The position numbers and the translations under genes are program-made. A DNA stretch of 64,000 nt, taken from assembly GCF_009931435.1 (NCBI RefSeq), contig NZ_CP043414.1; one strand, given 5' to 3'. The number at the start of each line of letters is the position of its first letter. Positions within the stretch are counted from its first letter, which is position 1. Shown piece after piece: positions 1-64,000 of the stretch. The notes under the pieces are model-generated. The model searched no databases. It had not been told where the DNA came from and was given only the letters and a program-made list of their open reading frames with translations. Source of the DNA: Escherichia coli (GTDB taxonomy: Bacteria; Pseudomonadota; Gammaproteobacteria; Enterobacterales; Enterobacteriaceae).

Positions 1-235
1 TGGCGGCAATCTGGCGCTCAATCTCGGGACATTTGGCGGCGTGTTTATTGCCGGTGGTATCGTGCCGCGCTTCCTTGAGTTCTTCAAAGCCTCCGGTTTC
101 CGTGCCGCATTTGAAGATAAAGGGCGCTTTAAAGAATATGTCCATGATATTCCGGTGTATCTCATCGTCCATGACAATCCGGGCCTTCTCGGTTCCGGCG
201 CACATTTACGCCAGACCTTAGGCCACATTCTGTAA
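1..235 (+). CDS. glk: Glucokinase, C-terminal part (5' end outside window)
   Basis: ORF 41..235 translates to ...[63 protein letters not shown], the Glk C-terminus; frame is open back to the window edge. Confidence 0.85.
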
Positions 236-453
236 ATCCTTCCTGTCAAATCGGGAGATAACTCTCCCGATAATCTTTTAAATCAAACAGTTAATCCTAT
301 TTTTCTTTGTGTCTCCTCACAAGGCCGACCTGCGTCACACTTCCGTACAGCGGGATTAATTCTCCAGTAAATGCATTATTTGTCTGGTAACGGCGATTTG
401 TTTTGCACGTTCATAATTTCACTCGTCAACTATCACTGAACGAGGAATTAACG

Positions 454-780
454 ATGAGTAAGAAACTGATTGCCTTATGTGCCTGCCCTATGGGCCTGGC
501 TCACACCTTTATGGCCGCTCAGGCGCTGGAAGAAGCGGCGGTGGAAGCCGGCTATGAAGTGAAAATTGAAACTCAGGGTGCGGATGGCATCCAGAACCGC
601 CTGACGGCGCAGGATATCGCCGAAGCGACCATCATCATTCATTCCGTGGCAGTTACACCAGAAGATAACGAACGTTTCGAATCACGCGACGTTTATGAAA
701 TCACTTTGCAGGACGCAATTAAAAACGCTGCGGGCATCATCAAAGAAATCGAAGAGATGATTGCCTCTGAACAACAGTAA
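454..780 (+). CDS. fryB: PTS fructose-like enzyme IIB component
   Basis: MSKKLIALCACPMGLAHTFMAA... PTS EIIB(Fru) fold with active-site Cys; ATG at 454 preceded by GAGGAA; 108 aa from this start. Confidence 0.85.
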   Translation: MSKKLIALCACPMGLAHTFMAAQALEEAAVEAGYEVKIETQGADGIQNRLTAQDIAEATIIIHSVAVTPEDNERFESRDVYEITLQDAIKNAAGIIKEIEEMIASEQQ

Positions 781-801
781 TATTCGACAGGGATAATTGT
801 T

Positions 802-2049
802 ATGGCCATTAAAAAACGCAGTGCAACCGTTGTGCCTGGCGCATCCGGTGCGGCAGCGGCAATTAAGAATCCGCAGGCCTCTAAAACCAGCTTCTGGGGT
901 GAACTCCCGCAGCATGTGATGTCAGGGATTTCACGCATGGTGCCGACCTTAATTATGGGCGGTGTGATCCTCGCTTTCAGCCAGCTGATTGCTTATAGCT
1001 GGCTTAAAATTCCTGCGGATATCGGCATCATGGATGCGCTTAATAGCGGGAAATTCTCCGGTTTCGACCTCTCCTTACTGAAGTTTGCCTGGCTGTCACA
1101 GTCCTTTGGTGGCGTGCTGTTTGGCTTTGCCATACCGATGTTTGCCGCTTTTGTGGCGAACTCCATCGGCGGCAAACTGGCGTTCCCGGCTGGTTTTATC
1201 GGCGGCTTGATGTCTACCCAGCCTACGCAACTGCTGAACTTCGATCCCAGCACGATGCAATGGGCGACCTCTTCGCCGGTGCCGTCCACCTTCATTGGTG
1301 CCCTGATTATTTCTATCGTTGCGGGTTACCTTGTGAAGTGGATGAACCAGAAAATCCAGTTACCGGATTTCCTGTTAGCGTTCAAAACCACATTTTTGCT
1401 ACCGATTCTTTCCGCCATTTTTGTCATGCTGGCGATGTACTACGTGATCACGCCGTTTGGTGGCTGGATCAACGGCGGGATCCGTACCGTGCTGACCGCT
1501 GCAGGTGAGAAGGGCGCGCTGATGTACGCAATGGGCATTGCGGCGGCGACCGCAATCGACCTCGGTGGTCCAATCAACAAAGCCGCAGGTTTCGTTGCCT
1601 TCAGCTTTACCACTGACCACGTATTACCGGTCACCGCACGTTCTATCGCTATCGTTATTCCACCGATTGGTCTGGGTCTGGCGACCATTATTGACCGTCG
1701 TTTAACCGGCAAACGCCTGTTCAACGCTCAGCTTTATCCGCAGGGTAAAACCGCCATATTCCTTGCCTTTATGGGGATCAGTGAGGGTGCGATTCCGTTT
1801 GCGCTGGAAAGCCCCATCACCGCTATTCCGTCCTATATGGTTGGCGCGATTGTCGGCTCAACCGCCGCAGTCTGGCTGGGTGCAGTTCAATGGTTCCCGG
1901 AATCTGCTATCTGGGCATGGCCGCTGGTCACTAACCTCGGTGTCTATATGGCGGGGATCGCGCTGGGAGCAATCATTACTGCGCTGATGGTGGTGTTCCT
2001 GCGTCTGATGATGTTCCGTAAAGGCAAATTGTTAATCGATAGCCTGTAA
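802..2049 (+). CDS. fryC: PTS fructose-like enzyme IIC permease
   Basis: 415-aa polytopic membrane protein immediately downstream of the IIB gene; synteny with the fry cluster. Confidence 0.85.
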
Positions 2050-2063
2050 GAAGGAAAATCCAG

Positions 2064-3149
2064 ATGACATTACTCGCTTCGCTGCGCGACTGGCTTAAGG
2101 CGCAACAACTGGATGCGGTGCTTCTCTCCTCACGGCAGAACAAACAACCGCATCTGGGGATCTCCACCGGATCAGGCTATGTGGTGATTAGCCGTGAAAG
2201 TGCGCACATTCTGGTGGATTCGCGCTATTACGCGGATGTAGAAGCCCGCACGCAAGGCTACCAGCTGCATTTGCTTGACGCGACGAACACGCTTACCACT
2301 ATCGTCAGGCAAATCATTGCCGATGAGCAGTTGCAAACGCTCGGTTTTGAAGGCCAGCAGGTAAGTTGGGAAACCGCGCACCGCTGGCAGTCTGAACTCA
2401 ATGCGAAATTGGTAAGCGCCACGCCGGATGTGCTGCGGCAAATCAAAACGCCAGAGGAGGTGGAGAAAATCCGCCTCGCCTGTGGGATTGCCGATCGCGG
2501 TGCAGAGCATATTCGCCGCTTTATTCAGGCGGGGATGAGCGAATGCGAGATTGCTGCTGAACTGGAGTGGTTTATGCGCCAGCAGGGCGCAGAAAAAGCC
2601 TCTTTTGACACCATTGTCGCCAGTGGCTGGCGTGGGGCGCTGCCGCACGGCAAAGCCAGCGACAAGATTGTTGCAGCGGGCGAGTTTGTCACTCTTGATT
2701 TTGGTGCGCTGTATCAGGGCTACTGCTCTGATATGACGCGTACCTTGCTGGTGAATGGCGAAGGGGTGAGCGCCGAATCTCACCCGCTGTTTGATGTGTA
2801 TAACATTGTCCTGCAGGCACAGCTCGCGGCAATCTCCGCGATTCGCCCCGGCGTGCGCTGCCAGCAGGTTGACGACGCCGCGCGCCGGGTCATTACAGAA
2901 GCCGGTTATGGCGACTATTTCGGTCATAACACCGGTCATGCTATCGGCATTGAAGTCCATGAAGATCCGCGTTTTTCACCGCGGGACACCACGACGCTAC
3001 AGCCAGGGATGTTACTGACCGTGGAGCCGGGGATTTATTTGCCAGGGCGAGGGGGCGTGCGCATCGAAGATGTCGTGCTGGTTACCCCGCAAGGCGCGGA
3101 AGTGCTCTACGCCATGCCAAAAACAGTGTTGCTCACGGGAGAGGCATAA
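2064..3149 (+). CDS. ypdF: Xaa-Pro aminopeptidase (M24 family)
   Basis: 361 aa; metal-ligand motifs of M24 peptidases (HNTGHAIG...VEPGIY); synteny. Confidence 0.85.
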
Positions 3150-4186
3150 TGGATTTATCGCTATTAAAAGCGTTGAGCGAGGCAGATGCGATCGCCTCCT
3201 CGGAACAGGAAGTGCGGCAGATCCTGCTGGATGAAGCGGATCGACTGCAAAAAGAAGTGCGATTTGATGGCCTGGGATCGGTGCTGATCCGCCTCAATGA
3301 ATCGACAGGTCCGAAGGTGATGATCTGTGCGCATATGGACGAAGTGGGATTTATGGTGCGTAGCATCTCCCGCGAAGGGGCGATTGATGTCCTGCCAGTT
3401 GGCAATGTGCGCATGGCTGCCCGCCAGCTTCAGCCAGTACGGATCACTACTCGTGAAGAGTGCAAAATTCCCGGTTTGCTCGATGGCGAGCGGCAGGGGA
3501 ATGACGTCAGCGCCATGCGCGTGGACATTGGTGCGCGCTCGTATGACGAAGTGATGCAGGCAGGTATTCGTCCGGGCGATCGTGTCACGTTTGATACCAC
3601 TTTTCAGGTTCTCCCTCACCAGCGAGTGATGGGTAAAGCCTTTGATGACCGCCTCGGTTGCTACCTGCTGGTGACGTTACTACGTGAGCTGCACAACACC
3701 GAGCTGCCTGCGGAAGTGTGGCTGGTGGCAAGTTCCAGCGAAGAGGTGGGATTACGCGGCGGGCAAACCGCCACCCGCGCGGTGTCGCCGGACATCGCCA
3801 TTGTGCTTGATACCGCCTGCTGGGCGAAAAACTTTGATTATGGCGCGGCTAACCATCGCCAGATTGGTAACGGCCCGATGCTGGTGTTAAGCGACAAGTC
3901 GCTGATTGCGCCGCCAAAACTTACCGCGTGGATCGAAACCGTGGCGGCAGAAATTGGCGTGCCGTTACAGGCGGATATGTTCAGCAACGGCGGCACGGAT
4001 GGCGGGGCGGTGCATTTAACCGGCACTGGCGTACCCACAGTGGTGATGGGGCCAGCAACCCGCCACGGACATTGCGCCGCATCGATTGCCGACTGCCGCG
4101 ACATTTTGCAGATGCAGCAGCTTTTATCTGCCCTTATTCAACGTCTTACGCGTGAGACGGTTGTTCTACTGACGGATTTCAGATGA
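3149..4186 (+). CDS. ypdE: M42-family aminopeptidase
   Basis: 345 aa; [11 protein letters not shown] motif typical of M42 glutamyl aminopeptidases; start overlaps the ypdF stop. Confidence 0.85.
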
Positions 4187-4210
4187 TCTCCTGATTAACC
4201 CGGAGCGGTT

Positions 4211-6706
4211 ATGTTAACGATTCAATTTCTCTGTCCTTTGCCAAACGGTCTGCATGCTCGTCCGGCGTGGGAACTTAAAGAGCAGTGCAGCCAGTGGCAA
4301 AGCGAAATCATCTTCATTAACCATCGCCAGAACGTAAAGGCCGATGCCAAAAGTTCGCTGGCGCTGATTGGCACCGGCACCTTATTTAATGACAGTTGCA
4401 GCCTGAACATTAGCGGCAGCGATGAAGAGCAGGCGCGGCGCGTGCTGGAAGAGTATATCCAGGTGCGCTTTATCGACAGCGACAGCGTTCAGCCGACGCA
4501 GGCAGAACTGACGGCGCATCCACTGCCGCGTTCATTAAGCCGCCTGAACCCTGATTTACTGTACGGCAATGTGCTGGCAAGCGGCGTCGGCGTGGGTACG
4601 CTGACCCTGTTACAGAGCAACAGCCTCGACAGTTATCGGGCAATCCCGGCCAGTGCGCAAGACTCCACCTGGCTGGAACACAGCCTGGCAACGCTTGCCG
4701 AGCAACTGAACCAGCAGTTGCGCGAGCGTGACGGCGAAAGCAAAACTATCCTCAGCGCCCATTTGTCGCTGATTCAGGATGATGAATTCGCGGGCAATAT
4801 CCGTCGCCTGATGACAGAACAGCATCAGGGGCTGGGGGCTGCGATCATCAGCAATATGGAGCAGGTTTGTGCCAAACTTTCTGCTTCTGCCAGCGATTAT
4901 CTGCGCGAGCGGGTCAGCGACATTCGTGATATCAGCGAACAATTGCTGCATATCACCTGGCCGGAACTGAAGCCGCGTAATAATCTGATGCTCGAAAAAC
5001 CGACCATTCTGGTGGCAGAGGATTTAACCCCTAGCCAGTTTTTGAGCCTCAATTTAAAAAATCTTGCGGGCATGATTCTGGAGAAAACCGGGCGCACCTC
5101 GCATACTCTGATTCTGGCCCGCGCCTCGGCGATCCCCGTACTGAGCGGCCTGCCGCTGGATGCCATTGCTCGCTATGCCGGGCAACCGGCGGTGCTTGAC
5201 GCCCAGTGCGGCGTGCTGGCTATTAATCCTGATGACGCGGTGAGTGGTTATTATCAGGTTGCGCAGACGCTGGCGGATAAACGCCAGAAACAACAGGCGC
5301 AGGCCGCCGCGCAGCTGGCCTATTCCCGTGATAACAAGCGCATTGATATCGCGGCGAATATTGGCACCGCTCTGGAAGCGCCTGGCGCGTTTGCCAACGG
5401 CGCGGAAGGTGTCGGGCTGTTTCGTACCGAAATGCTCTATATGGAGCGCGACAGTGCGCCGGACGAACAGGAACAGTTTGAAGCATACCAACAGGTGCTA
5501 CTGGCGGCGGGCGACAAGCCGATTATCTTCCGCACGATGGACATCGGCGGCGATAAAAGCATTCCTTACCTCAACATTCCCCAGGAAGAGAACCCGTTCC
5601 TCGGCTATCGCGCGGTACGAATTTACCCGGAATTTGCTGGCCTGTTCCGCACTCAACTGCGGGCTATTTTGCGTGCCGCCAGTTTCGGCAACGCCCAGCT
5701 GATGATCCCGATGGTTCACAGCCTCGATCAGATCTTATGGGTGAAGGGCGAGATCCAAAAAGCGATCGTTGAGCTTAAACGCGATGGCCTGCGTCATGCA
5801 GAGTCGATTACGCTGGGTATCATGGTGGAAGTACCGTCGGTGTGCTACATCATCGACCACTTCTGCGATGAGGTCGATTTCTTCAGTATCGGTTCTAACG
5901 ATATGACCCAGTATCTGTATGCGGTCGATCGTAATAACCCGCGCGTATCGCCGCTGTATAACCCGATTACGCCATCGTTCCTGCGCATGTTGCAGCAGAT
6001 TGTTACCACTGCGCATCAGCGCGGCAAATGGGTAGGTATTTGCGGTGAACTGGGCGGTGAAAGTCGTTATCTGCCGCTACTGCTTGGACTGGGCCTGGAT
6101 GAGCTGAGTATGAGTAGCCCGCGTATTCCGGCGGTGAAAAGCCAGCTTCGTCAACTGGATAGCGAGGCGTGTCGGGAACTGGCGCGTCAGGCATGTGAAT
6201 GCCGCAGCGCGCAGGAAATTGAAGCGTTACTTACCGCGTTTACGCCGGAAGAAGACGTTCGCCCGCTGCTGGCGCTGGAGAATATCTTTGTTGATCAGGC
6301 CTTTAGCAATAAAGAGCAGGCGATCCAGTTCCTGTGCGGCAACCTTGGCGTTAACGGGCGTACTGAACATCCGTTTGAGCTGGAAGAAGATGTCTGGCAG
6401 CGGGAAGAGATTGTCACTACTGGCGTTGGTTTTGGCGTGGCGATCCCGCACACCAAATCACAGTGGATCCGTCATTCCAGTATCAGCATTGCCCGGTTGG
6501 TGAAACCGGTTGACTGGCAGTCAGAAATGGGCGAAGTCGAACTGGTGATCATGCTGACGCTGGGCGCTAACGAAGGGATGAATCATGTGAAAGTCTTCTC
6601 GCAGCTGGCGCGTAAACTGGTGAATAAAAACTTCCGCCAGTCGCTGTTTGCCGCGCAAGATGCACAAAGTATTCTGACGCTGCTGGAAACGGAATTAACC
6701 TTCTGA
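4211..6706 (+). CDS. fryA: PTS multiphosphoryl transfer protein (HPr-like, enzyme I-like and IIA-like domains)
   Basis: 831 aa; enzyme I PEP-utilising motifs (GGRTSHTLILARA, MVEVPS, IGSNDMTQY); matches expected K-12 length. Confidence 0.85.
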   Translation: MLTIQFLCPLPNGLHARPAWELKEQCSQWQSEIIFINHRQNVKADAKSSLALIGTGTLFNDSCSLNISGSDEEQARRVLEEYIQVRFIDSDSVQPTQAELTAHPLPRSLSRLNPDLLYGNVLASGVGVGTLTLLQSNSLDSYRAIPASAQDSTWLEHSLATLAEQLNQQLRERDGESKTILSAHLSLIQDDEFAGNIRRLMTEQHQGLGAAIISNMEQVCAKLSASASDYLRERVSDIRDISEQLLHITWPELKPRNNLMLEKPTILVAEDLTPSQFLSLNLKNLAGMILEKTGRTSHTLILARASAIPVLSGLPLDAIARYAGQPAVLDAQCGVLAINPDDAVSGYYQVAQTLADKRQKQQAQAAAQLAYSRDNKRIDIAANIGTALEAPGAFANGAEGVGLFRTEMLYMERDSAPDEQEQFEAYQQVLLAAGDKPIIFRTMDIGGDKSIPYLNIPQEENPFLGYRAVRIYPEFAGLFRTQLRAILRAASFGNAQLMIPMVHSLDQILWVKGEIQKAIVELKRDGLRHAESITLGIMVEVPSVCYIIDHFCDEVDFFSIGSNDMTQYLYAVDRNNPRVSPLYNPITPSFLRMLQQIVTTAHQRGKWVGICGELGGESRYLPLLLGLGLDELSMSSPRIPAVKSQLRQLDSEACRELARQACECRSAQEIEALLTAFTPEEDVRPLLALENIFVDQAFSNKEQAIQFLCGNLGVNGRTEHPFELEEDVWQREEIVTTGVGFGVAIPHTKSQWIRHSSISIARLVKPVDWQSEMGEVELVIMLTLGANEGMNHVKVFSQLARKLVNKNFRQSLFAAQDAQSILTLLETELTF

Positions 6707-6708
6707 CG

Positions 6709-7566
6709 TTAGCCCTGAAAACGGGCGCTGTACTCTCCCGGCGTCAGGCCAAACTGACGCCGGAAGACGCGACAAAAATAGTCGCTGTCCGGAAAGCCGC
6801 AACGCTGCGCCACTTCATGAATCGACAGATGATATTTCTGCAAAATCATCCTCGCCTTCGCCATTCGCACCCAACGCACATATTCGATAAAACGCATTGT
6901 TCCATGCTGCGCAAACAGTTTTGACAGATGATTGGGCGTGATATTAAAAAACTGCGCCACGTTCTCACGGGTGAGCGGTTGGGCATAATTATCCTGAACC
7001 CAGTTACAAATGCTGTGATAGAGAAAATCGCCGCGCGGCTGCGAATTACCCGGCGGCATATTGACCACGTTGCGGCAAAGATGCAGCAAACTTAACACCA
7101 GCGGCTGAATGATATTCTGCTCCAGCGGCGAACGGCTAAGATGGGTGAGGGCAGTAAGCATTGCTTCACCTTCGCCGCGTTGCAGGCTGGGAAGTTGGAT
7201 CTGGCGAACCGGATGCAACAACGACGTGGTGTGGCTATCGTAATACGATAAACCAAGCCAGGTCGGCGCGAACACCAGACTTAACAGCATCACCAGTTTG
7301 TTGTTGACCGGTAAATTAGCCGCGCGCGCCGGAATAAACAGCATTTCTCCTTCCACTATATGTTGCTGCTTTGCTTCCAGCAGATTGCCGTATTCGCCGC
7401 GCAGCACGATATCCAGACGGGGAAAATCAATACATAAACTGCCCACCGGCAACGAGGCCGGCTGGCTGGCAAACCAGACGCGCCCCAGTAGTTGCGGGTT
7501 AAGCACCAGGCCGCTGAACAGATCGGCGAAAAATTGTTGATCGGCGGGCAAGCCTGTTGCTTTCAT
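6709..7566 (-). CDS. ypdC: AraC-family transcriptional regulator
   Basis: 285 aa; C-terminal AraC HTH (HLSIHEVAQRCGFPDSDYFCRVFRRQFGLTPGEY). Confidence 0.85.
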   Translation of the reverse strand: MKATGLPADQQFFADLFSGLVLNPQLLGRVWFASQPASLPVGSLCIDFPRLDIVLRGEYGNLLEAKQQHIVEGEMLFIPARAANLPVNNKLVMLLSLVFAPTWLGLSYYDSHTTSLLHPVRQIQLPSLQRGEGEAMLTALTHLSRSPLEQNIIQPLVLSLLHLCRNVVNMPPGNSQPRGDFLYHSICNWVQDNYAQPLTRENVAQFFNITPNHLSKLFAQHGTMRFIEYVRWVRMAKARMILQKYHLSIHEVAQRCGFPDSDYFCRVFRRQFGLTPGEYSARFQG

Positions 7567-7578
7567 GAAAGTTCCCGA

Positions 7579-8313
7579 TTACAGATGCATTAACTGGCGG
7601 AATTCTTTAACTTTGCTACGGCTGACCGGTACTTCAAAATCCAGATCTTTCAGCCGCAGAATGTAGGTGTTATTAAACCACGGTTCGATTTCGCGTATTT
7701 TGTTCAGATTGACACAAAATGAGCGATGGCAGCGGAAAAAATGCGACGGCGGCAGCTTGCTGCAAAACTCGGTAATGTTCATCGGCATTACGTAGGATTC
7801 ACGCCGCGTATAGACAAAGGTCATTTTCTCGTGCGCTTCGGCGTAATAGATATCGTTAATTGGCGTGACGATGATTCGCTCATCTTTCACCAGATTAATG
7901 GTGTCATTCTCACGCGTTACCGTCGCGGCAGGCGTACTGCTGGTCTGCTGTTGTTGCCAGGCTGCTTCCAGTTTTTGCAGCATCCCGGTAATGCGTGATT
8001 CCTGATACGGTTTGAGAATGTAGTCAAACGCTTCCAGTTCAAACGCTTCCACCGCATGTTCTTTCCACGCAGTGATGAACACAATAAACGGTTTATGGGC
8101 AAACTGGCTGATGTTTTGCGCCAGCAACACGCCATCCAGCGACGGAATATTGATATCCAGAAAAATGGCGTCGACGCGGTTATGCTGCAAAAACTTCAAC
8201 ACGTCCAGACCGTCGTCAAAGGTGCCGACAATCTCCATCTGGCTGTGCTCTTTAATCAGCCAGCTCAGTTCCTGTTGTGCCAGGAATTCGTCTTCAACAA
8301 TGATGACTTTCAC
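7579..8313 (-). CDS. ypdB: LytTR-family response regulator
   Basis: Receiver domain (KVIIVEDE...DAIFLDINIP) plus LytTR DNA-binding domain; start trimmed to the GTG codon (plus 8311-8313) giving 244 aa; the ORF track extends 6 codons further. Confidence 0.8.
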   Translation of the reverse strand: MKVIIVEDEFLAQQELSWLIKEHSQMEIVGTFDDGLDVLKFLQHNRVDAIFLDINIPSLDGVLLAQNISQFAHKPFIVFITAWKEHAVEAFELEAFDYILKPYQESRITGMLQKLEAAWQQQQTSSTPAATVTRENDTINLVKDERIIVTPINDIYYAEAHEKMTFVYTRRESYVMPMNITEFCSKLPPSHFFRCHRSFCVNLNKIREIEPWFNNTYILRLKDLDFEVPVSRSKVKEFRQLMHL

Positions 8314-8327
8314 AATATCACTCCGGC

Positions 8328-10025
8328 TCAAAGCAATAACGTAGCCTGTGAGGCGACAGGGGTGCGTTGGTTAGGAATGTAAAACGCAATTTCCGTTCCT
8401 GGTTCCAGGCGGCGGATATGCAGCCCCTCGCCATACAATAACTTCACACGATGATGGACATTCAGCAGGCCAATTTTATTGCCCGGCATTTCGTTCGCTT
8501 CGACCCGCTCAATCACCTTTGGATCGATGCCGTGCCCGGTATCTCGCACCGCAATGCGTACCCGATTCCCGCACTCAGCAACGCTGATGGTGACAACGCC
8601 TTTACCTTTGCAAGGCTGGATACCGTGGACAATGGCGTTCTCCACTAAAGGCTGGATCAGCAGGCTGGGAATGCAGCAATTCACCTCTTCATCAATATCA
8701 TAGATAACCGTCAGCTTGTCGCCAAAGCGGGCCTGCTCAATGGCAATATAGTCTTTAATTTGATACAGCTCTTTTTTGATATCGATTTGCTCATCGTCTT
8801 TTAATTCAATGTTATAGCGCAGATAACGCGACAGATTAAAGATTAACTGGCGAGCGGTATCCGGATTCAGACGGATCGACGATGAGATAGCATTCAGAGC
8901 ATTAAACAGGAAATGGGGATTAATTTTGCTTTGCAGAGCGCGAAGCTCTGCCTTATTTGCCATTTCACGTAGTTGCTCGGCGCGTGAAACCTCCAGTTGG
9001 GTGGAGATGATTTGCGACAGACCGACCGCCATTTCCTGTAATGACGAGGTAATCTGATGCGCGTGGCAGTAGTAAATTTTCAGCGTCCCGGTCACGACCC
9101 CTTTCTCCCAAAGCGGGATCACCAGCATCGAGTGGATTTCCGGTGTACGGTGGGCTTCATCATTGTTTTTGATAATGATTTTTCCGTAATTCATTGCCTG
9201 ACGCGTTGTTGGGCTAATGAAATCATCGCCATTCTGATAGTTGTGTTCCCCTACGCCAACATAGGCCAGCACATGATCGGTGTTGGTAATCGCTACCGCA
9301 TCGGCGTGAATATCATCGCGAATAATTTCACAAACTTTGCGTAATGACTCGCTATTGACATGGCGAAACAGCGGTAGCGTTTTGTTGGCGATATCCAGCG
9401 CCAGCTTGGCCTGCCGCGCGGCGCTGGCCTCTTTTTCGCCCTCAACGCTTTGCACCAGCAGCACAATAAAGCCGATACAGACGCTACCGAGGATCATTGG
9501 AATCCCGATTTTAGAGACGATATCGATCCCCAACGCGGTAGTTGGTGCCCAGACAATCACCAGAATCATGGTCAACGTTTCACACAACATGCCACCGAGA
9601 ATACCGACGCGCCAGCGCTGTGCTTTGGGGATTTTCAGGTTAATCCAGCCTGATATGCAACCCGCGAGAATACTGGTGATAAAGCACGGAATTGCCGTCA
9701 CGCCGCCGATGTCAATTAAATAACGGTGAATACCCGCAATCACACCGGTTATGATGCCTACCCACGGGCCAAATAGAATTCCGCCTGACATCACCGCGAT
9801 AATACGCACATTAACCAGCGAGCCTTCTACGGGCACGCCGGACTAGGTGCTGAACAGGGCGAACAGCGAGAAAATGGCGGTAACGGCGAGCAGCTCTTTT
9901 GGGGAGTGTGCCGACTTGTGCAACAGTTCGCGAAACAGGCGGATACGGATAAGAAAGAACAGGCAGATAAGCATTAACGCTGCCCGATCGAAGACCGCCA
10001 GCAGCATGTTGAATATTTCGTGCAC
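8328..10025 (-). pseudogene. ypdA: LytS-type sensor histidine kinase interrupted by an in-frame TAG
   Basis: Track ORFs 9843..10025 (60 aa) and 8328..9836 (502 aa) are the same frame; 60 codons + TAG (9843-9845) + 2 codons + 502 = 565 codons, the expected full length; GAF and HisKA_3/HATPase motifs in the downstream part. Confidence 0.7.
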
Positions 10026-10401
10026 GGGTGACTCTGAATAAGGATTAAACCTCTATGATAGGTAACCTGAAGGCTGATGACCAGCAGGCCGTTTTTGAGG
10101 AAAAACCACAATTTTAAAAGGGGATTGAAAGATAAATGGTGTATTAGCAATGCATCTCTTGATAATGCATATCTGTTTGGTAAATTTATTGAAATTATAA
10201 TGTTAATAGATTGAGTGGTAATTTTCTTGTTAGCGTAGATAAATTTCCTGTTTTTAAAGCGGAGTTCCTCATTTAAGGCTATTAACAAAAATGTTCTAAA
10301 ACGCTGGACAGACAGAAATTAATCAGGCTATTTTCAAAACAGCCACCATCGTGGCAGCGTCGCTCGGACGGTCCGGGCGCTCACGTTAATCTGAGGAAAT
10401 T

Positions 10402-11640
10402 ATGGCTGACACTCGCCCTGAACGTCGCTTTACGCGTATTGATCGTCTCCCACCCTACGTTTTTAACATTACCGCTGAACTGAAAATGGCTGCGCGTCGG
10501 CGCGGCGAAGATATTATCGATTTCAGTATGGGTAACCCGGACGGTGCGACCCCGCCGCATATCGTCGAAAAATTATGTACGGTGGCCCAGCGACCGGACA
10601 CGCATGGTTATTCCACCTCGCGTGGTATTCCGCGGTTACGTCGCGCCATTTCCCGCTGGTATCAGGATCGTTACGACGTCGAGATCGACCCGGAATCAGA
10701 GGCTATCGTCACCATTGGCTCGAAAGAGGGGCTGGCGCATCTGATGCTGGCGACGCTGGATCACGGTGACACTGTACTGGTGCCTAATCCAAGCTACCCG
10801 ATTCATATTTACGGCGCGGTGATTGCCGGGGCGCAGGTACGCTCAGTGCCGCTGGTGGAAGGTGTCGATTTCTTCAACGAACTGGAACGCGCCATTCGCG
10901 AAAGTTATCCGAAACCGAAGATGATGATCCTCGGCTTCCCGTCGAACCCAACCGCGCAATGCGTGGAACTGGAATTCTTTGAGAAGGTTGTGGCGCTGGC
11001 GAAACGCTACGATGTGCTGGTGGTCCATGACCTGGCCTATGCCGATATCGTCTACGATGGCTGGAAAGCGCCGTCAATCATGCAGGTGCCAGGTGCACGC
11101 GATGTGGCGGTAGAGTTCTTTACGCTGTCGAAAAGCTACAACATGGCGGGCTGGCGTATCGGCTTTATGGTCGGTAACAAAACGCTGGTCAGCGCGTTGT
11201 CACGTATTAAAAGCTATCACGATTACGGCACCTTTACGCCGTTGCAGGTGGCGGCGATTGCGGCACTGGAGGGCGATCAACAGTGCGTGCGCGATATTGC
11301 CGAACAGTACAAACGCCGCCGTGATGTACTGGTTAAAGGGCTGCATGAAGCGGGCTGGATGGTCGAAATGCCGAAGGCTTCGATGTATGTCTGGGCGAAA
11401 ATCCCGGAACCATATGCGGCCATGGGCTCACTGGAATTTGCCAAGAAAATGCTTAACGAAGCGAAGGTCTGTGTCTCTCCAGGGATTGGCTTTGGCGACT
11501 ACGGCGACACCCATGTTCGCTTTGCGCTGATTGAAAACCGCGATCGTATTCGCCAGGCGATTCGTGGAATTAAAGCGATGTTCCGTGCCGACGGTTTACT
11601 ACCCGCCAGCAGCAAACATATTCACGAAAACGCGGAATAA
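10402..11640 (+). CDS. alaC: Glutamate-pyruvate aminotransferase (class I PLP aminotransferase)
   Basis: 412 aa; aminotransferase motifs (NPxNPTG-like [20 protein letters not shown] lysine region). Confidence 0.9.
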
Positions 11641-11660
11641 ACACCATCGTCAGAAATGCA

Positions 11661-11688
11661 AACAGGAGCCAGATGGCTCCTGTTTTTC
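11661..11688 (+). terminator. Rho-independent terminator downstream of alaC
   Basis: aacaggagcc-agat-ggctcctgtt hairpin followed by tttt, 20 nt after the alaC stop. Confidence 0.7.
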
Positions 11689-11704
11689 ATTGCACAGTTT
11701 GCTT

Positions 11705-11776
11705 TTAGATCATCAGGGCAAAAGTACCGGCCCATACGATGACCATAAAAGAAATGCCCATAAAGAAATATTTCAC
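11705..11776 (-). CDS. ypdK: Small membrane protein (23 aa), not in the ORF track
   Basis: Minus-strand GTG-AAA-TAT-TTC-TTT-ATG... translates to MKYFFMGISFMVIVWAGTFALMI*; this matches my memory of the K-12 small protein YpdK at this position. Confidence 0.45.
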   Translation of the reverse strand: MKYFFMGISFMVIVWAGTFALMI

Positions 11777-12131
11777 TTTACATCTCTCCGCGTAATTACT
11801 GTTACGCCTGAATGACTTCATTACACCTGATACAGTGAGTTGACACCGGGCAAAACGACCTTAAAAGTCCTGCATTTTACCGTGGGCATCACCTCAGAAT
11901 TCTGAGCTAAACTGCTCGAGACGGCGCTAATGTACGCCTAAAACTGAAACGAGACAAGAGGCATTTTCTTATTTACTTTTAGTAACTTACAGGTGTCTCA
12001 TATCGGCGACAGTTTAATTTCTGACGGTAATAATTAGAGATTCAGCGAAGGAAAAAACCTTAAGAAAAAAGCCATAAAAACCATGAGGTTATTATGGCTG
12101 ATTTGAGGAGGGAAAGAGTAAGAGCAGTTTG

Positions 12132-13052
12132 TTAAATGTATAACGACGATTCACCCACCGGGCGCGTTTTAAAGCGACGGTGGATCCAGAGGTATTGCTC
12201 AGGTGCGCGCATAATCTCTTTCTCGATAATCTTGTTCATATAGGCAGCGGCTTGATTTTCATCTGCCGGGTAGCCTTCCATTTCAGGGGTGATGAACAAC
12301 CGATATCCGCTGTAATCCGTTTTTCTGACCATCGTTACGGTCAACATGGCTGCGCCAGAGAGACGAGAGAGGACATAGGTGCCATTGGTTGTGGCAACAT
12401 TTTCTACCGCAAAGAACGGTGCGAAGGAGCTACCTTTACGACCATAATCCTGATCGGGAGCAAACCATACGGCTTCACCTTTCTTCAGCGCACCGACAAT
12501 ACCGCGCAGATTATTTCTGCCGATCATCGCTTTGTTAGAGCGCATGCGACCACGGGTCTGCACCCATTCCATCAGCTGATTATTATGCGGACGATAGGTG
12601 GCCATCATTGGCTGACATAGTCCCATCACGCGGCCGCCTAATTCCAGCGACATAAAATGGACGCCGACAACCATCACGCCACGATTTTGCAGTTGTGCGC
12701 GTTTGAGGTTATCCAGCCCTTCAACATCAAACCATTTACGTACGCGACTGTCGGGCCAGAACCATGCCATGCCGGTTTCTACCAGCGCCATGCCGAGTGA
12801 ACGAAAGTTTTCGGCAATCATCTTCTCGCGCTCTTCAGCAGAATGCTGTGGGAAACAAAGTTCCAGGTTCTTACGGGCGATAGATTCACGACGTTTCAGG
12901 AATGGTCGCGCCATCGTGCCGATACGCGTGCCGAGAAAACAGAGAACAGGGTAAGGAAGCTGTACCCAAAGCCAGAGTACACCAAGCCCAAACCATGTGA
13001 GCCAGTAGCGAGGATGTAGAAACTCGCGGGAAAATTTGCATTTTGGAAACAT
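12132..13052 (-). CDS. lpxP: Lipid A palmitoleoyl-ACP acyltransferase
   Basis: LpxL/HtrB-family acyltransferase; start set to MFPKCKF (306 aa) rather than the 22-codon longer track ORF. Confidence 0.85.
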   Translation of the reverse strand: MFPKCKFSREFLHPRYWLTWFGLGVLWLWVQLPYPVLCFLGTRIGTMARPFLKRRESIARKNLELCFPQHSAEEREKMIAENFRSLGMALVETGMAWFWPDSRVRKWFDVEGLDNLKRAQLQNRGVMVVGVHFMSLELGGRVMGLCQPMMATYRPHNNQLMEWVQTRGRMRSNKAMIGRNNLRGIVGALKKGEAVWFAPDQDYGRKGSSFAPFFAVENVATTNGTYVLSRLSGAAMLTVTMVRKTDYSGYRLFITPEMEGYPADENQAAAYMNKIIEKEIMRAPEQYLWIHRRFKTRPVGESSLYI

Positions 13053-13404
13053 AGTTACCTTCTGTAGATACGAATTGTTGTATCGCAGAAGATTCCATGT
13101 CGACAGCGGTACACTCAATTGATTGGGCCATCATGTACGACAATGGTTCCTGTAAAGAGTGTAAAGACTAGTCAGGACATAACCACGAGGAGCATGAATG
13201 CGGTATCTGTACTTTATCACTCGCTGACTGCTTTCAGCTACTGATTATTAATCGTGCAAAGTAAATATTTTTCCGTACGCAACAGTGTTGCATTTAACAT
13301 GCTGTTTTCATTGATGCTTAGCAAAAATTGCCAGAGGTTAAGGATTGTCTTACTATTAAAGTGACTGAAGTTACAGGTTTTTTAGCGCGGCAGGAGGTTG
13401 AGCT

Positions 13405-13647
13405 ATGATTTATTTATGGATGTTTCTCGCCCTGTGCATTGTCTGCGTAAGCGGATACATCGGTCAGGTACTGAACGTGGTCTCGGCGGTCTCTTCTTTC
13501 TTCGGCATGGTGATCCTCGCTGCACTCATTTACTACTTCACCATGTGGTTAACTGGCGGTAATGAACTAGTGACGGGGATATTTATGTTTCTTGCCCCGG
13601 CTTGTGGCTTGATGATTCGCTTTATGGTGGGGTATGGCAGGCGGTAG
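13405..13647 (+). CDS. yfdY: Small inner-membrane protein
   Basis: 80 aa, two predicted TM helices; synteny. Confidence 0.7.
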   Translation: MIYLWMFLALCIVCVSGYIGQVLNVVSAVSSFFGMVILAALIYYFTMWLTGGNELVTGIFMFLAPACGLMIRFMVGYGRR

Positions 13648-13723
13648 TAGTTCAGGATGGATCATTTGGGCAGGTGCTCACATCATCAACAGATATGATT
13701 GTTCACCTGCCATGTGACAGACG

Positions 13724-13999
13724 CTATCGCACAGGATGAATAAGATAATTCGCCTTTGTCGGAAAAGGGGGCGTGATGTCTTCTGTGAGATTTAATGGTG
13801 GCGCATCTTCTCTCATCTTAAACAAAATCGCCTGTGATGGTTGAAGTTTTGTAGAATGAGTTGTCGTCATCACTGATGTTTTTTCTGTCTCTTTATAGCT
13901 CGTCTCACTTCCACCACCAGAAATGGAAAATGCAAAAACATTGCATGCCATAATAGAGACCAATAAAAATAAGCTAAAAAGCATTAAGTTTACTTTCAT
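13724..13999 (-). CDS. ypdI: Small lipoprotein
   Basis: 91 aa; signal peptide with lipobox (LVSIMAC); synteny. Confidence 0.7.
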   Translation of the reverse strand: MKVNLMLFSLFLLVSIMACNVFAFSISGGGSETSYKETEKTSVMTTTHSTKLQPSQAILFKMREDAPPLNLTEDITPPFPTKANYLIHPVR

Positions 14000-14142
14000 A
14001 GAAAGTTATCCTGAGAATGGCTCACTGAGAACCTACGATGTTATGGCTGTATTTACATTTAATTAATCAGTATTTACATCGATATAATAAATGACATCTC
14101 TTTGTGGTATATAAGAATAGTTCTCTGCGACAGGAAGCATAT

Positions 14143-14160
14143 TCCTACAATTGTAAGACT
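14143..14160. promoter_or_regulatory. EvgA-box-like inverted repeat upstream of yfdX
   Basis: TTCCTACA-AT-TGTAAGAC versus the published 18-bp EvgA box (TTCYTACA-N2-TGTARGAA), 15/16 half-site matches. Confidence 0.55.
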
Positions 14161-14294
14161 AAAATACTTCTTGCGATAATAACTACAACTGTAAGATAAC
14201 CCTTTCAAAATGACCGTTGCTCTCTGATTTCTCATTTCATGCTCACCCAATATGATGGCGGCGTTTTCTAAAACTGTTAAAGAATGAGGTAAGT

Positions 14295-14927
14295 ATGAAA
14301 CGTTTAATTATGGCTACGATGGTCACAGCGATTTTGGCATCATCAACTGTATGGGCTGCTGATAATGCACCGGTAGCAGCACAACAGCAAACTCAGCAAG
14401 TTCAGCAAACCCAGAAAACTGTAGCAGCAGAGCGTATCTCTGAACAGGGTTTATATGCGATGCGTGACGTGCAGGTAGCGCGCCTGGCTCTGTTTCATGG
14501 CGATCCGGAAAAGGCAAAAGAACTGACCAATGAAGCTTCCGCTTTGCTGTCAGATGACAGTACTGAATGGGCAAAGTTCGCTAAACCAGGTAAAAAGACC
14601 AATATCAATGATGACCAATATATTGTCATTAATGCATCTGTCGGAATTTCTGAGAGTTATGTAGCGACACCAGAAAAAGAAGCAGCGATAAAAATTGCGA
14701 ATGAAAAAATGGCGAAAGGAGATAAAAAGGGCGCAATGGAAGAGCTTCGCCTGGCCGGTGTTGGCGTAATGGAAAACCAATATCTGATGCCGCTTAAACA
14801 GACTCGTAATGCACTTGCTGATGCGCAGAAACTGCTTGATAAAAAGCAATACTACGAGGCAAACCTGGCGCTTAAAGGTGCGGAAGATGGAATCATCGTC
14901 GATAGCGAAGCACTGTTTGTGAACTAA
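14295..14927 (+). CDS. yfdX: Periplasmic YfdX-family protein (EvgA regulon)
   Basis: 210 aa with signal peptide ([21 protein letters not shown]); Q-rich N-terminal region; synteny. Confidence 0.85.
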
Positions 14928-15171
14928 TGCTGACAGGCAGCATATTGAAGTAAAAGATTTTACTCCCTCCAGGCGACAATTTTTTATGACCACAATACGA
15001 CCGATTGTGGTCATAAAATTATTTGGCGCTCGCGGTTCTATAAACACGCATTTTCTATTCCTCAAAGTAAACATCAATAATCCCGTGTCATCACGAAATC
15101 ATTGTTTATGTTATGTTTTATGGTACGATTTAAAAATCGTAATCATTTCCCTAACTGTAAATCACAATCGC

Positions 15172-15189
15172 TTCTTACAGTTGTAAGAA
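15172..15189. promoter_or_regulatory. EvgA box (perfect half-sites) upstream of frc
   Basis: TTCTTACA-GT-TGTAAGAA, both half-sites exact matches to the EvgA consensus; about 250 bp upstream of the frc start. Confidence 0.65.
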
Positions 15190-15440
15190 TAACATCACAA
15201 ATGTCGCGGCTCTCTCTGATTACCGCAAACCAATATTTATCATATTCTTCTTTTCGTCCTCACTACTTACCATGCAAAAAGGAATTGGAAGTGGCGATGA
15301 AATGATTTTCAGCACTTGATACAGGAATTTAAAAATATCGAGTGCAGCTACGACGATATTTTGCGGATTATTTATAGAGGGCGTTATGCCTTAAATAAAC
15401 GCTAAATTAACATATATTTAATTAACTAATAGGTATTGCT

Positions 15441-16691
15441 ATGTCAACTCCACTTCAAGGAATTAAAGTTCTCGATTTCACCGGTGTGCAATCTGGCCCA
15501 TCTTGTACTCAGATGCTGGCGTGGTTTGGCGCTGACGTCATTAAAATTGAACGTCCCGGCGTTGGTGACGTAACGCGTCGCCAGCTGCGAGATATTCCTG
15601 ATATCGATGCACTTTACTTCACCATGCTTAACAGCAACAAACGTTCTATTGAATTAAATACCAAAACAGCGGAAGGCAAAGAGGTAATGGAAAAGCTGAT
15701 CCGCGAAGCTGATATCTTAGTCGAGAACTTTCATCCAGGGGCCATTGATCACATGGGCTTCACCTGGGAGCATATTCAGGAAATCAATCCACGTTTGATT
15801 TTTGGTTCGATCAAAGGGTTTGATGAGTGTTCGCCTTATGTGAATGTAAAAGCCTATGAAAACGTTGCTCAGGCAGCGGGTGGCGCGGCATCCACTACGG
15901 GTTTTTGGGACGGCCCGCCGCTGGTAAGCGCTGCAGCGTTGGGTGACAGCAACACCGGAATGCATTTGCTGATCGGTTTACTTGCTGCTTTGCTGCATCG
16001 CGAAAAAACGGGGCGTGGGCAACGAGTTACCATGTCAATGCAGGATGCCGTGTTGAACCTTTGCCGCGTGAAATTACGTGACCAGCAGCGCCTCGATAAG
16101 CTGGGTTATCTGGAAGAATACCCGCAGTATCCGAATGGCACATTTGGCGACGCAGTACCACGCGGTGGTAATGCGGGTGGTGGCGGTCAGCCTGGCTGGA
16201 TCCTGAAATGTAAAGGCTGGGAAACCGATCCTAACGCCTATATTTATTTCACTATTCAGGAGCAAAACTGGGAAAACACCTGTAAAGCTATCGGCAAACC
16301 AGAATGGATTACCGATCCGGCATACAGTACAGCTCATGCCCGACAGCCACATATTTTCGATATTTTTGCTGAAATCGAAAAATACACTGTCACTATTGAT
16401 AAACATGAAGCGGTGGCCTATTTGACTCAGTTTGATATTCCTTGTGCACCGGTTTTAAGTATGAAAGAAATTTCACTTGATCCCTCTTTGCGCCAAAGTG
16501 GCAGTGTTGTCGAAGTGGAGCAACCGTTGCGTGGAAAATATCTGACAGTTGGTTGTCCAATGAAATTCTCTGCCTTTACGCCGGATATTAAAGCTGCGCC
16601 GCTATTAGGTGAACATACCGCTGCTGTATTGCAGGAGCTGGGTTATAGCGACGATGAAATTGCTGCAATGAAGCAAAACCACGCCATCTGA
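15441..16691 (+). CDS. frc: Formyl-CoA:oxalate CoA-transferase (family III CoA-transferase)
   Basis: 416 aa; CaiB/BaiF family motifs; synteny with oxc. Confidence 0.9.
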
Positions 16692-16744
16692 TATTAACGG
16701 GGGCTTCTGGCTCCCAATTTATAAAAATTTCGAGGTTATTAATC

Positions 16745-18439
16745 ATGTCAGATCAACTTCAAATGACAGATGGTATGCATATCATCGTTGAAGCATTAAA
16801 ACAGAATAATATTGACACTATTTATGGTGTTGTAGGTATTCCTGTGACGGATATGGCGCGCCATGCCCAGGCGGAAGGCATTCGTTATATTGGTTTTCGT
16901 CATGAGCAATCTGCAGGCTATGCGGCTGCGGCAAGCGGTTTTCTTACCCAAAAGCCAGGGATCTGCCTGACCGTTTCTGCGCCAGGATTCCTCAATGGTT
17001 TGACCGCATTGGCCAACGCAACAGTAAATGGTTTTCCGATGATCATGATCAGCGGCTCCAGCGATCGCGCGATCGTTGATCTCCAGCAAGGTGATTATGA
17101 AGAGCTGGACCAAATGAATGCGGCAAAACCCTATGCCAAAGCGGCATTCCGCGTTAACCAGCCGCAGGATCTTGGCATTGCGTTGGCACGCGCTATCCGG
17201 GTCTCCGTTTCGGGTCGCCCTGGCGGTGTTTATCTTGATTTGCCAGCAAATGTCCTGGCTGCGACGATGGAAAAAGACGAGGCATTAGCCACTATTGTTA
17301 AAGTTGAAAACCCATCGCCAGCGTTATTGCCATGCCCGAAGTCAGTCACTAGTGCAATTTCGCTGTTAGCAAAAGCAGAACGGCCATTAATTATCCTTGG
17401 TAAAGGCGCGGCGTATTCACAAGCTGATGAGCAGCTTCGTGAGTTTATTGAAAGTACCCAGATTCCATTCCTGCCAATGTCTATGGCGAAAGGGATCCTG
17501 GAAGATACGCATCCACTTTCTGCGGCGGCTGCGCGTTCGTTTGCGCTGGCAAATGCTGATGTTGTCATGCTTGTTGGGGCGCGACTGAATTGGTTACTGG
17601 CGCACGGTAAAAAAGGATGGGCGGCAGATACACAGTTTATTCAACTGGATATAGAACCGCAGGAAATTGACAGCAACCGCCCCATTGCTGTGCCAGTCGT
17701 TGGCGATATTGCATCCAGTATGCACGGTATGCTGGCAGAACTGAAACAAAACACATTTACGACTCCACTGGTGTGGCGCGATATTTTAAATATCCACAAG
17801 CAGCAAAATGCGCAAAAAATGCATGAAAAGTTAAGTACAGATACCCAACCATTAAATTACTTTAATGCATTGAGTGCGGTGCGCGATGTATTGCGCGAGA
17901 ACCAGGATATTTATTTAGTTAATGAAGGGGCAAATACTCTGGATAATGCACGAAATATTATTGATATGTATAAACCACGTCGTCGTCTGGATTGTGGCAC
18001 CTGGGGTGTCATGGGCATCGGTATGGGCTATGCCATCGGTGCTAGCGTGACCTCTGGTTCTCCGGTTGTCGCCATTGAAGGTGATAGTGCTTTTGGTTTC
18101 AGTGGGATGGAGATTGAAACGATTTGTCGATATAACCTGCCGGTGACAATCGTTATTTTTAATAATGGCGGCATCTACAGAGGAGACGGTGTTGATCTCA
18201 GTGGCGCTGGTGCACCATCACCAACAGATCTATTGCACCATGCAAGGTATGACAAATTAATGGATGCATTTCGTGGCGTTGGATATAACGTCACCACGAC
18301 AGATGAACTTCGTCATGCTTTAACCACCGGTATTCAGTCGCGCAAACCGACCATTATTAATGTGGTCATCGACCCAGCAGCAGGAACTGAAAGTGGCCAT
18401 ATTACCAAACTTAACCCAAAACAAGTCGCTGGTAATTAA
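16745..18439 (+). CDS. oxc: Oxalyl-CoA decarboxylase (thiamine-diphosphate dependent)
   Basis: 564 aa; TPP-binding motif ([31 protein letters not shown]). Confidence 0.9.
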
Positions 18440-18507
18440 ATACTGACATCGTCTCCTCTTGCCAACTCATTATCGATGGTGAGGGGACCCTTATCGGAAA
18501 TACTATT

Positions 18508-19452
18508 ATGCTAACATTTTTTATTGGCGATTTATTGCCTATTATCGTAATCATGCTGTTGGGTTATTTTAGCGGCAGACGAGAAACTTTTTCAGAAGAT
18601 CAAGCCCGGGCATTTAATAAACTGGTATTAAACTACGCTCTTCCTGCGGCCCTATTTGTTTCTATTACCCGGGCAAACAGGGAAATGATTTTTGCGGACA
18701 CTCGCCTGACCCTTGTATCACTTGTGGTTATTGTCGGATGTTTCTTTTTCTCCTGGTTTGGTTGCTACAAATTTTTTAAACGTACCCATGCAGAAGCAGC
18801 AGTATGTGCATTAATTGCAGGTTCACCTACCATTGGATTCCTGGGGTTTGCAGTTCTCGACCCTATTTATGGTGATTCCGTATCAACAGGTTTAGTGGTA
18901 GCAATTATTTCTATTATTGTTAACGCAATTACTATTCCTATTGGTCTGTATTTGCTGAATCCCTCCTCAGGAGCGGATGGTAAGAAGAATAGCAATCTGA
19001 GCGCGTTAATCTCTGCGGCAAAGGAGCCAGTCGTATGGGCACCTGTTCTGGCAACGATCCTGGTGTTGGTTGGGGTAAAAATTCCGGCAGCATGGGACCC
19101 AACCTTTAATCTGATTGCGAAGGCTAACTCAGGGGTAGCGGTATTCGCTGCGGGGTTGACTCTGGCTGCACATAAATTCGAGTTCAGTGCTGAAATTGCT
19201 TATAACACCTTCCTGAAGCTGATTCTGATGCCACTGGCACTGCTTCTCGTTGGTATGGCATGTCATTTGAACAGCGAACATCTGCAGATGATGGTACTGG
19301 CAGGCGCATTACCGCCGGCATTCTCCGGAATCATTATTGCCAGCCGGTTTAATGTCTACACCCGCACTGGTACAGCGTCATTGGCTGTTAGCGTGCTGGG
19401 TTTTGTCGTCACGGCTCCCTTGTGGATTTATGTCAGTCGACTGGTTTCATAA
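18508..19452 (+). CDS. yfdV: AEC-family (auxin efflux carrier-like) transporter
   Basis: 314-aa polytopic membrane protein; synteny. Confidence 0.85.
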
Positions 19453-19525
19453 TTAATCATGTTATTAATTTTCATAAATGCCGAAGAGTCTTTTCACCTT
19501 CGGCTTTTTTTCAAGGCATAAGCAA

Positions 19526-20671
19526 ATGACAAATACTGAAAGCAAAGGCCCATTTGAAGGGTTATTAGTTATTGATATGACTCATGTCCTTAATGGGCCT
19601 TTCGGAACTCAACTTCTTTGTAATATGGGCGCAAGGGTAATTAAAGTTGAGCCGCCAGGTCATGGTGATGATACCCGCACATTTGGTCCCTATGTGGATG
19701 GACAGTCACTCTATTACAGTTTTATTAATCATGGCAAAGAGAGTGTGGTTCTTGATTTAAAGAATGACCACGATAAAAGTATATTTATAAATATGCTTAA
19801 ACAAGCTGATGTATTAGCCGAGAATTTCCGCCCAGGTACAATGGAAAAAATGGGGTTTTCGTGGGAAACGCTACAAGAAATCAACCCACGTCTCATCTAT
19901 GCTTCATCGTCAGGTTTCGGACATACCGGTCCGCTAAAAGATGCTCCGGCCTACGATACCATTATTCAGGCAATGAGTGGAATAATGATGGAAACGGGAT
20001 ATCCTGATGCTCCGCCAGTGCGTGTTGGCACCTCTCTTGCAGATCTCTGTGGCGGTGTCTATTTATTCAGTGGAATCGTGAGTGCGCTTTATGGCCGCGA
20101 AAAGAGCCAGCGAGGGGCGCATGTCGATATCGCGATGTTTGATGCCACTCTGAGTTTTCTGGAGCATGGACTGATGGCATATATCGCGACAGGGAAGTCA
20201 CCACAACGCCTGGGAAATCGCCATCCCTACATGGCTCCTTTTGATGTGTTCGATACTCAGGATAAACCAATTACTATTTGTTGTGGTAATGACAAGCTTT
20301 TTTCTGCGTTATGCCAGGCACTGGATCTGACGGAACTTGTTGATGATCTCCGATTTAACAGCAATATTTTACGTGTACAAAATCAAGCTATTCTTAAACA
20401 ATATATTGAGCGGACGTTAAAAACGCAGGCAGCTGAAGTTTGGTTAGCCAGAATAAATGAAGTTGGTGTGCCTGTAGCGCCGCTATTAAGTGTGGCTGAG
20501 GCCATTAATTTGCCACAAACTCAGGCGAGAAATATGTTGATTGAAGCTGGCGGAATAATGATGCCGGGTAATCCGATAAAAATCAGCGGCTGTGCGGACC
20601 CGCATGTTATGCCGGGAGCGGCAACGCTCGACCAGCATGGGGAACAAATTCGCCAGGAATTCTCATCGTAA
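19526..20671 (+). CDS. yfdE: Acetyl-CoA:oxalate CoA-transferase (family III)
   Basis: Paralogue of frc; start set to MTNTESKGPF (381 aa), 16 codons inside the track ORF. Confidence 0.85.
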   Translation: MTNTESKGPFEGLLVIDMTHVLNGPFGTQLLCNMGARVIKVEPPGHGDDTRTFGPYVDGQSLYYSFINHGKESVVLDLKNDHDKSIFINMLKQADVLAENFRPGTMEKMGFSWETLQEINPRLIYASSSGFGHTGPLKDAPAYDTIIQAMSGIMMETGYPDAPPVRVGTSLADLCGGVYLFSGIVSALYGREKSQRGAHVDIAMFDATLSFLEHGLMAYIATGKSPQRLGNRHPYMAPFDVFDTQDKPITICCGNDKLFSALCQALDLTELVDDLRFNSNILRVQNQAILKQYIERTLKTQAAEVWLARINEVGVPVAPLLSVAEAINLPQTQARNMLIEAGGIMMPGNPIKISGCADPHVMPGAATLDQHGEQIRQEFSS

Positions 20672-20726
20672 ATGTTAGATGTGCTGGTAAATAGCTCCCA
20701 CATTTGAACATTGTGGGAACCGCTAT

Positions 20727-23700
20727 TTAGTCATTTTGTTGACAGAAAACCGCAATCTCCTGGTCTAACTCTGCAATGTGTTCTTTAACAGAGTTCAGCA
20801 ACTTAAGAATTTCAGGCTTGCTGTCATCTGAAACGGGCGTTATTTCTAACTGGTGGCTAAGATTAATCAACTTTTGCAAATTCAGGATGTTAGCCGCACC
20901 GTGGATGCGATGAATACACTGATGGAAAGTTCTGTTATCGCCAGCTTCTAACGCATGAAACGCAGCGGGTAGATCTTTATGCGTTTCATGCTGGAAAGTC
21001 ATGAGAATCTCCTGCATCAGTTGTAGATCGTTCGCCGTATTATTTTTCAGGGCCTCGATATCAAGGTGGCGATACTGAGGTGCAATATGCGCAACCTGGT
21101 GTAACTGACTTAAATGTGTTTTCAGTACATCCAGGGTTAACGGTTTGAACAAACATAAGTTCATGCCGCAATTTAACCCTTTTTCACGTTCGTTAGCCTG
21201 TGCGTTGGCTGTAAGCCCCCAGATGGGTAAGGAAGAATTTTGCTCACGGAGTTTGCGAGTCAACTCAAAACCATCCATATTCGGCATATTAACGTCAGTA
21301 ATAAGCAGATCATAATGTTGCATACTGACTTTGTGTAGCGCTTGCACACCATCAGTTGCTTCATCAACATCATATCCTAATAGGTTTAGCTGGCGTTTGA
21401 GTAATAGCCTGTTGGTCGGATGATCATCCGCGATTAATATGCTCAACTTTTCAGGGAGTGTCATAGGTTGTTCTGCTTTTGCCTCGACAGTCGCCACTTG
21501 TTGGGTAATTTCTACCGGGATTGTGATCGTAAATGTCGTTCCTATGCCTGGATGACTTTCTAATGACAAATCGCCCTGCATGTTTTTAATTAATTCTTTG
21601 CAGATCATTAAGCCTAAACCAGAACCTGTTTGCTGACGACCTGCTGTTGTTTGGCTATAGCGTTTAAACAGTTGTTGTTGTTCTTCCTGCGATAATCCGC
21701 TTCCGGTGTCCATAATGGTCATTTTGATAACAGCGTGGTTGTCATCAATATGAACCAGGGAAGTCGTAATTTTTACTGCCCCCTCGGTGGTAAATTTAAG
21801 GGCATTACTCAGTAAATTAGACAGCACCTGCTTAAATGCTTGAGGGTCGATTTTAACCAGGTAGCGTTCAGGAAGCGTGCTGCTGCAATTTAATGCGATG
21901 GATTTGCTTGCAGCAATCGCACCGAAAGAATGACAAGTGTTTTGGACTAAAGTAGGGATATCGACCCATTGTGGTTGAAGTTGATAGTTACCCGACTCAA
22001 TTTTGTCGACATCAAGGATTTCACCAATTAAGCCGAGGAGCGACTGTCCGGTGGCGTAAGCAAGTGAAATCGCCTCCACACGTTGCTCCTTGCTAAGACC
22101 TGAACCCGACAGAAGTTCCAGGAAGCCCATAATGGAGCTTATTGGTGTTCTTATTTCGTGACTCATTGTTGCCAGGAACTGGCTTTTTGCGACAGTTGCA
22201 TTGATCGCTTTATTTCTTTCTACTTCGAGTGCATGAATTAAATCACGCGTCTCGGTAATATCTTGCCAACCACAAATATATACTGCATTGTCACTTGCAG
22301 GTAAATTACATAATGTATGCCAATGATTAATGCATCTTTTTTCAGTACCATTATTAATTTCAAAAACTTGGCTATATATTGTTCTGTTTTCTTTCGTTTC
22401 TGCTGTGACTTCATGCACATTAGAAAAAACATCTTTAAAGGGGGAGTCACTGTTTTCTAATGGTAACATTGCATTTTTGTAGTAATCAGCAGTGAAATAA
22501 TGTTCAAATGCACTATTGTGACTAATGACATTACCTTGCCAGTTTACAACATAAGTTGGATTCGGTAAGGAATCCGAGAGTGCTTTCCGGAATGATATTT
22601 GGTTTTCTAAATCACCCTGAATTACCTTACGACGACGAACTGAGCGTAACAGGTAGAATCCCCATAAAAGGCTACTGCCAACTAATAAAACGGATAAAGT
22701 CGTAACAATGTAAAATTGCTCACTATAGAGGTCCCATGTGTCAATGGTCACATTGGGCATTTTGATCCATTTTTCCGTCAGGCGCAGAACTTCGCTTGGG
22801 GGAATTGCATTCAATGCTTTATTAATAATATCCTTAAGTTCTGGTTCTCCGCGAGGAAAAGCGAACGAAAGCGATGCATTCTCAACGCCGGGAATAAGAA
22901 AATGATAAAGCTCATTAGGATAGTAATGGTCGATCATGTAACGCGAATTTAGCTGTGTCGCGACCAGGGCATCAAGTTCACCTTCCTTAACCTTGTGAAA
23001 TGCAGCGCTAGCATTATCGACTTGTATCCACTCAACCTCCGGATACATCTCTTTCAATTGCGAATGAAGCTCATAATAATATGGAATGGCAACTTTCATT
23101 CCTTTTTTTAAAGTTTGTTCACTATCAGGCGCTTTTTGCATGACGAAAACGTAAGGCGTTGTTATGAAGGCTTCAGCAAATAAAACATTATTTTCTCGAT
23201 CTTCACTATAAATAGCACCAGGTAATATATCCCATCCACCGGGATTAAGCTGTGTTCCGGCATGGATATTGTGTGAAACGGTGATCGGAGAAAAATTTAA
23301 ACCTGTTTGCAAGGTAATAATATTAAGAATATCCCCCATAACGCCCCGAACCGAGCCATTTTCATCAGTCATAGAATAGGGAGGGGAGTAAGGATTTTCC
23401 AGCACCTTTAAATCGGGATGTTGCTTAATCCACTGTTTTTCATGTTCAGTGAGTTCTAATGGTTTGTTCAGAAAGGCCAGGTTTCCTGTATCAAGCCAAT
23501 TTTGTGATACTTCATAGCGAACTTCATTTGTTAAAGCATCAACAAACCGATTGAGTACTTCATTAAGAATGACGGATTCTTTTCTGGTCAAGAAAAAATT
23601 ATATTGACGCGGCGAGTTATAATATTTCACTACATTTAAGGAGTGAGTGAAATAGCGGGAAATCATACTGCTGGTAATGATGTTACTACCAATAAAGTAA

Positions 23701-24320
23701 TCATTATGTCCGGTAGAAACGGATGCTAATGCCTGATATAAATTTGTAAAAGAGATAATTGTTGCTTTTGGAAATGATTGATGAATTACCTCGTCTGGGG
23801 GGTAATTTGCTACCCGAGCAATATTTACTGGTTTTGGTGAGGTAAGCGGTCGCATTGAGTCGTGAAGGGTGGTTACCAGCGCCGGAAAGGTAATTATCAA
23901 TGGTTTGGTTGCAGCAATGTCATTATTAAGAGGCGGAGAAGTAACTAAATGTGATAACACTATATCGACTTCACCTTCTGCAAGCGCGTCCATTGCTTTT
24001 TGATGATCTGCGTATTCCCGGAGTGTTAATTTGATATTTAACGCTCTTTTTAAAAGATTTAAATAATCCGCATTAATACCACGAACCCGTTGCTGCGAAT
24101 CGGTATGCAACAACGTAGCCGTTTGGGACTTGTGTACTGCAATCACAAGATTTTTTTTGCTCGCTAACCAACGTAATTCCTTGTTGCTCAGACGTAGTGG
24201 ATCAAGCGTGACACGGTTGTTACTACTGATGCCACGATATTCGATGTAATCTTCGTCTGCGAAACTTATGGTCGACCAAAGACCACAACAGAGAAGAAAA
24301 AAATAGGGTAAAAACTTCAT
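20727..24320 (-). CDS. evgS: Hybrid sensor histidine kinase (two periplasmic solute-binding domains, HisKA, HATPase, receiver, HPt)
   Basis: 1197 aa; H-box (ATMSHEIRTP), receiver (LLITDVNMPNMDGFELTRKLR) and C-terminal HPt. Confidence 0.95.
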   Translation of the reverse strand: MKFLPYFFLLCCGLWSTISFADEDYIEYRGISSNNRVTLDPLRLSNKELRWLASKKNLVIAVHKSQTATLLHTDSQQRVRGINADYLNLLKRALNIKLTLREYADHQKAMDALAEGEVDIVLSHLVTSPPLNNDIAATKPLIITFPALVTTLHDSMRPLTSPKPVNIARVANYPPDEVIHQSFPKATIISFTNLYQALASVSTGHNDYFIGSNIITSSMISRYFTHSLNVVKYYNSPRQYNFFLTRKESVILNEVLNRFVDALTNEVRYEVSQNWLDTGNLAFLNKPLELTEHEKQWIKQHPDLKVLENPYSPPYSMTDENGSVRGVMGDILNIITLQTGLNFSPITVSHNIHAGTQLNPGGWDILPGAIYSEDRENNVLFAEAFITTPYVFVMQKAPDSEQTLKKGMKVAIPYYYELHSQLKEMYPEVEWIQVDNASAAFHKVKEGELDALVATQLNSRYMIDHYYPNELYHFLIPGVENASLSFAFPRGEPELKDIINKALNAIPPSEVLRLTEKWIKMPNVTIDTWDLYSEQFYIVTTLSVLLVGSSLLWGFYLLRSVRRRKVIQGDLENQISFRKALSDSLPNPTYVVNWQGNVISHNSAFEHYFTADYYKNAMLPLENSDSPFKDVFSNVHEVTAETKENRTIYSQVFEINNGTEKRCINHWHTLCNLPASDNAVYICGWQDITETRDLIHALEVERNKAINATVAKSQFLATMSHEIRTPISSIMGFLELLSGSGLSKEQRVEAISLAYATGQSLLGLIGEILDVDKIESGNYQLQPQWVDIPTLVQNTCHSFGAIAASKSIALNCSSTLPERYLVKIDPQAFKQVLSNLLSNALKFTTEGAVKITTSLVHIDDNHAVIKMTIMDTGSGLSQEEQQQLFKRYSQTTAGRQQTGSGLGLMICKELIKNMQGDLSLESHPGIGTTFTITIPVEITQQVATVEAKAEQPMTLPEKLSILIADDHPTNRLLLKRQLNLLGYDVDEATDGVQALHKVSMQHYDLLITDVNMPNMDGFELTRKLREQNSSLPIWGLTANAQANEREKGLNCGMNLCLFKPLTLDVLKTHLSQLHQVAHIAPQYRHLDIEALKNNTANDLQLMQEILMTFQHETHKDLPAAFHALEAGDNRTFHQCIHRIHGAANILNLQKLINLSHQLEITPVSDDSKPEILKLLNSVKEHIAELDQEIAVFCQQND

Positions 24321-24324
24321 GTGA

Positions 24325-24939
24325 TTAGCCGATTTTGTTACGTTGCGCGAATGTGTAAAGATCCATCAGTGATTTACATTCTAATTTTTCCATCAGGCGA
24401 CTTTTATACGTGCTGACAGTTTTGTTGCTGATGAACATTTTTTCCGCAATGTCATTATTGTCCTTGCCATCAAGAATATACCTCATGACACTAATTTCTT
24501 GTTTCGATAAGGAGTCGAGTTTTTGCTGGTCGGACGTTAAACTTCCAACAAACCGGTTGAGAGAGAAAGGGAAATAGCAGTAGCCATTTTTTGCAGCTTC
24601 AATAGCCGCAATGATATTGTTCATGCCTTCTTTTTTACTCACGAATCCATTAGCGCCTGCATCAGCACAATGTTTCCCGTAAAAATGGTCATTTTTAGCG
24701 GAGACGATAATAATAATTCCGCTATATTGGCGCTTCCTCAGCGTTTCTAACACCTGGATACCGTTAACTCCGGGGATATCGACATCAATGATGACGATAT
24801 CAGGTTTAAGTGTTTCCACCCGCTGAACGGCACTTCCCCCTTCAGTCAACTCCGCTAAGATTTCAATATCGTTTTTGATCAATAAATTACGGATTGCTGC
24901 GATAGCAAGAGGATGGTCATCAATAATTATTGCGTTCAT
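24325..24939 (-). CDS. evgA: NarL/FixJ-family response regulator
   Basis: 204 aa; receiver domain plus LuxR-type HTH; immediately downstream of evgS on the same strand. Confidence 0.95.
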   Translation of the reverse strand: MNAIIIDDHPLAIAAIRNLLIKNDIEILAELTEGGSAVQRVETLKPDIVIIDVDIPGVNGIQVLETLRKRQYSGIIIIVSAKNDHFYGKHCADAGANGFVSKKEGMNNIIAAIEAAKNGYCYFPFSLNRFVGSLTSDQQKLDSLSKQEISVMRYILDGKDNNDIAEKMFISNKTVSTYKSRLMEKLECKSLMDLYTFAQRNKIG

Positions 24940-25163
24940 AGATTATTCCCTTTGCAATGAAGCATCTCCCTTCTCCCTGTAGTAATACAGACATAAGGCA
25001 TCATCTCATTTTCTCAATCAAAATAAGAAAATTTGAGCTTCCTTTAAGATAATTCAAAAAGTATACCATATAAATAGTCGGCATAAATGAAATGTCAACA
25101 ATAAAATCAGGGATAATACCGCTAACTTATAGTTTCAAATGAGTACTATAAGGCTTCTTATTA

Positions 25164-25181
25164 ATCCTACAGGCGTAAGAA
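25164..25181. promoter_or_regulatory. EvgA-box-like inverted repeat in the evgA / emrK divergent region
   Basis: ATCCTACA-GG-CGTAAGAA, 14/16 half-site matches to the EvgA consensus. Confidence 0.5.
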
Positions 25182-25354
25182 TTGTATTGCAAAAGTCACG
25201 GTTTAGTCCTCTGTTGTATCTTCTGCAACTCCTTTAAATTAGGCCTCCAACGTTCCTGGGATAATGTGTAACACATGCACTGTGTTTGATATGAAGAATG
25301 AATACTCTTTTCATTCAATTCATAAATTTCATCTATGCGAAATGAGAGATAATA

Positions 25355-26518
25355 GTGGAACAGATTAATTCAAATAAAAAACATTCTGACAGAAGAAAAT
25401 ATTTTGCTTTATTAGCAGTGGTTTTATTTATTGCGTTTTCAGGAGCCTATGCCTATTGGTCACTGGAATTAGAAGACATGATTAGTACAGATGACGCCTA
25501 TGTTACGGGGAATGCTGATCCAATTTCTGCACAAGTCTCAGGCAGTGTCACTGTCGTTAATCATAAAGATACGAACTTTGTTCGACAGGGTGACATTTTA
25601 GTTTCACTGGATAAAACTGATGCTACGATTGCACTCAATAAAGCTAAAAATAATCTGGCAAATATTGTGCGACAAACGAATAAACTATACTTACAGGATA
25701 AACAATACAGTGCCGAAGTCGCTTCAGCACGTATCCAGTATCAACAATCTTTAGAAGATTATAATCGTCGTGTGCCGCTAGCAAAGCAGGGGGTTATTTC
25801 AAAAGAAACGCTGGAGCACACCAAAGATACGTTAATAAGTAGCAAAGCGGCATTGAATGCAGCTATTCAGGCTTATAAAGCGAACAAAGCCTTAGTAATG
25901 AACACACCATTAAATCGCCAGCCACAAGTTGTTGAAGCTGCGGATGCAACCAAAGAAGCCTGGTTAGCGCTTAAGCGTACGGATATTAAGAGTCCGGTTA
26001 CTGGTTATATTGCCCAGCGAAGTGTGCAGGTTGGCGAAACAGTGAGTCCTGGACAATCGTTAATGGCTGTCGTACCGGCACGTCAAATGTGGGTTAATGC
26101 CAACTTTAAAGAAACACAACTCACGGATGTACGGATTGGTCAATCGGTTAATATAATCAGCGATCTTTATGGTGAAAATGTTGTGTTTCATGGTCGGGTG
26201 ACAGGGATCAATATGGGAACCGGCAATGCGTTCTCCTTATTACCTGCACAAAATGCGACAGGGAACTGGATCAAAATCGTTCAGCGTGTACCGGTTGAGG
26301 TGTCTCTGGATCCAAAAGAACTCATGGAACATCCCTTGCGCATTGGTTTATCGATGACTGCAACCATTGATACCAAGAACGAAGACATTGCCGATATGCC
26401 TGATCTGGCTTCATCCGTGACGTCCATGCCTGCTTACACCAGTAAGGCCTTAGTTATCGATACCAGTCCGATAGAAAAAGAGATTAACAACATTATTTCT
26501 CATAATGGACAACTTTAA
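25355..26518 (+). CDS. emrK: Multidrug efflux membrane fusion protein (EmrA family)
   Basis: 387 aa from a GTG start; HlyD-family periplasmic adaptor; stop overlaps the emrY start. Confidence 0.85.
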   Translation: MEQINSNKKHSDRRKYFALLAVVLFIAFSGAYAYWSLELEDMISTDDAYVTGNADPISAQVSGSVTVVNHKDTNFVRQGDILVSLDKTDATIALNKAKNNLANIVRQTNKLYLQDKQYSAEVASARIQYQQSLEDYNRRVPLAKQGVISKETLEHTKDTLISSKAALNAAIQAYKANKALVMNTPLNRQPQVVEAADATKEAWLALKRTDIKSPVTGYIAQRSVQVGETVSPGQSLMAVVPARQMWVNANFKETQLTDVRIGQSVNIISDLYGENVVFHGRVTGINMGTGNAFSLLPAQNATGNWIKIVQRVPVEVSLDPKELMEHPLRIGLSMTATIDTKNEDIADMPDLASSVTSMPAYTSKALVIDTSPIEKEINNIISHNGQL

Positions 26519-28056
26519 TGGCAATCACTAAATCAACTCCGGCACCATTAACCGGTGGGACGTTATGGTGCGTCACTATTGCATTGTCATTAGCGACGTT
26601 TATGCAAATGTTGGACTCCACTATTTCTAACGTCGCAATACCCACAATATCTGGCTTTCTCGGAGCATCAACTGACGAAGGCACATGGGTTATCACATCG
26701 TTTGGCGTAGCAAATGCCATTGCGATCCCTGTTACCGGCAGGCTGGCACAAAGAATAGGCGAATTAAGGTTATTTTTACTATCAGTAACCTTCTTTTCGC
26801 TGTCTTCATTAATGTGTAGTCTTTCGACTAATCTTGATGTTCTTATATTTTTTAGAGTCGTCCAGGGATTAATGGCGGGGCCGTTAATTCCATTGTCACA
26901 GAGTTTATTATTAAGGAATTATCCGCCAGAAAAAAGAACATTTGCTTTGGCGTTATGGTCAATGACCGTAATTATCGCTCCGATTTGTGGGCCGATATTG
27001 GGTGGCTATATTTGTGATAACTTTAGTTGGGGATGGATATTTTTAATCAATGTCCCTATGGGGATTATCGTCCTGACATTATGTTTAACTTTACTTAAAG
27101 GAAGAGAAACTGAAACTTCACCGGTCAAAATGAATTTACCAGGGTTGACCCTGTTAGTGCTCGGTGTTGGTGGCTTGCAAATTATGCTTGATAAAGGGCG
27201 CGATCTGGATTGGTTTAACTCGAGTACAATCATAATATTAACAATAGTGTCAATTATTTCTCTGATCTCTTTAGTAATTTGGGAGTCGACCTCAGAGAAC
27301 CCAATTCTTGACCTCAGTTTATTCAAGTCGCGTAATTTCACCATTGGTATTGTGTGTATCACATGCGCATATTTATTTTACTCTGGGGCGATTGTACTTA
27401 TGCCGCAGTTGCTGCAGGAAACTATGGGGTATAATGCGATATGGGCCGGGCTTGCCTATGCGCCAATCGGCATAATGCCACTATTAATATCGCCTTTAAT
27501 AGGACGTTATGGCAACAAAATTGATATGCGTGCATTGGTTACATTTAGTTTTTTGATGTATGCGGTTTGCTATTACTGGCGTTCTGTGACATTTATGCCA
27601 ACGATTGATTTCACAGGCATCATTTTGCCACAGTTTTTCCAGGGATTCGCCGTTGCCTGTTTCTTTTTACCCTTAACAACGATTTCGTTTTCAGGGTTGC
27701 CAGATAATAAATTTGCCAATGCCTCGAGTATGAGTAATTTTTTTCGTACCCTGTCAGGATCAGTTGGTACGTCGTTGACAATGACGTTGTGGGGACGACG
27801 CGAATCGTTACACCATAGTCAGTTGACAGCAACCATCGATCAATTTAACCCCGTGTTTAATTCATCATCACAAATTATGGATAAATACTATGGTTCGCTT
27901 TCAGGGGTTCTTAATGAAATTAATAATGAAATAACCCAGCAGTCACTTTCTATTTCTGCAAATGAGATTTTCCGTATGGCGGCTATTGCTTTTATCTTAC
28001 TTACAGTTTTAGTTTGGTTCGCGAGACCGCCGTTTACAGCGAAAGGCGTTGGGTGA
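26518..28056 (+). CDS. emrY: Multidrug efflux MFS transporter (EmrB family, 14 TMS)
   Basis: 512 aa; MFS DHA2 family. Confidence 0.9.
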   Translation: MAITKSTPAPLTGGTLWCVTIALSLATFMQMLDSTISNVAIPTISGFLGASTDEGTWVITSFGVANAIAIPVTGRLAQRIGELRLFLLSVTFFSLSSLMCSLSTNLDVLIFFRVVQGLMAGPLIPLSQSLLLRNYPPEKRTFALALWSMTVIIAPICGPILGGYICDNFSWGWIFLINVPMGIIVLTLCLTLLKGRETETSPVKMNLPGLTLLVLGVGGLQIMLDKGRDLDWFNSSTIIILTIVSIISLISLVIWESTSENPILDLSLFKSRNFTIGIVCITCAYLFYSGAIVLMPQLLQETMGYNAIWAGLAYAPIGIMPLLISPLIGRYGNKIDMRALVTFSFLMYAVCYYWRSVTFMPTIDFTGIILPQFFQGFAVACFFLPLTTISFSGLPDNKFANASSMSNFFRTLSGSVGTSLTMTLWGRRESLHHSQLTATIDQFNPVFNSSSQIMDKYYGSLSGVLNEINNEITQQSLSISANEIFRMAAIAFILLTVLVWFARPPFTAKGVG

Positions 28057-28184
28057 TGGTAAAAAGAGGAGGCTAGAGCAGGTAAGTCCGCGGAATTTTG
28101 AACCTGTACCATCATTTTATATGGATATTATCAGGCAGCATCGCTCACCCAGGGAAAGGATGGCGATGCTGCGGTGAAACGTTA

Positions 28185-29513
28185 TTAACGGACTTTAGCC
28201 AGATATTGCTTCATCTCTTCTTCCGGCACCATTCCACCTCCTGTCGCCCACACCAGATGAGTGGCATTACGCAGTTGTTCTGTGCTGAAACCTTGCATCT
28301 GTTGGTAAATTACTGATGCGCACACGCGCTGAGGCCCGGCCATACCCGCCAGTGCTGAAGGCTCAAGACGAATGTCTTCTTCCTGCGCCAGCCAGCCAAG
28401 CATGTCATACATGGTTTGATCGCTAAGGGTATAGAAGCCATCCAGTAGACGCTCCATTGCCCGCCCGACAAAGCCTGATGCGCGACCAACTGCAAGGCCA
28501 TCCGCGGCGGTAAGGTTGTCGATACCAATATCCTGAACAGAAATCTGATCGTGTAATCCAGTATGGACGCCTAACAGCATACAAGGGGAGTGCGTGGGTT
28601 CGGCAAAAAAGCAGTGAACATGATCGCCAAACGCCAGTTTAAGCCCGAATGCGACGCCACCAGGACCACCGCCAACGCCACACGGCAGATAGACAAACAG
28701 AGGGTTATCAGCATCGACAATACGACCTTGCTCGGCAAATTGCGCTTTAAGACGCTGGCCTGCGACGGAATACCCAAGGAACAACGTGCGGGAATTCTCG
28801 TCATCAATAAAGAAACAGTTCGGGTCAGACTGCGCTGCTTTACGTCCTTCCTCGACGGCAACACCATAATCTTGCTCATATTCCACGACCGTAACGCCAT
28901 GGCTGCGCAGTTTCGCTTTTTTCCATGCCCGGGCATCAGCAGACATATGTACTGTCACCTTAAAGCCAATGCGGGCGCTCATAATACCGATTGATAACCC
29001 CAGATTTCCGGTTGAGCCCACAGCAATGCTGTATTGGCTAAAGAACTGCTTAAACTCCGGAGAAAGCAGTTTGCTGTAGTCATCTTCAAGCGTCAGCAAC
29101 CCTGCTTCCAGAGCCAGTTTTTCTGCATGTGCCAGGACTTCATAAATCCCGCCGCGTGCTTTTATGGAGCCGGAAATAGGCAAATGGCTATCTTTTTTCA
29201 GTAACAGTTGCCCGCTGATCGGTTGCTGATATTCCTTTTCCAGCCGTTTTTGCATAGCCGGAATCGCAACCAGTTCTGATTCAATAATCCCTCCAGTGGC
29301 AGCAGTTTCAGAAAATGCTTTTGCCAGATAAGGGGCAAAACGAGATAAGCGCGCATGGGCGTCCTGAACATCCTGTTCGGTCAGGCCAACATAAGGTAAA
29401 CCTTCAGCCAATAGAGTCGTGCCAGGATTAAACCAGGTGGTTTCTTTAAGAGCAACCAGATCCTTTACCAACGGATACTGGGCGATGAGCGAGTTCATTT
29501 TAGCGTTTTCCAT
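28185..29513 (-). CDS. dsdA: D-serine ammonia-lyase (D-serine dehydratase)
   Basis: 442 aa; PLP lysine motif (SGSIKARGG). Confidence 0.95.
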
Positions 29514-29713
29514 AATATGTCTCTTTGCGCTTCGATGATAAATGACAGCAGGAATGTGCCCGCCAGAGCGACGACTGAAGCGATAAATGTCGCTGTCGTA
29601 TAGTATTTAAATGTTTCATTGAGCGCAGCGCCGCAATATTGCTTCACCAGCCAGAAAAGCGAGTCCGTAACGAACGTGCAGCCAATCGCAATAATTTCCG
29701 GGCTGATGTCTGG
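29495..29713 (-). pseudogene. dsdX: 3'-terminal remnant of D-serine transporter gene (GntP family)
   Basis: Minus-strand frame reads ...[54 protein letters not shown]..., a hydrophobic permease C-terminus, bounded upstream by a stop at ~29714-29716 with no start; lies just upstream of dsdA, where dsdX sits in K-12. Confidence 0.5.
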
Positions 29714-29969
29714 TTACAGCCACAGCACAATGATCCATATTTATATTTTTTCTCCGGGTGGGTGATGCCAGTCGGCATGATTTACCTACTTGTCTGCATG
29801 GTGACTCGTTGGCGAGAACAGAGGCGGAATTGGTTACAATTGTCCGGGAATTCTTGTTATTTTTTACTGTATTGTCGTGTCGGGTGATAGGACGTTGAGA
29901 ATATCGCTGGATCTCGCCAGTGACGTCTGTTTCTGCTACAGTGCCCGTTTTACGGCAAACGGCTTGGGT

Positions 29970-30965
29970 ATGGCTTCATTAAAGGATGTCGCACGCCTGG
30001 CGGGAGTGTCGATGATGACTGTCTCCCGGGTGATGCATAATGCAGAATCTGTGCGTCCTGCAACGCGTGACCGCGTATTGCAGGCAATCCAAACCCTGAA
30101 TTATGTTCCTGATCTTTCCGCTCGTAAGATGCGCGCTCAGGGACGTAAGCCGTCGACTCTCGCCGTGCTGGCGCAGGATACTGCTACCACTCCTTTCTCT
30201 GTTGATATTCTGCTTGCCATTGAACAAACCGCCAGCGAGTTTGGCTGGAATAGTTTTTTAATCAATATTTTTTCTGAAGATGACGCTGCCCGCGCGGCAC
30301 GTCAGCTGCTTGCCCTCCGTCCGGATGGCATTATCTATACTACAATGGGACTGAGGCATATCACGCTGCCTGAGTCTCTGCATGGTGAAAATATTGTATT
30401 GGCGAACTGTGTGGCGGATGACCCAGCGTTACCCAGTTATATCCCTGATGATTACACTGCCCAATATGAAGCAACACAGCATTTGCTCGCGGCGGGCTAT
30501 CGTCAACCGTTATGCTTCTGGCTACCGGAAGGTGCATTGGCAACAGGGTATCGTCGGCAGGGATTTGAGCAGGCCTGGCGTGATGCTGGACGAGATCTGG
30601 CTGAGGTGAAACAATTTCACATGGCCATAGGTGATGATCACTACACCGATCTCGCAAGTATACTCAATGCCCACTTCCAGTCTGGAAAACCAGATTTTGA
30701 TGTTCTGATTTGTGGTAACGATCGCGCAGCCTTTGTTGCTTATCAGGTTCTTCTGGCGAAGGGGGTACGTATCCCGCAGGATGTCGCCGTAATGGGCTTT
30801 GATAATCTGGTTGGCGTCGGGCATCTGTTTTTACCGCCGCTGACCACAATTCAGCTTCCACATGACATTATCGGGCGGGAAGCTGCATTGCATATTATTG
30901 AAGGTCGTGAAGGGGGAAGGGTAACGCAGATCCCTTGCCCGCTGTTGATCCGTTGTTCCACCTGA
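29970..30965 (+). CDS. cscR: Sucrose operon repressor (LacI family)
   Basis: MASLKDVARLAGVSMMTVSRVMHN... LacI HTH plus periplasmic-binding-protein fold; start set to the ATG at 29970 (331 aa) rather than the GTG-extended track ORF. Confidence 0.85.
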   Translation: MASLKDVARLAGVSMMTVSRVMHNAESVRPATRDRVLQAIQTLNYVPDLSARKMRAQGRKPSTLAVLAQDTATTPFSVDILLAIEQTASEFGWNSFLINIFSEDDAARAARQLLALRPDGIIYTTMGLRHITLPESLHGENIVLANCVADDPALPSYIPDDYTAQYEATQHLLAAGYRQPLCFWLPEGALATGYRRQGFEQAWRDAGRDLAEVKQFHMAIGDDHYTDLASILNAHFQSGKPDFDVLICGNDRAAFVAYQVLLAKGVRIPQDVAVMGFDNLVGVGHLFLPPLTTIQLPHDIIGREAALHIIEGREGGRVTQIPCPLLIRCST

Positions 30966-30972
30966 TATTATG

Positions 30973-32406
30973 TTACCCCAGTTGCCAGAGTGCTCCATGT
31001 TGCAGCACGGCCACTCCGTGGGCGGCATAGAGCGACAGTTCCCGTTCTTCTGGCTGCGGATAGATTCGGCTACTCATCACAGCTTCCCCGTCGTTAATAA
31101 ATACTTCCACGGATGATGTATCGATAAATATCCTTAGGGCGAGCGTGTCACGCTGCGGGAGGGGAATACTACGGTAACCATCTAAATTCTCGTGTGGGTA
31201 ATACCGCCACAAAACAAGTCGCTCAGATTGGTTATCAATATACAGCCGCATTCCCGTGCCGAGCTGTAATCCGTAATGTTCGGCATCGCTGTTCTTCAGA
31301 GCCCAGTGCAACTGAATCTCAACCGCTTGCGCGTTTTCCTGCAAAACATATTTGTTGCTGATTGTGTGGGGAGAGATTGATTGATGCTGCTGGCGTAACG
31401 ACTCAGCTTCGTGTACCGGGCGTTGTAGGAGTTTGCCATTGCTCTCTGATAGCTCGCGCGCCAGCGTCATGCAGCCTGCCCAGCCTTCACGTTTTGAGGG
31501 CATTGGCGATTCCCACATATCCATCCAGCCGATAACAATACGCCGACCATCCTTCGCTAAAAAGCTTTGTGGTGCATAAAAGTCATGCCCATTATCAAGT
31601 TCAGTAAAATGCCCGGATTGTGCAAAAAGTCGTCCTGGCGACCATATTCCGGGTATTACACCACTTTGAAAGCGATTTCGATAATTGTATCCCTCGGCAT
31701 TCATTCCCTGCGGGGAAAACATCAGATAATGTTGATCGCCAAGGCTGAAAAAGTCCGGACATTCCCACATATAGCTTTCACCCGCATCAGCGTGGGCCAG
31801 TACGCGATCGAAAGTCCATTCACGCAATGAACTGCCGCGATAAAGCAGGATCTGTCCCGTGTTGCCTGGGTCTTTCGCCCCGACTACCATCCACCAGGTG
31901 TCGGCTTCACGCCACACTTTAGGATCGCGGAAGTGCATGATTCCTTCTGGTGGAGTGAGGATCACACCTTGTTTCTCGAAATGAATACCATCCCGGCTGG
32001 TAGCCAGACATTGTACTTCACGAATTGCATCGTCATTACCTGCACCATCGAGCCAGACGTGGCCGGTGTAGATAAGTGAGAGGACACCATTGTCATCAAC
32101 AGCACTACCTGAAAAACACCCGTCTTTGTCATTCTCGTCTCCTGGCGCTAGCGCAATAGGCTCGTGCTGCCAGTGGATCATATCGTCGCTGGTGGCATGT
32201 CCCCAGTGCATTGGCCCCCAGTGTTCGCTCATCGGGTGATGCTGATAAAACGCGTGATAACGATTGTTAAACCAGATCAGGCCGTTTGGATCGTTCATCC
32301 ACCCGGCTGGAGGCGCGAGGTGAAAATGGGGATAAAAAGTATTCCCCCGGCGCTCGTGAAGTTTTGCTAGTGCGTTTTGCGCCGCATGCAATCGAGATTG
32401 CGTCAT
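30973..32406 (-). CDS. cscA: Sucrose-6-phosphate hydrolase / invertase (GH32)
   Basis: GH32 N-terminal catalytic motif (WMNDPNG) and downstream RDP/EC motifs; start set to MTQSRL (477 aa). Confidence 0.9.
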   Translation of the reverse strand: MTQSRLHAAQNALAKLHERRGNTFYPHFHLAPPAGWMNDPNGLIWFNNRYHAFYQHHPMSEHWGPMHWGHATSDDMIHWQHEPIALAPGDENDKDGCFSGSAVDDNGVLSLIYTGHVWLDGAGNDDAIREVQCLATSRDGIHFEKQGVILTPPEGIMHFRDPKVWREADTWWMVVGAKDPGNTGQILLYRGSSLREWTFDRVLAHADAGESYMWECPDFFSLGDQHYLMFSPQGMNAEGYNYRNRFQSGVIPGIWSPGRLFAQSGHFTELDNGHDFYAPQSFLAKDGRRIVIGWMDMWESPMPSKREGWAGCMTLARELSESNGKLLQRPVHEAESLRQQHQSISPHTISNKYVLQENAQAVEIQLHWALKNSDAEHYGLQLGTGMRLYIDNQSERLVLWRYYPHENLDGYRSIPLPQRDTLALRIFIDTSSVEVFINDGEAVMSSRIYPQPEERELSLYAAHGVAVLQHGALWQLG

Positions 32407-32621
32407 TTTAATCATCCTGGTTAAGCAAATTTGGTGAATTGTTAACGTTAACTTTTATAAAAATAAAGCCCCTTATCTTTATAAATGTGATTAATATCAC
32501 AAATGTTAACGTTAACTATGACGTTTTGTGATCGAATGTGCATGTTTTAGTAAATCCATGACGATTTTGCGAAAAAGAGGTTTATCACTATGCCTAAGTC
32601 AGATGAATTTGAGGGAAAAAA

Positions 32622-33536
32622 ATGTCAGCCAAAGTATGGGTTTTAGGGGATGCGGTTGTCGATCTCTTGCCTGAATCAGACGGGCGCCTACTGCCTTGTC
32701 CTGGCGGCGCGCCAGCTAACGTTGCGGTGGGAATCGCCAGATTAGGCGGAATAAGTGGGTTTATAGGCCGGGTGGGTGATGATCCTTTTGGCGCGTTAAT
32801 GCAAAGAACGCTGCTAACGGAGGGAGTCGATATCACGTATCTGAAGCAGGATGAATGGCACCGAACATCCACGGTGCTTGTCGATCTGAACGATCAGGGG
32901 GAACGTTCATTTACGTTTATGGTCCGCCCTAGTGCCGATCTTTTTTTAGAGACGACTGACTTGCCCTTCTGGCGACATGGCGAATGGTTACATCTCTGTT
33001 CTATTGCGTTGTCTGCTGAACCTTCGCGTACCAGCGCATTTACTGCGATGACGGCGATCCGGCATGCCGGAGGTTTTGTCAGCTTCGATCCCAATATTCG
33101 TGAAGATCTGTGGCAAGACGAGCATTTGCTCCGCTTGTGTTTGCGACAGGCGCTACAACTGGCGGATGTCGTCAAGCTCTCGGAAGAAGAATGGCGACTT
33201 ATCAGCGGAAAAACACAGAACGATCGGGATATATGTGCTCTGGCAAAAGAGTATGAGATCGCCATGCTGTTGGTGACTAAAGGTGCAGAAGGGGTGGTGG
33301 TCTGTTATCGAGGACAAGTTCACCATTTTGCTGGAATGTCTGTGAATTGTGTCGATAGCACGGGGGCGGGAGATGCGTTCGTTGCCGGGTTACTCACAGG
33401 TCTTTCCTCTACGGGATTAGAGACCGATGAGAGAGAAATGCGACGAATTATCGATCTCGCTCAACGTTGCGGAGCGCTTGCAGTAACGGCGAAAGGGGCA
33501 ATGACAGCGCTGCCATGTCGACAAGATCTGGAATAG
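32622..33536 (+). CDS. cscK: Fructokinase (PfkB family)
   Basis: 304 aa; PfkB motifs GGAPANVA and DSTGAGDAF. Confidence 0.9.
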   Translation: MSAKVWVLGDAVVDLLPESDGRLLPCPGGAPANVAVGIARLGGISGFIGRVGDDPFGALMQRTLLTEGVDITYLKQDEWHRTSTVLVDLNDQGERSFTFMVRPSADLFLETTDLPFWRHGEWLHLCSIALSAEPSRTSAFTAMTAIRHAGGFVSFDPNIREDLWQDEHLLRLCLRQALQLADVVKLSEEEWRLISGKTQNDRDICALAKEYEIAMLLVTKGAEGVVVCYRGQVHHFAGMSVNCVDSTGAGDAFVAGLLTGLSSTGLETDEREMRRIIDLAQRCGALAVTAKGAMTALPCRQDLE

Positions 33537-33607
33537 TGAGAAATAAACGGCGAGGCCGTTCTTGTCTCTGAATAGGACGTGAATATTTTAACGACAGGCA
33601 GGTAATT

Positions 33608-64000: not shown

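Follow-up and report, generated by a model that had tools for sequence, protein, structure and literature searches.

The window, that is the whole stretch of 64,000 nucleotides of Escherichia coli DNA analysed here, carries the gene order alaC, ypdA-ypdB-ypdC and fryA (annotated ptsP), in which ypdA occupies its conserved position. The domain architecture encoded by this gene, once Trp61 is restored, is also that of a ypdA orthologue. The features at the locus are the following.

8328..10025, minus strand: ypdA (pyrS) pseudogene of 565 codons, broken at codon 61, LytS-type sensor histidine kinase (from orthology, synteny and Pfam)
9843..9845, minus strand: amber codon TAG replacing Trp61 (TGG) of ypdA (from sequence reading and orthologue comparison)
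9846..10025 (9843..10025 with the stop included), minus strand: N-terminal fragment of 60 codons with hydrophobic segments at about 8-26 and 46-60 (from the ORF list and hydropathy)
8328..9836, minus strand: in-frame ORF of 502 codons from GTG (codon 64), a hypothetical restart product without TM I-II (from the ORF list)
9843..9847, plus strand: altered Dcm site, CTAGG here and CCAGG in relatives, coding strand CCTGG (from comparison with the relative L033)
7579..8313, minus strand: ypdB, intact LytTR response regulator, with 0 amino acid differences from the reference and its own SD sequence GGAG (-6.1 kcal/mol)
6709..7566, minus strand: ypdC, intact AraC-family regulator and third gene of the cluster (from gene comparison)

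The minus strand around the stop reads TTC AGC ACC TAG TCC GGC GTG CCC, the TAG being at 9845..9843, and the in-frame amber codon announced by the original prediction at codon 61 of ypdA is thus present. The same prediction had placed two ORFs in a single minus-strand frame that together give the expected length of the kinase. The arithmetic (60 codons, 1 TAG, 2 sense codons and 502 codons) gives 565, in agreement with the annotated ypdA of NZ_AP027764.1, the closest complete RefSeq genome, which has 1,698 nt and encodes 565 amino acids. The window gene differs from this orthologue by 15 bases, 14 of which are synonymous; the only non-synonymous difference is a G to A change (coding strand) at position 9844, which converts TGG (Trp61) to TAG and interrupts the full-length frame. 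Outside codon 61, the encoded YpdA is 100% identical to WP_000544359.1. The stop at codon 61 is confirmed as a direct fact of the sequence and is not a statistical pattern.

Apart from one small island, the window runs collinear with the chromosomes of E. coli. About 4.1 kb of extra DNA (34856..38968), absent from the closest complete genome, lies between cscB and the tRNA-Arg(CCT) gene (38969..39043). It encodes, in addition to a 114-aa ORF with no assignment, three recognisable products.

36386..36844: PACE/BTP-type 'chlorhexidine efflux' protein
36948..37832: LysR-family regulator
38322..38636: truncated integrase fragment without the catalytic domain

The segment looks like a degraded island at the tRNA-Arg gene. 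It is preceded by a sucrose-utilisation cluster (cscR, cscA, cscK and cscB, 29514..34855) adjoining dsdA; the dsdX beside this cluster is by annotation a truncated remnant in the closest genome, and by position the arrangement in the window is the same. Further along, at 55330..56172, an intact but very divergent yfcO-type fimbrial adhesin of 280 aa shares about 75% identity, over the alignable part, with the nearest genome, which is otherwise 96-100% identical, the neighbouring minor fimbrial subunit genes being at 93-97%. These values suggest that the genes of the fimbrial tip have undergone allelic replacement.

Age of the codon 61 stop

The comparison with other E. coli ypdA alleles that had been proposed as a check was carried out with 47-nt megablast queries, for which seeding is possible only in genomes carrying the variant base. 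The control query found TGG at codon 61 in 5,420 of the 5,426 complete RefSeq E. coli genomes, and the variant-specific queries found TAG or TGA in 0 of 5,426. These zero counts are meaningful, since the same query design found 47 genomes for another real allele. The stop therefore lies in an otherwise intact gene, at a tryptophan that is near-universal in the species, which bears out the earlier claim of a kinase that is either inactive or, at most, present as a restart fragment.

No complete RefSeq genome is more than 99.1% identical to the window over 25 kb. Using the exact FryA protein variant of the window as a lineage marker, we found as nearest relative the locus L033 (Logan ERR6140658), which over 12,706 bases differs from the window at 2 positions: 2891, in ypdF, where the change is synonymous, and 9844, where L033 has TGG. 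The stop consequently sits at the extreme tip of its lineage and, judged from this comparison, is a very recent mutation.

An artefact, whether of sequencing, assembly or consensus calling, or a change that a natural strain with TGG underwent during laboratory passage, would also lead one to expect such a relative and the absence of the stop from complete RefSeq genomes. We nevertheless regard such an origin as very unlikely. The change is a substitution and not a homopolymer indel. When 50 annotated genes of the neighbourhood were compared between the window and NZ_AP027764.1, a stop was found only in ypdA and frameshifts in none; with the 49 other genes checked intact, an error-prone assembly is improbable. 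Moreover, the same change occurs in hundreds of independent assemblies from other backgrounds, making it biologically commonplace, and its CCAGG to CTAGG signature is one that real mutation leaves more typically than random error does. Genome decay of the Shigella type was considered as a background for the lesion and ruled out, given that ypdA is the only broken gene in the window and that, outside the small island, collinearity with E. coli is kept.

The ypdA haplotype of the window strain (8328..10060) is unusual among E. coli. For 421 nt at its 5' end, 4,728 of 5,422 matching RefSeq records are 90-95% identical and 4 are at 99% or above. Between ypdA haplotypes the synonymous differences reach about 100, yet the protein is almost invariant; this near-invariance across haplotypes points to strong long-term purifying selection on ypdA, despite frequent short-lived null alleles.

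Predicted fate of the YpdA protein and of pyruvate signalling

In Pfam searches, YpdA with Trp61 restored matched 5TM-5TMR_LYT (28-192), GAF (226-343), His_kinase (359-438) and HATPase_c (456-553), all above the cut-offs. The hydropathy profile of the N-terminus shows hydrophobic segments at about 8-26 and about 46-64. The position of the stop relative to the membrane was taken from this profile together with an alignment to BtsS (YehU), the paralogue acting as high-affinity pyruvate receptor, which is 29% identical to YpdA over 516 residues (BLASTP). Experiments have established that BtsS spans the membrane seven times (7-TM) and has its N-terminus in the periplasm; R72, R99, C110 and S113, in TM III-V, make up its pyruvate site (PMC10653868). 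In the alignment, W59 of BtsS corresponds to W61 of YpdA, which puts the ypdA stop where TM II reaches the periplasm, and R72, R99, C110 and S113 correspond to R74, R101, C114 and T117 of YpdA.

Translation from the native start would accordingly be expected to end after 60 residues, i.e. after the second helix, leaving a two-helix stub as the sole predicted product, from which the sensor domain, the GAF domain and the kinase core would all be missing. The W61 stop almost certainly knocks out ypdA.

A first way around this outcome would be re-initiation of ribosomes at GTG64, yielding a 502-aa YpdA without TM I-II that inserts in the membrane and signals, possibly in a signal-blind or constitutive manner. 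The original prediction held that such a restart would cost the kinase its first TM segment; that segment is indeed lost, but the second one goes with it (about 8-26 and 46-64), so that the loss is of two segments and not one. Several features agree with a restart: GTG64 is in frame and only 6 nt past the TAG, deleting two helices would preserve the topological parity of the remaining protein, the product would retain R74, R101, C114 and T117, aligned with the BtsS pyruvate site and thus a putative ligand pocket, and the native ypdA start itself has a weak SD sequence (-2.4 kcal/mol). Against it, the anti-SD pairing of GTG64 is weak (-1.7 kcal/mol, compared to -6.1 for ypdB) and the first helix of 5TM-5TMR_LYT disappears from the restart product, the Pfam match shrinking from 1-167 to 38-167 of the profile. 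The nine other W61-stop loci listed all carry GTT in place of GTG64, so the recurrent W61-stop allele is independent of a restart. Codon 64 provides neither a ribosome-binding signal nor a conserved restart codon. In addition, the further decay of ypdB or ypdC in other null lineages argues for non-functional alleles, and a search for the exact 502-aa product, beginning with either V or M, returned no gene on record. A functional restart is for these reasons improbable.

Full-length YpdA could also be made if the TAG were decoded as sense, with the help of an amber suppressor tRNA or through programmed readthrough. We consider this scarcely credible. The only tRNA within the 64-kb window is tRNA-Arg(CCT), which is not a suppressor, and the stop is not conserved, L033 and 5,420 of 5,426 genomes having TGG at this codon. 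TGA versions of the W61 stop exist in other strains, and the base 3' of the TAG is U; in E. coli, termination is efficient at a stop followed by U.

Loss of the kinase is thus the preferred outcome, and its predicted consequences concern the response to pyruvate. The YpdA/YpdB system induces yhjX once external pyruvate exceeds about 0.6 mM (PMC5552118) and cross-talks with BtsS/BtsR (PMC5552118, PMC10653868). With the kinase absent, the branch from YpdA/YpdB to yhjX is predicted to be silent, i.e. this low-affinity pyruvate pathway would be off or severely reduced. Expression of ypdB and ypdC may fall as well by polarity, because about 1.5 kb of ypdA message would stay untranslated. A scan of ypdA-ypdB for consensus promoters and terminators gave no more sites than shuffled sequence, and is silent on an internal ypdB promoter.

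Recurrence of codon 61 stops and the Dcm site

The exact 60-aa N-terminal product of YpdA was found in 316 index blocks and 252 contigs of NCBI, ENA and Logan assemblies. The nine W61-stop loci listed are all real internal stops at codon 61, six being TAG and three TGA. Their ypdA haplotypes lie 76-93 nt from that of the window and mostly 30-55 nt from one another, and the stop occurs on at least 8 different ypdA haplotypes, with at least 5 haplotype groups for TAG. As these nine loci sit on distant haplotypes, W61 stops must have arisen many times independently.

As controls, the N-terminal fragments for nine other ypdA nonsense sites reachable by one transition were looked up exactly, and fragments for all nine were present in the public collection, in the following numbers of contigs.

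W88: 20 contigs
W127: 58 contigs
Q136: 43 contigs
W138: 39 contigs
W159: 60 contigs
Q192: 25 contigs
Q205: 99 contigs
Q264: 29 contigs
W306: 62 contigs

The 252 contigs for W61 compare with 20-99 at the nine controls, an excess of 2.5 to 12 times, in counts that mix clonal spread with independent events and carry no phylogenetic correction. The control counts are in part artefact and hence upper bounds, so the real W61 excess is larger than the raw ratio. The apparent Q205 stops were discarded as such, being mostly contigs that break at the palindrome GCCGCGCGGC and not nonsense codons; likewise, some matches for W127 and W159 proved to be contig ends, a 1-nt deletion, an insertion junction or an error-rich assembly. 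The palindrome GCCGCGCGGC is perfect and lies at window 9413..9422 (ypdA gene positions 604-613). Many short-read contigs end exactly there, and artefactual '204-aa YpdA' database fragments that mimic a Q205 stop are the result.

In ypdB, the only site at which Dcm deamination can give a nonsense codon is W119 (GCC TGG), and its fragment was found in 301 contigs versus 25-67 for eight other sites. The clonal Q122* allele, with at least 1,000 contigs, was kept apart from this comparison. By contig counts, recurrence at the Dcm site therefore exceeds that at non-Dcm sites in both ypdA and ypdB. The W119 stop (window about 7957..7959; loci L037-L046 and L026) is mostly TAG and occurs on several haplotypes, and the source names of these loci include Shigella flexneri and S. 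dysenteriae. Two of them with identical W119-stop loci, L037 and L044, also have a split ypdC, and fryA is split in L037.

The coding-strand context of Trp61 is caCC TGG tcc. The ancestral CCWGG has undergone C to T at its second C (CTWGG), the site is conserved in every haplotype examined, and W61 is the sole CCWGG site of ypdA where C to T at the methylated C gives a stop. Such a change is that of a deaminated Dcm 5-methylcytosine, a lesion repaired by Vsr very-short-patch repair (PMC2715241). In the proposed mechanism, the C on the opposite strand, here assumed to be methylated by Dcm, would have been deaminated (CCAGG to CTAGG) and the lesion would have escaped very-short-patch repair. Dcm deamination is most likely the cause of the W61 TAG, as far as the sequence context and the recurrence allow one to judge. 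TGA is not expected from Dcm deamination, and the W61 TGA alleles need an ordinary G to A event. Counted by haplotype group, TAG:TGA is about 9:4 at the Dcm sites (W61 and ypdB W119) versus 2:6 at W127/W159. The difference runs in the direction expected from Dcm deamination and is suggestive, but in this under-powered comparison it falls short of significance (Fisher p = 0.08). A Dcm hotspot best explains the TAG of the window and much of the W61 excess, to which the tolerance of ypdA-null alleles contributes too.

Natural loss of YpdAB and comparison with known systems

Null alleles of the pathway are met with in combination. One locus carries the W61 stop together with ypdB Q122* (L011), another a W159 stop together with ypdB W119* (L026), and a third the W61 stop as TGA together with a frameshift in ypdC (L003). 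The ypdB Q122* allele (CAG to TAG) is present in 47 of the 5,426 complete RefSeq genomes; of the 25 listed, the majority bear the label O111 (STEC O111:H8/H-/NM). In strain O111:H- 11128 (L035 = NC_013364.1 3068013-3073059), ypdB (ECO111_RS34330) is annotated as a pseudogene with 'internal stop' and ypdA is intact; the exact 121-aa YpdB fragment produced by Q122* was found in at least 1,000 contigs. The occurrence of second hits and the fixation of ypdB Q122* in STEC O111 make loss of YpdAB compatible with natural success. The many independent and mostly tip-of-tree nulls of ypdA and ypdB fit an accessory sensor that is dispensable and only weakly held by purifying selection. A literature search found no report of ypdA nonsense or pseudogene alleles in E. 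coli.

These observations bear on whether the loss of YpdA is itself adaptive, with selection against low-affinity pyruvate sensing in some niches driving the recurrence at W61. Such a reading would account for the recurrence of both TAG and TGA at codon 61 in many backgrounds, for the nulls on record at many other ypdA and ypdB codons, and for the ypdB Q122* allele fixed in the successful STEC O111 lineage. We find it unlikely, because W61 stops are rare, none of 5,421 complete genomes having one, and lie at tree tips, that of the window at the very tip, a pattern of mutation-selection balance that is favoured over adaptive sweeps. Furthermore, the excess is concentrated at two Dcm sites (W61 and ypdB W119), and the literature search brought up no published report of adaptive ypdA loss. 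Also unlikely is the broader proposal that W61 stops and ypdAB nulls in general are recurrently selected, for example to shut down low-affinity pyruvate sensing in particular host niches, and that in the window haplotype the GTG64 restart might give a truncated, signal-blind kinase of altered output instead of a clean null.

The reading we prefer, to which we give a probability of about 85%, is that the ypdA of the window has undergone a recent spontaneous TGG to TAG mutation at Trp61, likely by Dcm deamination, resulting in a null allele that would silence YpdA/YpdB and is one of many. It is a real, recent and ordinary strain-level loss-of-function allele, of a known kind and recurring across E. 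coli. For the window strain, it predicts that pyruvate induction of yhjX via YpdA/YpdB is lost, with a small rewiring of the BtsSR/YpdAB network, which is relevant to users of the strain in pyruvate-sensing or colonisation work. The locus offers, moreover, a clean natural case of a Dcm-site amber hotspot recurring in public E. coli genomes. Neither this nor the repeated loss of YpdAB in the wild, lineage-wide in STEC O111, overturns the current understanding.

Among known systems, the closest is YpdA/YpdB (PyrS/PyrR) of K-12, the low-affinity pyruvate sensor for yhjX, with which the window shares locus, synteny and domain architecture, but the window ypdA carries TAG at Trp61 and is a pseudogene allele. 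BtsS is encoded by another gene at another locus, and served here only to show that the stop falls where TM II ends. The ypdB Q122* allele of STEC O111 is, like that of the window, a natural nonsense loss in the same pathway; however, its target is the response regulator, it marks a whole lineage (47 complete genomes) and it lies at a non-Dcm site, whereas the window allele hits the kinase and is private. Finally, the lacI amber hotspots are reportedly the classic case of 5-methylcytosine deamination, from the work of Coulondre and Miller in 1978. Like these Dcm hotspots, the ypdA site of the window has gone from CCAGG to CTAGG to give an amber codon, and is recurrent to an extent exceeding non-Dcm nonsense sites; unlike them, ypdA codon 61 also acquires TGA alleles, which need another route.

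What the first reader, a model, noticed from the sequence alone, without database searches (positions are those of the whole stretch)
11705..11776. Small-protein gene ypdK missed by the 60-aa ORF cutoff
A 23-codon minus-strand frame with a GTG start encodes a single-TM peptide between alaC and lpxP. It shows that the supplied ORF track omits real short genes, of which the 55-aa prophage ORF may be another example.
Basis: partly seen in the sequence, partly recalled or inferred. Interest (0 to 1): 0.2.

Follow-up and report, generated by a model that had tools for sequence, protein, structure and literature searches.

The report
Known small membrane-protein gene ypdK
The 23-codon frame is the already annotated E. 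coli gene ypdK, a conserved one-helix membrane peptide of unknown function, so the finding is correct but ordinary.

Summary
Confirmed and already known. Window 11705..11776 (minus strand) is a GTG-start, 23-codon ORF encoding VKYFFMGISFMVIVWAGTFALMI. The peptide is identical to K-12 ypdK (b4680) and RefSeq WP_010723117.1. It matches NCBIfam NF033437 (YpdK equivalog) at 57.5 bits against a cutoff of 30.

An ORF this short is expected by chance, so length proves nothing. Conservation does. I fetched 80 species loci through AlaC, spanning Escherichia to Pantoea and Erwinia. Of these, 77 carry an intact 23/24-codon ORF convergent to alaC. All start with GTG and all have a GGAG Shine-Dalgarno sequence. 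Variation shows codon periodicity (entropy 0.51/0.14/1.09), and pN/pS is 0.26 in frame against 1.2 and 2.2 in the shifted frames. The in-frame upstream ATG (38 aa) is cut off by stop codons in most genera.

ypdK looks like its own transcription unit. A terminator hairpin follows lpxP, a conserved promoter-like block sits about 146 nt upstream, a hairpin abuts the Shine-Dalgarno sequence, and a terminator hairpin is shared with alaC. Adjacency to lpxP is not conserved; adjacency to alaC is.

Function is unknown. The likeliest role is an inner-membrane helix that binds a larger membrane protein. Interest is low.

The parts
11705..11776 (-). ypdK coding sequence: GTG start at 11776..11774, 23 sense codons, TAA stop at 11707..11705; peptide (M)KYFFMGISFMVIVWAGTFALMI
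   Evidence: Searches give the sequence and translation. It is identical to K-12 b4680 and WP_010723117.1. NCBIfam NF033437.1 scores 57.5 bits against a cutoff of 30. pN/pS is 0.26 in this frame against 1.2 and 2.2 in the shifted frames.
11784..11789 (-). Shine-Dalgarno sequence GGAGAG, with 9 nt between GGAG and the GTG
   Evidence: Read. Every locus analysed for it has GGAG 6-10 nt before the GTG, and the spacer is 9 nt in 49 of 72 unique sequences.
11790..11807 (-). Leader hairpin GCGTAA-CAGTAA-TTACGC whose 3' arm ends exactly at the Shine-Dalgarno sequence
   Evidence: In 52 of 72 unique sequences the minimum-energy fold has a hairpin ending at the base before GGAG. In the anchored test, 5.45 of 6 positions pair, against about 4.0 for shifted anchors and shuffles. 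There are 39 distinct arm pairs with double compensatory changes such as GCGTAC/GTACGC, GCATAC/GTATGC and GCACAC/GTGTGC. Its function is inferred, not shown.
11660..11685 (.). Hairpin AAACAGGAGCC-ATCT-GGCTCCTGTTT between the convergent stop codons of ypdK and alaC; likely a shared two-way intrinsic terminator
   Evidence: It folds at -22.5 kcal/mol (z -3.9) on the minus strand and -20.3 kcal/mol (z -4.3) on the plus strand. The plus-strand copy is followed by UUUUUCAUU. The same hairpin follows alaC in L021.
11922..11985 (-). Promoter-like block for ypdK: A/T-rich tract 11961..11985, -35 TTGTCT 11957..11952, 17-nt spacer, -10 TACATT 11934..11929, discriminator AGCGCC 11928..11923, predicted +1 near 11922 (146-nt leader)
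   Evidence: The block GCGTACATTAGCGCCGTCT (up to 4 mismatches) lies 75-166 nt upstream of ypdK in 61 of 78 species loci, including genera where lpxP is not the neighbour. A tiling-array transcript in K-12 starts 148 nt upstream of the ypdK start (PMC3009722 File S3). It scores 8 of 12 to the sigma-70 consensus, below the scan threshold. Its promoter role is inferred.
11893..11906 (-). 14-nt perfect palindrome CTCAGAATTCTGAG in the predicted leader (core CAGAATTCTG conserved)
   Evidence: The core is invariant in the nine-species alignment and visible in many of the context strings printed. It forms the tip of a local fold with modest energy, z -1.5. Its function is unknown.
12065..12099 (-). 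Intrinsic-terminator-like hairpin plus U-run just after the lpxP stop, separating lpxP from ypdK
   Evidence: It folds at -17.7 kcal/mol, z -5.6, with 0 of 200 shuffles as stable, and is followed by UUUUUU.

Best explanation
This is ypdK, a real and already annotated protein-coding gene. It encodes a 23-residue, almost entirely hydrophobic peptide that starts from GTG. Shown here: the peptide is identical to the K-12 gene product. The ORF, its GTG start and its Shine-Dalgarno sequence are conserved across Enterobacteriaceae and Erwiniaceae, with the substitution pattern of a translated sequence. Its fixed neighbour is the convergent alaC gene, not lpxP. Inferred: it is transcribed on its own from a conserved promoter about 146 nt upstream, after an lpxP terminator. 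Its leader carries a conserved hairpin abutting the Shine-Dalgarno sequence. It ends at a hairpin shared with alaC. Inferred mechanism, about 40% likely: the peptide inserts as a single transmembrane helix in the inner membrane. The N-terminus with Lys2 would face the cytoplasm, and the C-terminus, which ends in Glu in 19 of 78 sequences compared, would face the periplasm. Through its invariant small and aromatic positions (G7, S9, W15, G17-T18-F19) it would pack against and modulate a larger membrane protein, as AcrZ, KdpF, CydX and MgtS do. The partner is unknown.
For: Identity: searches show the peptide identical to b4680 / WP_010723117.1. One search gives NCBIfam NF033437.1 YpdK equivalog at 57.5 bits against a cutoff of 30, over 1-23 of 23 positions. 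Searches find the locus in 5422 of 5426 complete E. coli genomes, single copy, and annotated ypdK in the listed rows. Coding: searches find intact 23/24-codon ORFs in 77 of 80 species loci, always starting with GTG and always preceded by GGAG. Entropy by codon position is 0.51/0.14/1.09. One search gives pN/pS 0.26 in frame against 1.22 and 2.20 in the shifted frames, and K2, Y3, M6, G7 and S9 are invariant. Translation and expression in K-12: the Ribo-seq supplement of PMC10746267 lists ypdK among 'previously known sORFs' with non-zero values. The tiling-array transcript overlaps ypdK. ypdK is one of the 18 small membrane proteins of Hemm et al. 2008, as quoted in PMC3009722. Transmembrane helix: TMHMM places it at residues 4-21 in Table S1 of PMC10470546. 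Own transcription unit.
Against: Nothing argues against the identity. Several points weaken the mechanistic part. No function or partner is published: the literature score is 0.12 in PMC9976479, and there is no PDB relative. TMHMM predicts N-out/C-in, the opposite of my charge-based orientation, and no experimental topology is listed. The promoter matches the sigma-70 consensus at only 8 of 12 positions and was missed by the scan. A -10-like CTATACT box that is conserved in other genera, about 55 nt upstream of the GTG, is degraded in Escherichia. The original Hemm papers could not be read here.
Confidence: 0.9

Rival explanations
1. The ORF is a chance frame. The conservation would reflect a non-coding element such as the alaC terminator region, a small RNA or a regulatory site, not a protein.
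For: ORFs of this length are everywhere: 73 of at least 20 aa in 4.5 kb. The region does hold conserved RNA-like features, namely the hairpins.
Against: Variation is concentrated at third codon positions, and pN/pS is 0.26 only in this frame. Start codon, Shine-Dalgarno sequence and length are kept in 77 species. No Rfam family matches there. The ORF is listed with Ribo-seq values in K-12.
Confidence: 0.02
2. The real product is the 38-aa protein that starts at the in-frame ATG at 11821 (MKSFRRNSNYAERCK + YpdK).
For: The 38-codon frame is open in this window, in K-12 and in two other E. coli loci, L001 and L003.
Against: In most other genera a stop codon lies in frame between that position and the GTG, as in 'YAER*K V'. 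The extension is not conserved. The ATG has only AGGTG two bases upstream, whereas the GTG has GGAGAG at 9 nt. The NCBIfam model covers only the 23 residues.
Confidence: 0.03
3. YpdK is a type I toxin-like membrane-damaging peptide, like Ibs, TisB or DinQ, rather than a regulator of another protein.
For: It is very short and hydrophobic. A transcript overlapping it rises about 2-fold after UV (log2 +1.06).
Against: It is single copy. It keeps its position next to alaC across two bacterial families under purifying selection, which is unlike type I toxin loci as I know them. No antitoxin RNA family was found. The conserved upstream block I compared looks like rrnB P1; I did not search for a LexA box. 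Toxicity was not tested here.
Confidence: 0.05
4. YpdK works with its E. coli neighbour LpxP, the cold-induced lipid A palmitoleoyltransferase, in the way PmrR acts on LpxT.
For: It lies on the same strand 355 nt downstream of lpxP in Escherichia, Citrobacter, Salmonella, Enterobacter, Lelliottia and Leclercia. Both products would be at the inner membrane.
Against: ypdK is kept next to alaC in the many genera where no lpxP lies beside it, such as Klebsiella, Kosakonia, Cedecea, Buttiauxella and Pantoea. A strong terminator hairpin follows lpxP, and the ypdK promoter block travels with ypdK, not with lpxP.
Confidence: 0.06

Closest known systems
E. coli K-12 YpdK (b4680, YP_002791250.1; RefSeq WP_010723117.1; NCBIfam NF033437)
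   Same: The 23-aa peptide is identical. So are the GTG start, the Shine-Dalgarno sequence, the neighbours (alaC convergent, lpxP upstream) and the intergenic layout.
   Different: One synonymous base differs (Val14 GTT->GTA, window 11735). None of 5422 complete E. coli genomes shares this exact 72-nt sequence. There are a few substitutions in the flanking non-coding DNA.
Single-helix small inner-membrane proteins that bind larger membrane proteins (AcrZ-AcrB, KdpF-KdpABC, CydX-CydAB, MgtS-MgtA); roles recalled from general knowledge, with names and sizes listed in Table S1 of PMC10470546
   Same: It falls in the same size class (under 50 aa) and has one predicted transmembrane helix. It has conserved small residues inside the helix, and it was found by the same comparative/RBS approach.
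   Different: No partner, phenotype or topology is known for YpdK. It is not encoded in an operon with a candidate partner. It is shorter than all of these and has almost no extramembrane residues.
Type I toxin peptides (Ibs, TisB, DinQ, Hok)
   Same: It is a short hydrophobic helix. It was listed alongside them in the RseP substrate screen.
   Different: It is single copy, syntenic across families and under purifying selection, with no antitoxin RNA seen. It was not cleaved by RseP as an HA-MBP fusion.

Membership tests
YpdK (NCBIfam NF033437.1, equivalog) | Score above the curated cutoff over the full-length model | tested here: met
   57.5 bits against a cutoff of 30, residues 1-23 on profile positions 1-23 of 23
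YpdK (NCBIfam NF033437.1, equivalog) | Sequence identity to the reference K-12 protein b4680 | tested here: met
   23 of 23 residues identical
YpdK (NCBIfam NF033437.1, equivalog) | Orthologous position: convergent to and just downstream of alaC | tested here: met
   Same layout as K-12 and as 77 other species
YpdK (NCBIfam NF033437.1, equivalog) | The peptide is actually made | not testable with these tools
   There are only K-12 literature data: Hemm et al. 2008 as quoted in PMC3009722, and the Ribo-seq table of PMC10746267. Nothing exists for this strain.
Small single-pass inner-membrane proteins | One hydrophobic stretch long enough to span the membrane | tested here: met
   Residues 4-21, FFMGISFMVIVWAGTFAL, carry no charge. 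TMHMM calls this a transmembrane helix in Table S1 of PMC10470546.
Small single-pass inner-membrane proteins | Membrane localisation and defined topology | not testable with these tools
   No experimental orientation is listed for YpdK in PMC10470546 Table S1
Small single-pass inner-membrane proteins | A defined larger partner protein | not testable with these tools
   There is no PDB chain and no conserved operon partner
Type I toxin-antitoxin peptides | Cognate antisense or overlapping antitoxin RNA | tested here: inconclusive
   No Rfam family matches at the locus. The only opposing transcript would be alaC read-through. Unannotated RNAs cannot be excluded.
Type I toxin-antitoxin peptides | Patchy, often multi-copy distribution | tested here: not met
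   The median is one place per genome, in 5422 of 5426 E. coli genomes. The position is fixed across two families.

The most novel reading that the evidence does not exclude
The gene is known, but its control region may not have been described. ypdK carries a family-wide conserved upstream block that resembles rrnB P1: an A/T-rich UP-like tract, the shared nonamer CCTCTTGTC at the -35, and a GCGCC discriminator. It also has a long leader of about 146 nt with a palindrome, a covarying hairpin that ends exactly at the Shine-Dalgarno sequence, and a GTG start and AAA second codon that never change in 78 species. The most novel reading is that YpdK is a growth-rate/ppGpp-coupled membrane micropeptide whose translation is set by this leader.
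Probability: 0.2. Interest if true: 0.3.

Novelty: already known. Interest (0 to 1): 0.08.

Why it matters
It matters mainly as a calibration point. A fixed 60-aa ORF cutoff does drop a real, conserved gene, and conservation rather than ORF length is what identifies it. The comparative data add modest value. They fix the GTG start against the 38-aa alternative. They extend the range of ypdK to Erwiniaceae. They show that alaC, not lpxP, is the conserved neighbour. They also outline a conserved promoter and leader that could guide experiments on a protein that still has no known function.

Tried and rejected
- **Protein database search:** Structure prediction needs at least 30 aa, so I did not attempt it.
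- **Family and structure libraries:** Pfam has no family. The PDB has no relative even at E <= 10.
- **Primary papers:** Hemm 2008, Hemm 2010, Fontaine 2011 and the EcoSal small-proteome review are not held. One PMC id that I recalled was a different paper.
- **Supplements:** the stalled-initiation Ribo-seq preprint and the Mg-starvation paper have no supplements held. The Salmonella small-protein census supplements do not mention ypdK.
- **Consensus scan:** the promoter/terminator scan flagged none of the elements I describe. Its only minus-strand 'terminator' lies inside the ORF and is probably chance.
- **RNAalifold:** it predicted no pairs on the 78-sequence MAFFT alignment of the leader, because loop lengths vary and the Erwiniaceae sequences do not align. 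I replaced it with a test anchored on the Shine-Dalgarno sequence, with shifted-anchor and shuffle controls.
- **Upstream 22/23-codon ORF (11821..11892):** rejected as a gene. The stretch between the conserved blocks varies in length, including a 20-nt deletion in Enterobacter soli, so it is not kept as a reading frame.
- **CTCTC box as an anti-Shine-Dalgarno sequence:** considered and dropped. By eye on the alignment, it does not covary with the GGAGAG/GGAGCG variants.

Full report
**1. The observation**

On the minus strand, window 11776..11705 reads GTG AAA TAT TTC TTT ATG GGC ATT TCT TTT ATG GTC ATC GTA TGG GCC GGT ACT TTT GCC CTG ATG ATC TAA. This is 23 sense codons plus a stop, encoding (M)KYFFMGISFMVIVWAGTFALMI. 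The ORF list shows alaC (10402..11640, +) on one side and lpxP (12132..13052, -) on the other.

Such an ORF is not remarkable in itself. The same list holds 73 ORFs of at least 20 aa in 4.5 kb. So the question is whether this one is a gene.

**2. Identity**

- A megablast of the 901 bases around it finds the locus in 5422 of 5426 complete E. coli genomes, single copy. The listed hits are annotated alaC | ypdK | lpxP.
- The K-12 MG1655 record annotates ypdK (b4680, YP_002791250.1) at 2496921-2496992 between lpxP and alaC. Its translation is identical to the window's. So is WP_010723117.1 in two other strains.
- The whole lpxP-alaC intergenic region aligns at 99% mean column identity with K-12. 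The only difference inside the ORF is synonymous: Val14 GTT->GTA, window 11735.
- NCBIfam NF033437.1 'YpdK', an equivalog model, matches at 57.5 bits against a cutoff of 30, over all 23 positions. Pfam has no family.
The finding stands.

**3. Is it more than a chance frame?**

I fetched the alaC locus from 80 species representatives, from Escherichia through Citrobacter, Salmonella, Klebsiella, Enterobacter, Kosakonia, Cedecea and Buttiauxella to Pantoea, Mixta and Erwinia. I then scanned each locus in six frames for the peptide.

- An intact 23- or 24-codon ORF lies convergent to alaC, a few tens of bases beyond its stop, in 77 loci.
- The three exceptions: L004 ends 53 nt after alaC. L021 has other DNA there. 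L073 has a 1-nt loss in a T-run, which is either a pseudogene or an assembly error.
- All 78 sequences, window included, start with GTG. All 72 unique upstream sequences checked have GGAG 6-10 nt upstream of it.
- Among 69 unique nucleotide sequences, entropy by codon position is 0.51/0.14/1.09.
- Pooled pN/pS is 0.26 in the annotated frame, against 1.22 and 2.20 in the two shifted frames.
- K2, Y3, M6, G7 and S9 are invariant. W15, G17, T18, F19 and M22 are nearly so.

This is the signature of a translated, selected peptide.

The 38-codon frame from the upstream ATG (11821) is open only in the Escherichia sequences. In most other genera a stop lies in frame just before the GTG. So the annotated GTG start is right.

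**4. Literature**

- ypdK is one of the 18 small membrane proteins reported by Hemm et al. 2008, as quoted in PMC3009722. I could not read the original.
- The PMC3009722 tiling-array study detected a K-12 transcript that starts 148 nt upstream of the ypdK start. It rises by log2 1.06 after UV.
- A Ribo-seq study lists ypdK among 'previously known sORFs' with non-zero values. In one acid-stress comparison the RNA rises (log2 1.55) without a rise in footprints.
- In an RseP substrate screen, YpdK is listed as 23 aa with a TMHMM helix at residues 4-21 and a predicted N-out/C-in orientation. No experimental topology is given, and no cleavage was seen as an HA-MBP fusion.
- A survey of understudied E. 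coli genes gives ypdK a literature score of 0.12.
- No PDB chain resembles it.
- The function is therefore unknown.

**5. Anatomy around the gene** (minus strand; these steps are inferred unless stated)

- **Terminator after lpxP.** A strong hairpin plus U-run follows the lpxP stop at 12099..12065 (-17.7 kcal/mol, z -5.6).
- **Promoter-like block.** A conserved block lies 75-166 nt upstream of ypdK in 61 of 78 species, including genera where the upstream gene is not lpxP. In the window it reads: A/T-rich tract 11985..11961, TTGTCT 11957..11952, 17 nt, TACATT 11934..11929, AGCGCC, with a predicted start near 11922. That is within 2 nt of the tiling-array 5' end. Compared with rrnB P1 fetched from K-12, it shares an A/T-rich upstream tract, the nonamer CCTCTTGTC at the -35, and a GCGCC discriminator. 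That this implies growth-rate or stringent control is my inference from general knowledge of rrn P1 promoters.
- **Palindrome in the leader.** The predicted leader contains a perfect 14-nt palindrome, CTCAGAATTCTGAG, at 11906..11893, with a conserved core.
- **Hairpin at the Shine-Dalgarno sequence.** A hairpin at 11807..11790 has its 3' arm ending at the base before GGAGAG (11789..11784). In 52 of 72 unique sequences the minimum-energy fold has such a hairpin at exactly that place. With the 3' arm anchored at the Shine-Dalgarno sequence, 5.45 of 6 positions pair, against about 4.0 for anchors shifted by 4-20 nt and for shuffles. There are 39 different arm pairs, many differing by double compensatory changes. 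The Erwiniaceae lack it. RNAalifold on the raw alignment found nothing, so this rests on my anchored test, which is not tree-aware.
- **Shared terminator.** Between the two convergent stop codons lies an 11-bp hairpin at 11685..11660, stable on both strands (z about -4). It is followed on the alaC strand by a U-run. It is probably a shared terminator.

**6. Neighbours**

An LpxP-like gene lies upstream of ypdK only in the Escherichia, Citrobacter, Salmonella, Enterobacter, Lelliottia and Leclercia loci. Elsewhere the upstream gene differs in size and orientation. The alaC-ypdK pair is the constant. This argues against a dedicated LpxP link. It fits ypdK being an independent unit held next to alaC by the very short shared terminator region.

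**7. Mechanism**

The peptide has one charged side chain, Lys2, then 18-21 apolar residues. Nineteen of the 78 sequences compared add a C-terminal Glu, and a few add Lys or Asn.

By the positive-inside rule I infer an N-in/C-out single helix. This disagrees with the TMHMM call quoted above, and neither is tested. The invariant G7, S9 and G17-T18 positions, together with W15 and F19, suggest a helix-packing face.

The best-supported guess, at about 40%, is that YpdK binds and modulates a larger inner-membrane protein, as other E. coli small membrane proteins do. A type I toxin role is less likely, given the single copy, the fixed synteny and the purifying selection. It was not tested.

**8. Verdict**

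The gene is already known and annotated, so the finding ranks low in interest. The only possibly new material is the conserved promoter and leader architecture and the invariant GTG. That is a modest lead, not a discovery.

Noticed in passing
window 11922..11985 (-): The conserved block upstream of ypdK resembles rrnB P1: an A/T-rich tract, the shared nonamer CCTCTTGTC at the -35, and a GCGCC discriminator. It travels with ypdK in 61 of 78 species, even where lpxP is absent. Its predicted start is within 2 nt of a published tiling-array 5' end.
   Followed up: partly
window 11790..11807 (-): A hairpin ends exactly at the ypdK Shine-Dalgarno sequence. It is conserved in Enterobacteriaceae with many compensatory stem changes and is absent in the Pantoea/Erwinia loci. 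The TTCATT just upstream may pair with the GATGAA between the Shine-Dalgarno sequence and the GTG. I saw that second pairing by eye and did not test it.
   Followed up: partly
window 11774..11776 and 11771..11773 (-): The GTG start and the AAA second codon are invariant in all 78 species, although synonymous sites elsewhere are close to saturation (pS 0.59). GTG never becomes ATG. This suggests selection on initiation strength or on local RNA sequence.
   Followed up: no
window 11828..11845 (-) and loci L005-L067: A CTCTCTATA(C/A)T box about 55 nt upstream of the GTG is conserved in most Enterobacteriaceae. It looks like a -10 element with an upstream C (CTATACT). In Escherichia it is degraded to CTCACTGTATC by a 1-nt loss. 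It may be a second promoter that is lost or weakened in E. coli.
   Followed up: no
window 11735: The window's ypdK has a synonymous GTA (Val14) that none of 5422 complete E. coli genomes shares; all differ by at least 1 nt in the 72 bases. The best 25-kb match is only 99.1% identical. The source is therefore a lineage not represented among the complete E. coli RefSeq genomes.
   Followed up: no
window 34856..38968: A 4.1-kb island lies next to tRNA-Arg(CCT) (38969..39043). It is absent from the closest genome overall but present in a few others. It holds torI, two hypothetical genes, a PACE efflux transporter, a LysR regulator, a frameshifted pyrophosphohydrolase fragment and a truncated intS, so it is a prophage remnant with cargo.
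   Followed up: partly
It is annotated as hypothetical protein WP_000545725.1 in NZ_CP027579.1. I made no further test of whether it is a real gene.
   Followed up: partly
window 61567..61833 (+): Three tandem copies of the Rfam family naRNA4 (RF02564), each about 81 bits, spaced 94 nt apart.
   Followed up: no
L021 3737..3895; L073 3798..3866: Citrobacter sp. Awk 4 has unrelated DNA with another terminator-like hairpin where ypdK should be. Candidatus Pantoea haifensis has a 1-nt loss in a T-run that breaks the ypdK frame.
   Followed up: partly

Follow-up and report, generated by a model that had tools for sequence, protein, structure and literature searches.

The two palindromes upstream of yfdX and frc, which a first-pass annotation had taken for EvgA boxes, are with a probability of about 0.9 the EvgA operator sites already described in Escherichia coli K-12; the reading is correct, but it is not new. 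The window, by which we mean the whole 64 kb stretch of DNA that was analysed, is E. coli chromosome: positions 13000-16000 match 5,423 of 5,426 complete E. coli genomes, the best of them at 99.3% identity over 3 kb. Its source is a non-K-12 E. coli, and compared with K-12 the flank directly upstream of the frc box represents a different haplotype. Both boxes are carried base for base by K-12 MG1655.

Sites were located by reading the window directly and by scanning it with the pattern TTCYTACANNTGTARGAA, which describes an 18-bp inverted repeat, TTCYTACA-NN-TGTARGAA. The consensus was checked on the emrK box and on three other K-12 boxes, all of which fit with at most two mismatches:

K-12 safA box: TGCCTACAGCTGTAAGAA, at most 2 mismatches
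K-12 ydeP box: AGCCTACACCTGTAAGAA, at most 2 mismatches
K-12 yegR box: TTCCTACTTATGTAGGAA, at most 2 mismatches

Within the window the pattern identifies the following sites:

14142..14159, unstranded: distal yfdX EvgA box TTCCTACAATTGTAAGAC, near-perfect with 1 mismatch, identical in K-12
14180-14197, unstranded: proximal yfdX EvgA-box-like site TAACTACAACTGTAAGAT, 3 mismatches, core CTACA-NN-TGTAAG intact
15172..15189, unstranded: frc-promoter EvgA box TTCTTACAGTTGTAAGAA, perfect with 0 mismatches, identical in K-12, predicted centre -74.5
25164-25181, unstranded: EvgA box ATCCTACAGGCGTAAGAA in the evgA-emrK intergenic region, 2 mismatches

The frc palindrome thus lies at exactly the positions where the first-pass annotation had placed it. 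The palindrome it reported at yfdX also exists, but its coordinates, given as 14143-14160, were off by one, the box being situated one base further left. The proximal yfdX site, 38 bp downstream of the distal box, was absent from its list. When at most one mismatch is allowed, the pattern gives 2 matches in 64 kb, compared with 0.00 in 100 dinucleotide-preserving shuffles; when at most three are allowed, the window contains 4 matches where 0.63 would be expected, a count that none of the shuffles attains.

The gene order is lpxP-yfdY-ypdI-yfdX-frc-oxc-yfdV-yfdE, followed by evgS-evgA on the opposite strand and then by emrK-emrY, in agreement with annotated E. coli genomes. The flanking genes had been named correctly: YfdX, formyl-CoA transferase, oxalyl-CoA decarboxylase, YfdV and EvgA all give NCBIfam equivalog matches. 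The genes and the element that bear on the regulation are:

14295..14927, + strand: yfdX (NCBIfam equivalog)
14982..15018, + strand: intrinsic terminator hairpin and T-rich tail after yfdX (-24.8 kcal/mol, z -6.6)
15441-16691, + strand: frc, formyl-CoA transferase (NCBIfam equivalog), first gene of the operon downstream of the frc box (15441..20671)
16745-18439, + strand: oxc, oxalyl-CoA decarboxylase (NCBIfam equivalog)
18508-19452, + strand: yfdV (NCBIfam equivalog)
19526-20671, + strand: yfdE, last gene of the frc operon
20727-24320, - strand: evgS, cognate sensor kinase
24325-24939, - strand: evgA, cognate response regulator (EvgA equivalog, 437.9 bits against a cut-off of 251)

The cognate regulator pair is therefore present in the same genome as the boxes, some 5 kb away. 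The hairpin after yfdX, with its T-rich tail, supports the separation of yfdX and frc into two transcription units that the first-pass annotation had assumed; its stem is kept in Yersinia vastinensis. An Rfam scan of 13000-26000 at E ≤ 1 returned nothing in the frc leader, nor anything elsewhere apart from a chance-level match inside evgS.

Direct EvgA control of both the yfdX and the frc-oxc-yfdV-yfdE units, as had been predicted for this DNA, is established according to the literature (PMC3720670, PMC8147483, PMC5706723, PMC4283999), where the evidence for physical binding at yfdX and frc takes the form of statements in citing papers. Specifically, the inverted repeats upstream of yfdX and yfdWUVE are stated to be bound by EvgA (PMC3720670), and the same is stated of the yfdX and frc promoters (PMC8147483). 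[quoted passage not shown] 2009 is cited there; the fusion is reported to be strongly induced at pH 5.7, acid induction in non-B2 isolates reaching as much as 60-fold, and evgAS from MG1655 is reported to restore its induction in Nissle 1917 and UTI89 (PMC5706723). In evgS-constitutive mutants frc is reported to show the highest fold increase, with oxc also among the most induced genes, and the same source reports no EvgA sites except at genes whose regulation by EvgA was known before (PMC4283999). Citing papers credit direct control of yfdX and of frc-oxc-yfdV-yfdE to Masuda & Church 2002/2003 and Itou et al. 2009. The footprinting and the reporter fusions in an evgS-constitutive mutant that the first-pass annotation had suggested as checks have, by the account of the citing literature, already been done, and the link it drew between the oxalate genes and the EvgS/EvgA acid-resistance circuit is borne out by the binding and induction published there. 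Given these binding and induction data, its interpretation is right but already known. A literature search for genome-wide EvgA binding data (ChIP-exo, DAP-seq, SELEX) gave nothing relevant.

We can also use the boxes to compare the promoters that they serve. Six promoters were aligned on the box: frc, yfdX (on its proximal site), emrK, safA, ydeP and yegR. In all six a TAnnnT hexamer starts 53 or 54 nt past the box, whereas any other offset is shared by at most four of the six within ±1 and by at most three at the exact offset. The positions after the box that are invariant in 6/6 are C9 and A10 (CA), T26 and C27 (TC), and T31. The promoters do not amount to six independent observations, since safA resembles ydeP in part, as frc does yfdX. 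Counting back from the hexamer, a 17-bp spacer leads to a weak -35 located right after the TC..ATT element, which puts the box centre at about -74.5, with a common range of -72.5 to -75.5 over the six promoters. The ATCCTACAGGCGTAAGAA box conforms to this layout, having a -10-like TAAATT at the 54-nt offset towards emrK; box and hexamer fit the control by EvgA that is already known for emrKY.

The layout predicts where transcription should start, and these predictions can be compared with published distances from start site to start codon, taken from PMC10469882 Table S5, which sets RegulonDB v10.5 (MG1655) beside EDL933 Cappable-seq:

ydeP: layout prediction 178 nt, RegulonDB 178 nt, EDL933 178 nt
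yegR: layout prediction 41 nt, RegulonDB 43 nt, EDL933 41 nt
yfdX: layout prediction 32 nt, RegulonDB 31 nt, EDL933 108 nt

The layout agrees with the start-site distances listed there for ydeP, yegR and yfdX, with box centres at -74.5 for ydeP, -72.5 to -74.5 for yegR and -75.5 for the proximal yfdX site. The conserved positions after the box may reflect an extended EvgA contact or the site of another factor. Extended to the whole EvgA regulon, the layout would be a rigid one, with a box at about -74.5 and a TC..ATT element abutting the -35, possibly as a third EvgA half-site. No description of such a rigid layout was found in the papers accessible for checking. We also note that the TC element resembles an EvgA half-site in safA, ydeP and yegR, where its sequence is TCCTA or TCTTA.

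Two further elements can be placed at frc from this comparison:

15212..15221, + strand: CTCTCTGATT element at frc, separated from the frc box by 22 nt, as its yfdX counterpart is from the proximal site
15243..15248, + strand: predicted frc -10 hexamer TATTCT, placed from the shared layout, 21 nt after CTCTCTGATT

Since the frc box fits the shared layout, frc transcription is predicted to start near 15255 (K-12 coordinate about 2,493,440), with a leader of about 186 nt; the position of -74.5 for the frc box is predicted from a -10 hexamer at offset 54. The start-site data searched contain no experimentally mapped start for frc, and the supplements of the Cappable-seq MG1655 and Shigella M90T papers hold no entry for these genes. 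A 15-codon open reading frame in the predicted leader (15272-15319, MQKGIGSGDEMIFST) lacks both a Shine-Dalgarno sequence and conservation in Y. vastinensis, and is unlikely to be a gene.

Sequence variation around the frc box is unevenly spread. The approximately 30 bp directly upstream of it (15140-15171) are polymorphic, and over the interval 15140-15260 identity to the window reaches 99% or more in just 23 of 5,407 matching records, whereas most records, K-12 included, stand at 90-95%. The box itself and the sequence downstream hardly vary in the strains aligned, and E. coli and Yersinia hardly differ over the first 20 nt past the box (TAACATCACAAAT.TCGCG).

The control region of yfdX is more complicated, with two sites and apparently two promoters. 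Beside the two sites already listed, it contains:

14151..14180, + strand: upstream yfdX sigma-70-like promoter, with -35 TTGTAA at 14151-14156, an 18-bp spacer and an extended -10 TGcGATAAT at 14172-14180
14220..14229, + strand: CTCTCTGATT element at yfdX, at 22 nt from the proximal site, with the weak -35 beginning at its final two T
14251..14256, + strand: -10 hexamer TATGAT of the EvgA-dependent yfdX promoter, with a start near 14264 and a RegulonDB start-codon distance of 31 nt

Relative to the RegulonDB start (~14264), the proximal site is centred at about -75.5, the slot that the box also occupies in ydeP, yegR and frc. The distal box is centred at about -113.5 from the same start, which falls outside the canonical -72.5 to -75.5 position, and at -36.5 from the upstream start at 14187. 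The right half of the distal box contains the -35 of the upstream promoter, and the start expected for this promoter, 14187, corresponds to the 108-nt start-codon distance listed for EDL933 (PMC10469882 Table S5). Given this overlap with a second promoter, the distal box could act in part as a repressing element.

Natural variants of E. coli show how this region can be rearranged. Genomes fall into two main identity classes for the yfdX control region, one of 3,960 genomes with at least 99% identity and one of 1,220 with 90-95%. In strain A10 a 38-bp deletion has left one improved hybrid box (TTCCTACAACTGTAAGAC) in the proximal slot, with its left half from the distal box and its right half from the proximal site; the reciprocal duplication of 38 bp gives strain 573 three sites; and in ETEC6 an IS5-family remnant stands in place of the distal box. 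The A10 deletion and the 573 duplication look like products of recombination between the two box cores. In all three strains a site at the proximal position is kept.

To follow the region beyond E. coli, we used a scan for YfdX with one genome per species, which returned E. coli, Y. vastinensis, six Buttiauxella and one contaminant scaffold. The last of these is a 241 bp scaffold of Limosilactobacillus vaginalis DSM 5837 (NZ_GG693475.1) that encodes YfdX residues 157-210, 100% identical to the window, and is almost certainly E. coli contamination of the assembly. Y. vastinensis IP38594 (CACVAF010000001.1) has the whole yfdX-frc-oxc-yfdV-yfdE-evgS-evgA module, with a YfdX 84% identical to that of E. 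coli, inserted between arsRBC and type I-F CRISPR-associated genes, which suggests that regulator, targets and operators moved horizontally as one unit into this species. Its frc box is TTCTTACACGCGTAAGAA, with the half-sites kept and an upstream flank that cannot be aligned, and a TATTAT stands at the offset of the predicted E. coli -10. In the spacer between yfdX and frc the best-conserved block is the box together with about 90 nt downstream, a phylogenetic footprint. Upstream of yfdX both sites are kept, the distal box in a degraded form (TTCTTACCGGTATAAGAC, 3 mismatches). Buttiauxella has a single box, TTCTGACATATGTAAGAC, at the proximal yfdX position, followed by CTCTGATT and a -10-like TATTCT. 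From E. coli to Buttiauxella the core CTCTGAT of the CTCTCTGATT element at yfdX does not change; the Yersinia version of the element is CTATCTGATT. Boxes are thus retained in orthologous promoters, both of them in Y. vastinensis and the proximal yfdX site in Buttiauxella, and across genera the box co-occurs with evgA/evgS.

These observations bear on which of the two sites activates yfdX. One account, to which we give an even chance, is that activation proceeds via the degenerate proximal site and that the distal box is auxiliary, either recruiting EvgA cooperatively, shutting off the upstream promoter, or both; it is a refinement of the EvgA reading rather than a true rival to it. In its favor, the proximal site has the spacing of the ydeP and yegR boxes and the distal box does not, the Buttiauxella box aligns with the proximal and not with the distal site, and A10 and ETEC6 have lost or remodelled the distal box and kept a site in the proximal slot. 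The 108-nt distance listed for EDL933 likewise backs the existence of the upstream promoter. Against it, the proximal site has three mismatches and lacks the outer TTC/GAA, such that it may bind poorly on its own, and in the aligned E. coli genomes the distal box shows 100% conservation. A more elaborate version would make the region a switch with two promoters and two sites. The distal box would serve at once as operator and as the -35 of the 14187 promoter, the proximal site would cover that start while sitting at -75.5 of the downstream promoter, phosphorylated EvgA would silence the one promoter and activate the other within a layout that is rigid regulon-wide, and the 38-bp indels would tune the switch. 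We consider this version rather unlikely as a whole.

A true rival to the EvgA reading is that the palindromes are mainly recognised by another regulator of the LuxR/NarL family, for example RcsB, and that their dependence on EvgA is indirect. The yfdX gene of K. pneumoniae is indeed controlled by RcsB (PMC6394985), and scanning with the RcsB-box pattern KMRGAWTMWYCTGS gives one weak match, with two mismatches, at 14134-14147, which overlaps the left edge of the distal box. However, the pattern is too degenerate for such a match to carry much weight, with 72 matches in the window against 42 expected, and the frc box has no match to it at all. The literature cited above also reports direct EvgA binding and activation, and the box travels with evgA/evgS across genera, which makes the RcsB alternative very improbable. 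That the palindromes are chance inverted repeats without regulatory role deserves hardly any weight, since the only point for it is that intergenic DNA is generally AT-rich, whereas matches with at most one mismatch occur in 0 of 100 shuffles, the distance from box to -10 element is fixed in six promoters, the boxes are conserved across genera within diverged flanks, and published functional data exist for them.

The EvgA reading then leads to a simple scheme, for which binding and induction come from the literature, geometry, conservation and significance were computed here, and we infer where frc transcription starts and how the two yfdX sites divide their work. At mildly acidic pH, EvgS phosphorylates EvgA, a response regulator of the NarL/FixJ type, a dimer of which then binds the inverted repeat centred near -74.5 and activates a weak sigma-70 promoter with a poor -35. 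A distance of -74.5 is typical of activators that act from upstream of the polymerase. At frc, the single perfect box would drive frc-oxc-yfdV-yfdE through the long predicted leader. At yfdX, the weak proximal site would probably be loaded with help of the strong distal box upstream, which is probably a high-affinity helper site and may interfere with the upstream promoter.

The link from EvgS/EvgA to yfdX and the oxalate-catabolism genes (frc, oxc, yfdV, yfdE) is textbook E. coli acid resistance and in that sense no new biology, and the case shows that a genuine operator was recognisable from sequence alone by the first-pass annotation. What our analysis adds is a fixed geometry of EvgA-box promoters that reproduces three published start sites, a testable start site and long leader for frc, and a second yfdX site that is more deeply conserved and likely the activating one. 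The residual novelty is small, comprising the shared layout, the frc start and leader, and the two-site, two-promoter arrangement at yfdX with its 38-bp indel variants, and even these may already be described in primary papers.

Compared with known systems, the locus has relatives at several distances. The Buttiauxella and Klebsiella (KvgAS/KvhAS) loci are alike in that yfdX adjoins a gene for an EvgS-family kinase. In Buttiauxella, however, an evgS-like gene rather than frc follows yfdX, and the neighbours within 3 kb on each side of yfdX are gadB-like, hdeB and hdeD; the box-like palindrome differs as well, with a G for T in the half-site (CTGACA compared with CTACA), and any regulation there is putative. 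Bordetella BvgAS is the classical homologue of EvgAS. There an unorthodox hybrid kinase phosphorylates a regulator of the NarL/FixJ type, whose targets at BvgA-activated promoters are inverted heptad-like repeats ahead of a weak promoter; in many cases the upstream site has high affinity and the sites nearer the -35 have lower affinity. The recognition sequence is unlike the EvgA box. A comparable spreading or oligomerisation of EvgA towards the -35 is hinted at by the conserved C9, A10, T26, C27 and T31 alone. The closest comparison is the K-12 EvgA regulon itself (ydeP, safA-ydeO, yegR, emrKY, yfdX and frc; Masuda & Church 2003, Itou et al. 2009), which has the same 18-bp repeat, the same distance from box to -10 and the same neighbouring evgAS genes, and from which nothing of substance differs here.

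What the first reader, a model, noticed from the sequence alone, without database searches (positions are those of the whole stretch)
25164..25181. EvgA-box-like dyad in the evgA / emrK divergent promoter region
ATCCTACA-GG-CGTAAGAA (14/16 half-site matches) sits between the divergently transcribed evgAS and emrKY operons, consistent with autoregulation and emrKY activation from one shared site.
Basis: partly seen in the sequence, partly recalled or inferred. Interest (0 to 1): 0.2.

Follow-up and report, generated by a model that had tools for sequence, protein, structure and literature searches.

The report
Known EvgA operator upstream of emrKY
This 18-base imperfect palindrome is the already-described site through which the acid-sensing regulator EvgA of E. 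coli switches on the neighbouring emrKY efflux-pump genes; it is real and conserved, but ordinary.

Summary
The sequence ATCCTACAGGCGTAAGAA is at 25164..25181, in the 415-nt spacer between evgA (24325..24939, -) and emrK (25355..26518, +). It matches the EvgA consensus TTCYTACA-N2-TGTARGAA at 14 of 16 specified positions. About 0.001 such matches are expected by chance in this spacer.

The only other matches in the 64 kb window lie upstream of yfdX and frc, two further documented EvgA targets. A weight matrix trained without this site ranks it as the best non-training position in the window.

Both half-site cores are invariant in 8 sampled E. coli alleles and 2 outgroup loci. About 90% of 5,417 E. 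coli records are identical across the box.

The 40 nt on the emrK side share an in-register pattern with the frc, yfdX, safA and ydeP promoters. The evgA side does not, and the box lies about 120 nt upstream of the evgA start inferred from published numbering.

Verdict: this is the known EvgA operator of emrKY. The dyad and emrKY activation are supported. Autoregulation of evgAS from the same site is not shown and does not fit the geometry well. It is already known and of low interest.

The parts
25164..25181 (.). EvgA box, ATCCTACA-GG-CGTAAGAA. It is an 18-bp imperfect dyad: distal half 25164..25171, spacer 25172..25173, emrK-proximal half 25174..25181.
   Evidence: PWM rank 4, best non-training position. 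It is identical in K-12. The cores CCTACA and GTAAGAA are invariant in 10 sequences.
25182..25221 (+). The 40 nt on the emrK side of the box, inferred to be the emrK core-promoter module. It carries CA at +9/+10, CAAAAGTCACGG at +9..+20, AGTCCT at +24..+29 (25205..25210) and T at +31, counted from the end of the box.
   Evidence: It has 17-20/40 in-register identities with the equivalent flanks of frc, yfdX (proximal box), safA and ydeP. The sum is 71 against a background of 42, reached by 2 of 20,000 shuffles. 25182..25193 is part of the best-conserved block of the untranscribed spacer.
25202..25207 (+). Candidate emrK -10 hexamer TTTAGT (inferred). It would put the box centre at about -41.5. 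The alternative candidate TGTTGT at 25212..25217 reads TATTAT in outgroup L003 and would put the centre at about -51.5.
   Evidence: Read directly from the sequence and the alignment. No start-site data were available, and the promoter scan did not call either hexamer.
25355..28056 (+). The emrK (25355..26518, GTG start) and emrY (26518..28056) operon, which is the regulated target.
20727..24939 (-). The evgA (24325..24939) and evgS (20727..24320) operon, which encodes the regulator that reads the box.
   Evidence: E = 5e-132 to the PDB EvgA chains 5F64 and 8ZWN.
25053..25068 (-). The evgA promoter as mapped here. It has an extended -10 TGGTATACT (25068..25060 on the - strand) and a start at 25053. 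The evgL leader ORF lies at 24965..24936.
   Evidence: The start is inferred from PMC11210196 (evgL ATG = +89) combined with the K-12 evgL and evgA coordinates and the gap-free spacer alignment. The -10 is read. evgL translates to MLHCKGNNL.

Best explanation
The dyad is the operator through which phosphorylated EvgA activates the emrKY promoter. EvgA is a NarL/LuxR-type response regulator encoded next door. A dimer is expected to bind with one helix-turn-helix on each half-site (xxCCTACA and xGTAAGAA). The site lies immediately upstream of the emrK core promoter, with its centre about 41 to 52 nt before the inferred start. This is the same register as the EvgA boxes of frc, yfdX, safA and ydeP, so bound EvgA can contact RNA polymerase directly and turn on the pump under mildly acidic, high-K+ conditions. 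Shown here: the sequence, its statistical significance, its conservation, the shared register and the identity of the neighbouring genes. Taken from the literature: EvgA binds the emrKY promoter region, and emrK expression depends on EvgA. Inferred: dimer binding to exactly these bases, the position of the emrK start, and the polymerase contact.
For: (1) 14/16 match to the consensus. About 0.001 are expected in the spacer and 0.067 in the window, and 3 are observed.
(2) The only other window hits are at 14142 and 14180 upstream of yfdX and at 15172 (a perfect match) upstream of frc. [quoted passage not shown] This also validates the consensus, which I recalled from memory.
(3) A symmetrised PWM was trained on the frc, yfdX (two), safA and ydeP boxes, with emrK left out. 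It scores this site at 18.4 bits. The next untrained position in 64 kb scores 11.4.
(4) Conservation within E. coli: 4,889 of 5,417 records are identical over the 34-36 nt that include the box, and 526 differ by one base. The two variants I sampled hit the unspecified spacer (25172 G>T) or the flank (25183 T>C).
(5) Conservation in outgroups: two loci keep the box at the orthologous position, with changes toward the consensus. L002 reads TTCCTACAGGTGTAAGAA (0 mismatches) and L003 reads TGCCTACACGTGTAAGAA (1 mismatch). 14 of 18 columns are invariant, against 48% in the central spacer (P about 0.01).
(6) The emrK-side flank shares the in-register pattern of other EvgA-activated promoters, and the evgA-side flank does not.
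(7) Literature: EvgA binds the emrKY promoter region and regulates it directly (PMC9496106, PMC5706723). An emrK-gfp fusion is silent without evgA (PMC6393483). [quoted passage not shown]
Against: None of the available tools measures protein binding. The primary footprint and motif papers (Kato 2000; Tanabe 1998; Masuda & Church 2003; Itou 2009) are not in the held library. I therefore could not confirm that the published footprint covers exactly 25164..25181.

The emrK transcription start is not known to me. Neither candidate -10 is strong, and the consensus promoter scan calls no sigma-70 promoter downstream of the box.

The site deviates from the consensus at two positions, so it may be a lower-affinity operator.
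Confidence: 0.87

Rival explanations
1. This is the first reader's full reading: a shared bidirectional operator. The same EvgA dimer site activates emrKY and also mediates positive autoregulation of evgAS.
For: The box is the only match with <=3 mismatches in the spacer between the divergent operons. EvgA 'is reported to be autoregulatory' (PMC11210196). From memory, the related BvgA system uses upstream dyads with cooperative spreading toward a distant promoter.
Against: The box centre is about 119.5 nt from the evgA start mapped to 25053. The evgA-side flank is at background similarity to EvgA-dependent promoters (41 against 42). Only one further half-site-like sequence occurs in the spacer (TGTAGTAA at 24978, inside the evgA leader), and half-sites are not enriched there (P = 0.09). 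evgA fusions do not respond to acid (PMC11210196). The evgA transcript is unchanged in macrophages where emrK is strongly induced (PMC6393483). Outgroup L003 keeps the box but lacks the 29 nt (window 25042..25070) that hold the E. coli evgA -10 and start.
Confidence: 0.3
2. The box is a chance match to the consensus with no function.
For: The spacer is AT-rich (33% GC). The halves are only 5/8 self-complementary, and the repeat finder does not report the site.
Against: The expectation is about 0.001. It is the top untrained PWM hit in 64 kb. The cores are invariant across E. coli and two outgroups while flanks and spacer vary. It shares a promoter register with other EvgA targets.
Confidence: 0.02
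3. The site is read mainly by another LuxR/NarL-type regulator (for example RcsB or GadE). Alternatively, EvgA acts here chiefly by displacing H-NS from the AT-rich spacer rather than by contacting RNA polymerase.
For: The half-site contains TARGAA, which from memory is also the core of the RcsB half-site. RcsB and NarL are the nearest solved relatives of EvgA. The spacer is AT-rich (33% against 48% GC). From memory, H-NS represses emrKY.
Against: The arrangement is TTCYTA...TARGAA with 6 nt between the hexamers. It is not the TARGAA-N2-TTCYTA order of the RcsB box, and no such arrangement occurs around the site (reading). emrK induction is fully EvgA- and EvgS-dependent (PMC6393483). The fixed register shared with four other EvgA promoters points to a defined activator-polymerase geometry.
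Confidence: 0.08

Closest known systems
EvgA boxes of the E. coli EvgA regulon (ydeP, safA-ydeO, yfdX, frc/yfdWUVE, emrKY). The 18-bp inverted repeat of TTCPyTACA is from Masuda & Church 2003, recalled from memory. Kato 2000 reported EvgA binding at the emrKY promoter.
   Same: Same consensus, same 8-2-8 arrangement, same regulator and same type of target. The downstream register is also the same: CA at +9/+10, TC at +26/+27 and T at +31 after the box. Seen from the emrK side it shows the same asymmetry as safA and ydeP: a degenerate distal end (xxCCTACA) and a GTAAGAA promoter-proximal half.
   Different: It is the weakest of the boxes examined (18.4 bits against 20.8-28.5). It has C instead of T at position 11, in the promoter-proximal half, where all five others have T. 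It is also the only box that lies between divergent operons, one of which encodes the regulator itself.
BvgA sites in the Bordetella fhaB-bvgAS divergent region. EvgAS was named for its similarity to BvgAS (PMC9496106). The site details are from memory.
   Same: The regulator is a NarL/LuxR-type response regulator encoded divergently from a target gene. The operator is an inverted repeat with a TTCYTA-like core.
   Different: From memory, BvgA activates from a far-upstream primary dyad by cooperative occupation of weaker sites down to the -35, and it clearly autoregulates bvgAS. Here no chain of secondary half-sites is seen, and autoregulation is doubtful.
NarL 7-2-7 sites and RcsB boxes, the operators of the nearest solved relatives.
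   Same: These are dimeric GerE-type HTH proteins reading short inverted repeats separated by 2 nt.
   Different: The half-site sequence differs, and for RcsB the hexamer order is opposite. The site does not match either (reading, with the consensuses recalled from memory).

Membership tests
EvgA box (operator of the EvgA regulon) | An 18-bp dyad matching TTCYTACA-N2-TGTARGAA. | tested here: met
   14 of 16 specified positions match. The leave-one-out PWM gives 18.4 bits, the best untrained position in 64 kb.
EvgA box (operator of the EvgA regulon) | It lies upstream of an operon that is directly activated by EvgA. | tested here: met
   The centre is 182.5 nt upstream of the emrK GTG. emrK is directly EvgA-regulated according to PMC5706723, PMC9496106 and PMC6393483.
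EvgA box (operator of the EvgA regulon) | The cognate regulator is present in the genome. | tested here: met
   evgA and evgS are adjacent. EvgA has Response_reg + GerE domains and matches PDB EvgA at E = 5e-132.
EvgA box (operator of the EvgA regulon) | The half-sites are conserved at the orthologous position while the surrounding spacer drifts. | tested here: met
   14 of 18 columns are invariant, against 48% background. Outgroup changes move toward the consensus.
EvgA box (operator of the EvgA regulon) | It has the same register to the core promoter as other EvgA-activated promoters. | tested here: met
   The summed in-register identity is 71 against a background of 42, reached by 2 of 20,000 shuffles. 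The opposite flank scores 41.
EvgA box (operator of the EvgA regulon) | EvgA~P physically protects these bases, and mutating them abolishes activation. | not testable with these tools
   Kato 2000 is cited for EvgA binding to the emrKY promoter region, but the paper and its footprint coordinates are not held.
Shared bidirectional operator that also gives evgAS autoregulation | The site lies within activating distance of the evgA promoter. | tested here: not met
   The centre is about -119.5 from the start mapped to 25053. A chain of secondary half-sites toward that promoter is absent.
Shared bidirectional operator that also gives evgAS autoregulation | evgA transcription rises when EvgS/EvgA is activated. 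| tested here: inconclusive
   The evidence is from the literature only. EvgA is reported to be autoregulatory, yet evgA fusions do not respond to acid (PMC11210196). evgA mRNA is unchanged in macrophages (PMC6393483).
RcsB box | TARGAA-N2-TTCYTA hexamer order (consensus recalled from memory). | tested here: not met
   The hexamers occur in the opposite order with 6 nt between them.

The most novel reading that the evidence does not exclude
The emrK box may be a unidirectional operator that E. coli has deliberately weakened. Both deviations from the consensus (A at position 1, C at position 11) are present in all 8 sampled E. coli alleles. About 90% of 5,417 records are identical across the box. 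The two outgroup loci carry T at both positions, and one of them is a perfect palindrome. By parsimony, E. coli proper would then have fixed two affinity-lowering changes, which would raise the EvgA~P threshold for the efflux pump relative to the acid-resistance genes. In addition, the box would form part of a roughly 60-nt 'box + core promoter' module shared with frc, yfdX, safA and ydeP that works in one direction only, which would leave evgAS effectively unregulated by it.
Probability: 0.3. Interest if true: 0.25.

Novelty: already known. Interest (0 to 1): 0.07.

Why it matters
EvgS/EvgA sits at the top of the E. coli and Shigella acid-resistance cascade. EmrKY contributes to Shigella survival in macrophages (PMC6393483). 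Knowing which bases make up the operator helps interpret natural variation in this spacer, which is polymorphic enough to serve as a host-source marker (PMC11267920).

That said, the site and its role are textbook regulon knowledge. This analysis adds three things:
- a population-scale conservation check;
- evidence that the site is oriented toward emrK rather than evgA;
- the observation that both E. coli deviations from the consensus look derived.

Tried and rejected
(1) I tried to read the primary papers: Masuda & Church 2002 and 2003, Ma 2004, Eguchi 2007 and 2011. None is held. Kato 2000, Tanabe 1998 and Itou 2009 are known to me only as references in held papers and were not requested. 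Full-text searches for the motif string and for 'EvgA box' or '18-bp inverted' gave nothing usable.

(2) I tried to obtain emrK and evgA start sites from the Cappable-seq supplement, but the cap on papers had been reached. The emrK start therefore remains inferred.

(3) The consensus promoter scan found only one weak +-strand match (25078..25107), upstream of the box, and nothing downstream of it. It is not informative for an activator-dependent promoter.

(4) The unsupervised repeat search did not find the dyad. This shows the dyad is a consensus match and not a strong palindrome.

(5) I considered a third half-site, TTCTTA at 25155..25160, next to the box. I rejected it because most E. coli alleles read TTCTCA there.

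(6) I looked for the box in more distant evgA homologues from Hafnia, Klebsiella, Buttiauxella and an Enterobacter MAG. There was no match with <=3 mismatches. Only the Enterobacter locus has an emrK-like neighbour. It carries a 4-mismatch sequence at a different position, which I regard as too weak to use.

(7) I considered RcsB- and NarL-type readings and rejected them on hexamer order and sequence.

Full report
**Locus.** The window is E. coli chromosome, reversed relative to K-12. It holds evgS (20727..24320, -), evgA (24325..24939, -), a 415-nt spacer (24940..25354), emrK (25355..26518, +, GTG start) and emrY (26518..28056, +). Genomes 99.8% identical across the spacer are annotated with evgA and emrK on either side. 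The K-12 record gives the same order, plus the 9-codon leader ORF evgL overlapping the evgA start. EvgA carries Response_reg + GerE domains and matches the PDB EvgA chains at E = 5e-132. EmrK is a HlyD-type membrane-fusion protein.

**Observation.** 25164..25181 reads ATCCTACAGGCGTAAGAA. I recalled this consensus from Masuda & Church 2003. That paper is not in the held library, so I checked the consensus internally. With up to 3 mismatches the window has four hits, against 0.63 expected from dinucleotide shuffles. The other three are at 14142 (1 mismatch) and 14180 (3 mismatches), both upstream of the yfdX ORF at 14295, and at 15172 (perfect), upstream of the frc ORF at 15441. [quoted passage not shown]

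**Chance.** The expected number of hits with <=2 mismatches is 0.0011 in the spacer (28 of 20,000 shuffles gave one). It is 0.067 in the window, where 3 are observed. I trained a symmetrised PWM on the frc box, the two yfdX boxes and the K-12 safA and ydeP boxes (located). With emrK left out, it scores this site at 18.4 bits, rank 4 after the three training sites in the window. The next position scores 11.4 bits. The dyad is only 5/8 self-complementary, and the repeat finder does not report it.

**Conservation within E. coli.** The spacer has no indels relative to K-12, and the box is identical there. The spacer as a whole is unusually polymorphic. Only 13 of 5,418 records are >=99% identical to the window allele and nearly all others are 90-95%. 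This fits its use as a host-source marker (PMC11267920). Even so, a 36-nt probe spanning the box is identical over its aligned 34-36 nt in 4,889 of 5,417 records and differs by one base in 526. The two one-mismatch alleles I fetched differ at the unspecified spacer base (25172 G>T) and at 25183, outside the box.

**Conservation in outgroups.**
- L002 is labelled E. coli, but its spacer is at most 87% identical to that of any complete E. coli genome. It reads TTCCTACAGGTGTAAGAA, a perfect consensus.
- L003 is labelled Yersinia vastinensis, with EvgA 94% and EmrK 83% identical to the window proteins. It reads TGCCTACACGTGTAAGAA.
- Both boxes are at the orthologous position.
- Across 10 sequences, 14 of the 18 box columns are invariant, against 48% of columns in the central spacer (P about 0.01).
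- The 24-nt windows starting at 25165..25170 score 20/24 invariant columns. No 24-nt window outside the transcribed evgA leader scores higher.

**Which promoter the box serves.** Read in the direction of each target gene, the boxes of safA (TGCCTACAGCTGTAAGAA), ydeP (AGCCTACACCTGTAAGAA) and emrK (ATCCTACAGGCGTAAGAA) share a degenerate distal end and a GTAAGAA proximal end. The 40 nt after the box on the emrK side have 17-20 in-register identities with the corresponding flanks of frc, yfdX (proximal box), safA and ydeP. Shared features include CA at +9/+10 in all five, CAAA.GTC.CGG with frc, AGTCYT at +24..+29 with safA and ydeP, and T at +31 in all five. The summed identity is 71. The mean for 2,906 control 40-mers is 42, and 2 of 20,000 shuffles reach 71. 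The evgA-side flank scores 41. I conclude that the box sits in the standard EvgA activation register for emrK. The emrK start is not known to me. The candidate -10 hexamers TTTAGT (25202..25207) and TGTTGT (25212..25217, TATTAT in L003) would put the box centre at about -41.5 or -51.5. This step is inference.

**The evgA side.** PMC11210196 numbers the evgL start codon as +89 and uses a +1..+122 fusion. Combined with the K-12 evgL and evgA coordinates and the gap-free alignment, the start maps to K-12 2483641, which is window 25053. It is preceded at the correct distance by an extended -10, TGGTATACT (25068..25060, - strand). The box centre is then at -119.5. No run of secondary half-sites bridges this gap. 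[quoted passage not shown] PMC6393483 finds evgA mRNA unchanged in macrophages where emrK is strongly and EvgA-dependently induced. Outgroup L003 keeps the box but lacks the 29 nt (25042..25070) that contain this -10 and start.

**Literature support.**
- EvgA binds the emrKY promoter region and regulates it directly (Kato 2000, as cited in PMC9496106 and PMC5706723).
- Deleting evgA or evgS abolishes emrK induction (PMC6393483).
- An EvgA binding site is found in all directly regulated genes (PMC4283999).
- I could not read the footprint coordinates themselves.

**Verdict.** It is the known EvgA operator of emrKY, so the finding is already known and of low interest. Two modest points may go beyond what is recorded. 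First, the operator appears to be oriented toward emrK only. Second, both E. coli deviations from the consensus are fixed in the sampled alleles and derived relative to two outgroups, which suggests a tuned, weaker site.

Noticed in passing
window 25126..25133 and 25145..25152: There is a perfect 8-nt inverted repeat, CTTATAGT / ACTATAAG, with 11 nt between the arms, just upstream of the EvgA box. TTATAGTTTC and ACTAT are invariant in all 10 aligned sequences. ACTATAAG also occurs at the same register (-19..-12 from the box start) upstream of the K-12 safA box. It could be a second factor's site, a weak secondary EvgA site or a divergent -10. It remains unexplained.
   Followed up: partly
window 14142..14159, 14180..14197, 15172..15189: Three further EvgA boxes were found. 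Two lie 38 nt apart upstream of yfdX (ATG at 14295), and one perfect palindrome lies upstream of frc (ATG at 15441). frc and the proximal yfdX box share a near-identical downstream segment, CAAA(A)TG.C.G..CTCTCTGATT.
   Followed up: partly
window 24940..25354: The window carries a rare allele of the evgA-emrK spacer. Only 13 of 5,418 E. coli records are >=99% identical and almost all others are 90-95%. Differences cluster at 25115..25145 and 25215..25232. The spacer is used in the literature as a host-source marker (PMC11267920).
   Followed up: partly
E. coli genome hits of window 24900..25400: 20 of about 5,440 matching places lie on records classed as plasmids. I did not check whether these are real plasmid-borne copies or misassigned replicons.
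   Followed up: no
L003 (NZ_CACVAF010000001.1, labelled Yersinia vastinensis) and L007 (Rhizobium cauense, 398-bp contig): A 590-kb contig labelled Yersinia carries evgAS-emrK with 94%, 82% and 83% protein identity to E. coli. This is far higher than expected for Yersinia and points to horizontal transfer or mislabelling. The Rhizobium contig encodes a 100% identical EvgA N-terminus and is probably contamination.
   Followed up: no
L003 relative to window 25042..25070: The outgroup lacks 29 nt that include the E. coli evgA extended -10 and mapped start. It must therefore transcribe evgA from another promoter.
   Followed up: no
window 24936..24965 (-): The evgL leader ORF (MLHCKGNNL) is intact, and its stop overlaps the evgA ATG. 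It is the leader peptide whose translation is coupled to evgA and repressed by CsrA (PMC11210196).
   Followed up: yes
window 26431..26448 and 27998..28015: There are two sub-threshold PWM hits inside coding sequence: TGCTTACACCAGTAAGGC near the end of emrK (10.6 bits) and TACTTACAGTTTTAGTTT near the end of emrY (11.4 bits). They are probably chance matches.
   Followed up: no
L006 about 2913..2930 (Enterobacter sp. MAG): GGACTACAGACGTAGGAA (4 mismatches, with the same C at position 11) lies about 75 nt upstream of a 68%-identical evgA homologue that is divergent from an emrK-like gene. It is too weak and too differently placed to call.
   Followed up: partly
window 25078..25107 (+): This is the only sigma-70-like consensus match in the spacer, TCGGCA-N18-TAAAAT. 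It points toward emrK but lies upstream of the EvgA box. It may relate to the EvgA-independent, growth-phase-dependent emrKY transcription reported by Tanabe 1997 (reference seen).
   Followed up: no
K-12 coordinate 2480972 (U00096.2), inside emrK: Genomic SELEX reports a very strong RpoS-holoenzyme peak (intensity 126.6) assigned to evgA (PMC5493296). This is consistent with the sigma-S evgA promoter mentioned in PMC11210196.
   Followed up: no
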